Source: a bacterium (GTDB taxonomy: Bacteria; Patescibacteriota; Minisyncoccia; Minisyncoccales; CG1-02-41-26). Taken from it: a stretch of 64,000 nt of DNA. Position numbers and translations under genes: made by a program. The notes under the pieces were generated by a model. It was not told the origin of the DNA, ran no database searches, and saw nothing but the letters and a program-made list of their open reading frames with translations. This document shows positions 1 through 64,000 of this stretch, one piece after another (the first letter of the stretch is position 1; every line of letters begins with the position of its first letter). The DNA lies in the NCBI GenBank assembly GCA_030603395.1, contig JAUVXX010000005.1, positions 885-64,884 on the forward strand, read 5' to 3'.

Positions 1-65
1 TTAATTTTCTCCTTTTTTTCATCGGTAATCCCTATATCTCTTTTAAGTTTTTCAAAAAATGACAT
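1..65 (-). CDS. 5-prime end of an ORF running off the window (MSFFEKLKRDIGITDEKKEKI...), product unknown
   Basis: ATG at 65-63 on minus strand, open to position 1; only 21 codons visible, no motif recognised. Confidence 0.25.
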   Translation of the reverse strand, partial: MSFFEKLKRDIGITDEKKEKI

Positions 66-75
66 AGTGGTACTA

Positions 76-756
76 CTATATTTTGCAAACACTTGGCAAC
101 TTTTTCAATTTTTTAAACCAATAAGAAACCAATAAGCCGAGAGTGATTAAAATGAGAAGAGGTAGCAAGAATTTTTCCAGACCTCCTATTTTCATTATAG
201 ACCAGTTGTAAAGTCCATGCAAGATAGTTGCCATTGCCAAACCAACCACGAAAAGTTTTTTCCTTTGATGAGTATGGAAGAAAGATAGAGCTAAAAAATA
301 TCCCAAGGTACCCGAACATAAAGCATGCAGGAAGGTTGCTGAAACAAACCGCCAGCCCATTACTTCTAAGGCCTTTGTTGCAGTCAAAATAGGATGGTAA
401 TTACTCAAAACTAAGATGTTCTCCAGAGCAGCAAATCCCAGGGCAGAGATAATCATATAAAGCAAAAGGTCGGGGGGTTCGTCAAGTTCAGAGCTGTGGA
501 AAACTCCCGCTCTGACTACCAGATATTTCAGATATTCTTCAATAAAAGCTCCTCCCAGAAAGATGATCAAAAGGGAACTTGAGATTATCCTTTGAAAACC
601 TTTTTCTAAAAAAATGGCAAAAAAAGCAGCCAACATTCCCAGAAAGAAGATTTTCAAAATCATCCGGTTTGACTCGGGGTGGGCGTCTTTGCGGAGATAA
701 AAAAATAGCCAGATAATGCTTGGCAAAAAACCGAAAAGATAAAGAAAATAAATCAT
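76..756 (-). CDS. PrsW-family intramembrane protease (multi-pass membrane protein)
   Basis: 226-aa ORF; hydrophobic throughout; FIEEYLKY (EExxK) and ILHGLYN (HxxxN) motifs typical of PrsW family. Confidence 0.7.
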   Translation of the reverse strand: MIYFLYLFGFLPSIIWLFFYLRKDAHPESNRMILKIFFLGMLAAFFAIFLEKGFQRIISSSLLIIFLGGAFIEEYLKYLVVRAGVFHSSELDEPPDLLLYMIISALGFAALENILVLSNYHPILTATKALEVMGWRFVSATFLHALCSGTLGYFLALSFFHTHQRKKLFVVGLAMATILHGLYNWSIMKIGGLEKFLLPLLILITLGLLVSYWFKKLKKLPSVCKI

Positions 757-774
757 AATATTTCTACTTCACAG

Positions 775-2907
775 TTAATTAGGCCAGGTTTCAATCATCA
801 GGCATTTTTTCTTATTTTTCAGAGGCAATTTTTGATAGATTTCCTCGGTCACAAACGGCATAAAGGGATGCAAAAGTTTAAGGGAGGTTAGGAGAACGTA
901 GTATAAAATTTTCTGGGTATTCTCTTTAGTTTTGACATTTGACATTTGGCTTTTGGATTTCTCTATGTACTTGTCGCAAAAATCATGCCAGAAAAAATGA
1001 TATAAAGTTTGGGCTGCCTGACCAAACCTGAAATTTTCCAAATCTTTGTTAACCGATTTAATTGTCTTCTCAAGAACTTTCAATATCTTCTTATCAGCTC
1101 CAGTTAAATTTTTATCAGTTCCAATCAGCTTTTTATCAGTGTTAATCAGCGGCGGTTTATTCATTAGAATAAACCTCGTGGCATTCCAAATCTTATTAGA
1201 AAACTTTCTCTGACCGATTATTTTTTCTTCTGAGATTATAGTATCTTTACCAGAGCCAGTGCCAAAAACCAAAGCCATACGTAAAGCATCTGTTCCGTAA
1301 AGAGTAATTACGCCTAATGGGTCAATGACATTACCTTTTGATTTTGACATTTTTTGTCGGTCTTTATCTCTGACTAAGCCATGCAGATAAACATAACGAA
1401 AAGGTGCTTTTCCGGTACAGTAGATTCCCAACATAATCATCCTGGCCACCCAGAAGAATAGAATATCCCAGCCGGTCTCCATCACACTAGTGGGATAAAA
1501 ATATTGAAAATCTTTAGTTTGTCTGGGCCAGCCAAAAACAGTGAAGGGCCATTGACCAGAAGAGAACCAGGTGTCAAGAGTGTCAGGATCTTGTTTTAAT
1601 TTTTTACCTTTGCATTTTGGACAGGATTTTGGTTTTTCAATATCTACTGTTATTTCTCCACATTCACAATACCAAACAGGTATTCTGTGGCCCCACCAGA
1701 TTTGTCTTGAGATACACCAATCTCTAATGTTTTTCATCCAGTGATAATACAGTTTCTTGTAATGGGTGGGGATAAATTCTATTTTTTTGTCTTCCACTGC
1801 TTTTATGGCAGGAGCTGCTAATTTTTTAGCCCTGATAAACCATTGTTCAGAAATTAATGGTTCAATAATAGTTTTGCATCGTTCACAAATCGCTATACGA
1901 TGTTTGTAATTAAAATCAATTTTTTCCATTAAGCCCATTTTTTCCAAGTCTTTAGCAATTATCTTTCTTGCTTCCCTTACCTTCATTCCAGCATATTTGC
2001 CGGCTTTTTTATTGAGTTTACCGTCAAAGCCAATAACCTGGCGAATTTCTAAGTTGTGCCTTTGTCCAATCTCAAAATCATTAGGGTCATGAGCTGGCGT
2101 TACTTTTACTACTCCTGTTCCGAATTCAGGGTCAACTGCTTTATCAGCAACAACTTTGACTTCAGCTTTGCCTAAAACTGTTTGGATCTCAATTTCTTTT
2201 CCAACATATTTTTTATACCTTTTGTCAGCTGGGTGAACAGCTACTGCTGTGTCGCCAAATTTTGTTTCTGGTCTGACGGTAGCTAAAGTTAAAGGCCCAT
2301 ACTTTATATAATAAAGAGGGTCTTTTTTTTCTTGGTAAATCACCTCTAAATTGGAAAGGGCTGTTTGGCATCTGGGACACCAGCTTATAATTCGTTTGCC
2401 TCGATAAATAAGACCATCTTTATACATTTTTTTAAAGGTGTAAAAGACAGCTTTACTGATTTTTGGATCCAGGGTAAATTTTGAACGACTCCAGTCACAG
2501 CTAGCCCCCAACTTGCGCAACTGGGTTTCCATTACTTTTTTGTTCTCCATTGAAAATTTATAAGTTTGTTTATAAAATTCCTCTCTACCCAACTTCAATC
2601 TTGATTTACCTTGTTTAGCTAACTTTTTTTCGTAAGTCACTTGAGTCATAATGCCGGCATGGTCAGCTCCAGGCAGCCACAAAACTTCTTTCCCTTTCAT
2701 TCTTTGATAACGAGTCATAATATCTTCCAAGGTAACAAAAACAGCATGGCCAATATGTAAAATTCCATTGGCATTTGGCGGGGGCATAATAATGCAAAAA
2801 GGCTGTTTTTTGCTTTTTGGACTTGCTTTTAGAAATCCTGATTTTTCCCAGAGCTGGTAAATTTTATCTTCTACCTGTTTTGGATTGTAAGTTTTAGAAA
2901 TTTTCAT
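775..2907 (-). CDS. valS: valyl-tRNA synthetase, short form lacking the C-terminal coiled-coil
   Basis: 710-aa ORF; PPPNANGILHIGHA (HIGH) and KMSKSKGN (KMSKS) class I motifs; CP1 editing segment TPAHDPNDFEIG; ends ...ETWPN. Confidence 0.9.
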   Translation of the reverse strand: MKISKTYNPKQVEDKIYQLWEKSGFLKASPKSKKQPFCIIMPPPNANGILHIGHAVFVTLEDIMTRYQRMKGKEVLWLPGADHAGIMTQVTYEKKLAKQGKSRLKLGREEFYKQTYKFSMENKKVMETQLRKLGASCDWSRSKFTLDPKISKAVFYTFKKMYKDGLIYRGKRIISWCPRCQTALSNLEVIYQEKKDPLYYIKYGPLTLATVRPETKFGDTAVAVHPADKRYKKYVGKEIEIQTVLGKAEVKVVADKAVDPEFGTGVVKVTPAHDPNDFEIGQRHNLEIRQVIGFDGKLNKKAGKYAGMKVREARKIIAKDLEKMGLMEKIDFNYKHRIAICERCKTIIEPLISEQWFIRAKKLAAPAIKAVEDKKIEFIPTHYKKLYYHWMKNIRDWCISRQIWWGHRIPVWYCECGEITVDIEKPKSCPKCKGKKLKQDPDTLDTWFSSGQWPFTVFGWPRQTKDFQYFYPTSVMETGWDILFFWVARMIMLGIYCTGKAPFRYVYLHGLVRDKDRQKMSKSKGNVIDPLGVITLYGTDALRMALVFGTGSGKDTIISEEKIIGQRKFSNKIWNATRFILMNKPPLINTDKKLIGTDKNLTGADKKILKVLEKTIKSVNKDLENFRFGQAAQTLYHFFWHDFCDKYIEKSKSQMSNVKTKENTQKILYYVLLTSLKLLHPFMPFVTEEIYQKLPLKNKKKCLMIETWPN
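931..947. repeat. tttgacatttgacattt, short relative of the tsaD 31-nt repeat, inside valS
   Basis: direct reading; encodes SQMSNVK on coding strand. Confidence 0.8.
1088..1150. repeat. 3 x 21-nt tandem repeat inside valS (LINTDKK/LIGTDKN/LTGADKK)
   Basis: units 1088-1108, 1109-1129, 1130-1150; units 2 and 3 differ at 3 of 21 nt. Confidence 0.8.
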
Positions 2908-4007
2908 GATATTCTTAAATTAGCCTCAGCTTTGATTTTTTGCCAATTTTTTGAAGCTTCTTTTCTGCGGAAATAAGCTGTTATGCCAATCATGACTGCG
3001 TTGTCGGTGCAGAATTGGATATTAGGTGTTAGATATTGGATATTGGGAATTTCTTTTTTAATTTTTTCTTTGAGTTGTTTTCGCAGTTCATTGTTGGCGG
3101 TCACCCCTCCACCAAGCACTATACTTTTTGCCTTGCAATCCTTGGCTGCTTTGATAGTTTTTTTGATTAAAACATCAATAATCGCCTGCTGGATTTTCTT
3201 GGCCATCTCTCTAACATATTCTTTTGAAGCTCTCACTTTTTTTGACCTCTTTTTAAACTCGTATAGAACAGCAGTTTTGAGTCCAGAAAAAGAGAAATCG
3301 TAATCTTTACTATTTATCATCGGCCGTGGCAACTTTGTTCGATATTTCGCTGTCGCTTCAGGCGACTCCCCGTAGGGTCCTATTTCGACATTTCGACATT
3401 TCGCTGCTGCAGCCGCTATGGCGGGTCCTCCCGGATAGGGGAGGCCCAAAACTCTGGCTGTTTTGTCAAAACATTCTCCGGCTGCGTCATCCCTGGTTTC
3501 ACCAATAATTTTGTATTTACCAATATCATTCATCAAAATCAATTGAGTATGCCCACCACTCACCACCAAGCACACAGCCGGAAAGATTTGACATTTGAGC
3601 TTTGACATTTGACATTTGCCAACAAAGTTGGCAAAGATGTGTGCTTCCATGTGATTAACAGGAATAATCGGCAGGTTCCTTTGTTGAGCTAAATCTTTGG
3701 CAAAATTTATCCCGGTCCATAAACACGGTTCAAGCCCCGGTCCAATCGTTACTGCCACAGCGTCAATTTTCGGTTTCTTAGCTTTATTTAAAGCTTTTTT
3801 AAGCACCACTGGCAGATTCTTTTGGTGTTCTCTTTTAGCCAAACTTGGATAGACCCCTCCGTATTTTTGGTGAATTTTCACTTGCGAGGAAACAACGTTT
3901 GAGAGGATTTCAAATTTAGCATTTTTGACATTTGAGCTTTGACATTTGACATTTAGTATACTTATGCAGGTATCGTCACACGAAGTGTCAATGGCTAAGA
4001 TAATCAT
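2904..4007 (-). CDS. tsaD: tRNA N6-adenosine threonylcarbamoyltransferase TsaD (Kae1/Gcp family) with three in-frame inserts
   Basis: 367-aa ORF; ILAIDTSCDDT, VSGGHTQL, GLPYPGGP, DFSFSGLKTAV family motifs; 4-nt overlap with valS. Confidence 0.9.
   Translation of the reverse strand: MIILAIDTSCDDTCISILNVKCQSSNVKNAKFEILSNVVSSQVKIHQKYGGVYPSLAKREHQKNLPVVLKKALNKAKKPKIDAVAVTIGPGLEPCLWTGINFAKDLAQQRNLPIIPVNHMEAHIFANFVGKCQMSKLKCQIFPAVCLVVSGGHTQLILMNDIGKYKIIGETRDDAAGECFDKTARVLGLPYPGGPAIAAAAAKCRNVEIGPYGESPEATAKYRTKLPRPMINSKDYDFSFSGLKTAVLYEFKKRSKKVRASKEYVREMAKKIQQAIIDVLIKKTIKAAKDCKAKSIVLGGGVTANNELRKQLKEKIKKEIPNIQYLTPNIQFCTDNAVMIGITAYFRRKEASKNWQKIKAEANLRIS
3344..3406. repeat. 9-nt direct repeats (atttcgctg) 54 nt apart, bounding a GC-rich core inside tsaD
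   Basis: atttcgctg at 3344-3352 and 3398-3406. Confidence 0.85.
3587..3617. repeat. 31-nt repeat tttgacatttgagctttgacatttgacattt, copy A (in tsaD)
   Basis: identical to 3924-3954. Confidence 0.95.
3924..3954. repeat. 31-nt repeat tttgacatttgagctttgacatttgacattt, copy B (in tsaD, different frame)
   Basis: identical to 3587-3617. Confidence 0.95.
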
Positions 4008-4013
4008 GTCTTT

Positions 4014-4042
4014 ATTTTACGGGAAATCTTGCCCTTCAGCAA
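4014..4042 (-). promoter_or_regulatory. putative sigma70-type promoter of tsaD-valS, leaderless geometry
   Basis: minus strand TTGCTG (4042-4037), 17 nt, TAAAAT (4019-4014), 6 nt, ATG 4007. Confidence 0.45.
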
Positions 4043-4072
4043 GTTCAGGGCAATACTGAGTCCGTCGAAGTA

Positions 4073-4101
4073 TTGTAATTTTTCAATTTTTGAGTTAGAA
4101 T
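4073..4101 (+). promoter_or_regulatory. putative promoter of tRNA-Glu (and downstream GT2)
   Basis: TTGTAA (4073-4078), 17 nt, TAGAAT (4096-4101), 9 nt before tRNA 5-prime end. Confidence 0.45.
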
Positions 4102-4110
4102 TTATTGAGC

Positions 4111-4183
4111 GGCCCTGTCGTCTAGTGGTTTAGGACGTCGCGCTTTCAATGCGAAAACACGGGTTCGATTCCCGTCAGGGCCA
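4111..4183 (+). tRNA. tRNA-Glu (anticodon UUC)
   Basis: hand-folded cloverleaf: acceptor GGCCCTG/CAGGGCC, anticodon loop CTTTCAA, T arm ACGGG-TTCGATT-CCCGT; no encoded CCA. Confidence 0.9.
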
Positions 4184-4192
4184 CTTTTAAAT

Positions 4193-5743
4193 ATGGAGAA
4201 TTATCTCGAGATTAGTCGGGCTTCCGACCTCCCCAAACTAAGGGAGAGGTGGCTCTATCGTTTTTTTGAAATTTTGCCGGGAGCTCTAAGCTTAACTACC
4301 CTAAGTTTTGCCCTGCTTTTTTCCTGGTTAAAGCCGGTCTGGGTGGCTTTTTTTATTATCCCCCTGTGTCTTTATTGGGCCTTAAAAGTTATCTATCTTT
4401 CTCTGTATCAAGTTACCTGTTTTAGGCGAATGAAAAAAAATCTTAAGGTTGACTGGCAAAAAAAGCTTGAAGATGTTCGCCATTGGCAGAATATTTACCA
4501 ATTAGTTATCCTGCCCATGTACCAGGAGGATTGGGGGGTGGTTAAAGAAACCTTAGAGTCCCTCAAAGATTCAATTTATCCCAAAGACAGAATGATAATA
4601 GTTTTAGCTCAAGAAGAAAGAGCAGGGGAGAAAGTAAGAGAGATTGCCGAAGTTGCTGGCAAAGAATATGGAGATTGTTTTTACCGATTTTTAACCACTT
4701 GCCATCCTAAAGACATTGAAGGGGAAGCCATCGGTAAAGGGTCAAATGTGGCGTTTGCTGGCAAAGAAGCAAAGAAACTAATTGATGAGCTCAAAATCCC
4801 TTATCAAAACGTTATCATTTCAAACTTTGACATTGACACCAAGGTTTCCCCCCAATATTTTCTTTGTTTAACTTATCACTACTTAACCTCAGAAAATCGG
4901 TTAAGGAGCAGCTTCCAGCCCATTCCGGTCTACCACAACAATATCTGGCAAGCCCCGGCTTTCAGCAGGGTTGTGGCTACCAGCAATACTTTCTGGCAAA
5001 TGATGCAGCAGGAAAGACCCGAGCAGGCGGTCACTTACTCTTCCCATTCCATGCCCTTTAAAACTTTTCTGGAGGTGGGTTATCCGCACAATTTAGTGCC
5101 TGACGACTCCCGAATATTCTGGAAATCCTTTTTTAAATATGATGGGGATTACCGAGTTGTCCCCCTATACTATCCGTTGTCTATGGACGTGGTAGACGCT
5201 TCAAGCTTTTTTAAAACTTTTGTCAATCAGTACAAACAACAGAGAAGATGGGCTTGGGGCTGCACCGAAATCCCTTATTTGCTTTTTGGTTTTTTGAAAA
5301 ACAAAAAAATCCCTTTGAGAAAAAGGATTTTCCACTCTTTTATTGCCCTTGAGGGATTTTGGTCTTGGGCTTGTGCCTCTATTTTAATTTTGTTTCTGGG
5401 TTGGCTGCCTTTACTTTTAGGCGGGGAAGAATTTAACGTCACCATACTTGCCTACAACCTTCCCAGATTAACCGGCAGAATTATGACCTTTGCCATGTTT
5501 GGTATGGTTTGCGCCATCATCCTCAACATACTTCATTTACCCCCTCGGCCCAAGGGAATTTCTCCCCTGAAAAACCTTTCCATGATTTTTCAATGGCTGT
5601 TTCTACCCCCGGTTTTAATAATCTTTGGCTCCCTGCCAGCATTAGACGCCCAGGTTCGCTTAATGTTCGGCAAATACATGGAATTTTGGAATACCCCCAA
5701 AGTCCGGAAAAACCTCAAAGAAACAGAGGACAGTCCTCTGTAA
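4193..5743 (+). CDS. membrane-embedded family 2 glycosyltransferase (processive, cellulose/chitin-synthase-like)
   Basis: 516-aa ORF; N- and C-terminal TM segments; central GT-A region; QQRRWAWG (QxxRW) motif. Confidence 0.75.
   Translation: MENYLEISRASDLPKLRERWLYRFFEILPGALSLTTLSFALLFSWLKPVWVAFFIIPLCLYWALKVIYLSLYQVTCFRRMKKNLKVDWQKKLEDVRHWQNIYQLVILPMYQEDWGVVKETLESLKDSIYPKDRMIIVLAQEERAGEKVREIAEVAGKEYGDCFYRFLTTCHPKDIEGEAIGKGSNVAFAGKEAKKLIDELKIPYQNVIISNFDIDTKVSPQYFLCLTYHYLTSENRLRSSFQPIPVYHNNIWQAPAFSRVVATSNTFWQMMQQERPEQAVTYSSHSMPFKTFLEVGYPHNLVPDDSRIFWKSFFKYDGDYRVVPLYYPLSMDVVDASSFFKTFVNQYKQQRRWAWGCTEIPYLLFGFLKNKKIPLRKRIFHSFIALEGFWSWACASILILFLGWLPLLLGGEEFNVTILAYNLPRLTGRIMTFAMFGMVCAIILNILHLPPRPKGISPLKNLSMIFQWLFLPPVLIIFGSLPALDAQVRLMFGKYMEFWNTPKVRKNLKETEDSPL
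5723..5741. terminator. palindromic hairpin between convergent GT2 and recG
   Basis: acagaggac-a-gtcctctgt; overlaps last GT2 codons; same palindrome as 9878-9898 in opposite orientation. Confidence 0.5.
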
Positions 5744-5745
5744 AT

Positions 5746-7902
5746 TTATTCCAGATGGATTCTTTTTTTGAACTTTTTTAATCTCTCTTTCAAAGGGGAG
5801 TATTTTTTTAGGTCGGGGTCCTCGGCTAAAAGTTCTTGGGCTGCCTGTCGGGTTTTTTCAACCAAGGGGAGGTTTTTTAAATTCTCCATAGCCAAATCAG
5901 GAATTCCCCACTGTTTCACTCCCGACAAACTTCCCGGACCCCGGATTTCCAAATCTTTTTGAGCTAATTCAAAGCCATTCTCTGTTTTGACAATTGCCTC
6001 CAATCTTTGGCGAGTTTTTCTGGCAGGAGAGTCGGTGAACAAAAAGCAATAAGATTGCACGTTTGCTCGGCCAACTCTTCCCCGAAATTGATATAGTTGA
6101 GCCAGGCCAAATCTTTCAGCCCCTTCAATCATCATCACGGTGGCTCCCTGAATATCAATACCAACTTCAACCACCGAGGTTGAAACCAAGATGTCAATCT
6201 TTTTATTTTTAAAATCTTTCATTATCTTTTCTTTTTCTTTTGTTTTCATTCTGCCGTGCAGCATTCCTACTTTCAGCTCAGGAAAAATCTCTTTCCGCAA
6301 TTTTTCGTATTCCTCTTTAACCGCTTTTGCTTCAGCCCACCCCAAAATATCTTTCTCTCCTTTTTTGTCTTTCTCAGCTTGATTGTTTCCAGCTTCAATC
6401 CGGGGGCAAATGACAAATACCTGATTGCCAAGTTTTACCTGCTCTTTTATAAAATCGTAAGCTTTATTTCTGTCTTCGGGAGGGATGACCTTGGTAATTA
6501 TTTTTTTCCTTCCCTTGGGCATTTCATCTAAAATTGATAAATCCAAATCCCCATAAACCGTTAAAGCCAAAGTTCGGGGGATAGGAGTGGCGGTCATTGA
6601 TAGCAAATGAGGAATAAGTTTTTCTTCTCCGGCGCGACTCGTGCTAAGTTTAGCTCGCTGCTCCACCCCAAAGCGGTGTTGCTCATCAATAATACAAAGG
6701 GCTAAATTTTTAAACTTCACTTTATCCTGAATTAAAGCATGGGTACCGATCAAGATGTCAATTTCTCCCTTCCTTGCTTTATCCAAAAGTTTTTGTCGAG
6801 AAATTTCCAAAATCTCATTTTCCAGTTTTTGAGCAACAATTTTATCTTCCTTACCGGTCAAGAAAGCAATTTTTACCTTAAAAGGTTTTAACAGTTTTAT
6901 TACCTCTTGAAAGTGCTGTTTGGCTAAAATCTCGGTTGGCGCCATAAAAGCTGTCTGGAAACCTGCCTTAACCACATTTAAGGCAGCTATTACTCCCACC
7001 ACGGTCTTGCCCGAACCAACATCACCTTCCAAGAGGCGCGACATTGGTCTTGGTTTTTCCAGGTCCTTTAAAATCTGCCAGGTGCATTTTTTTTGAGCGT
7101 CCGTCAGTTTAAAAGGTAAAAAGCTGACAAATTCTTTAGTTAACTCAACATTTAAGGGGATGGCCGGAGCTTTTTCTTTATTCAATCTCAATCTTTCTTT
7201 TAAAACCGAAAGCTCAATTAAAAAAAGTTCCTCAAAAGAAAAACGAGCCCTGGCTTTTTCTGCTTGAGCGACTGAATCGGGGAAGTGAACTTGCCAAATC
7301 GCCTGTTTAATTGGTAAGAAGTTTTCAGCTTTAATTATTTTTTCTGGCAGAATCTCCGGGATTTTGTTTTTAAATTCTAAAAGTAGGGGTTTTAAGATAT
7401 AGCGGAGCCAGCGAGAGGACAAACCTTCTGTTTCAGGGTAAACCGGGACAAGCCGTCCAGTATGAGTTAAACTCGATATTTCGATATTTCGAAATGTCGA
7501 TATTTTTTCATAAGCCGGGTTAGACAAGAAAATTCCCTTGTCTCCAAAACTAACTTTGCCAGCCAGACAGACCACATCACCTTGCTTTAAGGTTTTTATC
7601 AGATAGGGTTGATTGAACCAAACAACCTTAATGGCTGATGAGTTGTCTTGAACAATGGCTTGGGTCAAAATCATTCTTCTTTTCCAGGTTCTTGAGCTTT
7701 TAATCTCTAAAATTTTTCCCAAAACACAGCAGGTCTCATTTAATTTAACCTTGGCAATGGGAATGATATCTGAAAAATCCTCATAACGATAAGGAAAATG
7801 CCTGAGTAAGTTCTCCACCGTCTTTATGCCCATTTTTCCAAGTTTCCTCAAAAAACTCGGTCCAACCCTGGAAATTTCTTTAATTGAAGTATCTAAGTCC
7901 AT
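5746..7902 (-). CDS. recG: ATP-dependent DNA helicase RecG
   Basis: 718-aa ORF; GDVGSGKT (Walker A), DEQHRFG (DEQH box), QLRGRVGR-like QFRGRVGR motif VI. Confidence 0.92.
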   Translation of the reverse strand: MDLDTSIKEISRVGPSFLRKLGKMGIKTVENLLRHFPYRYEDFSDIIPIAKVKLNETCCVLGKILEIKSSRTWKRRMILTQAIVQDNSSAIKVVWFNQPYLIKTLKQGDVVCLAGKVSFGDKGIFLSNPAYEKISTFRNIEISSLTHTGRLVPVYPETEGLSSRWLRYILKPLLLEFKNKIPEILPEKIIKAENFLPIKQAIWQVHFPDSVAQAEKARARFSFEELFLIELSVLKERLRLNKEKAPAIPLNVELTKEFVSFLPFKLTDAQKKCTWQILKDLEKPRPMSRLLEGDVGSGKTVVGVIAALNVVKAGFQTAFMAPTEILAKQHFQEVIKLLKPFKVKIAFLTGKEDKIVAQKLENEILEISRQKLLDKARKGEIDILIGTHALIQDKVKFKNLALCIIDEQHRFGVEQRAKLSTSRAGEEKLIPHLLSMTATPIPRTLALTVYGDLDLSILDEMPKGRKKIITKVIPPEDRNKAYDFIKEQVKLGNQVFVICPRIEAGNNQAEKDKKGEKDILGWAEAKAVKEEYEKLRKEIFPELKVGMLHGRMKTKEKEKIMKDFKNKKIDILVSTSVVEVGIDIQGATVMMIEGAERFGLAQLYQFRGRVGRANVQSYCFLFTDSPARKTRQRLEAIVKTENGFELAQKDLEIRGPGSLSGVKQWGIPDLAMENLKNLPLVEKTRQAAQELLAEDPDLKKYSPLKERLKKFKKRIHLE
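7473..7504. repeat. 4 x 8-nt tandem repeat (tcgatatt tcgatatt tcgaaatg tcgatatt) inside recG
   Basis: direct reading; encodes STFRNIEISS. Confidence 0.85.
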
Positions 7903-7973
7903 GAAAAAATTGAATATTAATCCAATTCAGCTTACAATTTAATTATACGTTAAACAAGTTCTAATCCAAAAAT

Positions 7974-8279
7974 ATGAAATACAACAAACTTGTTCGGGAT
8001 AAAATTCCTGAGATTATTAAGCAGAAAGGGAAAGTCCCAATTACCCATATTGCTGATGATGAAGAATATTGGCAAAAATTGAAAGAAAAACTTAAGGAAG
8101 AAGTTGATGAATTTTTAAAAGATAACAAGGAAGAGGAACTTGCTGATATTTTAGAGATAATTTATGCTATTTGTGATTTTAAGAAAATTGACAAACAAGA
8201 ATTGGAAATTCGCCGCAAAAAGAAAGCCGAAAAAAGAGGCAGTTTCAAAAACAAAATAATCCTCGACGAAACAAAATAA
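7974..8279 (+). CDS. MazG-like all-alpha nucleoside triphosphate pyrophosphohydrolase (small house-cleaning type)
   Basis: 101-aa ORF; MKYNKLVRDKIPEII...EELADILEIIYA pattern typical of this family. Confidence 0.65.
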   Translation: MKYNKLVRDKIPEIIKQKGKVPITHIADDEEYWQKLKEKLKEEVDEFLKDNKEEELADILEIIYAICDFKKIDKQELEIRRKKKAEKRGSFKNKIILDETK

Positions 8280-8283
8280 TAGT

Positions 8284-9165
8284 ATGAAAACATCGTTTCA
8301 TAGAATTTATACCGAGGACAAACTGGAATTACATGGACTTCTTTATGAGCCTGATAAAAAAACAACAACAGTTTTAGCTCAAGTTCATGGAATGGGAGGA
8401 AATTTTTATCAGGATAGTTTTTTCGATGCCTTAGCGAAAATTCTTCCAGAAAATGATATTGCCTTTTGCCCATTTAATAATCGGGGAGCTGGGCTTATAA
8501 CTACTTTTAGGAGACCAAAGAGTAATGGAGAGGTTGAATATGTTAGATTTGGCACATCTAAAGAAAAATTTGAATATTGTGTTTTAGACATTAAGGCCCA
8601 TTTAGATTTTTTAGAAAAGCAAGGTTTTACTAATATTCATCTTTGTGGTCACAGTCTGGGGACCTGTAAAGTAGTTTATTATTTAGCAAAGACCCAAGAC
8701 CAAAGAGTAAGATCTTTAATTTTACTTTCTCCGATTGATATGCTGGGATTGGTAAGGATGGACAAAAAGAGGTTTGAAGAAGAAATTAGTACTGCAGAGA
8801 AAATGGTAAGTGAAGAAAGGGGTGATAAGTTAATGCCTAGAGATGTTTGGGACGAATATCCTATTACCGCCAACAGTTATCTCGATCTTTTCGGAGATAG
8901 TTCTGAGACAGCCATCTTCAATTTTTTTAACCCCAAGGATAAATTTGAAAAGCTTTCCAGAATCTCTTACCCGATTTTTAGTGTGATGGGCAAAAAAGAT
9001 GATTCTTTCGTCGTGCCAATAGAGGATACTATGAGGATTATTAAGGAAAAAGCAAAATCGTCTCCGAGGTGCGAGTATAAAATTTTAGGCGATGCTAATC
9101 ACAACTATATAGGATACGAGCAACAACTTGCTGATACTATATTAAAATGGATAAGCAGTTTTTGA
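8284..9165 (+). CDS. alpha/beta-fold hydrolase
   Basis: 293-aa ORF; nucleophile elbow GHSLG; late His (GDANHNY). Confidence 0.65.
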   Translation: MKTSFHRIYTEDKLELHGLLYEPDKKTTTVLAQVHGMGGNFYQDSFFDALAKILPENDIAFCPFNNRGAGLITTFRRPKSNGEVEYVRFGTSKEKFEYCVLDIKAHLDFLEKQGFTNIHLCGHSLGTCKVVYYLAKTQDQRVRSLILLSPIDMLGLVRMDKKRFEEEISTAEKMVSEERGDKLMPRDVWDEYPITANSYLDLFGDSSETAIFNFFNPKDKFEKLSRISYPIFSVMGKKDDSFVVPIEDTMRIIKEKAKSSPRCEYKILGDANHNYIGYEQQLADTILKWISSF

Positions 9166-9244
9166 GCAATTTTGATAAACTCTCCGGCTTTCAAAAAAGA
9201 AAACGAAATTAGTAGATTATAACTTTATTCAAAATATTTTTAAC

Positions 9245-9859
9245 ATGCCGGTTTTGATAAATTTTAAAATTTGCGATAACTCTGAAGATTGTAACGGGAT
9301 AGAGGTTTGCCCAACTGGTGCCTTTTATTGGGATAAAAAGAAAAAAACCATTGCCATTGATAATTCCAAATGTACAAGTTGCGGAGTATGTGAGGAAGCT
9401 TGTCCGGTTGGCGCAATCAGGGTAGCCAAAGATGAGAAAGAATACCAGAGAATAAAAAAAGAAATCGAAAAAGACACGAGGAAACTTTCTGACTTATTTA
9501 TTGACAGATACGGAGCCACTCCAATCCACCCGGCTTTTTTAATTCCCCAAAGCAAGTTTGACGTCCAGATTTTAAGGTCAACTAGACCGGCTGTCGTGGA
9601 GCTATTTAACAACGAATCAATAGAGTGTTTGCTTTACTCTATTCCTATAAAAGAATTATTTAAGAATGTTGATATGAAATACAAAAAAATGGAAATAAAA
9701 GAAAAATCTTTACTTAAGAAATATAAAGTAAAGAAACTTCCTTCTTTATTATTTTTCAAAGATGGAAAATTGGTGGCTAAAATAGATGGCTATTACGATA
9801 ATAAACAGAAAAAAGAAATAAAAGAGAAGGTAAACAAAATTCTTTCTAAAATTAAGTAA
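9245..9859 (+). CDS. 4Fe-4S ferredoxin domain fused to a thioredoxin-like fold lacking CxxC
   Basis: 204-aa ORF; CTSCGVCEEACP cluster motif plus upstream Cys; C-terminal KKLPSLLFFKDGKLV Trx-like strand pattern. Confidence 0.6.
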   Translation: MPVLINFKICDNSEDCNGIEVCPTGAFYWDKKKKTIAIDNSKCTSCGVCEEACPVGAIRVAKDEKEYQRIKKEIEKDTRKLSDLFIDRYGATPIHPAFLIPQSKFDVQILRSTRPAVVELFNNESIECLLYSIPIKELFKNVDMKYKKMEIKEKSLLKKYKVKKLPSLLFFKDGKLVAKIDGYYDNKQKKEIKEKVNKILSKIK

Positions 9860-9877
9860 TATCTCATAAAACAAAAA

Positions 9878-9905
9878 TACAGAGGACTGTCCTCTGTATT
9901 TTTTG
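9878..9905 (+). terminator. rho-independent terminator
   Basis: tacagaggac-t-gtcctctgta followed by T-run 9899-9905. Confidence 0.75.
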
Positions 9906-9977
9906 TGCCCTCGAGAGGAGTCGAACCTCTATCACAAACTCCGCAAGTTCGCATTCTGTCCATTGAACTACGAGGGC
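9906..9977 (-). tRNA. tRNA-Arg (anticodon GCG)
   Basis: hand fold of reverse complement: acceptor GCCCTCG/CGAGGGC, anticodon stem CGAAC/GTTTG, loop TTGCGGA, T arm AGAGG-TTCGACT-CCTCT. Confidence 0.8.
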
Positions 9978-10056
9978 ATTCCTCTTTGACGATATCATAA
10001 AAATTATTATTTTTCCAGTTGATTTATTAAAATTTTGATGGTAAGGTAGAAATACA

Positions 10057-10143
10057 GGAGGAGTCGGATAACGGTATTCCAGTGGCTTGCTAAGCCATCG
10101 CCGTGTAAAAAGCGGCTTGTGAGTTCGAATCTCACCTCCTCCG
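10057..10143 (+). tRNA. tRNA-Ser (anticodon GCU), long variable arm
   Basis: acceptor GGAGGAG/CTCCTCC, anticodon loop TTGCTAA, variable arm CGCCGTGTAAAAAGCGGCT, T loop TTCGAAT. Confidence 0.88.
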
Positions 10144-10151
10144 CTTTTTTA

Positions 10152-10233
10152 GGAGGGGTCGGATAATGGTATTCCACTAGTTTTGAAAACTAGCACCCGA
10201 AAGGGTATGCGAGTTCGAATCTCGCCCCCTCCG
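10152..10233 (+). tRNA. tRNA-Ser (anticodon UGA), long variable arm
   Basis: acceptor GGAGGGG/CCCCTCC, anticodon stem CTAGT/ACTAG, loop TTTGAAA, T loop TTCGAAT. Confidence 0.88.
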
Positions 10234-10238
10234 CATAA

Positions 10239-10267
10239 CAAAAAACCGACACCAGCCGGTTTTTTTG
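10239..10267. terminator. possible bidirectional terminator (A-run, short GC core, T-run)
   Basis: aaaaaaccg-acaccagc-cggtttttt between tRNA-Ser and convergent comF. Confidence 0.4.
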
Positions 10268-10984
10268 TTACTCTCTTGCGACAACAATGCCCCAGACTTC
10301 TTTGGCCCCTGCTTTCCTAAGAATTCTGGCGCACTCTTCCATGGTACTTCCGGTGGTGAAAACGTCATCAACTAAAAATACTCTCTTTCCCTGAATTTCC
10401 TGGGGATTCTTAACCGTAAAGACCCCTCTAATATTTTTCTCTCTTTTTTCTTTCTTAAGCTCAACTTGTGGTTGAGTTTGTTTAGTTTTTATGAGATTAT
10501 TATTTAACAAGGGGATTTTGTAGAATTTGGAAAGTACTTGAGCGATTAAAGCTGCTTGATTGAAGCCTCGCCATCTTTCCCTGAATTTGGCAAGGGGAAT
10601 GGGTAAAAAAACCGAGTTTTCCTTGTTTTGGGAAATTAGCTTGTTCTCTGACAGAAGAAAATGTGCTATGATTAAAGAAGTTAGGGGAGAAGTTAGATTT
10701 TTTAAAAAAGGTTCATATTTGAATTTGCTGATTAATTTTTTAACCAGAGGATTTTGATAGGAGGTGGCAGAAAATATTCCAGAGAGCTTCATTTTTCGAT
10801 GGCTGAGACAGGTCCCCTCTGTAAAAACTCTTTTAGGAGTTTGACAGAAAGGGCAGTAGTTAAATTCTGAAAGGTCAATTGAGCTTAAACAATCTTCACA
10901 GACAAGGGCTCCTTCCCTTTTACAGTTAAGGCAGAATTGTGGAAAGAGAATGTGGACTAAAAATTTTTTCAGCATAGTAATCAT
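10268..10984 (-). CDS. comF: ComF-family phosphoribosyltransferase-domain protein (competence)
   Basis: N-terminal double CxxC Zn ribbon (CLNC...CEDC, CPFC), C-terminal PRT motif VFLVDDVFTTGST; ORF opens at GTG 10996, first ATG at 10984. Confidence 0.8.
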   Translation of the reverse strand: MITMLKKFLVHILFPQFCLNCKREGALVCEDCLSSIDLSEFNYCPFCQTPKRVFTEGTCLSHRKMKLSGIFSATSYQNPLVKKLISKFKYEPFLKNLTSPLTSLIIAHFLLSENKLISQNKENSVFLPIPLAKFRERWRGFNQAALIAQVLSKFYKIPLLNNNLIKTKQTQPQVELKKEKREKNIRGVFTVKNPQEIQGKRVFLVDDVFTTGSTMEECARILRKAGAKEVWGIVVARE

Positions 10985-11004
10985 TAATATTACCACAATA
11001 TTTG

Positions 11005-11013
11005 TGCTAAAAT
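11005..11013 (+). promoter_or_regulatory. extended -10 element of the pilus operon, leaderless geometry
   Basis: TGcTAAAAT, then 7 nt (aaaaaaa), then ATG 11021. Confidence 0.45.
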
Positions 11014-11020
11014 AAAAAAA

Positions 11021-12076
11021 ATGGGGATTTTTTCAAAAAGATGTTTGGGAATAGATATCGGAGCTTCTTCCATAAAGGTAGTTGAGATTTCTGGTGGTGG
11101 CAGGAGAAAGAAATTGGAAAATTATGCTGAGTTCCAGCTTCCCTTACAAGAGCCGCCTTTAAGTTTGTTTCATAAAAAGGAGCTGATTCTTTTGAGTGAA
11201 GAAACTTCAGAGATTTTGGAATGTTTATTCAAAAAAGCCAAGATTAAAAAAAAGAAAGTTGCTCTCTCTCTTCCTGATTTCTCTACTTTCTTTACCACTT
11301 TTAATTTGCCCCCGATGACGGAAGCCGAAGTCCCTCAAGCGGTAGAATTTGAAGCGCGCCATCATGTCCCCCTGCCTTTATCTGAAGTTACCTTTGACTG
11401 GCAGGTAATTGAAAGAGAGAAGATTCTTCCCGGAATTAAATTAAAGATATTGTTGGTGGCTATTCCCAATCGGGTTTTGGCAAGTTATCAAAAATTAGCC
11501 ACTTTATCCCAACTTGAGGTTGAAGGAATGGAAGCTGAAGTTTTTGGGCTGATGCGCTCTTCCATCCCTAAGGAACTCAATAAAAAGCCCGTTTGTTTGG
11601 TGGACATCGGCTGGGAGAGCACCACCGTCAGTATTGCCCAGGGAGGAACCCTGAGGTTGAGTCACAGCTTTGATATTTCGGGCAAGGAGTTTACCAGAGC
11701 TCTTTGTGAAAAGTTGAATATTGACTGGGAAAAAGCTGAAAATCTCAAGAAAGAGCACGGCTTAGATCCCGAAAAAAAAGAAATTTTTGATGCTTTAGTT
11801 CCCAAGGCAAATGAAATTGCCAGAGAAATAAATGGGGTTTGTCAAAGTTTTCAGCAAACCGAAGGGAAAAAAGCAGAGGATGTTATTCTGGCCGGGGGAA
11901 TGGTTTCCCTTTTTGGTCTAAGGGAATACCTGAATGTCCAGCTTAAAAAAAATATCCAGATTACCGATCCTTTTGCCAAGGTTTCTTTTCCTTCCATCTT
12001 AAAACCCCGGCTCCAGAAATTAGGACCTTCTTTTGGGGTCGCTCTGGGGGTAGCTTTAAGGGGTATCACCACTTAA
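11021..12076 (+). CDS. pilM: type IV pilus assembly protein PilM (actin-like ATPase fold)
   Basis: 351-aa ORF; GIDIGASSIKVVE phosphate-1 motif; head of pilus operon. Confidence 0.85.
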   Translation: MGIFSKRCLGIDIGASSIKVVEISGGGRRKKLENYAEFQLPLQEPPLSLFHKKELILLSEETSEILECLFKKAKIKKKKVALSLPDFSTFFTTFNLPPMTEAEVPQAVEFEARHHVPLPLSEVTFDWQVIEREKILPGIKLKILLVAIPNRVLASYQKLATLSQLEVEGMEAEVFGLMRSSIPKELNKKPVCLVDIGWESTTVSIAQGGTLRLSHSFDISGKEFTRALCEKLNIDWEKAENLKKEHGLDPEKKEIFDALVPKANEIAREINGVCQSFQQTEGKKAEDVILAGGMVSLFGLREYLNVQLKKNIQITDPFAKVSFPSILKPRLQKLGPSFGVALGVALRGITT

Positions 12077-12080
12077 TTAT

Positions 12081-12623
12081 ATGCCAAAAGAACCATTTGC
12101 CAGAATTATTCCCAAACCCAGACCGAAAACACCATTTTCTGTTAGCTTTCTTTTTTACTTTGCCATCTTGCTGGTAATTATTTCAATTGGAGGGTTTTTC
12201 TTTTTGGAAAGCCAGATTTCTTCCCAGAGAGAAAGGAAAGAAGAACTGGAGAGACAAATCGTAGAATTGGAAGGAGAGGAAGAGAAAAAATTAGAAGAAG
12301 AAATTTTATCCTTTGGAGAAAAAATTAAAATTTTCAAGGAGATTTTTGCCAACCATAAAATTAGCTCAAATTTCCTTTCCCTGCTTGAAAGTTCCTGCCA
12401 CCAAAAAGTTCAATTGACCAGCTTAAATTTAGCTACTGAAAATGGTCGGGTTAATTTGCAGGGAAAAACTGAAAGCTTCCAAACCCTGGGGGAACAATTT
12501 CTCATTTTTTCTGAAAATGAGAAATTGGAAAACCTTATTTTATCTAACATCTCTTTGGATAGGGAGGGGAAGATTAACTTTAGCTTAATTTTCTCCCTTC
12601 TCTTGGAGGTTTTAAAGAAATGA
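12081..12623 (+). CDS. PilN-like bitopic pilus alignment protein
   Basis: 180-aa ORF; single N-terminal TM then coiled coil; position after pilM. Confidence 0.55.
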   Translation: MPKEPFARIIPKPRPKTPFSVSFLFYFAILLVIISIGGFFFLESQISSQRERKEELERQIVELEGEEEKKLEEEILSFGEKIKIFKEIFANHKISSNFLSLLESSCHQKVQLTSLNLATENGRVNLQGKTESFQTLGEQFLIFSENEKLENLILSNISLDREGKINFSLIFSLLLEVLKK

Positions 12624-13147
12624 AAAAAAGTTTTAGCATCCCTATTTTATTATTCGTAGTTTTACTTTTGGCGATTTTCCTTGTCTGGCCGCAATACCAG
12701 GAATTTAAAGATTTGAAGGAACAAGTTGACGAAAAACAAGCCGAACTTTCTGAAACTGAAGAATATCTTTCAGAGCTTAGTCAAATTTCAGAAAAGCTAA
12801 ATGATTATCAAGATTCTTTAAAGAAAATTGAGTCGGCTTTGCCTCAGGACTCTTCCTTGCCTTCTCTATTGAATTTCTTTCAGAAAGAAAGTTCAGAAAA
12901 TGGGCTTTTGTTAAAAAATATCAACCAGACAGAAGGAAAAAGAAAAGAAGAGCCAAAAGGAATTTTAGCCAAAGTTAAAGAAACCTACATTAATCTCAGT
13001 CTTACAGGGACCTATCCATCCTTGAAGGGGTTTCTGGAAAGCCTGGAGAAATCCTCAAGATTAATTGAAGTTGAAAATATTTCTATTGATACTGCCGGAG
13101 AAGAATTTCCAGAGTACAACATTTTAATTAAAGTTCATCACATGTAA
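12620..13147 (+). CDS. PilO-like bitopic pilus alignment protein
   Basis: 175-aa ORF; N-terminal TM, coiled coil, C-terminal ferredoxin-like region; operon position. Confidence 0.55.
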   Translation: MKKSFSIPILLFVVLLLAIFLVWPQYQEFKDLKEQVDEKQAELSETEEYLSELSQISEKLNDYQDSLKKIESALPQDSSLPSLLNFFQKESSENGLLLKNINQTEGKRKEEPKGILAKVKETYINLSLTGTYPSLKGFLESLEKSSRLIEVENISIDTAGEEFPEYNILIKVHHM

Positions 13148-13148
13148 C

Positions 13149-13406
13149 ATGCCAGGAATTGCGGAACAAAATAAAACTCTTAAATATTTAATTTGGGGTG
13201 TGGTCTTGGCAGGAATTATTATTCTAATTTACTCCTGGTGGTGGCGTCCCAAGCCTCTTTCTCTTCCTCCTGTTCCCAAACCTTTCCCATCCGTTAAGAT
13301 TGACTTTGAATTTCTGGAGAGCCAGGAAGTCAAAGATATTTTACCCTTTGAGGAGATTTCCCTCCCAGAAGAAGTTGGTCGAGAAAACCCCTTTGAACCC
13401 TACTAA
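13149..13406 (+). CDS. small single-pass, Pro-rich membrane protein, pilus-operon accessory
   Basis: 85-aa ORF; TM LIWGVVLAGIIILIY; operon position only. Confidence 0.4.
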   Translation: MPGIAEQNKTLKYLIWGVVLAGIIILIYSWWWRPKPLSLPPVPKPFPSVKIDFEFLESQEVKDILPFEEISLPEEVGRENPFEPY

Positions 13407-13428
13407 AAATTTATACTCTCCAGTACCT

Positions 13429-15156
13429 ATGGACCTTATTTCTCAATTAGTTAAACAAAGAAAATTAAAGAAAAGAGAGGGAGCTCAGTTGAAGATGGAA
13501 GCCAAGGAAAAAGAAAAGACCCAAGAGGAGTTAATTTTAGAGAAGAAAATTTTATCGGAGAATGCCCTATTTCAACTCAAAAGCAAACTGACCGGAACTC
13601 CTCTGCGAGAAACTCTGCCAGAGAAAATTCCCCCCGAGATTTTAAATATTATCCCCAGAGAGTCAGTGGAATATTATAAAATAGTCCCCCTGCTTTTAAG
13701 AAAAAAAGAAGAGGTTTTGGAGGTAGGCATGGTTTACCCTGATGACCCTAAAGCAGTGGAGGCCTTAAAATTTTTAACCAGGCAGCAAAAGTTACATCCC
13801 AAAATTTTTCTAATCACTTTCTCTAATTTCAGAAAATATCTTGAGCAATTCCGAGCTCCCAAAAAGGAAGTAGAGAAAGCTTTGGAAAGATTGGAAGAAG
13901 AAATCAGACCGGAAGGGGGAAAAGCCATAAAGAAAGCCGAATTTGAGAAATTGGTTGAGGAAGCTCCGGTTATCAAAATGGTAGGGGTTATTTTGCGCCA
14001 AGCTATTGAAGGCAAGGCTTCTGATATTCACATTGAGCCGACCAGGGAGAACGTCAGAGTCAGATACCGCTTAGATGGAATTTTGCACTCCTCCCTTATT
14101 TTGCCCTTAAAGGTTTTGCCAGCCATCGTGGCTCGCATTAAGATTCTAAGCCGGCTTAGAATTGACGAAACCAGAATTCCCCAGGACGGTAGGTTCTCTG
14201 CCAAGATTGGAGAGAAAACCATTGACTTTCGAGTTTCCACTTTTCCCACCACCTTGGGGGAGAAGGTAGCTATTAGAGTTCTTGATCCCACCGAGGGTCT
14301 AAAATCTTTAATTGATTTGGGTTTGAGTGAGAGAAATTTTAAGGTGGTCAAAGAAGCCGTCAAAAAGTCCTACGGCATGATTTTAGCTACCGGTCCCACT
14401 GGCTCCGGAAAAACCACCACCTTGTATTCACTTTTCCAGCTTTTAAACAAAGAAGGAGTGAACATTGTTACTTTGGAAGACCCGGTAGAGTATTTTATTG
14501 ACGGGGTTAACCAATCCCAGATTAGACCAGAAATTGAATATACCTTTGCCAAGGGTTTGCGGCAGATTGTCAGACAAGACCCTGATATTATTATGGTAGG
14601 GGAGGTTCGAGACGAAGAGACGGCCGCCTTAGCCATTCATGCTGCTTTAACCGGCCATTTGCTTTTGTCAACTTTGCACACCACCAATGTCCTTGGGGTT
14701 ATTTCTCGGTTAATTGATATGGGAGTGAAGCCATTTCTTATTCCTCCCACCTTGAGTTTAGCCATAAGCCAGAGATTGGTCCGTGCCCTTTGCCCTTTCT
14801 GTAAAAAGAGAGTGAGGGCTCAGGGAGAAGCAAAAGATTATATCTTAAGCAAACTTAAAAATTTACCAGCCAGTGTAGCTGAGAAAGTCAGGGTTGGCAA
14901 GACCATCTTTATCTATCAACCCCAGGGTTGCAAAAAATGTAATTCCAAGGGATATTCGGGAAGAACCGGAGTTTATGAAGTTATCAAAATGACCGATGCC
15001 TTGGCTGAAATAACCATTCAAAATCCAACTGAAAGTCAGATTCTAAAAGAGGCAAGAGCCCAGGGCATGGTTACCATGGAAGAAGAAGGGGTGTTAAAGG
15101 TTTTAAAAGGCATTACTTCCCTGGAGGAAGTGATGAGGGTTGCGGAAGAAAAGTAA
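13429..15156 (+). CDS. pilB: type IV pilus extension ATPase PilB (GspE family)
   Basis: T2SSE N-domain, Walker A GPTGSGKTTT, Asp/His boxes, tetracysteine CPFC...CKKC; ORF track opens at 13300 but ATG 13429 avoids overlap with upstream ORF. Confidence 0.9.
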   Translation: MDLISQLVKQRKLKKREGAQLKMEAKEKEKTQEELILEKKILSENALFQLKSKLTGTPLRETLPEKIPPEILNIIPRESVEYYKIVPLLLRKKEEVLEVGMVYPDDPKAVEALKFLTRQQKLHPKIFLITFSNFRKYLEQFRAPKKEVEKALERLEEEIRPEGGKAIKKAEFEKLVEEAPVIKMVGVILRQAIEGKASDIHIEPTRENVRVRYRLDGILHSSLILPLKVLPAIVARIKILSRLRIDETRIPQDGRFSAKIGEKTIDFRVSTFPTTLGEKVAIRVLDPTEGLKSLIDLGLSERNFKVVKEAVKKSYGMILATGPTGSGKTTTLYSLFQLLNKEGVNIVTLEDPVEYFIDGVNQSQIRPEIEYTFAKGLRQIVRQDPDIIMVGEVRDEETAALAIHAALTGHLLLSTLHTTNVLGVISRLIDMGVKPFLIPPTLSLAISQRLVRALCPFCKKRVRAQGEAKDYILSKLKNLPASVAEKVRVGKTIFIYQPQGCKKCNSKGYSGRTGVYEVIKMTDALAEITIQNPTESQILKEARAQGMVTMEEEGVLKVLKGITSLEEVMRVAEEK

Positions 15157-15532
15157 TTTTGTGAAACAAATTCTCTTAATTGAAGATGACCCGTTTTTGA
15201 TAGATATTTATAGCCAAAAATTGACCAAAGCCGGATTCAAAGTTGAGGTAGCCAAAAATGGAAAAAGCGCTCTGCAATCTCTCCGAGAGAGAAAGCCCCA
15301 GCTGGTAATCTTAGATATTGTTTTACCGGGGATTGAAGGCTGGGAGATTCTAAGAAAAATCAAAAAAGACCGTAGCTTAACTGGTTTAAAAGTAGTGGTG
15401 CTGAGTAATTTGGGACAGAAAGAGGAGGTGGAGAAAGGATTGAAATTGGGGGCAGTCAAATATTTAATTAAGGCTCACTATACCCCGGGCGAGGTCGTCA
15501 GGGAAATAGAAAAAGTCATAACTAATTCTTAA
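15140..15532 (+). CDS. stand-alone response-regulator receiver domain (CheY-like)
   Basis: 130-aa ORF; IEDD acidic pocket, LDIVLPG phospho-acceptor Asp context, VLSN, KYLIK. Confidence 0.85.
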   Translation: MRKKSNFVKQILLIEDDPFLIDIYSQKLTKAGFKVEVAKNGKSALQSLRERKPQLVILDIVLPGIEGWEILRKIKKDRSLTGLKVVVLSNLGQKEEVEKGLKLGAVKYLIKAHYTPGEVVREIEKVITNS

Positions 15533-15536
15533 ATCA

Positions 15537-16607
15537 ATGAACTATCCAACTCAACTCAAAAGACTTTTGGGGCTGGCTATCAAGAAAGAGGCCTCTGACC
15601 TCCACCTTTCGGTCGGTCACCCGCCAGTTTTGAGAATAATTGGCAACTTGTCTAATGTTGAGGGGGAAGGGGTGATCACTCCCAAAGATTCTCAAGGACT
15701 CGCTCTCAGCTTAATGGTACCTTCGCAGCAAGAAAAATTTTTAAAAGAAAAAGAAATAGATTTTGCTTATGAATTTGAAAAGAAAATCAGGTTCAGGGTA
15801 AATGCCTTTTTTCAGAGGGGATATGTCAGTATTGCTTTAAGGCTTATTCCTTCAAAAATCAAAACTATTGAGGAATTAAAGCTCCCGCCTATTTTACATA
15901 AATTTACCGAAGCTCCCCAGGGATTTGTTTTAATCACCGGAGCTTCCTCTCAGGGAAAATCTACCACTTTGGCTGCCTTAATTGATGAAATAAACCATCA
16001 GCGGAGGGAACATATCATTACTATTGAAGACCCCATTGAGTATGTCTTTCAGGGCGACAAATGTTTAATTGACCAAAGGGAGGTTGGGGTAGATACGCCA
16101 AGTTTTGCCAAAGCCCTGAGGTCCACCTTGCGGGAGGATCCGGATGTCATTATGGTTGGAGAGATGAGGGACCTTGAAACCATCTCAACCGCCATCACCG
16201 CAGCCGAAACCGGTCACCTTGTTTTTGCCACCTTGCATACCAATTCTGCCTCACAAACCATCCATCGAGCCATTGATGTTTTTTCTCCCCACCAACAAAA
16301 TCAGATAAGAGCTCAATTGTCGGGCTCTCTGTTGGGAGTGGTCTCTCAAAGATTGCTGCCTTCAATTAAGAAAGAGTTTGTGCCGGCTTGTGAGATTATG
16401 TTGTCTAATCATGCCGTGGCTAATTTAATTCGGGAGAACAAAATCCATGAGATTCCTTCCGTCATTGAAACTTCAGGGGAGATGGGAATGATTCCCTTCA
16501 ATAAGTCCTTAACCGAATTGGTCAGGAAAAAAGAAATTTCAAGAGAGACCGCCCTGCAATATTCCTTCAGCCCCAAGGATTTAGAAGCCCGACTCGAAAA
16601 AGCATGA
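15537..16607 (+). CDS. pilT: type IV pilus retraction ATPase PilT
   Basis: 356-aa ORF; Walker A GASSQGKSTT, TIEDPIEY, GEMRD, HLVFATLHT motifs. Confidence 0.9.
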   Translation: MNYPTQLKRLLGLAIKKEASDLHLSVGHPPVLRIIGNLSNVEGEGVITPKDSQGLALSLMVPSQQEKFLKEKEIDFAYEFEKKIRFRVNAFFQRGYVSIALRLIPSKIKTIEELKLPPILHKFTEAPQGFVLITGASSQGKSTTLAALIDEINHQRREHIITIEDPIEYVFQGDKCLIDQREVGVDTPSFAKALRSTLREDPDVIMVGEMRDLETISTAITAAETGHLVFATLHTNSASQTIHRAIDVFSPHQQNQIRAQLSGSLLGVVSQRLLPSIKKEFVPACEIMLSNHAVANLIRENKIHEIPSVIETSGEMGMIPFNKSLTELVRKKEISRETALQYSFSPKDLEARLEKA

Positions 16608-17824
16608 AATTTGCCTACAAAGCCAGAACCAAAGAGGGAAGAATTCAGAGAGGAACCATTGAGGCCTCTTCTCGTAAAGTTTGCCTTAGTATCCTGGAAA
16701 AATATGGATTTTACGTAACTTCCTTGCGGGAGGCAGGAAAGGGAGGATTTTTGATGGGAAAGATTTCTCTGCGAAAAACATCCGCCAAAGATATTGTCAG
16801 CTTCAGCCGTCAATTCTCAGTGATGCTAAAATCCGCCATTCCTCCGGTTGAGGCCTTGCGGGCTCAGGTGGCTCAGACGGAAAACCCGGTTTTTCGAGAG
16901 AAAATTTTAAAAATGGCAGAGACAGTGGAGACCGGAAGCACGCTTTCGCAGGCCTTTTCTCTCCATCCAAATATCTTTGACCCTTTTTTTATAAACATAG
17001 TCAAATCTGGAGAGGCGACCGGTAAGGTGGCCGACTCCCTGGATTATTTAGCCAACCATTTAGAATCAGAATACAATCTTTCGCAGAAAATAAGGGGAGC
17101 CATGATTTATCCTGCTTTTGTGATTGTGATTTTTATTGCCGCCTTCTTTTTGGTAACTTTTTTCATTGTTCCCCGATTGACTGAAGTTTTAGAGTCCTTT
17201 GGAGGAAAACTTCCCCTAAGCACAAGGTTGCTAATCCTTCTATCCGACTTTGTCAGGAAAGGCGGTTGGGTTGTTATCCTTGTCGTTTTTGGCTCATTAT
17301 TTTTTATTCCCCAGTATCTCAAGGGGTCTCCGAAGAGTAAAAATTTTTATGATAGAATTTCTCTGAAAATACCAATCCTGGGAGATTTTTATAAGAAAAT
17401 TTATCTTGTTCGCTTTTGTGAAAACCTTTCGGTGTTAATTAGAGCCGGCTTGCCCATAACTCAAGCTCTGAAAATAACCGAAGGAATCATAGGCAGCGAA
17501 GTTTACAAAAAAATTATCATTGAGGCGCAGGAAAGAGTAGCTCGGGGGGAGAAGATAAGTTCTGTCTTCTCGCAATATCCACAATACGTCACCACCTTCA
17601 CCACTCAAATGATTTCAACCGGAGAAGAAACCGGGAAGTTAGAACAAACCCTGATGAACGTGGTTAGTTTTTATCGAGCAGAAATAGAAAGGGCTGCTGA
17701 CAACCTGACCAGTATTTTAGAGCCACTTTTAATTGTGATTTTGGGAATTGGCATAGCCGTAATGGCAGTTTCAATTTTTATCCCTTTATTTCAAATGGGA
17801 ATGGGAGGCTTTGGAGCAATGTGA
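16604..17824 (+). CDS. pilC: type IV pilus platform protein PilC (GspF family)
   Basis: 406-aa ORF; two GspF repeats, three TM segments. Confidence 0.88.
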   Translation: MKFAYKARTKEGRIQRGTIEASSRKVCLSILEKYGFYVTSLREAGKGGFLMGKISLRKTSAKDIVSFSRQFSVMLKSAIPPVEALRAQVAQTENPVFREKILKMAETVETGSTLSQAFSLHPNIFDPFFINIVKSGEATGKVADSLDYLANHLESEYNLSQKIRGAMIYPAFVIVIFIAAFFLVTFFIVPRLTEVLESFGGKLPLSTRLLILLSDFVRKGGWVVILVVFGSLFFIPQYLKGSPKSKNFYDRISLKIPILGDFYKKIYLVRFCENLSVLIRAGLPITQALKITEGIIGSEVYKKIIIEAQERVARGEKISSVFSQYPQYVTTFTTQMISTGEETGKLEQTLMNVVSFYRAEIERAADNLTSILEPLLIVILGIGIAVMAVSIFIPLFQMGMGGFGAM

Positions 17825-17827
17825 AGC

Positions 17828-17908
17828 GTTTTGTCCAAGAGCGCAAGTCGCACGTAGCGCGATTGGCAACAAAACCTTTACCCCGCACATAAAGCGTTAT
17901 GTGCGGGG
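17828..17908 (+). other. GC-rich structured element (two stable hairpins) between pilC and the first pilin gene
   Basis: imperfect hairpin 17828-17875 (7+4+4 bp); perfect 11-bp stem ccccgcacata/tatgtgcgggg at 17881-17908. Confidence 0.5.
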
Positions 17909-17953
17909 TGTAAGAACTTGTAACGCTCCTTCGTCGCTAACAATTTCTAACAC

Positions 17954-18415
17954 ATGAAAAACAAAGGGTTCACTTTAATTGAATTATTGGTGGTTCTGGT
18001 TATTATTGGAATTTTAGCTTCAATTGTTTTGGTTCAATTTCCCGAGGCCATCAGGAGAGCCAGAGATGGTCGGGTTATTTCTGATATGGGTCAATTTAGA
18101 ACCCAAACCATAATTTTGTATAGCACCCAAGAAAGTTATGCTCAAGTTAATTGTACTGTTATAGGAACCCTATGCGATTGCTTGGATTCTACCATTGAGT
18201 ATCTCTGTAATGATATTGAACAAAATATTGCCCAGGGAGATGATTTGGTAACTTATGTTCAAAGTGATGGTCAGGGGTTTTGTGCGGCAGTTCATTTAGG
18301 GGGTTCTGGCAGATATTTTTGTGTAGATGGAGAATTACACGCCAAAGAATACGAAACTTTTCCTAACTTTTGCTTTCCTTCTTGTGAAATAATGAATAAT
18401 TGCAGTTGTGAATAA
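17954..18415 (+). CDS. type IV pilin, Cys-rich (10 Cys)
   Basis: class III signal MKNKG|FTLIELLVV with Glu+5. Confidence 0.88.
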   Translation: MKNKGFTLIELLVVLVIIGILASIVLVQFPEAIRRARDGRVISDMGQFRTQTIILYSTQESYAQVNCTVIGTLCDCLDSTIEYLCNDIEQNIAQGDDLVTYVQSDGQGFCAAVHLGGSGRYFCVDGELHAKEYETFPNFCFPSCEIMNNCSCE

Positions 18416-18520
18416 CTTGACTTGACTGTATTTTTAAAAAGATAAAAAATAGTATATAATAAAGTATAAAGTAAAAACAAAAAAGGTCGCTTTTTCTCAA
18501 AAAATAATCAAACCAAGAAA

Positions 18521-19000
18521 ATGAAGTTACAAAAATCGAAAGGTTTCACCTTAATTGAATTATTGGTAGTTATTGCCATTATTGGAATTTTAGCTTCAAT
18601 CGTTTTGGTGAGTTTCCCGGGAGCTACCAAGAAAGCAAGGGACTCAAGAATTATTAGCGCTATTGGCCAAGCCCGAGTCGTCATGACTTATATTAATGCT
18701 AACGATGGAGACTACGATGCTTTTGATTGTGATCATACCGAGATGGATTCATTGTGTAAAGAGATTGACAACAATTACGGTACAGATACTAAGGACGACA
18801 AGATCCCGGAGCCGGTTATTGCAACGAATGCGGCAAGTGGTGCTACGGCAGCTTGCATATACTCTCCATTAAATGTGAAAGGCACTTATTGGTACTGCGG
18901 TGACAGCACTGGAATAGCCGGTTTCACGACCACCGATCCGGGCGGCACAGGCTATTGTGTAGATGGCACAACTGCTGTTTGCCCATCTGTTACTAGCTAA
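18521..19000 (+). CDS. type IV pilin (6 Cys)
   Basis: MKLQKSKG|FTLIELLVV prepilin signal. Confidence 0.88.
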   Translation: MKLQKSKGFTLIELLVVIAIIGILASIVLVSFPGATKKARDSRIISAIGQARVVMTYINANDGDYDAFDCDHTEMDSLCKEIDNNYGTDTKDDKIPEPVIATNAASGATAACIYSPLNVKGTYWYCGDSTGIAGFTTTDPGGTGYCVDGTTAVCPSVTS

Positions 19001-19030
19001 TAGTATCACCGAATAAGATTCCAACTTAAA

Positions 19031-19062
19031 ATTGCCCGGGATTTCTCTCCCGGGCAATTTTT
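19031..19062 (+). terminator. strong rho-independent terminator after pilin genes
   Basis: attgcccggga-tttctc-tcccgggcaat (11 bp) followed by ttttt. Confidence 0.85.
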
Positions 19063-19082
19063 GTTAGAATGAAAATACGAAT

Positions 19083-19892
19083 ATGTTTTATTTCATCATT
19101 TTTGTTTTCGGGGCCTGCATAGGTAGTTTTTTAAATTGTGTAATTTACCGATTAAAAGAAAAACAAAGTTTTCTCTCCGGCACGTCTTTTTGTCCCAAAT
19201 GCCTTCATCAATTAGGTTTCTTTGATTTAATTCCAGTGTTAAGTTTTATCTTCTTGAAGGGAAAATGTAGATATTGCGGCCAGAATATCTCTACTCAGTA
19301 CCCACTTGTCGAAATAGCAACAGGTGGGCTATTTCTCCTAATTTTCAATTTTCAACAGTTCAGCCCTGAGTTCACTGCCGAAGGGTTTTCAATTTTCAAT
19401 GAATTTTCAATTTTCAATTTTAAAAATTTTATTACCACTCTTTATTTATTAATAATCAGTTGTCTTTTAATCATCATTTTCGTCTATGATTTAAAACATT
19501 ATATTATTCCGGATAAAATAGTTTATCCGGCCATTGCCACTGCATTAATTTTCAATTTTCAAAAAACGACTTTTGGCTCCTCGCTCTTAGCAGGGGGAGG
19601 GGCAGCTTTATTCTTTTTCTTGTTGTGGCTGGTATCTCGCGGCAAGTGGATGGGTTTGGGTGACGCCAAATTGGCATTTCTGATGGGGCTTTTTCTGGGC
19701 TCACCAAATATTTTAACAGCCGTGTTCTCAGCTTTTTTAATCGGTGCTATAATGGGAATAGTATTGGTAATGTTTGGTAAGAAAACCCTAAAGAGCCAGG
19801 TTCCTTTCGGACCTTTTCTGGTGGTGGGAACGTTTATTGCTCTTTTTTGGGGACGAGAAATAATTAAGTGGTACTTAGGTCTTGTAACCTAA
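19083..19892 (+). CDS. pilD: prepilin peptidase PilD (A24 aspartic peptidase)
   Basis: N-terminal CPKC...CRYC Zn motif; catalytic contexts DLKHYIIPD and GLGDAKL. Confidence 0.9.
   Translation: MFYFIIFVFGACIGSFLNCVIYRLKEKQSFLSGTSFCPKCLHQLGFFDLIPVLSFIFLKGKCRYCGQNISTQYPLVEIATGGLFLLIFNFQQFSPEFTAEGFSIFNEFSIFNFKNFITTLYLLIISCLLIIIFVYDLKHYIIPDKIVYPAIATALIFNFQKTTFGSSLLAGGGAALFFFLLWLVSRGKWMGLGDAKLAFLMGLFLGSPNILTAVFSAFLIGAIMGIVLVMFGKKTLKSQVPFGPFLVVGTFIALFWGREIIKWYLGLVT
19341..19421. repeat. attttcaattttcaa copies flanking a GC-rich core inside pilD
   Basis: copies at 19341-19355, 19386-19399, 19402-19421 (a fourth at 19547-19562); core cagttcagccctgagttcactgccgaaggg at 19356-19385. Confidence 0.85.
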
Positions 19893-19898
19893 AATTTT

Positions 19899-20414
19899 AT
19901 GCACAAAGGATTCACCCTAATTGAACTTTTGGTTACCATGACAATTATAGGGATACTCTCCTCAGTTTTATTTTTAGGGAGAGGAGCAGAGGAGAAAAGG
20001 TTGGCGCTGGGTAGATCAATTTTTCAATTGTCTCAGGACCTAAGGGAGGTTCAGGGATTGGCCATGGGTTTTCAGGAGGAATCCTGTCCGGATGGAGCAG
20101 CCACTGGCTTTGGCATTTATTTTCATCAAGTTTCTTTTCCAGAATCTTATCTTTTATTTGCTGACTGTAATAATAATCAGTATAAAGACAGTTCTGACGT
20201 AATCTTGAGAGAAGTCAAATTAGAGAAGGACGTCCAGATTCAAAGCTTATCTTCCTCTCCCTTGAATATTGTTTTTGTTCCTCCGGAGCCCGCCACTTTT
20301 ATAGGCGGGGTTGAGTCGGGAGTAGAGGGAGTGATAACCATTTCTTTAAAATCAGATTCCTCAAAACAAAAGGTCTTAAGAGTTAATACAGCTGGTAGAA
20401 TCGAAATAGAATAA
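19899..20414 (+). CDS. minor pilin / pseudopilin (GspH/FimT-like)
   Basis: MHKG|FTLIELLV prepilin signal. Confidence 0.75.
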   Translation: MHKGFTLIELLVTMTIIGILSSVLFLGRGAEEKRLALGRSIFQLSQDLREVQGLAMGFQEESCPDGAATGFGIYFHQVSFPESYLLFADCNNNQYKDSSDVILREVKLEKDVQIQSLSSSPLNIVFVPPEPATFIGGVESGVEGVITISLKSDSSKQKVLRVNTAGRIEIE

Positions 20415-20417
20415 ATT

Positions 20418-20894
20418 ATGAAAAAAGGGTTTACTCTTCTTGAAGTAATAGTGGCTATCTCCATTTTTTTAATTGGCATTGTCGGAGTTTATGCGGTGGT
20501 CCCAAGAATAATTGCCATAGGTCAGGTTAACGTTGACAGATTTATTGCCTGCCAGCTCGGCAGAGAGGGCATTGAAATAGTCAGAAATATTAGAGATTCA
20601 AATTATTTGGAAGGAGCAGTTAGTTGGAATGATGGTTTGACTGATTGTTCTGGGGGTTGTGAAATTGATTATAATGATTCGGGATTCACTGCTTATGGTG
20701 ATGGTCGCTATTTACGCATTAATGCTGATGGATTCTATAATTATGATCCGGTCTCTGGAATAAATCCCGAGACAAAATTTAAAAGAAAAATTATAATTAC
20801 TCAGCCAGAAGGTTATATTTTAGATGTCCAGGTGCAAGTTTTTTGGTCTCAGGCATCTTCAACTGTTCAAGAGATTTTATATGACTGGAGATAA
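20418..20894 (+). CDS. minor pilin (PilV-like)
   Basis: MKKG|FTLLEVIV prepilin signal. Confidence 0.75.
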   Translation: MKKGFTLLEVIVAISIFLIGIVGVYAVVPRIIAIGQVNVDRFIACQLGREGIEIVRNIRDSNYLEGAVSWNDGLTDCSGGCEIDYNDSGFTAYGDGRYLRINADGFYNYDPVSGINPETKFKRKIIITQPEGYILDVQVQVFWSQASSTVQEILYDWR

Positions 20895-21441
20895 TTCAAT
20901 AAAAAATGGTTTTACCCTTATTGAACTTTTGGTAGCCGTAACCATTTTTTCGGTGGTGATTACTTCATTTTTTGGTCTTTTCAGTTCCGCCTTCCAGGAG
21001 CAAAGAAAGAATTTGAACTTACAATATCTCTTGCAAAATACCTCTTATAGCACAGAATATATCAGTCGGGCTTTGCGAATGGCTCGAAAAGACCTTTTTG
21101 GTGATTGTATTAGTGCCGGACATAATTTTGCTGTCATCGCAAATGGTATAAGATTCTTAAATTATGATAGAAAATGTCAGGAATTCTTTTTGGAGGGAGA
21201 GACGTTAAAAGTTAGAAAATCAACTGATGAAAGTTCCTCAAATTTCGGTAGTCCCGAACCGGTTACTCCCCAGAATATCGGGATAGACAATCTTCGGTTT
21301 GAAATTTCAGGGGAGAGTCAATTAGATACTCTCCAACCAAAAGTAACCTTCATGCTGGACATAAGAAATAAAACTCCAGAACCCCAAACCTTGAGCATTC
21401 AAACTAGCATCTCTCAAAGAGAATTAGATGTCCAAAAATAA
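20881..21441 (+). CDS. minor pilin (PilW-like)
   Basis: MTGDNSIKNG|FTLIELLV; ATG 20881 preferred over ORF-track 20824. Confidence 0.7.
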   Translation: MTGDNSIKNGFTLIELLVAVTIFSVVITSFFGLFSSAFQEQRKNLNLQYLLQNTSYSTEYISRALRMARKDLFGDCISAGHNFAVIANGIRFLNYDRKCQEFFLEGETLKVRKSTDESSSNFGSPEPVTPQNIGIDNLRFEISGESQLDTLQPKVTFMLDIRNKTPEPQTLSIQTSISQRELDVQK

Positions 21442-21799
21442 CCATAAAAATCAAAAAGGCGTTTCTCTCTATCTAACTATGGTGATTCTTTCGGTTCTCA
21501 TGGCTGTCATCTTAACCATGATAAATGTTGCTATTAGCCAGATAAAAGTCATTCACACTTTGAGTGGTTCCATAGTTGCTTTTTATGCAGCAGATACCGG
21601 AATAGAAAGGGTGCTCTACGCCATTTTCCAGGAAGGATATATGCCAAGCAAAGGGGAGTGTCCTCTCCCTTACAGCGGCACCTTAGAAAATGAGGCAACT
21701 TATGGGGTTTGTATTTCTGATGAGTCAGATTCAATCATTTTCTCCACCGGAAGTTATAAAAAAATCAAGAGAAGAATTGAAATAACCTTTGAGGAATAA
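21428..21799 (+). CDS. PilX-like minor pilin (no Glu+5)
   Basis: 123-aa ORF; N-terminal hydrophobic helix GVSLYLTMVILSVLMAVIL; operon position. Confidence 0.5.
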   Translation: MSKNNHKNQKGVSLYLTMVILSVLMAVILTMINVAISQIKVIHTLSGSIVAFYAADTGIERVLYAIFQEGYMPSKGECPLPYSGTLENEATYGVCISDESDSIIFSTGSYKKIKRRIEITFEE

Positions 21800-24915
<3,116 letters not shown>

Positions 24916-25049
24916 CAAACTCTTGAAAAAAGATAAAATAGGGAATATTCTCGGTATATTTTTTAAAAATTGTCTTGTTCTATTTTTAAGACTAATCTCT
25001 AAAAATTAACTATTAAGAACCCTTTTTCAGACAGGGGGTTTTTCTTGTT

Positions 25050-28000
25050 ATGAAGACAAAAAGTTTCTCCAGGTCTAAAATAACTTTTCACCTCCCGCCT
25101 CTTTTGATTTATCAAAGGGAGAGCTACCAGCGCTTTTGGCAGGAGGGACTGAAAGAGGTGTTTGAGGAAACTTTTCCTATCCAGGACTATACTCAAAAGC
25201 AGTTTGAGCTTGATTTTATTAATTACAAATTGGGCGAAACCAGATACAAAACTGGAGAGGAAGCCAGAGAAAATGATGATTCTTTTGAAGCGCCCTTAAG
25301 AGTTAAAGTTCGGCTTAAGAATTTAAGAACCGGCGAGATTAAACAGCAGGAAGTTTTTCTTGGTAATTTTCCCTTAATGACAGATAAGGGAACTTTTGTT
25401 ATTAATGGGGTGGAAAGGGTGGTCATTTCACAGCTTATTCGCTCTCCGGGAGCCTTCTTTACTTCAAGAACATTGCGGGGAAGAAGATTTTTTGGAGCAA
25501 AGATTATTCCTTCCAGGGGCGCCTGGCTTGAGTTTGAAACCGATAGCTCCGGCTTTATTGGGGTTAAAATAAATCGTCAAAGAAAGGTAGCAGCCACCTG
25601 CTTGCTCAAGGCCTTCACCGGCTGGTCACCTCAGGAGATAAAGAAGAGATTTCAGGACATAGAGGCAGGAAAAATTAACTATCTTCAAAAAACTTTAGAT
25701 AGAGACGCTACCGCTTCGCAAGCCGACGCCCTGCTTGAAATCTACCGGAAACTCAGGCCGGGTGATTTGACCACCCCCGACGCTGCCAAGGAGCTGATTT
25801 GGAACATGTTTTTTAATTTCCAAAGATATGACTTAAGCAAGGTAGGAAGATGGAAAATGTTGGAGAGATTGCCGGAACTAAAATCCCTGCTTGGTGACAA
25901 ACAGGCAAAATCCAAAGAAAAAGAAATCTCAGAGAAGGACAGGGTTTTGAAGGCAGAAGATATTTTATACGTTTTGAGGGAGATAATTAGATTAAACAAC
26001 GAGCCGGGAGCTCAACCAGATGAGATTGACCATTTGGGGAATCGCAGAGTCAGAAGTTTGTCTGAACTTTGCCAAGCCAGGGTCAGAGTGGGCTTGATGA
26101 GATTGAAAAGAATCATTCAGGACAGAATGTCAACACTTGACCCGGCCACCTTAGCTCCTTCCCAGCTGATTAACCCAAGGCCAGTTATGGCTGTGGTTCA
26201 GGAATTTTTTGCCTCCTCACAGTTCTCTCAGTTTATGGATTCAGAAAATCCCTTGTCCTCGGTGGAACACAAAAGAAGATTGACCGCCACCGGTCCTGGC
26301 GGGTTAACCAGAGAGAGAGCTGGCTTTGAGGTGAGGGACGTCCAACCTTCCCACTACGGCAGGATTTGTCCCATCCAGACGCCGGAAGGGCAAAATGTCG
26401 GGTTGGTTAACCACCTGGCCTGCTTTGCCAGAGTTAATCCCTTTGGTTTTTTGGAAGCCCCATATTTTAGAGTAAAAAACGGCAGGGTGACCTCGGAGCT
26501 CTGTTATCTTTCAGCCACCGAAGAAGAAAGACATAATATTACTCACGCTGGTTTGAGGATTGGGGAAGGAGGGAGAATTTTAGATGAGGAAGTTGAAGCC
26601 AGAAAGGGTGGGGAGCCGGTTCTGGTTGCGAGGCGAGACATTGGATTTATTGATGTCTCTTCCAAACAACCCATCAGCATAGCTACCGCTCTCATTCCCT
26701 TTTTGCAAAATGATGATGCCAACCGGGCTTTAATGGGCTCCAATATGCAGCGTCAGTCCGTTCCTCTGGTCAAGCCAGAGCCTCCTTTGGTGGGGACGGG
26801 GGTTGAGAGAAACGTCGGTTATGATTCGGGAGAAGAACTGATTGCTAAAGAGGACGGTCAGGTTTTAGAAGTTGATGCCAATCACGTTAAACTCAGGGCT
26901 AAAAACGGAAAATCTGTTAATTACAAGCTCCAGGGTTTTTCCCGGAGCAATCAATACACCGTTTACTATCAAAAACCCAGAGTCAACAAGGGGCAAAAAG
27001 TAAAGAAGGGAGATATTTTGGCTGATGGATCGGGTGTTGTTGATGGAAGATTGAGTTTGGGTACCAATGTGCTGGTGGCTTTCATGCCCTGGCGGGGGAG
27101 GAACTTTGAAGATGCCATTGTCATTTCTGACAGATTGGTCAGAGATGACGTTTTTACCTCCTTACATATTGAAGATTTTATCTGCAACGTCCGAGAAACC
27201 AAATTAGGGCCGGAGCTTACCACCTGCGACATTCCCAATGTTTCGGAAGAGAGGTTGAAAGATTTGGATGAAGAAGGGATTATCAGGGTTGGGGCTTCTG
27301 TTGGGCCAAATGATATCTTAGTTGGTAAAATTTCTCCCAAGGGAGAGAAGACCTTAACCGCTGAAGAAAGATTATTGCGAGCTATCTTTGGTGAAAAAGC
27401 CAAGGAGGTGAAAGATAGTTCTCTGACCATTGAGCACGGCAAAAAGGGCAGGGTGATAAAAGTACGAATTTTCTCCCGGGAAGCTGGAGATAAATTGGAA
27501 CCAGGCATCATTAAGAGGATTCGGGTGGAGGTAGCTCAAATCAGAAAAACCAGAGATGGGGATAAGTTAGCAGGAAGGCACGGCAACAAGGGAGTTGTCT
27601 CTAAAATTTTACCCCAGGAAGAGATGCCTTTTTTGGAAGATGGCACCACGATTGATATGGTTTTAAATCCTATAGGAGTTTCTTCCAGAATGAATATTGG
27701 TCAGATATTAGAGACCCACCTTGGCTGGGCTGCCAAGAAATTGGGATATTTGGCTATCTCTCCAGCCCTGCTTGGGGCAACCGAAAAAGACATTAAAGAG
27801 GAACTAAGAAAAGCTGGACTTCCCGAAGATGGCCAGATTACTTTATATGACGGCCGAACCGGAGAACCTTTTTCAAGAAAGATAACTGTCGGTTACATTT
27901 ACATGATGAAATTGGTTCATATGGTTGAGGATAAGATTCATATGAGAAGCATTGGCCCTTATTCTTTAATTACCCAGCAGCCCCTGGGAGGCAAGGCTCA

Positions 28001-28265
28001 GTTTGGGGGGCAAAGGTTTGGTGAGATGGAGGTTTGGGCTTTGGAGGGATATGGAGCAGCTCATATCTTGCAGGAAATGTTAACCATTAAATCTGACGAT
28101 GTGCAAGGAAGAGCCGCTGCCTACGAAGCCATTTTGAGGGGGGAACCCATCAGGAAGCCGAACATCCCTGCTTCCTTTGATTTATTGGTGAGTGAACTTA
28201 AGTCATTGGGGCTAAGCGTTGAGGTAAAGGGCTTGGTCCAGCAAGACGAAACAAAGAAATCATGA
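25050..28265 (+). CDS. rpoB: DNA-directed RNA polymerase beta subunit
   Basis: 1071-aa ORF; [36 protein letters not shown] motifs. Confidence 0.97.
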
Positions 28266-31200
28266 AAGTAGCAGATATACAATCAATTAGAATTAAATTG
28301 GCCTCGCCCGAGGAGATTTTGACCTGGTCTAAGGGAGAAGTGCTCAGGCCCGAAACCATCAATTACCGCACCCAAAGGCCAGAAAAGGACGGCTTGTTCT
28401 GCGAAAAAATCTTTGGACCAACCAAAGATTATGAATGTTATTGCAGTAAATACAAGGGGATCAGGTATAAGGGGGTGGTTTGTGATAGATGTGGAGTTGA
28501 GGTAACCAAAAGCCATGTTCGCAGGGAAAGAATGGGTCACATTACTCTGGCTGCTCCCGTTTCACACATTTGGTTTTTGAGGGGAGTTCCCTCAAAGATG
28601 GGACTTCTTTTGAATACCCCCCAGCAGAAATTAGAGAGAGTGATTTACTTTGCGAGCTACATCGTGGAGAAGGTGGATAGGGAAGCACAAAAAAGATTAT
28701 TAAAAGAAATTGAAGAGGAAGGTAAAGAAAAACTCAGCGCTCTCAGCAGAGAGAAAGCAGGTACTTTAGAGAAGAAGAAAAAAAGAGAGGAATTGAAGCA
28801 AAAGTTAGCCCAAACTCAAGAAGAGGTCTCCCATTTGAAACCTCTGCAAATTTTGTCGGAAGACGAGTTCCGAGAATTTTCTTTGAGATACGGGGAGATT
28901 TTTGAGGCAGGCACCGGGGCTGAAGCCCTACGTAAAATATTTGAAAAAATTAATCTCAAAAAAGAGATTGATAAATTAGAAAAAGAGCTCAAAGGTTCCT
29001 CGGCTGCTTCAGCCAAAAAAGATTTACGTAGATTAAAATTGTTCCAGGGCTTAAGTAAAGCTAAGATTAGACCAGAATGGATGTTTCTGACCCGTCTGCC
29101 GGTGTTGGCTCCCGATCTCCGACCAATGGTTCAATTGGACGGAGGAAGATATGCCTCCTCTGACCTAAACGACCTTTATCGGAGAGTCATCAACCGAAAT
29201 AATCGGCTCAAATATTTGCTTGAGATAGCGGCTCCCGAAGTTATTATCCGTAATGAAAAGAGAATGTTACAGGAGGCCGTGGACAGTTTGTTGGATAACG
29301 GCATGAGAAAAGGCCAGATGACCATCGCCACCACCGGAGGAAAGCGTCTCTTAAAATCTTTGGCTGATATTTTAGGGGGCAAAGAGGGGAGATTCCGAAG
29401 AAATCTTCTGGGTAAGAGAGTGGATTACTCAGGCAGGTCCGTTATTACGCCAGGACCCGAACTCCAACTTTCTCAGTGCGGCATTCCCAAGATTATGGCT
29501 CTTGAACTTGTTCGTCCCTTTGTCATCAAGAAACTTTTAGACCAGGAACTTGCCTTCAATATTCGAGGAGCTTCCAGGGTAATTGACGAAGGGGGACCGG
29601 AGGTCTTCGCCATTTTGGAAGAGATAATCAAAGATAAATTAGTTTTGGTTAACCGAGCTCCCACCTTGCATAGATTGGGCATCCAGGCTTTTAAGCCAGT
29701 TTTGATTGAGGGAGAAGCCCTGAGGATTCACCCTTTGGTCTGTGAGGCGTTCAATGCTGATTTTGACGGAGACCAGATGGCTATTCATCTTCCACTTTCT
29801 GCAGAAGCCCAAAAAGAAGCTCAAGACCTGATGCTGTCAACCAAGAACCTCCTTAAACCGGGAACCGGCAGGCCCGTTGTTACCCCCACCCAAGATATTA
29901 TTTTAGGTTGTTATTATTTAACCGGAGAGCTTCCCGGAGCTCAGGGTGAAGGAAAAGCCTTCGGTAGTTCTGAAGAAGTTATCTTGGCTTACCAGTTGGG
30001 TAAGTTAGACCTTCGAGCCAAAATTAAGGTTCATTTAGAAGGAAAAGAACTCCGGGAAACAACCTGCGGCAGAATTATTTTTAACCAAAGTTTACCTAAA
30101 GGATTCCCTTCAATAAACGAACAGATTAATTCAAAAAAACTCTCCAGGATACTGGCTCGCATCATTGTTAAGTTTTCCCCAGAGGAGGTGCAGAGGGTTT
30201 TAGACAGTATTAAGGAGGTTGGTTTTGAATACGCCACTTTATCTGGAATGAGCTGGGGAATGGATGACTTAATTGTTCCTCCCCAGAAACAAGAGTTACT
30301 CAGAGAAGCTGAGAAAGAGGTTGATTTGATAGACAACCATTACAAGAAAGGACTTTTATCTCGAAAAGAAAAAGCAGCCAAGGTAATTGAAATCTGGCAT
30401 GGAGTAAAAGAAAAGGTGGAAAAATTGGTGTCTGAAATCTTGCCCAAGGACGGACCTGTTTTTTCCATAGTTGACTCTGGAGCCAGAGGCTCCTGGGCGC
30501 AGCCGGTTCAGATGGCTGGTATGAAGGGTCTGGTGACTTCCCCAACCGGGAGAATTATTGAACTGCCCATTAAAAATTCGTTCAAAGAGGGGTTTGATGT
30601 TTTGGAATACTTTATTTCAACTCATGGAGCAAGAAAAGGAACAGCCGACACTGCTTTGAGAACTTCAAAATCCGGTTATCTAACCAGAAGATTGGTTGAG
30701 GTGGCGCACGAGGTGATTGTAACTTCAGAAGATTGCGGAGATAGGGAGGGGAAGGAGGTTTTCCGAGAGGATGCCATTGAAATTGACCAAAACTTTATTT
30801 TTAAGATTACCGGAAGGATAGTCCTGGGGAATGTCAGGGCTGGAAAAGGAGAGAAAATTATAGTCAAGAAGGGAGAAATGATAGATTGGGAGAAAGCCAG
30901 AGAGATTGATAAAGCTGAAATTGAAAAAGTAAGAGTTCGCTCTCCCTTAAGTTGCCGGTCTTCAAGGGGGATTTGTCAGAAGTGTTATGGCTGGGGGATG
31001 GGGAAAAATGAGCTCGTTTCAATCGGAGAGGCGGTTGGCGTTATTGCTGCTCAGTCCATTGGGGAGCCGGGAACTCAGTTAACCATGAGAACCTTTCATC
31101 TGGGAGGGGTTGCGGGAGGAGGAGATATCACCCGGGGGTTGCCGAGGGTTGAGGAGGTTTTTGAATTGCGGGAGCCCAAAGGAGAAGCTTCCATGTCTGA

Positions 31201-31822
31201 CATGGAGGGTCAAGTTGGTAAAGTTGACTCCGAGAAAAGAGAGGTTTTCCTGAAGGGCAAAGAAAAGGGAAGGGAAGTTGTTAAATATAGCATTCCTCTT
31301 GACTCGGAATTTTACGTTAAAAAGGGTGACAAGGTAAGAGTAGGGCAGCCCCTTTGTTCAGGAAATTTAAATTTGAGGAAACTTTTTAAACTTTCAGGGG
31401 TTGCCGAAACCCAACGCTACATCATCAAGGAAATTCAGAGAATTTATGCCGGGGAGGGAATAGATATTCACGATAAACACGTTGAGATTATAGTCAGACA
31501 GATGTTTTCTCGGGCAAGAATTACTGATGGTGGGGGGAGCCCTTGGGTTCGGGGACAGACGGTTACATCGGCTGAGGTAAAAGAGATGAATGCTCTTCTC
31601 AAAAAAGAAGGGAAGACTCCAGCCAAGTCCCAACCAATTTTACTTGGTATTTCCCGGGTGGCTTTGACCTCAGATAGTTTTTTGTCGGCTGCCTCTTTCC
31701 AGGAGACGTCACGGGTTTTAATTGAGGCCGCTCTTGAAGGCAGGGAAGATAAATTGCGAGGACTCAAAGAAAATGTTATAATAGGTAGGTTGATACCCGC
31801 AGGAACAGGATTTAGAAAATAG
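28262..31822 (+). CDS. rpoC: DNA-directed RNA polymerase beta-prime subunit
   Basis: 1186-aa ORF; Zn ribbon CxC...CxxC, NADFDGDQM catalytic motif. Confidence 0.97.
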   Translation: MKVADIQSIRIKLASPEEILTWSKGEVLRPETINYRTQRPEKDGLFCEKIFGPTKDYECYCSKYKGIRYKGVVCDRCGVEVTKSHVRRERMGHITLAAPVSHIWFLRGVPSKMGLLLNTPQQKLERVIYFASYIVEKVDREAQKRLLKEIEEEGKEKLSALSREKAGTLEKKKKREELKQKLAQTQEEVSHLKPLQILSEDEFREFSLRYGEIFEAGTGAEALRKIFEKINLKKEIDKLEKELKGSSAASAKKDLRRLKLFQGLSKAKIRPEWMFLTRLPVLAPDLRPMVQLDGGRYASSDLNDLYRRVINRNNRLKYLLEIAAPEVIIRNEKRMLQEAVDSLLDNGMRKGQMTIATTGGKRLLKSLADILGGKEGRFRRNLLGKRVDYSGRSVITPGPELQLSQCGIPKIMALELVRPFVIKKLLDQELAFNIRGASRVIDEGGPEVFAILEEIIKDKLVLVNRAPTLHRLGIQAFKPVLIEGEALRIHPLVCEAFNADFDGDQMAIHLPLSAEAQKEAQDLMLSTKNLLKPGTGRPVVTPTQDIILGCYYLTGELPGAQGEGKAFGSSEEVILAYQLGKLDLRAKIKVHLEGKELRETTCGRIIFNQSLPKGFPSINEQINSKKLSRILARIIVKFSPEEVQRVLDSIKEVGFEYATLSGMSWGMDDLIVPPQKQELLREAEKEVDLIDNHYKKGLLSRKEKAAKVIEIWHGVKEKVEKLVSEILPKDGPVFSIVDSGARGSWAQPVQMAGMKGLVTSPTGRIIELPIKNSFKEGFDVLEYFISTHGARKGTADTALRTSKSGYLTRRLVEVAHEVIVTSEDCGDREGKEVFREDAIEIDQNFIFKITGRIVLGNVRAGKGEKIIVKKGEMIDWEKAREIDKAEIEKVRVRSPLSCRSSRGICQKCYGWGMGKNELVSIGEAVGVIAAQSIGEPGTQLTMRTFHLGGVAGGGDITRGLPRVEEVFELREPKGEASMSDMEGQVGKVDSEKREVFLKGKEKGREVVKYSIPLDSEFYVKKGDKVRVGQPLCSGNLNLRKLFKLSGVAETQRYIIKEIQRIYAGEGIDIHDKHVEIIVRQMFSRARITDGGGSPWVRGQTVTSAEVKEMNALLKKEGKTPAKSQPILLGISRVALTSDSFLSAASFQETSRVLIEAALEGREDKLRGLKENVIIGRLIPAGTGFRK

Positions 31823-31827
31823 TTAAT

Positions 31828-31902
31828 CGCTCGCTAATCCAAACATTTTTTCAGCGCCCCCACCCTCCCACGCGCCATGCTGAAAAAATGTTGGCGAGAG
31901 CG
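31828..31902 (+). other. long hairpin with C-rich 23-nt loop between rpoC and ftsK
   Basis: 14-bp stem aacattttttcagc (31842-31855) / gctgaaaaaatgtt (31879-31892); loop gcccccaccctcccacgcgccat; partial outer pairing. Confidence 0.5.
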
Positions 31903-31916
31903 CGCTTAAAAGCCTA

Positions 31917-34112
31917 ATGCCTAAACTCAAGAAAAGAAAAAAGAACAAGAGGCCTCAAAATAGAGCAATCAAGTCAAAAGAGAAATTCAAGTATCCTGTT
32001 TTGACTTTGAGATTGAAGAGGTGGATAGGGGCGATTATGATGTTTGTTCTGGGCTCGGTCGTAGCCTTTTCTTTTTTTGAGAAAGCAGGAAAAGCGGGAC
32101 AGGTAATTTTTAGAGGATTAAATTTTCTCATCGGTAAAACAATATTTTTTATTCCTCTTCTGTTAATTCTGGGGGGATGGATAATTTTGAGGCCCCAGAA
32201 GAAGAGAATTTTCTCACCGATTTTTTACGGGATTTTAGTTTTAACTGTTGGCATTTCTGGAATTTTAGGAACTCAAAATTTAGCCGAAAACGCAGGCGGC
32301 TGGCTTGGTTATTTGTTATCCTGGCCCTTTTTAAATTATTTTGGTTTCTGGATAAGTATTATTGTTTTTTCAGCCTTAGTTTTGATTGGCGGGCTGATTT
32401 TTTGGGAATTTATGCCCAAGAAGAAAATTTCACCTGAGAAGGTTGTTGAAGAAAAAAAGAAGGAAGAAGAAAAAGAAAAAGCCGCGAGCGACAAACCCTT
32501 GATGGGCAAGCCAAAATTTGAAATTAAACCAATTGAAATTCCTCAAAAGAAAAAAGAGCTTGTTCCAGAGGAACAAAAAGAGGCGCTCGGACAAGTAAGA
32601 ATTCCGCCCCCCGAATTTCCCAGGGAGGCGAGAAACTATAAATTTCCTCCGATTGACCTCCTGGATTTAAGAGAAGAGACGCCATCAAGCGGTGATATTG
32701 AAACGAGCTCTCTGATTATTAAGAAAACATTGCAGAATTTTGGCATTGAGGTTGAAATGTCTGAAGTAAACGTTGGCCCGACCGTTACTCAATATACCTT
32801 GAAGCCGTCTGAAGGAGTGAAGCTTTCCAAAATTATTGGTTTGAGCAATGACCTGGCCTTGGCTTTAGCCAGCCACCCCATCAGAATTGAAGCTCCCATT
32901 CCCGGCAGGGCTTTGGTGGGGATTGAAGTTCCCAATAAAATCAGGGCAAAAGTGAAAGCAGGCAGTTTAATTGCCTCTTCGCAGTTTCAAAAATCTTCTT
33001 TCCCTCTTACTTTTTGTTTGGGAAAAGACGTCAAGGGCAGCTTCTTTTATCAGGACTTAGACAAGATGCCCCATCTTTTGATAGCCGGCTCCACCGGTTC
33101 GGGAAAGACAATTTGCCTGAACTCGCTAATTTTAAGTTTAATTTACCGCAATTCTCCCAAAATTTTAAGATTAATTTTAATTGACCCCAAAAGAGTAGAA
33201 TTCCCGGTTTATAATGCTTTGCCCCACCTTTTAACCCCGGTTATTCTCAATGCTCAAAAAGCGATTAATGCCATTAATTGGTTAATCGGGGAAATGGAAA
33301 GGAGGTTTGAAGTGTTACAGGAGAGTCGGACGCGAGATATTTCAAGTTACAACAAACTCCTGAAAGAAAAACCGGAGATGACAAAACAAGGATTTGTTGT
33401 TATGCCCTATATTGTTTTGATTATTGATGAATTGGCTGACCTGATGGCTTCCCGGGGCAGGGAGGTGGAGGCCGGCATTGTCAGATTGAGCCAGCTTGCC
33501 AGAGCCGTGGGGATTCATTTGGTAGTAGCCACCCAACGGCCGTCGGTTGAGATAATTACCGGTTTAATTAAAGCCAACATTTCCTCCCGTGTCGCTTTCC
33601 AGGTTGCTTCTCAAATTGATTCAAGAACCATCTTAGATATGGCAGGGGCGGAGAAGCTTTTAGGTTGGGGAGACATGCTTTTCATCTCTGCCGAACTTTC
33701 CCGGCCAAAAAGAATCCAGGGGAGTTTTGTTAGCTCTTCGGAGATTAAAAAGGTAGTCAATTTTATCAAAAAAGAGAACGTGGAGGAAGAAAAACAGGAG
33801 ATGGAGGAGAGTTTAGAGAGAGAGTTAACCGGGGAGGAGAGAGGAAAATTACCGGGCGTATCTTTTGAAGAGGACCCTCTCTACGAGGAAGCCAAAAGCG
33901 TGGTTGTGGAGTACCGTAAAGCTTCGGCTTCTCTCTTGCAAAGGAGATTAAAAATTGGCTACGCCAGGGCAGCCCGGCTTCTGGATATACTGGAAGAGAG
34001 AGGAGTGGTGGGACCGGGGGAGGGAGCTAAACCACGGAAGGTGTACTTGAAAGAGAATCCTCAAGACCCAAATTCCGGTGACCAAAAAGATTCTGATTGG
34101 GAAAAACTGTAA
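31917..34112 (+). CDS. ftsK: DNA translocase FtsK/SpoIIIE
   Basis: 731-aa ORF; N-terminal TM domain, Lys/Glu-rich linker, Walker A GSTGSGKT, C-terminal winged-helix gamma domain. Confidence 0.9.
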   Translation: MPKLKKRKKNKRPQNRAIKSKEKFKYPVLTLRLKRWIGAIMMFVLGSVVAFSFFEKAGKAGQVIFRGLNFLIGKTIFFIPLLLILGGWIILRPQKKRIFSPIFYGILVLTVGISGILGTQNLAENAGGWLGYLLSWPFLNYFGFWISIIVFSALVLIGGLIFWEFMPKKKISPEKVVEEKKKEEEKEKAASDKPLMGKPKFEIKPIEIPQKKKELVPEEQKEALGQVRIPPPEFPREARNYKFPPIDLLDLREETPSSGDIETSSLIIKKTLQNFGIEVEMSEVNVGPTVTQYTLKPSEGVKLSKIIGLSNDLALALASHPIRIEAPIPGRALVGIEVPNKIRAKVKAGSLIASSQFQKSSFPLTFCLGKDVKGSFFYQDLDKMPHLLIAGSTGSGKTICLNSLILSLIYRNSPKILRLILIDPKRVEFPVYNALPHLLTPVILNAQKAINAINWLIGEMERRFEVLQESRTRDISSYNKLLKEKPEMTKQGFVVMPYIVLIIDELADLMASRGREVEAGIVRLSQLARAVGIHLVVATQRPSVEIITGLIKANISSRVAFQVASQIDSRTILDMAGAEKLLGWGDMLFISAELSRPKRIQGSFVSSSEIKKVVNFIKKENVEEEKQEMEESLERELTGEERGKLPGVSFEEDPLYEEAKSVVVEYRKASASLLQRRLKIGYARAARLLDILEERGVVGPGEGAKPRKVYLKENPQDPNSGDQKDSDWEKL

Positions 34113-34118
34113 AAAAAA

Positions 34119-34127
34119 TGTTATAAT
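34119..34127 (+). promoter_or_regulatory. extended -10 element of recA, leaderless geometry
   Basis: TGtTATAAT, 6 nt, ATG 34134; no SD. Confidence 0.5.
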
Positions 34128-34133
34128 AATTTT

Positions 34134-35132
34134 ATGACAAAGAAGAAAGACGAAAAGAAGAAAGGATTAGATGAGGCCATAGAAGAGATTAGGCAGAGGT
34201 TTGGCGAAGGAGCCATTATGAAATTGGCCGGGGTAAGGCCGGTTGATGTTGATGTCATTCCAACCGGAACTATTTCTCTGGACTTGGCTCTGGGAGTTGG
34301 AGGAGTGCCGAGAGGCAGAGTAATTGAGATTTTTGGCCCTGAAAGTTCGGGAAAAACTAGTTTGGCGCTCCATATTTTAGCTGAAGCCCAAAGAAAAGGA
34401 GGGGTGGGAGCTTTTGTTGATGCTGAACACGCTCTGGACCCTGACTATGCCAAAAAAATCGGAGTTAACACTGATGACCTTTTGATTTCTCAGCCCGACT
34501 CTGGGGAACAAGCCCTGCAGATTGTGGAAACTCTGATTCGCTCCAAAGCCATTGACATTATTGTCATTGACTCGGTGGCTGCCTTAACTCCCAAAGCAGA
34601 GATTGAAGGTGAGATTGGAGACCAGCACATAGGTCGTCAGGCCCGTCTTATGTCGCAAGCGTTGAGAATGTTGTCTGGAGTTGTTGCTAAAACTAAAACC
34701 TCGGTCATTTTCCTGAACCAAACCAGAATGAAAATCGGAATTCTCTGGGGTAATCCTGAAACGACGCCGGGCGGCATGGCTTTGAAATTTTATTCTTCGG
34801 TTCGCATAAAATTGAACAGAATTGCTCAGATTAAACAAAGAGATGAAATTGTTGGTTCAAGAATTAAAGCCAAGATTGTTAAAAACAAAGTGGCTGCTCC
34901 CTTCAAGACGGCTGAATTTGATATTTATTGGAATGAAGGAATTTCCAAGTCAGCTGACCTCATCAATACTGGTCTGAATTATGGTGTTATCAAAAAAGCC
35001 GGCAGTTGGTACCAGTATGGAGCAAAAAAAATCGGCCAGGGTGTATCTGGCGTTAGAGAATTTCTAAAAGAGAACCCAAAAGCTGAGGAAGAAATAAAGA
35101 AAGCAATAATGGAGAAAATTCAGGAGAAGTAA
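34134..35132 (+). CDS. recA: recombinase RecA
   Basis: 332-aa ORF; GPESSGKT Walker A, L1/L2 loop regions, canonical RecA pattern throughout. Confidence 0.97.
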
Positions 35133-35133
35133 T

Positions 35134-35331
35134 TTACTCTTTGGTGTAGGGTAAGAGAGCCATAAATCTGGCTCTTTTAGTTGCTTGGGCTAACCTTCTT
35201 TGATGATAGGCGCAAAGCCCAGTTTTTTTTCTGGGCCTGATTTTTCCCAGAGCCGACATGAATTTTTCCAGAGCCCTGGTATCTCGGAAATTAATCTCTT
35301 TGACGTTTCTTTGACAAAAATAACAATGCAT
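35134..35331 (-). CDS. rpsR: 30S ribosomal protein S18
   Basis: MHCYFCQ...GKIRPRKKTGLCAYHQRRLAQATKRARFMALLPY; ATG 35331 preferred over ORF-track 35367. Confidence 0.88.
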   Translation of the reverse strand: MHCYFCQRNVKEINFRDTRALEKFMSALGKIRPRKKTGLCAYHQRRLAQATKRARFMALLPYTKE

Positions 35332-35364
35332 AGTGGTACTAGAGAGCAAGCTCGCGGCACGCGC

Positions 35365-35454
35365 CACTCGCTTTGAGCGAGTGCGCTAACACCGCTCTTT
35401 AAAAACCCTCGGTTTTTAATATTTTCCTACACGGGAGAACCGTAGGGTTCTCCC
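35365..35454 (-). other. GC-rich structured spacer between ssb and rpsR (three hairpins)
   Basis: 8-bp stem 35365-35383; aaaaacc-ctc-ggttttt 35401-35417; 9-bp stem gggagaacc/ggttctccc 35433-35454. Confidence 0.5.
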
Positions 35455-35479
35455 GACCCCTCTCCGATATGGGTTTACT

Positions 35480-36408
<929 letters not shown>

Positions 36409-36415
36409 ATGTTTG

Positions 36416-36443
36416 ATTTTATCAGTCTCTTTTCAAAAGTCAA
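36416..36443 (-). promoter_or_regulatory. putative promoter of rpsF-ssb-rpsR, leaderless geometry
   Basis: minus strand TTGACT (36443-36438), 16 nt, TAAAAT (36421-36416), 7 nt, ATG 36408. Confidence 0.55.
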
Positions 36444-36576
36444 ATGATTTTGCTATAATTACAAGCGAAGAAGAAATTAAAGAATTTATTCTTGAATTTC
36501 GACTGAGCGAAGTAATTTCAAGGTTCTGCCTGTAGGCAGGTTCTTATAATTAAACTACCTTGAGATTTATAAATAT

Positions 36577-37944
36577 ATGTCAAAAATTAATTCAAATATT
36601 TTTAGGGCCTACGATATCCGGGGAGTTTATCCGAAAGAAATCAACCCAGAGAACACCGAAATGATAGGTAGAGCTTTTGTTAAGTTCTTAAGAAGACGTT
36701 TAAAAATTAAAAGCTTAAAGATTGTTGTTGGGAGAGATAATCGTCTTTCTTCACCAGTTCTTTGCCAAGCTTTAAAGAAGGGGATTTTAAATGAAGGGGG
36801 GGATGTAGTTGATATTGGTTTAAGTTCTACCCCCATGTTCTATTTTGCTGTCTGGAAATACAGGTTTGATGGCGGAATCCAGGTGACTGGTTCTCACAAT
36901 CCTCCTAAGTACAATGGTTTTAAGGTTGTGGGGAAGGATGCGGAAATGATTGGAGAGAGCAATGGTTTGACAGAGATTAAAGAAATAGCCCTTCGAGAGA
37001 AAGAGGCAGGGAAGGAACTAAAGAAAGGTAGAGCCAGAGAGAGAAACATTTTAAGCGATTATATAAGATTTAATCTTAAGGGGGTTAAACTTGAAAAGTT
37101 AAGACCTCATAAAATAGCCATTGATACCGGTAATGCCGTATCTGGAATTTTAGTCCGGGAGCTCAAAAAATATTTACCTTGTAAAATTTATCATCTTTTT
37201 CCCAAACTAGACGGTACTTTTCCTAATCACGGTCTTGATCCAGCCGAAGAGAAGAATTTAAGACCTCTCCAAAAAGTTGTTAAAGAGAAAAAACTTAACC
37301 TTGGCATAGCTTTTGATGGTGATGGGGATAGAATTTTCTTTGTTGATGAGAAAGGTAAAGCAATTCCCTCAAGTTTTATCGTTGCTCTCATTGCTAAGAT
37401 AATCTTAAGAGAAAGAGCAGGTGAGAAAATTTTCTATGATATTTGTATGAGCAACATAATCAAAGAGGTGGTAAAAGAAGCGGGAGGAGTTCCCATAGTA
37501 ACTAAGGTTGGTCATACTTTTATCAAAGAGAAAATGCTAAAAGAAAGACCTGCTTTTGCTGGCGAATACTCAGGTCACTATTATCTAAGGGAACATAATT
37601 TTTGCGAAGCTCCTCTTTTTGTAATTTTCAAAATCATTGAAGAAATGTCAGTTAGAGGAGAGGGTATTTCTAATCTGACTAAACCTTTTCAAAAGTATTT
37701 TCATTCGGGAAGAATAAACCTTGAAATCAAAGATAAAAAAAGAGTCCTTGAGTTGCTCGAGAAGAAATACCAAGGAGGTAAAATTTCTCGTCTGGACGGT
37801 TTGAGAATTGATTTCAAAGATTGGTGGTTTAACGCCCGTCCTTCAAACACCGAAGACCTTTTAAGAGTGGTGGTTGAAGCAAAAACAAAATCTCTGATGA
37901 AAGAGAAGTTAAAAGAGATAATAGAAATTTTAAAAGGGAAATAA
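36577..37944 (+). CDS. phosphomannomutase/phosphoglucomutase (alpha-D-phosphohexomutase family)
   Basis: 455-aa ORF; active-site TGSHNPPKYNGFK, metal loop FDGDGDR, GEYSGH sugar loop. Confidence 0.88.
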   Translation: MSKINSNIFRAYDIRGVYPKEINPENTEMIGRAFVKFLRRRLKIKSLKIVVGRDNRLSSPVLCQALKKGILNEGGDVVDIGLSSTPMFYFAVWKYRFDGGIQVTGSHNPPKYNGFKVVGKDAEMIGESNGLTEIKEIALREKEAGKELKKGRARERNILSDYIRFNLKGVKLEKLRPHKIAIDTGNAVSGILVRELKKYLPCKIYHLFPKLDGTFPNHGLDPAEEKNLRPLQKVVKEKKLNLGIAFDGDGDRIFFVDEKGKAIPSSFIVALIAKIILRERAGEKIFYDICMSNIIKEVVKEAGGVPIVTKVGHTFIKEKMLKERPAFAGEYSGHYYLREHNFCEAPLFVIFKIIEEMSVRGEGISNLTKPFQKYFHSGRINLEIKDKKRVLELLEKKYQGGKISRLDGLRIDFKDWWFNARPSNTEDLLRVVVEAKTKSLMKEKLKEIIEILKGK

Positions 37945-38283
37945 TCATTTAAAATCTATTCTGAACTCAAAGCCACGTTTTTTAAAGCCCAATTTTTCAT
38001 AAAAATTATGAACTTCTGGTCGAGTAAAACGACTGGTACAAATTAACTTATAACAATTTGCTTTCTTTGCTTCTTCAATTAAAACTTTCATAATCTTTGT
38101 GCCATAACCCTTGCCTTGCTTCTCTTCCCTAACAAAAACGTCTTCAATCAAGCCAAAAGGTTCTTTGTGTAAATCGTTGTTTAAAATATAGAGTCGGGCC
38201 CTGGCCACTTCCTGGTTGTTTTCCAAAATTAAAAACTTTAAGCCTTTTCCAGAAATTTTTTTAATTTTTATCTCTTCTCTCAT
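37945..38283 (-). CDS. GNAT-family N-acetyltransferase
   Basis: 112-aa ORF; acetyl-CoA motif QGKGYGTKIM. Confidence 0.75.
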   Translation of the reverse strand: MREEIKIKKISGKGLKFLILENNQEVARARLYILNNDLHKEPFGLIEDVFVREEKQGKGYGTKIMKVLIEEAKKANCYKLICTSRFTRPEVHNFYEKLGFKKRGFEFRIDFK

Positions 38284-38286
38284 AAT

Positions 38287-40086
38287 TTATTCTACGGTAA
38301 CAGATTTTGCCAAATTGCGGGGTCTATCCGGATCAATATTTTTTAAGTCAGCAATGTAGTAAGCTAAAAGTTGCAAAGGAACAACATTCAAGATTGGAGA
38401 TAACAATTCATTCGTTTCCGGAATTTTAATAATAAAATCGCTAAGCTCTTCAATTTTGGAATCTTCTTTTGAAATAACAGTAATTATCCTTCCTTTTCTT
38501 GCTTTAACTTCCTCAATATTGCTTAAAATTTTGTTGTAAGTTTGATCTCTGGTAGCTACAAAAACAACTGGCATATCTTTATCAATCAAAGCGATAGGAC
38601 CGTGTTTCATTTCGGCTGCCGGATAACCCTCAGCGTGAATATAAGAGATTTCTTTAAGTTTTAAAGCACCTTCTAAAGCTACTGGGAAATTAATTCCTCT
38701 TCCAAGATAAAGAAAATTTTTGTTTTCGGTAAATCCCTCCGCCACCGCCTTTATTTTATCAGCTTCTTTTAAAATCAATTGAATTTTCTTGGAAATATTT
38801 TTGAGCTCTTCTAAAATTTCTTTGTCGGGACTGATTCCCTTTTCCTGCTGAAAATACAAAGCCAATAAAGTTAAGGCGGTGAGCTGGCAGGTGAACGCCT
38901 TAGTTGAAGCCACTCCTATTTCGGGTCCGGCGTGTAAAAATATTCCAGAATCCACTTCTCTTGAAACGGTTGAACCAACAACGTTTACAATTCCCAAAGT
39001 TTTAGCTCTCTTTAACTCAGCTTCTTTTAAAGCCCCTAAAGTGTCAGCTGTTTCTCCTGATTGGGAAATTGTAATTAGTAAATCTTGAGAGGCAACGAGA
39101 GGGTTTCTGTATCTAAACTCTGAAGCATAATCCACTTCTACCGGAATTTTGGTTAGTTTTTCAATTATATACTTGCCAACTAAACAAGCATGCCAGCTTG
39201 TACCGCAAGCGATTAAGACAATTCTTTTAATTGAGTTTGGGTCAAGGTTAAGAGATAATTTTATTTTCTTTTCTTTAATCCTTCCCCTTAAAGTATTTTC
39301 TAGGGCTTGCGGCTGTTCAAATATCTCTTTAAGCATAAAGTGCTTATATCCTTTCTTTTCTATCTGGCCGGCTGTCCATTTTATCTCCTCAATTTCTTTC
39401 TCAATTTCTTTGCCGTCTAAATTTTTAACAGAAAAGCTATTGGCGGTAACCGTTGCCAACTCGTTATCCTGGAGATAGACTACTTTTCTCGTTTGGTCCA
39501 AGAGGGCTGCGGCATCAGAAGCAACAAACATTTCATTACTGCCTTTGCCAATTATTAAAGGCGAGCCTTTTCTGACAACCACTATTTTGGGCTCCTTAGC
39601 ATGAATTATCGCTAAGCCAAAAGCTCCCTCTAAAAGTTTTAAAGCCCGCATAACTGCCCTTTCTAAATCGCCTTGGTAAAATTTTTCTATCAAGTGGGCA
39701 ATAATTTCGGAGTCAGTTGCTGAAACTATTTTATGACCCTCTTTTTCTAAAATATCTTTTAATGCTTGGTAATTTTCAATTATGCCATTGTGAACTATAG
39801 CTATCTCTCCCTTGCAATCCAGATGAGGATGAGCATTTATTTTCGAGGGAGCGCCGTGGGTTGCCCAGCGGGTTTGCGCTATGCCAATATTTCCCTCGAG
39901 GTTTTTAAATTCCAGATTTTTCTTAAGTCCAGAAATCCTGCCCTTTACTTTCAGATTTTTCAGCCGCTGATTCTGAATGGTGCAAATACCAGCTGAGTCA
40001 TAGCCGCGATACTCAAGCCGCTCCAGTCCTTTTATTAAAGTAGGAATGCTATTTTTATTGCCGATGTAGCCGATTATTCCGCACAT
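38287..40086 (-). CDS. glmS: glutamine--fructose-6-phosphate aminotransferase
   Basis: 599-aa ORF; MCGIIGY N-terminal nucleophile, two SIS domains, C-terminal ...KSVTVE. Confidence 0.95.
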   Translation of the reverse strand: MCGIIGYIGNKNSIPTLIKGLERLEYRGYDSAGICTIQNQRLKNLKVKGRISGLKKNLEFKNLEGNIGIAQTRWATHGAPSKINAHPHLDCKGEIAIVHNGIIENYQALKDILEKEGHKIVSATDSEIIAHLIEKFYQGDLERAVMRALKLLEGAFGLAIIHAKEPKIVVVRKGSPLIIGKGSNEMFVASDAAALLDQTRKVVYLQDNELATVTANSFSVKNLDGKEIEKEIEEIKWTAGQIEKKGYKHFMLKEIFEQPQALENTLRGRIKEKKIKLSLNLDPNSIKRIVLIACGTSWHACLVGKYIIEKLTKIPVEVDYASEFRYRNPLVASQDLLITISQSGETADTLGALKEAELKRAKTLGIVNVVGSTVSREVDSGIFLHAGPEIGVASTKAFTCQLTALTLLALYFQQEKGISPDKEILEELKNISKKIQLILKEADKIKAVAEGFTENKNFLYLGRGINFPVALEGALKLKEISYIHAEGYPAAEMKHGPIALIDKDMPVVFVATRDQTYNKILSNIEEVKARKGRIITVISKEDSKIEELSDFIIKIPETNELLSPILNVVPLQLLAYYIADLKNIDPDRPRNLAKSVTVE

Positions 40087-40120
40087 AATTTTTTAGACGA
40101 CCTGCAATCATTAGTGATTT

Positions 40121-40150
40121 AAAATGGGTTTACTTTAGTAAACCCATTTT
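40121..40150 (-). terminator. 13-bp perfect hairpin overlapping the trpS stop codon (possible attenuating terminator before glmS)
   Basis: aaaatgggtttac-ttta-gtaaacccatttt. Confidence 0.35.
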
Positions 40151-41110
40151 CTTTCGCACTTTTTTCATTGTTTCCTGGGCGATGATTTGGGCTCTTTTTC
40201 TGCCCTCCTCCAGGATTTTTTCCAAAAGAGTTTGACGAAGTTCCAGCTCTTTTTTCTTTCTCCGGAAGGGCTCAAGTTTTTCAATTAATAATTGAGACAA
40301 TTTTTCTTTGAAGGTTTGATAACCCTTACCTTCAAATTCTTTTTCAATATCAGTGGTTGAAATACCAGAGAACAAACTATAAATGGTCAAAAGGTTTGAG
40401 ATACCTGGCTTTTGAGAGACGTCATATTTAATTTCTTTTCCCGGGTCGGTTACCGCTGTCATTATTTTCTTTCTGATAGCATCAGGTTTGTCAAGCAACT
40501 CAATACATCCTTGGGGGTTATCAGTTTTTGACATTTTTTTCTCTGGGTTTTGGAGGGACATAATTTTCGCTCCTGTTTTTGGGAGCAAAACCTCAGGTTC
40601 CTTGAAGGTCTTGCCAAATTTTTTATTGAAACGTCGAGCGATTTCTCTGGCTAATTCAACATGTTGTTTTTGGTCTTTTCCTACCGGAACAAGGTCTGTC
40701 CCGTAGAGTAAAATATCAGCCGCCATTAAAATTGGGTAGTTCAAAAGCCCGGCATTGACATCTCTTTTGTGCTTTACTGACTTTTCTTTAAACTGGGTCA
40801 TTCTTTGGAGGTCGCCAATCGGGGTAACGGTTGACAGAAGCCAAGACAGTTCGGTATGTTCTTTTATTTGAGATTGGACAAAGAAAATACATTTTTCAGG
40901 ATTCAAGCCAGCGGCTAAATAAACCTTAGTGACCTCCATTATATTTTTTTGTAATTCTTGCGGCAGGTAGGGAGTGGTCATAGCATGGAGGTCGACAATG
41001 CTAAAAACACACTCATTTTTTTCCTGGAGCGCAATCCAATTTTTTATAGCTCCCAGATAATTGCCTATATGAATTTCACCGGTTGGTCGAATACCACTAA
41101 ATATTCGCAT
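40130..41110 (-). CDS. trpS: tryptophanyl-tRNA synthetase
   Basis: 326-aa ORF; GIRPTGEIHIGNYLG (HIGH region) and KMSKT. Confidence 0.93.
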   Translation of the reverse strand: MRIFSGIRPTGEIHIGNYLGAIKNWIALQEKNECVFSIVDLHAMTTPYLPQELQKNIMEVTKVYLAAGLNPEKCIFFVQSQIKEHTELSWLLSTVTPIGDLQRMTQFKEKSVKHKRDVNAGLLNYPILMAADILLYGTDLVPVGKDQKQHVELAREIARRFNKKFGKTFKEPEVLLPKTGAKIMSLQNPEKKMSKTDNPQGCIELLDKPDAIRKKIMTAVTDPGKEIKYDVSQKPGISNLLTIYSLFSGISTTDIEKEFEGKGYQTFKEKLSQLLIEKLEPFRRKKKELELRQTLLEKILEEGRKRAQIIAQETMKKVRKKMGLLK

Positions 41111-41115
41111 AGTTT

Positions 41116-42795
41116 TTAAACTTCTATAACGACGGGGAGAATCATCGGCCTTCTTTTTGTTTTGGAGAAAAGAAATTGGCCAATCTTATTTCTGAGCTCG
41201 TCTTTAACGTAAGACCAGTTAAGGGCTCCCCCTGAGCCAGCGGCTCTGTTAACTATTGCTATCACTCGTTTTCTGGTTTCTTTTAAAAGTTCCTTTGATT
41301 CTCTTAAATAGACGAACCCTCTTGATATTATATCAGGAGAACCTCTTACTTTTCCAGTTTGTCTGTCAACCAGAGCGACAATGACAAACATACCATCCTG
41401 GGATAAAACCTGGCGGTCCCGCAAGACCACCTCTCCGACATCCCCAATACCCAAACCATCAACCATCACATAATTTGAAGGCACTTTTTCCTTTTCCAGG
41501 GAAATTCTTTGGGGGGTTAACTTTACCACCTGGCCATTTCCAGCAACTAAAATATTTTCTTGTCTTATTCCTTCCTCTTCGGCTAACTCGGCATGCTTGA
41601 CCAGCATTGAATAGTATCCATAAATAGGCAGAAAGAATTTTGGTTTCATAATTTGTATCATCCGAGACAGTTCTTCTTGTTTGGCGTGGCCCGAAGCATG
41701 GATATCCATCATCCGGTAGTGAAAAACTTTGGCTCCCTGGCGGTGGAATTCGTCTTTGAGAATCTGAACCGTTCTTTCGTTGCCAGGAACCACCGAAGAG
41801 GAAAAGATAACAGTATCCTCTTTTTTAAGATGGATAAATTTATGCTCGCGATTGGCAATTCTCATAAAAACAGCACGTCCCTCTCCCTGAGCCCCGGTAC
41901 AAATAACGGTTATTTTTGAATCAGGAAACTTAGAAATATCTTTAGTTTTTATAAAAGTTCCTTTTTGGACTTTAATTTTTTTTAGGTTTTGAGCAATCTC
42001 AACGTTAGTTTTCATGCTGTAACCTTCAATGGCTACCTTTCTGTTATATTTTTCTGAAAGGATAATCAACTGTTGGATTCGGTTAATCATAGAGGAAAAA
42101 GAGGCAGCAATAATTCTACCTTTTACTTTCTTGAAGATTTCATCCAGGTTTTGGAAAATTGTTTTTTCAGAAAGCGAATGACCTTCTTCTTCAGCGCCGG
42201 TGGACTCAGACATCAAAAGCAAAATACCTCTTTGGCCGAGCTTCCTTAATTTTTCAAAATCGGTAGGTAATTCGTTAACTGGTGATTGGTCAAATTTAAA
42301 ATCGGAGGTGTGTAAAACATTACCAACCGGGGTTTGGATAAACAAACCAAGATTGTCCGGAATATTATGATTTTGTCTGAAAAATTCAATTTGAAATGGT
42401 CCTAGTTTAATACGAGAGCCATCTTTTACTTCTTCTATGTCAAGTTTGGGTTGATTGGCAAAATCTTCCTGTCTTTTCAAAATAATCCCTTTGGTTAATA
42501 GAGAAGCATACATGGGTACAGAACCAATTCTGGGAATGATGTAGGGGATAGCTCCAATATGGTCGTAATGACCGTGGGTCAGCACTACTCCCAGGATATT
42601 TTTTTCCTTGCCTTTGAGATAGGAAATATTGGGGATGATGCAATCAATGCCGGGCATATTTTCTCCGGGAAAACCAAGGCCCATATCAATAATTAAAATC
42701 TTCCTTTCGTATTCAAGGAGTTTCATGTTGAGTCCTACTTCTCCCTGGCCGCCCAGGGGAATTATGCGAAGATTTGGTTGTTGAGTTTTTTTCAT
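41116..42795 (-). CDS. rnj: ribonuclease J
   Basis: 559-aa ORF; metallo-beta-lactamase THGHYDHIG, beta-CASP and C-terminal domains. Confidence 0.92.
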   Translation of the reverse strand: MKKTQQPNLRIIPLGGQGEVGLNMKLLEYERKILIIDMGLGFPGENMPGIDCIIPNISYLKGKEKNILGVVLTHGHYDHIGAIPYIIPRIGSVPMYASLLTKGIILKRQEDFANQPKLDIEEVKDGSRIKLGPFQIEFFRQNHNIPDNLGLFIQTPVGNVLHTSDFKFDQSPVNELPTDFEKLRKLGQRGILLLMSESTGAEEEGHSLSEKTIFQNLDEIFKKVKGRIIAASFSSMINRIQQLIILSEKYNRKVAIEGYSMKTNVEIAQNLKKIKVQKGTFIKTKDISKFPDSKITVICTGAQGEGRAVFMRIANREHKFIHLKKEDTVIFSSSVVPGNERTVQILKDEFHRQGAKVFHYRMMDIHASGHAKQEELSRMIQIMKPKFFLPIYGYYSMLVKHAELAEEEGIRQENILVAGNGQVVKLTPQRISLEKEKVPSNYVMVDGLGIGDVGEVVLRDRQVLSQDGMFVIVALVDRQTGKVRGSPDIISRGFVYLRESKELLKETRKRVIAIVNRAAGSGGALNWSYVKDELRNKIGQFLFSKTKRRPMILPVVIEV

Positions 42796-42880
42796 GGTGC
42801 GGGCAGGAGGATTTGCACCCCCACAGGATTTCTCCCACTAGCTCCTGAAGCTAGCGCGTCTGCTGTTTCGCCATGCCCGC
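42795..42880 (-). tRNA. tRNA-Leu (anticodon CAG) with encoded CCA; atypical D and T loops
   Basis: acceptor GCGGGCA/TGCCCGC, anticodon stem CTAGC/GCTAG, loop TTCAGGA, long variable arm; D loop lacks GG and T loop is TGCAAAT; 3-prime ACCA ends at 42795. Confidence 0.78.
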
Positions 42881-42886
42881 CTTTTT

Positions 42887-43474
42887 TTACTCGCCCTTCA
42901 AAAAATCTAAATTTTTTGGTATTTTCTTTAAAGGTTTTTCAAATCTCAACTTCGGTACGTTTTTATAATTTCCATTCTTCAACCAGCCGGATTTGGTGAA
43001 ATAATAACAAGCTCCCCCCAATTTTTCAAATAAATCATAGCGAGATTGGCATTTTTCAGCCACCCAATTTGCCAGCTTTAAAGTTTTCTTTGAGGGATTT
43101 ATGGTCAGATGACCACAGTACGGAGGAATTACTGCTACCTCTCCCTTACTTGCTCTTATCGCATAAACATCTTTTATCTTGTTTCCTTCTCTCCTTTGCA
43201 TTAAAAAGATTGCCGTTCCCTCCAAAACAATATAAATTTCCCCGAACTTTCCCAAATGCTCGTGTCCCTTTGTTTTAACGAATTCTTTTCCCAGCATTTG
43301 AGAGGGAATGATGGTAACGTCGTATCTTAAACCATCTTTCTTCTTTAACCCACGATACATGTAATAGAGTTCAAGATTGGGAGCTTTTTTTGCCCATTTT
43401 CTGTCGTAAAGAACTTCTCTCATGTCATCCAAATAGCGGACATCGGGTTTTTTACTCTTCAAATTTATTTCCAT
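42887..43474 (-). CDS. cupin-type (archaeal-type) glucose-6-phosphate isomerase
   Basis: TKGHEH...GEIYIVLEG...PPYCGH metal-ligand pattern and overall resemblance to Pyrococcus-type cPGI; ATG 43474 preferred over 43498. Confidence 0.75.
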   Translation of the reverse strand: MEINLKSKKPDVRYLDDMREVLYDRKWAKKAPNLELYYMYRGLKKKDGLRYDVTIIPSQMLGKEFVKTKGHEHLGKFGEIYIVLEGTAIFLMQRREGNKIKDVYAIRASKGEVAVIPPYCGHLTINPSKKTLKLANWVAEKCQSRYDLFEKLGGACYYFTKSGWLKNGNYKNVPKLRFEKPLKKIPKNLDFLKGE

Positions 43475-45480
43475 ACCCTCTTTGTTTTTATGTACCATTC
43501 CTCAATGCCGGTGAATCTTTTGGCTGGTTCAGTTATTTTTTCTACACTGTAGCCCTTTATTTTCGGTGAAAGAAAATAGAGATAATCAGTTCTCACTAAA
43601 AAGATGGCAGGCAAATCTTCGAGCAAGATATTTTGGAATTCTTCTAAATTTTCTTTACGTTCTCTGGCATCAGAAGTTTGGCGGGCTGCCTCCAAAAGTT
43701 TATCAGTTTCCTTGGACTCGTACGAAGCAATGTTTAACCCAGGATGTCCTTTTTGGCTTGAATGCCAAAAGGGGAAAGGGTCTGGCACGGAGCTCAAGGC
43801 CTCTCCAAAAAGCAACAGCTCAAAGTTTCTCTTAGCCAGAACATCAGTTTGAAACTCTGCCAGAGAAACTTTTTTAATCTCCACTTCAGCCCCCAGAGCT
43901 TCCCAGTTCCTCTTCAAAACTTCAGCTATTTGAACTAAAGGAAATTTATCGCTGGTGCTTAAGGTGAATTTTAAAGGGATAACTTCTTCGGCTTGCTCAT
44001 CAACACAGATTTGGTTAAGTTTTTTTCTGGTCATTGCCTTGACGTCTCCGGTGCCCTTGCTTAATCCTATGGGAGTTAAAATTTCAGAGGCATATTTTTC
44101 TTGAAAGCGAATGACCGCCGCCCTGGTTTTTTTACCAAAATAACCGGTAATTTCTCCTTCGGGATAAACTTCTTTGTCTCTGGCTAAGCATTCTTGAAGT
44201 TCTCTAACGTCTTCACCTTCACTGCCTGGAACCAAATTTCTTTTGAAAAGAAGAGAGATTTCCCTGATAACAATTTTTTCCCTCTGGCCGGTCTCTGGGT
44301 TAATTTTAAATCCCTGTTCCTCTAAAATCTCTTTGGCTTCCTCAACGTCAAATTGGTAAATTTTACTGGGAGCAGCAAAACCAAAAAATTCTGGCAAAAT
44401 AGGGGAGGTAACTACTTCTCCTTTACTCAAGAAAACGTCTCGCAAAATTTCATCTTTATTTAAAGCCAATCTCAAGGCCTCTCTTAGAGATTTTTCTTTA
44501 AAAAGGCCCTCTTGTTTGAGATTGAAAAAAACAGCAAAATATCTTGGCAGAGAAAGAAAGTACCCTTCAAAGTTCTTTTCGGTGCTTAAGTCAAAATTTT
44601 TGGGGTCAGTGATGGAAAATCCCTGAATTTCCCCGACCTGGGCTTGAGAGATGACTTCTTCTGCATCTTGAAAAAACAGAAAAGAAATTTCCTCTAAATA
44701 GGGTTTTTTGCCCCAGAACTTTTCGTTTCTCTCTAAAGTCAATTCCCTGACGTAGCCCGATTTGTCCTGAGTTATTTTTTTAAATTTAAAGGGTCCAGAG
44801 CCAATTAAATATTTTTCTGAGACCAACTCCCAGGGTAAGTTTTGGGGAGCCAGGTCTTCAAAAATATGCTTGGGAACTATTTTCAGGGAAAGGTTTTCCA
44901 AAAAACCGGCATATTTTTCGGGTAAACGGAAACGAATCCCTTTTTCTGAAATTTTTTCCACCCTCACTCCGAACCACTTAATTCTTAAAGGGCTTTGATA
45001 TTGGGGATCCTGAATTAAATCAATGGTAAAAATAACATCGCCCGACGTTAAAGGTTCCCCATCGTGCCAGAAAATATTATCTCGGAGAAGAACCTCAAAA
45101 ACCTTTCCCTCTTCTTTAATCTCGAAACTGGCTGCTAAATCTTCTATGAGCTCTCCCTTCTCATTATATCTCATTAACCCGGAGAACAATACTTCAACTA
45201 AATCCCTGTCCACGTCTTGAGTGGAGAGGTAAATGGGGTTGATAAATCTTGGCTGGCCGACCAATCCCTCTCGGTAAACGCCACCGAAGGCGGGAGCCAC
45301 TTCGGTGTTTTTGAAATAAAAGTTCAGATTAAGAAAGATTCCTGAGATGATAACCAAAAAGAAGAGAAGAAAAAAGATTGTTTTTTCTTTTCTGCTGAGT
45401 ACCTTAAAAAACCGTTCCCATTGCCGGAGGGAAGGGAAAAATCGTTTCAATCCTTTGAAAAATTTTAGGAGATATTTCAA
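43465..45480 (-). CDS. family-5 (oligopeptide-type) solute-binding protein, N-terminally membrane-anchored, with inserted peptidoglycan-binding domain
   Basis: 671-aa ORF; N-terminal TM; SBP_bac_5-like pattern; internal PG_binding_1-like segment GEDVRELQECL...GYFGKKTRAAVIRFQ. Confidence 0.75.
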   Translation of the reverse strand: MKYLLKFFKGLKRFFPSLRQWERFFKVLSRKEKTIFFLLFFLVIISGIFLNLNFYFKNTEVAPAFGGVYREGLVGQPRFINPIYLSTQDVDRDLVEVLFSGLMRYNEKGELIEDLAASFEIKEEGKVFEVLLRDNIFWHDGEPLTSGDVIFTIDLIQDPQYQSPLRIKWFGVRVEKISEKGIRFRLPEKYAGFLENLSLKIVPKHIFEDLAPQNLPWELVSEKYLIGSGPFKFKKITQDKSGYVRELTLERNEKFWGKKPYLEEISFLFFQDAEEVISQAQVGEIQGFSITDPKNFDLSTEKNFEGYFLSLPRYFAVFFNLKQEGLFKEKSLREALRLALNKDEILRDVFLSKGEVVTSPILPEFFGFAAPSKIYQFDVEEAKEILEEQGFKINPETGQREKIVIREISLLFKRNLVPGSEGEDVRELQECLARDKEVYPEGEITGYFGKKTRAAVIRFQEKYASEILTPIGLSKGTGDVKAMTRKKLNQICVDEQAEEVIPLKFTLSTSDKFPLVQIAEVLKRNWEALGAEVEIKKVSLAEFQTDVLAKRNFELLLFGEALSSVPDPFPFWHSSQKGHPGLNIASYESKETDKLLEAARQTSDARERKENLEEFQNILLEDLPAIFLVRTDYLYFLSPKIKGYSVEKITEPAKRFTGIEEWYIKTKRVWK

Positions 45481-45484
45481 AAAT

Positions 45485-45700
45485 TTAGATAATGAGATTG
45501 AATAAAGAGATAACTAAAAACGAAACAGCCAAAGCAACGGTACTCCAGAAGATTTTCTTCTCAAGTCCTCTTCTTTTAAGATAAAAACCACCCTCACCTC
45601 CAAAGACCGAGCCCAGAGCCGTTCCTCTTTGTTGAAGGAGAATTAACACAATCAAAAGAACGGGTATAATAATTTGAGCGAAAAATAAGATTTGTTTCAT
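45485..45700 (-). CDS. secG: preprotein translocase subunit SecG
   Basis: 71-aa ORF; two TMs with LLQQRGTALGSVFGG signature. Confidence 0.8.
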   Translation of the reverse strand: MKQILFFAQIIIPVLLIVLILLQQRGTALGSVFGGEGGFYLKRRGLEKKIFWSTVALAVSFLVISLFNLII

Positions 45701-45702
45701 AG

Positions 45703-46074
45703 CTATTGAATTTCCTTTAGCTTGGGTCGTCTTCTTCTAACAAGTAAGCTCAGGAGCCAAACAATAAGTCCTGCCCAGAAAAGCGCTCCCAAACCTTCGA
45801 TGGTTAACTTAGGAAAAAAGATATCCACCAGCCAAACCATACCCATATTCACCACTAAACCAAAAAGTCCGAAGGTGAGCAATCTTAAGGGAAAGGTAAT
45901 GAGGTTGACAATTGGTTTAATAAAAAAATTGACCAGCCCCAAAAAAACTCCAGCAAAAAATAAGATTTTAATTTGTTCTCCAAAACTTCCCTGGGCTTCC
46001 ACCCCGGGAACAAGCAAGGTCGCCAGATAAAGAGCCAAAAAGCCAACAATGATGTGGCCGAGAAATCGTTTCAT
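45703..46074 (-). CDS. DUF360 / phage-holin-4-2 family membrane protein
   Basis: 123-aa ORF; four TM pattern with PLRLLTFGLFGLVVN segment. Confidence 0.6.
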   Translation of the reverse strand: MKRFLGHIIVGFLALYLATLLVPGVEAQGSFGEQIKILFFAGVFLGLVNFFIKPIVNLITFPLRLLTFGLFGLVVNMGMVWLVDIFFPKLTIEGLGALFWAGLIVWLLSLLVRRRRPKLKEIQ

Positions 46075-46086
46075 TTGTTTATCTTA

Positions 46087-47415
46087 CTAAGATTTATCTC
46101 TTAAGTCAATAAGTTGTAGTTTTCGATGATATTTTATGGCGAAGCGGTGAGCTTCATCTCTGATGTGTAAAAGCAAGTTGGAAATTTCCTGAGGAAGATT
46201 TTTTAACAAAATTGGTCTTTTCCGACCTTCAATATAAAGTTCATTTTTTCTTTTGGCTAAAGCTAAGACGCTGATAGACGCTGATAGACGCTGATAATGC
46301 TGATTTAGAATATTTATAGCTGCGTTCAACTGAGCTTTTCCTCCATCAATAAGCATTACCTGGGGAAATTTCCATTCCGGGTGATTGAAGCGGCGGGAAA
46401 TTATCTCTTTTAACATGGCGATATCATTCGGCTCTTTTAAAATTTTTATCTTGAATTTCCGATATTCCTTTTTGTCAGGTTCTCCCTTTTCAAAAACTAT
46501 CATTGCCCCGGTGGCCTTTTTTCCTTGAATATTGGAAACATCATAACCCTCAATTCTTAAGATTTTCTTTTTTACGCCCAAAATCTTTTTAAGGAGTTTC
46601 TCAATTTCTGGCCAGTTTTTCGGTGCTGGCTCAACCAAACCTTGAAAAACTCGAGCCTGCTCAAAAACATTGTTCAGGGCCTCAATTTGGTCTCGCAATC
46701 TGGCTGCTCTTTCAAACTCCTGTTTTTGAGAAGATTTTTTCATTTCTCTTTTTAAATCAATCAGGACTTGAGTTTTCTTTCCCTGAAGGACTTTTATTAA
46801 ATTCTTTGTATTTCTTTGCGACTCTCTTTTAATTTTTCCCTTCAATCCCGGGAGTTGCTTGGCTAAGCTAAGCAACAGGGTGCACGGTCCCGGGCAACGA
46901 TTGAGCTGGTACCAGAGGCAAGCTCTCTTAGGAATTCTTTTGCAAGAGCGATAGGGGAAAGCTCGGCGTAGAATTTTTAGGGTCGCTTTCAATGCTTTAC
47001 CGTCAACAAACGGCCCCAGGTAGTTAGTTTTTAGTTTATAGTGAGTAGTTGATAGTTTTGTCTGGTGGGTGATAAATATCCTCGGGAAATCTTCCTTGGT
47101 TATTCCCACAAAAAAATAATTCTTGTCATCTCGCCACAAAATATTGAATTTGGGCTGCTTTTCTTTGATTAAATTTGCTTCCAAAATTAAGGCCTCAATC
47201 TCTGAGTCGGTTTTAAGATAGCCGATTTTTTTAACGTCTCCGATAAAAAGCTTGTCTCGGAAGCCATTCTTGCGAAAATGATTTTTCACCCTTTCTCTAA
47301 TGTTGCCAGCTTTACCAATATACAGAATTTCTCGCCCTCTTTTAAAAAGATAAACCCCCGGTGCTTTGGGCAGAGAAGAAACTTTCTTTTTATCCAAGTA
47401 CCTAAACCTTGCCAT
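46087..47415 (-). CDS. uvrC: excinuclease ABC subunit C, short form without C-terminal (HhH)2
   Basis: 442-aa ORF; GIY-YIG (GVYLFKRGREILYIGKA), UVR domain, endonuclease region IDGGKAQL...RDEAHRFAI. Confidence 0.88.
   Translation of the reverse strand: MARFRYLDKKKVSSLPKAPGVYLFKRGREILYIGKAGNIRERVKNHFRKNGFRDKLFIGDVKKIGYLKTDSEIEALILEANLIKEKQPKFNILWRDDKNYFFVGITKEDFPRIFITHQTKLSTTHYKLKTNYLGPFVDGKALKATLKILRRAFPYRSCKRIPKRACLWYQLNRCPGPCTLLLSLAKQLPGLKGKIKRESQRNTKNLIKVLQGKKTQVLIDLKREMKKSSQKQEFERAARLRDQIEALNNVFEQARVFQGLVEPAPKNWPEIEKLLKKILGVKKKILRIEGYDVSNIQGKKATGAMIVFEKGEPDKKEYRKFKIKILKEPNDIAMLKEIISRRFNHPEWKFPQVMLIDGGKAQLNAAINILNQHYQRLSASISVLALAKRKNELYIEGRKRPILLKNLPQEISNLLLHIRDEAHRFAIKYHRKLQLIDLRDKS
46267..46305. 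repeat. 3 x 10-nt tandem repeat gacgctgata plus a degenerate fourth unit, inside uvrC
   Basis: units at 46267, 46277, 46287; encodes QRLSASISV. Confidence 0.9.
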
Positions 47416-47437
47416 AACTCCTTTATTTTACTATAAT
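47409..47437 (+). promoter_or_regulatory. putative uvrA promoter, leaderless geometry
   Basis: TTGCCA (47409-47414), 17 nt, TATAAT (47432-47437), 8 nt, ATG 47446. Confidence 0.55.
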
Positions 47438-47445
47438 AGATATTT

Positions 47446-50250
47446 ATGGCAAAGGACTACATAAAAATTCGACGGGCCAGGGTTCACAACTTGAAGAATA
47501 TTAATCTGGATATTCCCAAGAATAAACTGGTGGTTATTACCGGCGTTTCGGGTTCGGGTAAATCATCTCTGGCTTTTGATACTTTGTATGCTGAGGGCCA
47601 AAGAAGATATGTTGAGAGCTTATCAGCCTATGCCAGGCAATTTTTGGGAGTAATGCAAAAACCAGACGTTGATAAAATTGAAGGAATCTCACCAGCCATT
47701 TCCATTGACCAAAGAAAAGCCAGCCACAATCCCCGTTCCACTGTTGGCACCATGACCGAGATTTACGATTACTTAAGGGTGCTTTTTGCCAGAATCGGCA
47801 TTCCCCATTGTCCAAAATGCAGCAGAAAGGTTTCTCGCCAGACGGTTGACCAAATAGTTGAGCAGATTTTAGACATGCGAAAGGATAAGCACGAAGTGCT
47901 CATTTTGGGTCCGGTGGTTCGGGGCAGAAAAGGGGAGCATCGGGCCATCTTGGAAGAAATTGAAAGAGCGGGTTTTGTCAGGGTGAGAATTGATGGTCAC
48001 GTTCAGAGGATTGAAGAGGCGCTGACCGGGACTCTTAGCAGAAATAAAAAACACCATATTGAAGTGGTGGTTGACAGGTTAATCATAGAAGAGGGCTTAG
48101 AAAAATCCCGCTTGGTTGATTCAGTGGAAACCGCCTTGAAGTTAGGTAAGGGATTGATGATGGTAGATGGTTTGCTCTTCAGTGAGCATTTTGCTTGTGA
48201 ATATTGTGGAATTTCTTTGCCGGAACTTGAGCCTCGTCTCTTCTCCTTTAACTCGCCCTACGGAGCTTGTTCTGGCTGTCAGGGCTTGGGTAAAAAATTG
48301 GAAGTTGACCCCAAGTTAGTCATTCCCAACGAGAACTTATCAATTAGTGAGGGAGCAATTTTCCCCTGGGCTCACGCTTCGCATAAGGTTGGCCGTCAGA
48401 GCTATTTCTGGTGGCAGCTTCAGGACTTGGCTGCCGAGCATAACTTTTCTTTAGACACCCCGGTTAAAAATTTACCCCAAAAGGTTTTAGACCTTATTTT
48501 CAATGGCGATGATAATTTTGAAGGGGTAATTCCCAATCTTGAGAGAAAATATTGGGAAACGGAGTCGGACGCCACCAGAGAGGAGATTAAAAAATATATG
48601 AGAGAGAGGAAATGCGAGAAGTGTCAGGGGAAAAGATTGAAACTGGAGGCCTTGGCAGTGAAGGTGGCCGGGAAATCAATTGATAAAATAGTCGAGATGG
48701 AGATAGTCAAGGCCAAGGAATTTTTTGAAAAATTGGACAGACAAATACTTGGTGAATCAAAATTTAAAATTGCTCAAGACCTTTTAAAAGAGATTATTTC
48801 AAGATTACAATTCTTGAATGATGTTGGCTTGGATTATTTAACTTTATCAAGAGAAGCGGAAACCCTGGCTGGGGGAGAGGAGCAGAGAACTCGCTTAGCC
48901 ACCCAGATTGGTTCAAAATTGACCGGAGTTTTATATATTTTAGATGAACCCTCGGTTGGCTTACATGCCAGAGACCAAGCCAGATTGATTGAAACCTTGA
49001 AAAAGCTAAGAGATTTAGGAAATACAGTGGTCTTGACTGAGCATGATTATCAAACTATTCGCGAAACTGACTTTGTAATTGATATTGGTCCTGGGGCTGG
49101 CAAGCATGGCGGTAAGATTATTTTTGAGGGAACACCAAAGCAGCTTCTTCATTCGCATACCTTAACTGGAGATTATCTGGCAGGGAGAAGAAAGGTGACG
49201 GTCGAAGACCGTCATCCTGAGGAGCGAGGCGACGAAGGATCTAATAAAACCCAAAAAAACTATTTGGTTATCAAAAAAGCGACTGAGCACAATTTAAAAA
49301 ATATTGACGTTAGAATTCCTTTGGGTAAATTTGTTGGGGTGACCGGGGTTTCAGGTTCTGGTAAAAGCAGTTTGGTCCGAGACATCATTGCTCGAGCCTT
49401 GTATCAAAAATTCTATCACTCAAAGGAGGAACCCGGTAAACACCAAAAGATTTTGGGGACTGAATTTTTGGACAAAGTAGCCCTGGTGGACCAATCGCCT
49501 ATTGGCAGAACTCCCAGAAGCAATCCGGCAACTTATACCGGTAATTTCAGTTATATCAGAGACCTTTTTGCCAGAACCAAAGAAGCAAGAATTAAGGGTT
49601 ATCTTCCCGGAAGATTCAGCTTTAATGTTAAAGGTGGAAGGTGTGAGGCCTGTGAAGGTCAGGGACTCCGCAAGATTGAAATGTATTTTTTGCCCGACGT
49701 TTATGTCCAATGCCAGGAATGTAAAGGTAAGAGATACAACAAAGAGACCTTAGAAATTGAGTACAAGGGGAAAAATATTGCTGAGGTTTTGGAAATGACG
49801 GTTGAGGAAGCCCTGAAATTTTTTGAAAACATCCCCGGACTGCGCTACAAATTAAAAACTTTATCTGAGGTAGGGCTCGGCTATATTGAACTCGGGCAGC
49901 CCGCTCCCTCTTTGTCGGGCGGGGAAGCTCAAAGAGTAAAATTAGCTACCGAACTTTCCAGAAAATCAACCGGTAAAACCTTATATATTTTAGACGAGCC
50001 AACCACTGGTTTGCATCCCCATGACATCAAAAAATTAATTTTTGTTTTAAAAAGTTTAGTTGATAAAGGAAACACGGTTCTTTCCACGGAACACAATCTC
50101 GATTTTATTAGGAACACGAACTGGATTTTAGATCTCGGTCCCGAGGGAGGGGCTCAAGGCGGCTATATCGTTGCTGAGGGCACTCCTGAAAAAATAGCTA
50201 AAAACAAAAAAAGCTACACCGGTCAATATCTAAAGAAATATCTTGCTTGA
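47446..50250 (+). CDS. uvrA: excinuclease ABC subunit A
   Basis: 934-aa ORF; two ABC ATPase modules ([10 protein letters not shown] twice), Zn modules. Confidence 0.96.
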
Positions 50251-50274
50251 CAAAAATTTTCTTGTGATTAAGAT
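50247..50274 (+). promoter_or_regulatory. putative groES-groEL promoter, leaderless geometry
   Basis: TTGACA (50247-50252, overlaps uvrA stop), 16 nt, TAAGAT (50269-50274), 8 nt, ATG 50283. Confidence 0.55.
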
Positions 50275-50282
50275 AGATTTAT

Positions 50283-52192
<1,910 letters not shown>

Positions 52193-52217
52193 ATTTTAAA
52201 TTTCTCTCTACTAAAAA

Positions 52218-52248
52218 CTCTCCCGAGATGATCGGGAGAGTTTTTTTT
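52218..52248 (+). terminator. rho-independent terminator of groESL
   Basis: ctctcccga-gatga-tcgggagag followed by T8. Confidence 0.88.
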
Positions 52249-52265
52249 GGTTAATTTATCCGCTC

Positions 52266-52541
52266 TTATCCTTTAACCCTTTGAACTTTTACTTCTACCT
52301 CTTGAAGGCCTATCTCTCCCTTAACACCTAAATGACTGAAATCCAATCTTTTGCGACATCGGGGGCAATAAAGCTCGAGAGAATCCTCCTTGTCCGCCAA
52401 TTTTGCTGAGATGATTTTATCGAGATGGTCTTTTACAACTCCATTCAGCGAAGCACCACAGGATTCACAACTATACCAGGAGTGCCCCAATTCTCTTTCA
52501 ATCTTGACACGTGTTGTTTCTTCTTTTATTTTTCTTCTCAT
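52266..52541 (-). CDS. small Zn-ribbon protein, function unknown
   Basis: 91-aa ORF; CESC...CPRC; canonical SD AAGGAG 8 nt upstream. Confidence 0.55.
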   Translation of the reverse strand: MRRKIKEETTRVKIERELGHSWYSCESCGASLNGVVKDHLDKIISAKLADKEDSLELYCPRCRKRLDFSHLGVKGEIGLQEVEVKVQRVKG

Positions 52542-52699
52542 CTTTTATTCTCCTTTCAAAGAACTTTTAGTAGTAAATTAACAGATATCTCTGTTTTTGT
52601 CAAAGAAAGCATAAGGTTAGAATAAAAAAATGCCCAGCGACGGGCTTTTTCTAAAAGGGAACAGGCGACTCTACTTAAGAGTAGGGCCGCCTATTGAAT

Positions 52700-53314
52700 T
52701 CATATTCTTTCTCTCACCTTTTTGGCAGCATCTATAAAGGGGATGGAGAGAAAGTATGCCATTGCTATCGGCAAAACCGCCATCCAGAGCATGACAAACA
52801 AAACCTCCCCCTTAACATTTCCATACTCTCTCTTCAGTTTTTCCAATCCTGAGGCCTTTTCCCTCCCTTCATTGATGAGTAAAATCTTCAGGAATTCTAT
52901 TATAACTATGTAGAAAACAAATCCAGAAATGACATCCTTTGCCCAATTCGGTATAAGAGTGCCGGGAAGCATCCTAATTCCTATCATCCCTATCAGACCA
53001 AGTGTGAGACCAACAGATTGAAGGAAGAATTTTTTTCCTTTCACAAATGCCCTAAGTGTTTCTTTTACCCCCTCCTTTACAAAGAGATAACCTATTTCTG
53101 CAGCGGCTACGATTAATATGGCTGGCAGAAAAAGCTGGGAAGATATTATATCCAGAGATACCAGCAACATAATTACTATCAGAGCCACACTAATGAGCAG
53201 AAAGTATAAAAAACTTCCTCTTTTCCCCTTTGGTCTTGAACGAATTTCTTTTCCTCCACAGTAAACAGAAGCAACCAAAGCTAATCCAAGGAAAATCGCA
53301 AACGGAATATTCAT
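52700..53314 (-). CDS. polytopic membrane protein, function unknown
   Basis: 204-aa ORF; about 6 hydrophobic segments; SD AAGGAGG (53322-53328) 7 nt upstream. Confidence 0.6.
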   Translation of the reverse strand: MNIPFAIFLGLALVASVYCGGKEIRSRPKGKRGSFLYFLLISVALIVIMLLVSLDIISSQLFLPAILIVAAAEIGYLFVKEGVKETLRAFVKGKKFFLQSVGLTLGLIGMIGIRMLPGTLIPNWAKDVISGFVFYIVIIEFLKILLINEGREKASGLEKLKREYGNVKGEVLFVMLWMAVLPIAMAYFLSIPFIDAAKKVRERI

Positions 53315-53396
53315 TTGTTAACCTCCTTTTTTGAGTTCTACTTTATCCTATAAAATCCCAAAAGAAAAAGCAAGCCCAAGATGAACTTGAAAAATC

Positions 53397-53963
53397 TCAA
53401 CTTCTTTTAGCGAGGCGTTTAATAAAGCTCTTTCTTCCAAATATAATCAAAAGAATAAAAAGGGCCACTAAAAATGCGACTGCATAGTAAATTCCTTTCT
53501 GAAAAGATATTCCACCAAAATAGTAGATTAAAAACATAATCGGAGCATTACCCAGCAATGACGAGAAGAAAAATTTTGAAGGACTGATTTTAGTTAGTCC
53601 TGCCGCATAACTTACATAATCAAATATTGGGCTGGTTGGTAACCTAATAGCAACCAGTGTCCAGAATTTCTTTTTTTCAGAGACAGTGCTTTCCCATTCT
53701 TGGACTTTTTGTAAAAAGGTAATCCGCTTTACTATCGGTTCTCTGAAGGTTCTGGCAATCCAAAAAGCAACCATGGCTCCTAACATAACACCAATTTCCG
53801 CATAGATAAATCCAAGGATTTTTCCAAAAGCGATAATGCCAATTACGTCAAAAACTATTCCGGGAATCGGTGGAATAATTGTAGATGTTGACCTGACAAT
53901 TATAAAAATAAAAGGTGCAACTATTTTATAATCTGAGAGTAATTGGACTAAAAATTCTTGCAT
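53397..53963 (-). CDS. DedA/TVP38 (VTT-domain) membrane protein
   Basis: 188-aa ORF; IIPPIPGIVFDVIGIIAFG VTT-like motif. Confidence 0.65.
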   Translation of the reverse strand: MQEFLVQLLSDYKIVAPFIFIIVRSTSTIIPPIPGIVFDVIGIIAFGKILGFIYAEIGVMLGAMVAFWIARTFREPIVKRITFLQKVQEWESTVSEKKKFWTLVAIRLPTSPIFDYVSYAAGLTKISPSKFFFSSLLGNAPIMFLIYYFGGISFQKGIYYAVAFLVALFILLIIFGRKSFIKRLAKRS

Positions 53964-53996
53964 ATTTTTCGATTATTTATGAATTCTTTATTCTAC

Positions 53997-54019
53997 CAAA
54001 AAATCGCCTCCTTGGCGAT
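53997..54019 (-). terminator. putative terminator downstream of 54106-54393
   Basis: minus strand atcgcc-aagga-ggcgat followed by tttttt. Confidence 0.5.
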
Positions 54020-54105
54020 AAATAAAAAATCCCTCTAAAATATTAAGGGTCAAAATAACGCGGGAGACAGAGAATCCATTAAATCTCTCTGTCCCCCCTT
54101 GCGTT

Positions 54106-54393
54106 TTACGATCCCTTTGATTTCCCCTTTTCTCTTTTGGGAACTTCCTTGGCCTCTTTTTCCTGTTCTTTAAGGGCTTGGATAGCTATACCTGCTATAG
54201 CTTGCTCTCCTGTTTTCTCTCCCGCTTTCTGAATAGCCTCAATCATTCCTGGGACAGCCTCTTTTGGGATTATTCCACCATGAATGTATATTCTTGCCAG
54301 GGTAACAAATCCATAAGCACCCAGGTTTGTAGAGAGTATCTCTTTAATCATTTCGTGAACAGGTTTTCTTTTCTTTTTTTGCTCCTCAGACAT
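54106..54393 (-). CDS. hypothetical protein, Lys/Glu-rich termini
   Basis: 95-aa ORF; SD AGGAGG (54401-54406) 7 nt upstream; no recognised motif. Confidence 0.5.
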   Translation of the reverse strand: MSEEQKKKRKPVHEMIKEILSTNLGAYGFVTLARIYIHGGIIPKEAVPGMIEAIQKAGEKTGEQAIAGIAIQALKEQEKEAKEVPKREKGKSKGS

Positions 54394-54555
54394 TTTCTCC
54401 CCTCCTTCTTAATTTAATCATTTCTTTCTAGAAGTTCTTGTGAAATTATTAAGATTTTCTATCTTGCCATACTTCAATAAAAAGGTCAAGCCCGTGTAAT
54501 GAGCTTTAATAGTGTTCAAGGTTTGATTATCTATCATCATTGTGATATTATAAAA

Positions 54556-55089
54556 ATGATGAATTGTCCAAGTTGTAAAATAGAACTAAAGAAGGCGGTT
54601 TTCTATGGGGTAGAGATTGACTATTGTCCCAAGTGCTTGGGGCTTTGGTTTGAACAGAACGAGTTGAGCGGAGCCAAAGACGAAAAAGACAAAGATTTAA
54701 ACTGGCTGGATATTCCACTCTGGCAAGACAAGGCAAAATTTCAGATTTCAAAAGGAAAAAAACTCTGTCCCTCTTGCTCCGTGCCGCTTTACCAGGTTAA
54801 TTACGGCGATTCTCAAATTGAGATTGACCTCTGCAATGTCTGTCAAGGAATCTGGTTGGACAGGGGAGAGTTCAAAAAAGTCATTGATTACCTGAAAGAG
54901 AAAGGTAAAAAAGAGGTTTTAGAAAATTATTTCAAAAATTTAATTGCCGAGGGAGTGGAAGTATTTACCGGACCCGAAAGCTTTCGCTCAGAGCTTTCAG
55001 ATTTTTTAACCATTTTAAAACTTCTTAATTACAAATTCGCCACCCAGCATCCCATCATCACTGAAATAATCTTAAACTTACCAAGGTAA
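54556..55089 (+). CDS. protein with two TFIIB-type Zn-ribbon (zf-TFIIB, PF13453-like) modules
   Basis: CPSC...CPKCLGLWFEQNEL and CPSC...CNVCQGIWLDRGEF; ATG 54556 preferred over 54499. Confidence 0.65.
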   Translation: MMNCPSCKIELKKAVFYGVEIDYCPKCLGLWFEQNELSGAKDEKDKDLNWLDIPLWQDKAKFQISKGKKLCPSCSVPLYQVNYGDSQIEIDLCNVCQGIWLDRGEFKKVIDYLKEKGKKEVLENYFKNLIAEGVEVFTGPESFRSELSDFLTILKLLNYKFATQHPIITEIILNLPR

Positions 55090-55119
55090 TTAAAGGTCAA
55101 AAATTAAAAAATAAAATCC

Positions 55120-55671
55120 ATGACTCTATATATAGTTTTATTCGTCATTCTCGTTTTTGTTCTCTGGTTTGCAGGGACTTTTAATAGTTTGGTCAAAAAG
55201 AAAAACCGGGGCAAAGAGGCCTGGGCAGACATTGATGTTCAATTGAAAAGGAGATATAATTTGATACCCAATTTGGTGCAAACAGTTAAAGGATACGCTA
55301 CTCACGAAAGAGAACTTTTCCAAAAGGTTACCGAAGCAAGAGCCAAGGCCATGGGAGCTCAAGAGATGAAAGAAAAAGCACAAGCTGAGAACATGTTGAC
55401 TAATACTCTGAAATCGCTGTTTGCAGTTGCTGAAAACTACCCGGACCTCAAAGCATCGCAAAACTTTCTTGAATTACAAAAGGAACTGCGCGATACCGAA
55501 GATAAAATTCAAGCTGCCAGAAGATTTTACAACAGTAACGTTAGGGACTTGAACATTAAGATTGAAAGTGTTCCCTCAAACGTTGTGGCTAAAATCTTTA
55601 ATTTTAAGAAAATGGAACTGTTTGAGATTGAGGAAGCCGCCGCCAGAGAAACCCCCAAGGTAAAGTTCTAA
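55120..55671 (+). CDS. lemA: LemA family protein
   Basis: 183-aa ORF; N-terminal TM; DVQLKRRYNLIPNLV and AENYPDLKA LemA signatures. Confidence 0.85.
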   Translation: MTLYIVLFVILVFVLWFAGTFNSLVKKKNRGKEAWADIDVQLKRRYNLIPNLVQTVKGYATHERELFQKVTEARAKAMGAQEMKEKAQAENMLTNTLKSLFAVAENYPDLKASQNFLELQKELRDTEDKIQAARRFYNSNVRDLNIKIESVPSNVVAKIFNFKKMELFEIEEAAARETPKVKF

Positions 55672-55681
55672 CAATTTAACA

Positions 55682-56587
55682 ATGGCCACACTTTATTCTC
55701 AAGCTGAATCCAATATCCGTAAAACTTGGCTCCTGATAGCTGTCTTTCTGGTGTTTATCATTGCTTTGGGCTGGCTTTTCAGTGAGCTTTTAGGAAGCTC
55801 TTTAATTTTAATCATCGCCATAATTTTCAGTGTTTCCATGAGCTTTTTTAGCTATTGGTATTCAGACAAGATTGTTCTCAGGATGACTAAAGCCCGTCCC
55901 ATAGAGAAGAAAGACAACCCCGAACTTTATCGGATTGTTGAAAATCTTTGCATTACTGCTGGCATCCCCATGCCCAAAATTTATATCTTACCAGAATCAC
56001 AACCCAATGCTTTTGCCACCGGCAGAAACGAAAAACGCGCCGTGGTTGCGGTAACGAAAGGGCTTCTGGATAAATTGGAGAGAGTGGAATTGGAGGGTGT
56101 CATAGCTCACGAACTAAGCCATATTAGAAACAAAGATATTCTTTTGGGAACGGTAGTTGTCATTTTAGCTGGCATCATTGCTCTGGTCTCTTACTGGTTT
56201 TTGAGAATCAGTTTTTGGGGAGGAATGGGCGGCAGAAGAAGTTCGCGAGATTCTAGCGGAGTAATTCTTTTAATCTTGGGATTGGTTGCTGCCATCTTAG
56301 CTCCTCTGGCCGCCACCCTGATTCGTTTAGCCATTTCCCGCAAAAGAGAATTTTTATCAGACGCTTCAGGAGCTCTTTTAACCAGATATCCAGAAGGGTT
56401 GGCTCGAGCTTTGGAAAAAATTTCAGCTGATGCTACTTTGATGAAAGTAGCCAACAGTGCTACTTCCCACCTCTTTATTTCTTCCCCCTTCAAGGGAAAA
56501 CAATCTAAAAGCTGGTTCACCAAACTTTTTAGGACTCATCCTCCGGTTGAAGAACGCACCAAAGCTCTCCGGGGCATGAAAATATAA
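55682..56587 (+). CDS. htpX: M48 zinc metalloprotease HtpX
   Basis: 301-aa ORF; HELSHI zinc motif, four TMs, C-terminal HPPVEER. Confidence 0.88.
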   Translation: MATLYSQAESNIRKTWLLIAVFLVFIIALGWLFSELLGSSLILIIAIIFSVSMSFFSYWYSDKIVLRMTKARPIEKKDNPELYRIVENLCITAGIPMPKIYILPESQPNAFATGRNEKRAVVAVTKGLLDKLERVELEGVIAHELSHIRNKDILLGTVVVILAGIIALVSYWFLRISFWGGMGGRRSSRDSSGVILLILGLVAAILAPLAATLIRLAISRKREFLSDASGALLTRYPEGLARALEKISADATLMKVANSATSHLFISSPFKGKQSKSWFTKLFRTHPPVEERTKALRGMKI

Positions 56588-56628
56588 CCTCCAAAATGAA
56601 AAACATTTTGGAGACCACAATTAAATAA

Positions 56629-56713
56629 GGTGGGGTACCAAAGTGGTTTAATGGAACGGCTTGGAAAGCCGTGACGTTTCGGCGTCTCGTGGGTTCGAAT
56701 CCCACCCCCACCG
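56629..56713 (+). tRNA. tRNA-Ser (anticodon GGA)
   Basis: acceptor GGTGGGG/CCCCACC, anticodon stem ACGGC/GCCGT, loop TTGGAAA, long variable arm, T arm GTGGG-TTCGAAT-CCCAC. Confidence 0.88.
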
Positions 56714-56742
56714 CATTTACAAATTAAAGGAGCGAAGCGACG

Positions 56743-56760
56743 GAATCCCACCCCCACCGC
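56743..56760 (+). repeat. 18-nt duplicate of the tRNA-Ser 3-prime end (gaatcccacccccaccgc)
   Basis: identical to 56697-56714. Confidence 0.9.
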
Positions 56761-56778
56761 CAGAATACTCTAAATATT

Positions 56779-57456
56779 ATGGACAAATTAGTTTTATTTG
56801 ATATTGACGGGACGCTTATTGGTGGAAAACATGGACACCCAAAATCTTTTGGTGATGCTATCAAAGCAATCCATAATATTGATTTTGAAGTTGACTGGAG
56901 AGACGTCCAAGGAATGACAGATCAGCAAATTCTAACAGAAGGTCTTCTTAAAAAAGGTATTTCTAAAGAAATTATTCAAGAAAATATGGATAAATACATG
57001 ATTGAAATGAAAAAATCTTTTAATAAAAGTATTGTAAATAGCACCATACATCTATTTGAAGGGGTTAAAGACTTAATTATTAAATTAAAATCCGGGGATG
57101 TGCTTCTTGGATTAGTTACGGGAAATTTAGTTTCAATTGCTCAAGCGAAATTAGAAAAATTGAGTTTGTGGAAATATTTTGATGTTGGTGGCTTTGGCAG
57201 TGACGATATAAGCAGAACTGTTTTGGTGAAATTAGCAATTAAGAGAGCCGAAGAGAATTTCGGCTTCAAATTTGATAACAATGTTTTTCTTTTCGGAGAT
57301 GCTCCTCAAGATATGAAAGCAGGAAAAGAAGCCGGAGTGAAAACTATTGGTGTGACAACCGGAATTTATTCAAAAGAGCAATTAGAAAATGCTGGTGCCG
57401 ATTTCCTGTTAGAAGATTTAAAAAATACAGAAAAAGTTCTAAAGATAATTTTGTAA
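56779..57456 (+). CDS. HAD-superfamily hydrolase (phosphatase)
   Basis: 225-aa ORF; DIDGTL motif I, VTGN motif II, GDAPQD motif IV. Confidence 0.8.
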   Translation: MDKLVLFDIDGTLIGGKHGHPKSFGDAIKAIHNIDFEVDWRDVQGMTDQQILTEGLLKKGISKEIIQENMDKYMIEMKKSFNKSIVNSTIHLFEGVKDLIIKLKSGDVLLGLVTGNLVSIAQAKLEKLSLWKYFDVGGFGSDDISRTVLVKLAIKRAEENFGFKFDNNVFLFGDAPQDMKAGKEAGVKTIGVTTGIYSKEQLENAGADFLLEDLKNTEKVLKIIL

Positions 57457-57457
57457 A

Positions 57458-58096
57458 ATGGAAAAAATTGAGGTGTCGACCATTACAAACATTGATAAAC
57501 TAAGGAGTGAAGAATTTGCAGATTTGATTCCTGAACTTTATGAACTAAAAGAGATTATTGAGAATGATGGTTATTACCACAACAATGATTCCATCTTTAA
57601 TCACACCCTAAGGGTTTTAGAAAAATTAGAAGAGTCATTAAAAAATGTTAAAGATAAAGTTTCTGATTATCTGGACCAGAAAATTACAAACCATACCCGA
57701 AAAGAACTTCTATTTTTAGCAACCTTACTTCATGATATTGGCAAAAAAGAAACTTTGGTAAAAGATGATAAGGGGCTAACTTCTTGTCTAGGCCACGCAG
57801 AACAAAGTTTAGTGAAAGCGGAAGAAATTTTACCACGTTTCGATTTATCTGAAGATGAAAGAGATTTGATCGGCCGGATGATTGAATCTCACATGCTTCT
57901 TTATTTGATTATCAAGCCCGATAACAATAAGCTTAATGACCAATTCCTTGAAGTGAGAAGAGAGCATCCGAATATATTTCTGGAGCTAGTCTTATTGGCT
58001 ATGACTGATATCTTGGGAACTCAGTTAAAGGAAAATAAACCAAAGGAATTTGATTTCGTCATAAACTTTTATAAAAAATTTTTAAATGAATACTAA
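57458..58096 (+). CDS. HD-domain phosphohydrolase
   Basis: 212-aa ORF; H...LLHDIGK HD motif. Confidence 0.7.
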   Translation: MEKIEVSTITNIDKLRSEEFADLIPELYELKEIIENDGYYHNNDSIFNHTLRVLEKLEESLKNVKDKVSDYLDQKITNHTRKELLFLATLLHDIGKKETLVKDDKGLTSCLGHAEQSLVKAEEILPRFDLSEDERDLIGRMIESHMLLYLIIKPDNNKLNDQFLEVRREHPNIFLELVLLAMTDILGTQLKENKPKEFDFVINFYKKFLNEY

Positions 58097-58160
58097 TTAC
58101 GAGCTTTTATAAACTTGAATATATTACATTTAGTATTAAAATAGAAATAATCAGAGACTT

Positions 58161-58718
58161 ATGATTGTTACAGATTTTCTTACAAAATTAATATCCTGGT
58201 TTTTTGCTCACGGCATAAAGATTGTCGGGATTTTATTCGTTGCTTATGTGGCAACGCGTTTGCTGAAAATTTTTCTTTCAAAATTTTTAAGAAATCTTGT
58301 TCAAAAAGGTTTCAGAACAGGGAAAGTCAAGAGTGTTCAGTTAGAGGAGAAAAGATTGGAAACCTTGGAGAAAGTCTCTTTCTCAATCTTGAAGGGTGTC
58401 ATCTGGATAGTTGCCATTTTAACCATCCTGCCGGAACTCGGAGTTAATATTGGGCCGCTTTTGGCTGGAATTGGAGTTGTCGGTTTGGCTTTGGGCTTGG
58501 GGGCAAGGAGTTTAATCCAGGATTATTTATCCGGACTTTTTATTCTTTTGGAAGACCAGTATCGAGTGGGGGAGGAGGTTGAAATTGGCGGGAAAAAGGG
58601 AATAATTGCCGATTTCAATTTAAGAAGGACGGTCATCAAAGATACCGAGGGAATTTTGCACTACCTTCCCAACAGCCAGGTAAAAATCGCCTCAAATCTT
58701 TCCCGGGGAAAAAAGTGA
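58161..58718 (+). CDS. MscS-family mechanosensitive channel, C-terminally short
   Basis: 185-aa ORF; TM helices and pore/beta segment LIQDYLSGLFILLEDQYRVGEEVEI...LPNSQV, then stop. Confidence 0.65.
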   Translation: MIVTDFLTKLISWFFAHGIKIVGILFVAYVATRLLKIFLSKFLRNLVQKGFRTGKVKSVQLEEKRLETLEKVSFSILKGVIWIVAILTILPELGVNIGPLLAGIGVVGLALGLGARSLIQDYLSGLFILLEDQYRVGEEVEIGGKKGIIADFNLRRTVIKDTEGILHYLPNSQVKIASNLSRGKK

Positions 58719-58802
58719 ATGAAAATAGAATAAAAAAAGAGCTCTTTTTTGAGCGCTTGTTTTCTCTCCAGGGCTTCCACTCCGGAGTTTTATTTTGGAT
58801 TT

Positions 58803-59858
58803 CTATTTGATTTTCTGCTTGGCTAAAATTTTCTGATAAACTTTTTCGTAATTGTCTACCATTTTTTCTACGCTAAAATTCTCCTCCACCCATTTTCTAC
58901 ATTCTCTTCGGTCTATCTGATCTATTTTTTTAATTGCTCGGACAGCTTCATTAATACTTTTGACGATAAATCCAGTTTTACCATCTTTAATTACTTCAGG
59001 AACAGAACCTCGGTTAAAAGCTATTACCGGAGTTCCGCAAGCCATTGATTCTGTCATTACTAGACCAAAAGGTTCTTTCCATCTAATAGGGTATAAGCAA
59101 CCTTTAGCTGAACCATAAAAGTCAGAGAGTTCTTTTTGGGATAATTCTCCTACATATTGAATCTGAGAATTTAGCTCTGGTTTTATTTCTTTTCTAAAAT
59201 ATTCTCTATGGTGAGGCTGAATCTGACCGGCTAACAATAATTTTACTTTTGCCTTTTTAGCAATTTGTATTGCTTCTTTTGTTCCTTTTTCCTCACAAAT
59301 TCTGGCTATCCAAACGAAATGCTCTTTTGATTTAGGATTAAATTTAAACCTAGAAATATCCATGCCGTTATAGACAATCCAACTATTTTTAATTTTTACC
59401 GGAGCATTTTTTCTCTCGGATTTAGAGATAAAAACGAGATTTAAATCGTTCTTGTAATGATTAAAAATTTTCCATCTCGGATCAATAGCGTTAGGGGTAT
59501 TGTGCATTGTCTGCAAAACAGGAGTTTTGACAATTTTTTGGAAAAATCCTCCAATTATTCCCCAGTGGCAGTGGATAATATCAAATTGGTTGGCTTTCTC
59601 AAAAGCTACTGAGTGATTGAAAAGATTAAACCAGTAATCTTGCCAAGCAACTTCTAAATGAATTAGACCCTTCTTTGTCAAAGGAATTAATTTAGCCTCC
59701 GTTTTAGAATTTCCGGAGGCGAATAAGGTTACTTCATGCCCTCTCTTAACCAACTCCTCGGTTAAAAAAGAAATAATTCTTTCTATACCTCCATATTTTT
59801 CGGGAGGAATTGGAAACCAGAGGGGGGCTATCTGAGCAATTCTAAGTTTTTTCCTCAT
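58803..59858 (-). CDS. family 4 glycosyltransferase (GT-B, glycosyl transferase group 1)
   Basis: 351-aa ORF; N-terminal PPEKYGGIER, C-terminal EPFGLVMTESMACGTPVIA (EX7E region). Confidence 0.85.
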   Translation of the reverse strand: MRKKLRIAQIAPLWFPIPPEKYGGIERIISFLTEELVKRGHEVTLFASGNSKTEAKLIPLTKKGLIHLEVAWQDYWFNLFNHSVAFEKANQFDIIHCHWGIIGGFFQKIVKTPVLQTMHNTPNAIDPRWKIFNHYKNDLNLVFISKSERKNAPVKIKNSWIVYNGMDISRFKFNPKSKEHFVWIARICEEKGTKEAIQIAKKAKVKLLLAGQIQPHHREYFRKEIKPELNSQIQYVGELSQKELSDFYGSAKGCLYPIRWKEPFGLVMTESMACGTPVIAFNRGSVPEVIKDGKTGFIVKSINEAVRAIKKIDQIDRRECRKWVEENFSVEKMVDNYEKVYQKILAKQKIK

Positions 59859-60904
59859 AGCAATTTTTTAATTAATTTTTCGTATTCATCTACCATTTTT
59901 TCTACGGTGAAGTTCTCCTGAACATGCTTTCTACACTCCCTTCTGTCTATCTGGCTGATATTTTTCATTGCTTCTGCCATCTCATTTTTATTTCGTACAA
60001 TAAATCCTGTTTTTTTGTCTTTAATTACTTCGGGAATAGCACCATTTGGGTAGGCAATAACCGGAGTACCTGAAGCCATCGCTTCTATCATTACTAAACC
60101 AAAGGGTTCTGGCCACTGGATTGGAAATAAAAAAGCTTTGGCATTCTTGTAGAGTTCTATTGCTTTTGAAAAACTAACTTCGCCTAAATAAACGACATTT
60201 TTATTAAGCAAGGGTTTTATTTTTGTTTCAAAATACTCTTGATTCTTAATTCTTCCAATAATGATTATTTTTTTTTGAGCAATCTTCGCTGCTCTAATTG
60301 CGTCTAAAGGGTTTTTAGCTGGGATAATTTTTCCAGAGAAAATGAAATAATCTTTAGGTTTTTTAGAAAGTGGAAATTTTTTTAAATCAATTCCATTATA
60401 GATTGTAGTTTGATAATTAAGATTTGGAAAAACGTTTCTTTGTCTATTTGAAATAGCAATTAAACGAGCATTAGACTCCCGGAAAACTTTAGCTAATTCC
60501 TTGAAAAGGGGTAAATGTAAAATATGAAAAACAGGGATATTAAGCAATTTTTCTAGAGAGCTAAACATTCCACCGCTGACAGTATGATTAAATATTATTC
60601 CGATTTCCTTCTTTTTTTTGACGACCTCCATCAACATGTTGGTTAGCATGCTTAATTCAATTCGCAATTTTCTTGCCATTTCATATTCCGGAAGAATTTT
60701 ATATTCAACTAGGGGTTTGGGTCCTACCGGAACCAGATCTGCTGAGGTGCGAGTGGATCTGGGTGCGAATAGTAAAACCTGATAGCCTTTTTTGATAAGA
60801 CCTTCTGTTAAATAATCAACCATCCACTCAATTCCACCCTGTTTTTTAGGAGGAATTTCATTACCTATTGGTCCCAAGATGGCGATTTTTTTTCTTCTTT
60901 TCAT
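59855..60904 (-). CDS. family 4 glycosyltransferase, paralog
   Basis: 349-aa ORF; EPFGLVMIEAMASGTPVIA; C-terminus near-identical in pattern to neighbours. Confidence 0.85.
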   Translation of the reverse strand: MKRRKKIAILGPIGNEIPPKKQGGIEWMVDYLTEGLIKKGYQVLLFAPRSTRTSADLVPVGPKPLVEYKILPEYEMARKLRIELSMLTNMLMEVVKKKKEIGIIFNHTVSGGMFSSLEKLLNIPVFHILHLPLFKELAKVFRESNARLIAISNRQRNVFPNLNYQTTIYNGIDLKKFPLSKKPKDYFIFSGKIIPAKNPLDAIRAAKIAQKKIIIIGRIKNQEYFETKIKPLLNKNVVYLGEVSFSKAIELYKNAKAFLFPIQWPEPFGLVMIEAMASGTPVIAYPNGAIPEVIKDKKTGFIVRNKNEMAEAMKNISQIDRRECRKHVQENFTVEKMVDEYEKLIKKLL

Positions 60905-61995
60905 TTTTTCTTTATGATTTCTTTGTATGTTTTTTCATAATTTTCAACCATCTTTTCTAAGCTGAAATTTTTTAAAACATGCTCTCGACAATCTCTCGGC
61001 TTTATTTTATCTATTTTTTTCAGAGCCATTTTCAATCCTCTAATTCCTGTTTCAGGCTTAACAACAAAACCAGTTTTTCCATTATGAACAAGTTCTGAAA
61101 CCGAACCGCTATCAAAGCCGATTACCGGCGTTCCACAGGACTGAGCTTCTGCCATCACCAAGCCAAAGGGTTCTTGCCAATTAACCGTCATCAAAAATGC
61201 TTTTGCCCTTTGCATAAGTTTGCTGACCTCTTCTTTCGTCAATGGTTGTTCAGCCGATATTGGTCCTATCCATTTTATTTTTTTCGATAAATAGGGCTTA
61301 ACGTCTCTTTCAAAAAATTCTCGGTCTTCAGTATTTCCTGATAACAAAAGCTTTGAATTGGTCTCTCTTGCTAATCGAATTGCCCATCTTACTCCTTTTG
61401 GATCTAAAAAATTTCCCGATTTATCTTTCGTTCTGCTTAATCTGCCAATCCATAAAAGATAATCTTCTTTTTTAAGGTAGAACTTGTATAAATTTGTATT
61501 TACTCCGTTATAGATTACTTTGTAAATTTTTGTTTTTTCGGCTAATTTTTTTGCTGCCTTAGAGATACAAACAAAATAGCTTTTTTTAAAAAGGGAAAGA
61601 GTTTCATCAAGTTCTTTGGTCATTTGGGCATGAATAGTGGTGAGAATCGGGGTTTTAATGTTTTTTTCAACCAGAAGAGGAATAAATTCTGGAAAGCAGT
61701 GATTGTGGATAATCTCAAATTCATTTCCTACTTTTTCAAGTATCTTCGCTGTCTTTGCCAAGAAAGAAGTATGAGCATAAAAAGGATTCTCAAAGGGACC
61801 CATTTCAACAAAAGCTCTCGGGATTACCGGAATAATTTTTGCTCTCGGCACAAAACTATTTTCGGTTCCCAAGATTGAAACTCTATGTTCTCTTTTAACT
61901 AAGCCAGAAACCAAATCAAAAATCATTCTCGGTCTGGCAGCAGTAATTTTTGGAGCAATTTCTCTTTTTAAGGGAGCTACAATAAGAATTTTCAT
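60901..61995 (-). CDS. family 4 glycosyltransferase, paralog
   Basis: EPFGLVMAEAQSCGTPVIG; start at MKILIVAPL (61995) preferred over 62016. Confidence 0.82.
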   Translation of the reverse strand: MKILIVAPLKREIAPKITAARPRMIFDLVSGLVKREHRVSILGTENSFVPRAKIIPVIPRAFVEMGPFENPFYAHTSFLAKTAKILEKVGNEFEIIHNHCFPEFIPLLVEKNIKTPILTTIHAQMTKELDETLSLFKKSYFVCISKAAKKLAEKTKIYKVIYNGVNTNLYKFYLKKEDYLLWIGRLSRTKDKSGNFLDPKGVRWAIRLARETNSKLLLSGNTEDREFFERDVKPYLSKKIKWIGPISAEQPLTKEEVSKLMQRAKAFLMTVNWQEPFGLVMAEAQSCGTPVIGFDSGSVSELVHNGKTGFVVKPETGIRGLKMALKKIDKIKPRDCREHVLKNFSLEKMVENYEKTYKEIIKKK

Positions 61996-62044
61996 AAGTC
62001 TATTGATGCAATGCAATTATTTTATCTTATCATAATTTCCTAAA

Positions 62045-62077
62045 ACAAAAAAGGGTCTTGTAATGAGACCCTTTTTC
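62045..62077. terminator. bidirectional rho-independent terminator
   Basis: A-run, agggtct-tgtaatg-agaccct, T-run. Confidence 0.75.
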
Positions 62078-62135
62078 GTTGGTTGCTTATTATTTTCGAA
62101 TAATTTTTTCTTTTTGCCAAGATTTCTGGAGTTCT

Positions 62136-63413
62136 TTACTTCTTGCCGTTGCTGTGATTCTTACCGTTCTTACCGTTCTTACCGTTCTTGCCATTCTTGC
62201 CATTTTTGCCATTCTGGTGGTTGGTGTAGGCTTTTTTATAAACCCTTATGTATTTTTGGGCAATTTTTTTCCAGGTAAATTTTCTTTCAACAGTTTGCCT
62301 GGCAGCTTCCCCCATTTTTTTTCTCAATTCATCATTTGCCAACAATTTATTTACCGCTTCGGCTATTTGTTGACTGCTTCTTGGTCTGACCAGGAATCCA
62401 TTTACCCCATTTTTCACTGCCAAAGGAATTCCCCCTTTTCTGGTTGCCACCACCGGGGTTTTACAACTCATAGCTTCCAAAATTACCAGGCCTAACGGCT
62501 CGTCCCAAACAGAAGGAGTAACAAGAACATCAGCTCGGTAATAAAATTCTTTAAATTCCTCTTTCTTGTCATCTCCCATATAGCCGAGAAAATGAACATT
62601 TCCTGCGTTGAGTTTATAGCTTAAGTCCTCCAGGTTTTTCATTTCTGGGCCGTCTCCAATAATATAAATGTGTCCCTTGATGTCTTTAGCCGCTTTTAGG
62701 AGATATTGAACCCCCTTTTGGGGAGTGAGTTTTCCGGAAAAAAGAATGACTTTTTTGTTTTTTAATTTGTATTTTTTATTGATAATCTTTATTTTTTTCT
62801 CCGGAGGAAATCTTTCAATATCAATACCGCCCGGAATAATCCCCATCTTATGAGAAAATTCTTTGCCAAAAGTTTCTAACAACCACCGCTTGGTGTCTCC
62901 GCTTACCGCCAATATTTTTTTTGCTCTTCCTAGAGCATCTTGAGATGAGGGAACAAAAACTTTATTCTGGGAAGCGGCTAAAATGCCTGTTCCGTGGGAG
63001 GTGACGATAAAGTTTATACCGTATAATGTTTTTATAAAATTTGTCACCCAGCTAAGCAAAGAAATATGCTGGACATGAATCAGGTCTGGCTTAAAATCAT
63101 CTACTGCCCGAACCACGCTTCTTAAAAAGAAATTAAAAACCTGAGATACCTCTTTCGGGGTGAGGTCTTGATAAAGCTTACAGACCGGCCATTCCGGGTG
63201 GCCGGTGAAAGCAACGGGAAAAGGTAGTTCCAAGGGATAAATTTTCAATCCGGCAATTTTTTCTTTACTTTCCGGGCAAACAATGGCTGTTTTTATCTTT
63301 TTGGCTTTGTTAATTTCAGCGGCTAATTCTCTGGTATAAGCTCCAGAACCACATCCCCACAAAGGAAAACATTGCAGAAACAGAACTTTATTTATTTTCG
63401 GCTTTTTAGCCAT
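62136..63413 (-). CDS. family 4 glycosyltransferase with C-terminal (NGK)6 repeat tail
   Basis: 425-aa ORF; EPLGLVILEAMSCKTPVVA; tail HQNGKNGKNGKNGKNGKNGKNHSNGKK. Confidence 0.85.
   Translation of the reverse strand: MAKKPKINKVLFLQCFPLWGCGSGAYTRELAAEINKAKKIKTAIVCPESKEKIAGLKIYPLELPFPVAFTGHPEWPVCKLYQDLTPKEVSQVFNFFLRSVVRAVDDFKPDLIHVQHISLLSWVTNFIKTLYGINFIVTSHGTGILAASQNKVFVPSSQDALGRAKKILAVSGDTKRWLLETFGKEFSHKMGIIPGGIDIERFPPEKKIKIINKKYKLKNKKVILFSGKLTPQKGVQYLLKAAKDIKGHIYIIGDGPEMKNLEDLSYKLNAGNVHFLGYMGDDKKEEFKEFYYRADVLVTPSVWDEPLGLVILEAMSCKTPVVATRKGGIPLAVKNGVNGFLVRPRSSQQIAEAVNKLLANDELRKKMGEAARQTVERKFTWKKIAQKYIRVYKKAYTNHQNGKNGKNGKNGKNGKNGKNHSNGKK
62160..62213. repeat. 6 x 9-nt tandem repeat encoding (NGK)6
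   Basis: cttaccgtt x3, cttgccatt x2, tttgccatt. Confidence 0.92.
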
Positions 63414-63459
63414 AATAAAACTATTTTAAAACCCGTTTATTCAACGGGCGAATATTCCT

Positions 63460-63487
63460 ATTGTACTCCTAGGAGAGGCAATGTCAA
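63460..63487 (-). promoter_or_regulatory. putative promoter of the 62136-63413 GT4 gene
   Basis: minus strand TTGACA (63487-63482), 16 nt, TACAAT (63465-63460); second TTGACATT at 63509-63502. Confidence 0.5.
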
Positions 63488-63515
63488 GAGTGAAGAGGTA
63501 ATGTCAATGGTTAAG

Positions 63516-63543
63516 TTGCACTCTGCGAAAAAAGTGTTAAAAT
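63516..63543 (+). promoter_or_regulatory. putative dnaG promoter
   Basis: TTGCAC (63516-63521), 16 nt including TGt, TAAAAT (63538-63543); 17-nt leader. Confidence 0.45.
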
Positions 63544-63560
63544 ACAAGCATCTTGATACT

Positions 63561-64000
63561 ATGGCGGACTCTCCAGTTCAACAAATAAAAGACAGGTTGG
63601 ACATTGTTGAGGTTATCCAGGGTTACCTCAAGCTTCAAAAGACCGGAGCAAATTACCGGGCTTTATGTCCTTTTCACTCGGAAAAAAAGCCGTCTTTTTT
63701 TGTTTCACCGGTCCGCCAGATATTCAAATGTTTCGGTTGTGGAAAAGTTGGGGATATCTTTAGGTTTATCATGGAAATTGAAGGGGTTGAGTTCGGAGAT
63801 GCCTTGAGAATTTTGGCTCGCCGAGCTGGAGTTGAACTAAAAACTTACCGGCCGGAACTTAAAACCCAGAGACAGCGCCTTTATGAAATCTGTGAATTGT
63901 CCTGTTGTTTTTTTGAAAAACAACTGGCAGGGAGCTCAACCGGAAAGAGAGTAAAAGAATATCTTTTGGAAAGGGGACTAACCGAAAAATCCCTTAAAAA
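63561..64000 (+). CDS. dnaG: DNA primase DnaG, N-terminal part (runs off window)
   Basis: own translation: MADSPVQQIKDRLDIVEVIQGYLKLQKTGANYRALCPFHSEKKPSFFVSPVRQIFKCFGCGKVGDIFRFIME..., the CHC2 zinc-finger signature; open to 64000. Confidence 0.9.
   Translation, partial: MADSPVQQIKDRLDIVEVIQGYLKLQKTGANYRALCPFHSEKKPSFFVSPVRQIFKCFGCGKVGDIFRFIMEIEGVEFGDALRILARRAGVELKTYRPELKTQRQRLYEICELSCCFFEKQLAGSSTGKRVKEYLLERGLTEKSLK

Follow-up and report, generated by a model that had tools for sequence, protein, structure and literature searches.

In the bacterial DNA analysed here, a stretch of 64,000 nucleotides referred to as the window, the gene for RNase J (rnj) follows almost directly on the 3′ end of a tRNA-Leu(CAG) gene, and the two genes remain neighbours across most related species. 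A synteny comparison, proposed in the preliminary description of this DNA, placed tRNA-Leu(CAG) less than 400 nt 5′ of rnj on the same strand in 70 of 80 species-level relatives. These junctions are probably explained by tRNA genes that lie inside the operons of a streamlined lineage, whereby endonucleolytic excision of the tRNA releases a near-leaderless mRNA, similar to the punctuation of mitochondrial transcripts. The features concerned are listed in Table 1.

Table 1. Features of the tRNA-Leu(CAG)/rnj locus and of the tRNA-Glu(UUC) locus (positions in the window).
Feature	Position	Strand	Basis or remark
Promoter-like site TTGTAA-17-TAGAAT	4073..4101	+	9 nt between its end and tRNA-Glu position 1
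tRNA-Glu(UUC)	4111..4183	+	ARAGORN and Rfam; second case of a tRNA followed by an ORF
9-nt spacer CTTTTAAAT	4184-4192	+	Between tRNA-Glu and ORF 4193
ORF 4193, 516 aa, weak GT2 match	4193-5743	+	Pfam; membrane or GT-like
GNAT gene	37945-38283	-	Same strand, 3′ of rnj
glmS	38287-40086	-	Same strand, 3′ of rnj
trpS	40130-41110	-	Same strand, 3′ of rnj
rnj, RNase J, 559 aa, start ATG 42795-42793	41116..42795	-	Pfam and homologues
Positions 74-76 (C, C, A): 2-nt spacer and first base of rnj start codon	42795..42797	-	Sequence
tRNA-Leu(CAG), class II, position 1 to discriminator A73	42798..42880	-	ARAGORN and Rfam RF00005
T loop TGCAAAT of tRNA-Leu	42811..42817	-	G at 42816 in place of near-universal U55
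Anticodon of tRNA-Leu(CAG)	42847-42845	-	
D loop AAACAGCAGA of tRNA-Leu	42859..42868	-	Without GG; Rfam alignment
Spacer AAAAAG, 6 nt, upstream ORF stop to tRNA-Leu position 1	42881..42886	-	Sequence
Upstream ORF, cupin-type glucose-6-phosphate isomerase, 203 aa	42887..43498	-	Pfam PF06560, E = 1.3e-30
Weak promoter-like site TTGAGA-17-GAAAAT	42921..42949	-	Candidate only; inside 3′ end of upstream ORF
Promoter-like site TTGAAA-17-TATTAT with upstream TG	43001..43029	-	Candidate only; inside upstream ORF

The pattern of substitution among orthologues indicates that tRNA-Leu(CAG) is genuine and under selection. ARAGORN, one of the checks suggested beforehand, predicts the tRNA rather than refusing it (42795..42880 on the minus strand, with CCA included in the span), and the Rfam RF00005 match scores 48.2 bits (gathering score, 29), although this is the lowest score among the six tRNAs of the window. 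Across 67 distinct orthologue sequences, compensatory changes on both sides were found in 21 of the 25 helix pairs. The variable arm is 15 nt long, the CAG anticodon is invariant, and discriminator A73, which is a leucine identity element in bacteria, is present in 71/71 orthologues. CUG, the codon concerned, makes up 12.5% of the leucine codons in the window. Thus, the tRNA of the preliminary description is upheld, and a pseudo-tRNA or tRNA-mimic leader is ruled out by the covariation.

The D and T loops had also been described as unusual. The missing GG and the TGCAAAT loop are real, as the canonical elbow set G18/G19/U55/C56 is incomplete: G19 (42863) and C56 are kept, whereas A (42864) takes the place of G18 and G that of U55. 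They do not, however, mark the gene as a decayed tRNA or a regulatory tRNA mimic. Positions 18 and 55 are G/U in 61 orthologues and A/G in six, with no mixed combination, and since the two changes are perfectly coupled they point to a variant elbow and not to decay. The odd loops can therefore be read as a compensated tertiary-pair swap (G18:U55 to A18:G55) in a functional tRNA.

Along the minus strand the junction reads ...GGGGGTGCAAATCCTCCTGCCCGC-A-CC-ATGAAAAAAACT..., in which only CC separates the discriminator A from the ATG of rnj, a spacer of 2 nt. The encoded protein has the full set of RNase J domains (RNase_J_b_CASP, RNase_J_C, Lactamase_B and RMMBL; Pfam PF22505 with E = 1.2e-41, PF17770, PF12706, PF07521 and PF00753) and the HxHxDH motif. 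An exact-sequence look-up of the protein returned nothing on record; its homologues are 72-90% identical and begin with the same N-terminus. The rnj start codon is correct, as had been argued from the loss of the IIPLGG sequence that a later start would entail. No in-frame ATG, GTG or TTG lies between the preceding stop and ATG 42795, and the next in-frame methionine is residue 24, beyond IIPLGG; an alternative start was rejected on both grounds. Furthermore, orthologues with long spacers and in-frame upstream stops validate the ATG, such as L002, which has an identical MKKTQQPNLRIIPLG and an in-frame TAA upstream. Folding predicts no pairing in the A-rich first ~35 nt of rnj (minimum free energy of the first 36 nt, 0.0 kcal/mol); the tRNA folds into a domain of its own, with the AUG and ~35 nt left open.

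In practice, gene callers mis-extend these ORFs through the tRNA, with 13 such RNase J entries among the best 120 database matches. Very short database contigs (~1.8 kb), considered as possible transcript assemblies, revealed no RNA ends; one (L081) begins inside the T arm of the tRNA and another (L082) has 76 nt upstream.

The tRNA is enclosed on both sides by same-strand genes. Those 3′ of rnj (37945..41110) follow with gaps of 5, 43 and 3 nt, and trpS, glmS and the GNAT gene probably belong to the same operon as rnj. Among the relatives, 40 of 63 loci have an upstream same-strand ORF that ends 0-10 nt before tRNA-Leu, at nine loci the ORF overlaps the tRNA, and the identity of this upstream gene differs between species. 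No promoter-like hexamer pair occurs within tRNA-Leu (42795-42880) and no terminator lies between it and rnj, which leaves co-transcription as the only reasonable reading. We therefore strongly infer that tRNA-Leu and rnj are co-transcribed, in agreement with the earlier proposal of a tRNA-mRNA co-transcript, as neither the space nor a signal for a separate rnj promoter is present. The promoter-like sites of this region do not exceed shuffled controls in number. Translational coupling from the upstream ORF was considered and rejected, given that its stop lies 92 nt before the ATG with the folded tRNA in between.

The tightness of the junction has to be read against its surroundings. The median gap between same-strand ORFs is 6 nt; the genome is compact everywhere, and tightness alone is thus no proof of a dedicated mechanism. 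The remark that there is no room for a Shine-Dalgarno (SD) sequence carries little weight, because only ~5/54 genes of the window have an SD-like motif at all.

The preliminary description had also emphasised an encoded CCA end that shares its last A with the rnj start codon. This is literally so in the sequence, since the ORF starts at ATG 42795 and the first base of that codon doubles as A76 of the CCA-like trailer. However, the shared CCA is most likely incidental and not functional, because the other five tRNAs of the window have C74 and no CCA, the closest relative (L001, RNase J 90% identical) reads A-CT-ATG, and positions 74-76 are CCA in 20/71 tRNA-Leu orthologues (CTA in 27/71, with C74 in 68/71). 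Of the seventeen 2-nt junctions, ten have CT and seven CC. A genomically encoded CCA is thus not a property of this genome's tRNA genes or of the orthologues, and its spelling here would be a by-product of the conserved C74, a pyrimidine at position 75 and the start codon. What is conserved is the junction itself, not the CCA. CCA inhibits RNase Z in Bacillus subtilis and in eukaryotes, and in the CC-ATG variant of the window the trailer mimics CCA, which counts against an RNase Z-type cut.

The distribution of spacer lengths between tRNA-Leu and rnj has its mode at exactly 2 nt (17 of 71 junctions, window included), and 21/71 have spacers of 3 nt or less. In half of the species the spacer exceeds 15 nt. 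Nearly every clade contains some of the tight junctions, which occur with at least six different acceptor-stem sequences, and several long-spacer loci have C[T/C/A]ATG remnants directly 3′ of the tRNA. In four relatives, an insertion of ~135 nt, a MITE-like mobile element that carries a hairpin and a TATAAT-like box of its own, parts tRNA-Leu from rnj, which indicates that the tight junction is dispensable. All 21 tight junctions have ATG as the rnj start codon, compared with 34/39 long-spacer loci; this difference in the use of ATG and GTG is suggestive, though the numbers are too small for significance. The A-richness of the first rnj codons did not differ between the tight and long-spacer classes.

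The arrangement is not confined to rnj. ORF 4193 is unrelated to rnj, yet shows the same conserved abutment, in this case to tRNA-Glu(UUC). Of 55 distinct junctions between tRNA-Glu and the ORF in relatives, 26 have a 1-nt spacer and 33 have one of at most 3 nt, and a different, inserted ORF also abuts tRNA-Glu. The tRNA-Leu/rnj pair would thus exemplify a lineage-wide tendency to place ORFs directly against tRNA 3′ ends.

The layout of the locus, its conservation and wider occurrence and the lack of internal signals are observed, and the processing enzymes, the cleavage site and the leaderless translation of rnj are what the excision reading proposes. The host is a streamlined Patescibacterium of the Nealsonbacteria/Paceibacteria type, in which tRNA-Leu(CAG) is a working tRNA gene, probably set inside a protein-coding operon (GPI, tRNA-Leu, rnj, trpS, glmS). 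From a single transcript carrying tRNA-Leu and rnj, RNase P would cut at tRNA position 1 and an RNase Z-type 3′ endonuclease at or beside the discriminator. The latter is proposed because the tRNAs of this genome do not encode CCA, and pre-tRNAs without CCA have RNase Z as their 3′ endonuclease (PMC4810234). A cut at positions 73-75 would free an rnj mRNA with its 5′ end 0-2 nt before the AUG, and this message, with its AUG and unstructured A-rich start, may be translated without an SD sequence, like most genes here. Motif searches and tblastn for RNase Z and CCA-adding genes found no rnz, cca or rnpA in the window and ~1.07 Mb of relatives' DNA, a sample of biased neighbourhoods that says nothing of whole genomes.

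The proposed message can be compared with known determinants of leaderless initiation, namely an AUG and an unstructured start region (PMC8459731), both of which are found at the tight rnj junctions. In Caulobacter reporters, leaderless initiation is approximately halved by each extra 5′ nucleotide (PMC8459731), and a 2-nt leader would thus be sub-optimal. The -10 element of leaderless genes with their own transcription start site (TSS), expected ~7 nt 5′ of the start codon, is absent at rnj, where this stretch is a G+C-rich stem. An extended form of the excision reading is tentative and somewhat doubtful. It holds that Patescibacteria of the Nealsonbacteria/Paceibacteria type regularly make mRNAs by mitochondria-like punctuation, whereby RNase P and a 3′ endonuclease acting at position 73/74 would yield 5′-monophosphate, UTR-less leaderless mRNAs, and that RNase J, as the lineage's main RNase, would regulate rnj through 5′-to-3′ exonuclease action on its own message.

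Excision of the tRNA and translation of rnj may instead be mutually exclusive fates of the transcript. Exonucleases such as PNPase would then mature the tRNA 3′ end after a cut inside rnj, destroying that mRNA, and rnj would be translated only from uncleaved chimeras, with ribosomes loading independently of SD on the A-rich open region 3′ of the tRNA. SD-independent initiation is the norm in the window, and the start of rnj has the A-rich, unpaired character that such loading would utilise. The sampled DNA yielded no RNase Z, and a survey of ribosome-biogenesis factors reportedly has the ribonuclease genes rnj, rnc and pnp preserved in the candidate phyla radiation (CPR); RNase Z is not among the genes covered by that survey. 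In addition, the stop codon of the upstream ORF lies within the tRNA at nine loci, where complete translation of this ORF requires RNA that has not been cleaved. However, a G+C-rich acceptor helix of 7 bp, located 2 nt from the AUG, would occupy the mRNA channel of the ribosome, and open, A/T-rich sequence also precedes other genes. A 5′-terminal AUG agrees better with the sharp spacer modes at 1-2 nt and with the invariant ATG, and CCA-less tRNA genes normally imply endonucleolytic 3′ processing followed by CCA addition. Mutually exclusive fates are considered unlikely.

Less likely still is a form of autoregulation specific to rnj, which would add a layer to the excision reading rather than replace it. 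The excised leader-free rnj mRNA, with its 5′ monophosphate, would be degraded by RNase J when this 5′-to-3′ exonuclease is abundant, or RNase J would itself make the junction cut. RNase J reportedly prefers 5′-monophosphate ends (Mathy et al. 2007). Both 5′-to-3′ exonuclease and endonuclease activities are attributed to the enzyme (cited in PMC12641178), and the tRNA-Leu/rnj pair is kept in most species despite its changing upstream neighbour. However, the feedback loop imagined for a gene that encodes an RNA-processing nuclease is weakened because unrelated ORF 4193, a membrane or GT-like protein, and the third, inserted ORF show the same conserved abutment to tRNA-Glu. It is further weakened by the spacers above 15 nt in half of the species and by the mobile-element insertion in four.

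A promoter embedded in the tRNA gene, with its TSS at the A of the ATG, would make rnj a classical leaderless mRNA unrelated to tRNA processing. Leaderless mRNAs of this kind are common in several bacterial phyla (PMC4007540 and PMC3898074), but the reading is very improbable here, as no promoter-like hexamer pair was found in the tRNA gene and positions -12 to -7 are CCTGCC, G+C-rich acceptor and T stem sequence that is bound by tRNA pairing, with compensatory substitutions among species. Finally, an annotation artefact, in the form of a tRNA pseudogene or remnant or of an rnj start elsewhere, might be suspected from the low Rfam score and the non-canonical A18 and G55, but is effectively refuted by the covariation, the invariant anticodon and A73, the perfect coupling of A18 with G55, the use of CUG codons, the lack of an in-frame start upstream and an N-terminus common to orthologues with unambiguous starts.

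The production of leaderless mRNAs by tRNA punctuation is considered a mitochondrial hallmark, and no description of a bacterial equivalent was found in the literature searched; papers on differential RNA sequencing of P. acnes and S. coelicolor deal with TSS-derived leaderless mRNAs only. Two unrelated tRNA-gene pairs nevertheless keep 1-2-nt junctions in dozens of bacterial species with ultra-small genomes. Should translation proceed from the excised mRNAs, extreme bacterial streamlining would have converged on an organellar solution. Such mRNAs would also offer a natural system for leaderless initiation from 5′-monophosphate ends, and would bear on how translation is initiated in the CPR, where SD sequences are few.

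In animal mitochondria, polycistronic transcripts are cut by RNase P and RNase Z into leaderless mRNAs (PMC3790967 and PMC6924987). The likeness to this system, already drawn in the preliminary description, extends to both sides of the tRNA: same-strand ORFs flank it at 0 to few nt, with no room for a UTR (the window has 6 nt on the upstream and 2 nt on the downstream side, and relatives have 0-10 and 1-3 nt), and the stop region of the upstream ORF overlaps the tRNA in some relatives. Release of the tRNA would set the mRNA ends and leave the downstream mRNA without a 5′ UTR. Unlike mitochondria, the host is a bacterium, either free-living or episymbiotic, whose genome presumably measures ~0.6 Mb, judging from the contigs of its relatives. 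Only some of its genes are punctuated, its tRNAs are full-size canonical cloverleaves, and no sign of polyadenylation completing stop codons was seen here. Among bacteria, the thrU-tyrU-glyT-thrT-tufB operon of Escherichia coli is a mixed tRNA-protein operon in which one transcript covers tRNA genes and the protein gene 3′ of them, and tRNA processing parts the two, as would be the case here. However, classical mixed operons have spacers of tens to more than 100 nt and a leader containing an SD sequence, whereas the present junctions measure 1-2 nt, have no leader and are conserved in many species. In plant mitochondria, the 5′ and 3′ ends of mRNAs are made at t-elements, whose tRNA shape is recognised in the manner of RNase P and RNase Z (PMC1920247), as proposed here, but these are non-functional tRNA mimics, unlike the bona fide decoding tRNA of this locus. 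The predicted rnj message also resembles the leaderless mRNAs of Actinobacteria, Deinococcus and Caulobacter, in which the TSS lies at the start codon, in that its AUG would lie at the 5′ end or close to it, in a start region free of structure and of an SD sequence. MazF in E. coli provides a precedent for leaderless mRNAs made after transcription (described in PMC3848588). Unlike either TSS- or MazF-derived messages, the 5′ end of rnj would come from tRNA 3′ processing, with 0-2 extra nucleotides and presumably a 5′ monophosphate.

The minus-strand junction between tRNA-Leu(CAG) and rnj, the gene for RNase J, reads ...GAG-TAA-AAAAAG-[GCGGGCA...TGCCCGC-A]-CC-ATG-AAA-AAA-ACT.... The preliminary description of this junction was exact to the base when compared with the sequence, ARAGORN, Rfam and ORF analysis. 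Both tRNA predictors call the tRNA, Rfam above its gathering score, and the Rfam score is the lowest among the six tRNAs of the window. The stop codon of the upstream glucose-6-phosphate isomerase ORF lies 6 nt before position 1 of the tRNA, and rnj is followed by trpS, glmS and a GNAT gene at successive gaps of 5, 43 and 3 nt. The genome is compact throughout: coding sequence makes up ~92% of the window, same-strand ORFs are a median of 6 nt apart, and 4-nt overlaps are numerous.

The true start of rnj is evidently the ATG abutting the tRNA, because RNase J of a related locus (L002; 85% identical) shares the window's N-terminus, MKKTQQPNLRIIPLG, which is preceded there by a 13-nt A/T-rich spacer with an in-frame TAA. 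No other in-frame start codon occurs in the window between the preceding stop and this ATG. The closest database homologues (72-90% identical; labelled Nealsonbacteria or Patescibacteria) have N-termini of the form M-K/E-K-x-Q..., about 7-12 residues ahead of the conserved (L/I)(R/K)IIPLGG. Furthermore, 13 of 120 database RNase J proteins, among the matches listed, are over-long at the N-terminus and read upstream through the tRNA, the extensions being translated T arms (e.g., ...VGSNPT..GT-M, ...LVGSNPTFGT-MKK... and GVQILLPAP-M(KK...)). These calls are a systematic annotation error, made because the spacer between tRNA and rnj is missing.

Features of the tRNA/ORF junctions in the window and in related loci (L numbers) or database RNase J proteins (P numbers)
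Feature	Position or handle	Strand	Remarks
tRNA-Leu(CAG)	42795..42880, CCA counted	(-)	ARAGORN
tRNA-Leu	42798..42880	(-)	Rfam tRNA model, 48.2 bits vs gathering score 29
Swapped elbow bases of tRNA-Leu	42864 (A, position 18) and 42816 (G, position 55)	(-)	
rnj	41116..42795	(-)	559 aa, complete RNase J domain set; ORF from ATG 42795
Cupin-type glucose-6-phosphate isomerase ORF	42887..43498	(-)	Upstream of tRNA-Leu, same strand
tRNA-Glu(UUC)	4111-4183	(+)	Unrelated 516-aa ORF, weak GT2 match, 9 nt downstream; pair ends 5743
tRNA-Ser (GCU, UGA)	10057-10233	(+)	Tandem genes, 8 nt apart; terminator-like hairpin after
tRNA-Arg(GCG)	9906-9977		Divergent to tRNA-Ser pair
Position 74 = C after six window tRNAs	4184, 9905, 10144, 10234, 42797, 56714		CCA in one only
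31-nt palindrome	22338-22368	(+)	Within coding ORF 21800-23827
MITE-like element at rnj start	L020 3862-3997; L025 1563-1701; L032 3782-3917; L035 3858-3995		Also L011, L047
Upstream stop inside tRNA-Leu	L004, L014, L019, L025, L040, L044, L056, L065, L068		
tRNA 3'-half remnant	L151 1440-1497		T arm + acceptor strand
Over-extended RNase J calls	P0008, P0010, P0013, P0015, P0017, P0044, P0047, P0068, P0101, P0102, P0105, P0113, P0118		

Judged from its sequence, tRNA-Leu(CAG) is a functional tRNA. It lies on the same strand and <400 nt upstream of rnj in 70 of 80 loci compared (one genome per species, RNase J 63-90% identical), and compensatory double changes occur in 21 of 25 helix pairs (RNAalifold, 67 distinct sequences). 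The CAG anticodon is invariant, all 71 tRNA-Leu sequences (window included) have A as discriminator, and 12.5% of the window's Leu codons are CUG. The unusual loops remarked on earlier, a D loop without GG and a T loop of TGCAAAT, are both real and linked: in 61 sequences U55 goes with G at position 18, in the other 6 G55 goes with A, and no case is mixed (Fisher p ~1e-8, uncorrected for phylogeny). The usual partner of G18 is the “universally conserved” pseudouridine 55 (PMC4810234, PMC7912444); given this contact and the perfect coupling, the odd loops represent a compensatory exchange of one tertiary pair, G18:U55, for another, A18:G55. The carriers of A18/G55 (the window and loci L001, L006, L028, L056 and L058) keep G19 and C56 and are among the tRNA-Leu(CAG) genes whose acceptor stem is of GCGGGCA type; the remaining five window tRNAs are canonical. 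Neither G55 nor this swap was found described in a literature search.

Among 71 junctions (window and orthologues), the spacer from discriminator to start codon peaks sharply at exactly 2 nt (17 junctions), the others measuring 1 nt (1), 3 nt (3), 4-15 nt (11), 16-60 nt (11) or >60 nt (28), with none of 0 or negative length. Tight junctions (≤3 nt) are spread over almost every clade of the RNase J tree and are accompanied by at least six different acceptor-stem sequences, and a C[T/C/A]ATG remnant directly follows the tRNA in several long-spacer loci; given these features, the pattern fits an old junction broken repeatedly by insertions. In four species tRNA and rnj are separated by a ~135-nt MITE-like element whose insertion point is precisely the rnj start codon. 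This element has terminal inverted repeats of about 14 nt (CCCCGTTAGAAGTC), a target duplication TGAAA and an interior with a strong hairpin and a TATAAT-like box, and together with the duplicated TGAAA its last G creates a new GTG start for rnj. Further copies occur elsewhere in the same relatives' loci. The window holds a perfect 31-nt palindrome, ACCCCGTTAGAAAT-ACG-ATTTCTAACGGGGT, the arms of which match the element's terminal repeats in relatives.

Ahead of tRNA-Leu, 40 of 63 loci have a same-strand ORF whose end is 0-10 nt away (exactly abutting in 13), and the upstream stop codon falls 1-43 nt within the tRNA gene in nine loci. At these nine, RNase P cleavage would strip the upstream mRNA of its stop codon. 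Because the upstream neighbour differs from locus to locus, the conserved unit is the tRNA-Leu/rnj pair, set within operons.

Tight abutment is not specific to rnj. Homologues of the 516-aa ORF that follows tRNA-Glu were compared in 80 metagenome loci (L083-L162); of the 78 that could be used, 67 have tRNA-Glu <400 nt upstream. Spacers at 55 distinct junctions are 1 nt (“C-ATG”) in 26, 2 nt in 6 and ≤3 nt in 33, and a different inserted ORF (MHP...) takes over the abutment with a spacer of 1-3 nt. The promoter-like TTGTAA-17-TAGAAT ends 9 nt 5' of tRNA-Glu in the window. In one relative the space between tRNA-Glu and the next ORF contains a tRNA 3'-half remnant (GGGTTCAAATCCCGGTGGGGCCG), suggesting that a partial duplication once took place there.

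Two earlier readings of the rnj junction lose their weight in these comparisons. One is the encoded CCA that shares its last A with the ATG: the other five window tRNAs have no encoded CCA (each has C74, then T or A), the nearest relative (L001, RNase J 90% identical) reads A-CT-ATG, and tRNA-Leu positions 74-76 are CCA in 20 of 71, with CTA in 27 and CAA in 10. C74 is present in 68 of 71 orthologues, and the seventeen 2-nt junctions have CT in 10 and CC in 7. The shared CCA most plausibly reflects the conserved C74, the pyrimidine after it and the first base of the start codon, not a functional shared 3' end. C74 also occurs in 46 of 55 tRNA-Glu junctions, and A76 is frequent too with long spacers (C-N-A at 74-76 in 40 of 50 loci with a spacer >3 nt). 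The C74/A76 preference may be a determinant for 3' processing. Likewise, the lack of room for a Shine-Dalgarno sequence is nothing special, since a GGAG, GAGG or AGGA core stands at -18 to -7 before only about 5 of 54 long window ORFs, whose upstream regions are A/T-rich; the organism relies little on such sequences. The peculiarity of rnj is that the ~20 nt before its ATG are a G+C-rich tRNA stem, as against open A/T-rich sequence.

No promoter-like site was found within the window's tRNA-Leu and no terminator between it and rnj; given these two results, we infer, as did the preliminary description, that the two are co-transcribed, the only reasonable reading. Promoter-like candidates are confined to the upstream ORF's 3' end, in numbers not above shuffled controls. 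For pre-tRNAs that lack CCA, the normal route is cleavage by RNase Z followed by CCA addition (PMC4810234), and cleavage at position 73 or 74 would yield an mRNA beginning 5'-P-(C)C-AUG.... In the predicted fold the tRNA is an independent domain and the AUG and next ~35 nt are unpaired, and the start codon is ATG in 21 of 21 tight rnj junctions. Leaderless initiation in Caulobacter reporters is set by AUG identity and an open start region (PMC8459731). Output in these reporters is roughly halved per extra 5' nt (PMC8459731), so a 2-nt leader would be workable, not ideal. CPR genomes are reported to keep YchF, a promoter of leaderless translation, and to preserve the ribonucleases rnj, rnc and pnp (PMC12641178).

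In the main rival to a putative processing-derived leaderless rnj mRNA, each transcript would serve either to make tRNA or to express rnj, never both, and it is the uncleaved chimera that would be translated. The suggested feedback loop is conceivable, since RNase J prefers to enter RNA at a 5'-monophosphate end, but both the tRNA-Glu case and the tolerated insertions weaken it, and an rnj-specific loop is not upheld. As comparative anatomy, the punctuation-like tRNA/ORF junctions are well supported, and their interest lies chiefly in how conserved and lineage-wide the pattern is and in its being open to a direct test with metatranscriptomes.

Processing-derived leaderless mRNAs at tRNA 3' ends were not found described in a literature search on bacteria, including CPR. 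The rnj case differs from TSS-derived leaderless mRNAs in having no upstream -10 element. Classical bacterial tRNA-protein operons (the tufB operon) retain a leader bearing a Shine-Dalgarno sequence, whereas tRNA-Leu/rnj has none. The likeness drawn earlier to mitochondrial tRNA punctuation stands as anatomy, since in both an ORF, a tRNA and an ORF are joined without UTRs, as read here from DNA sequence.
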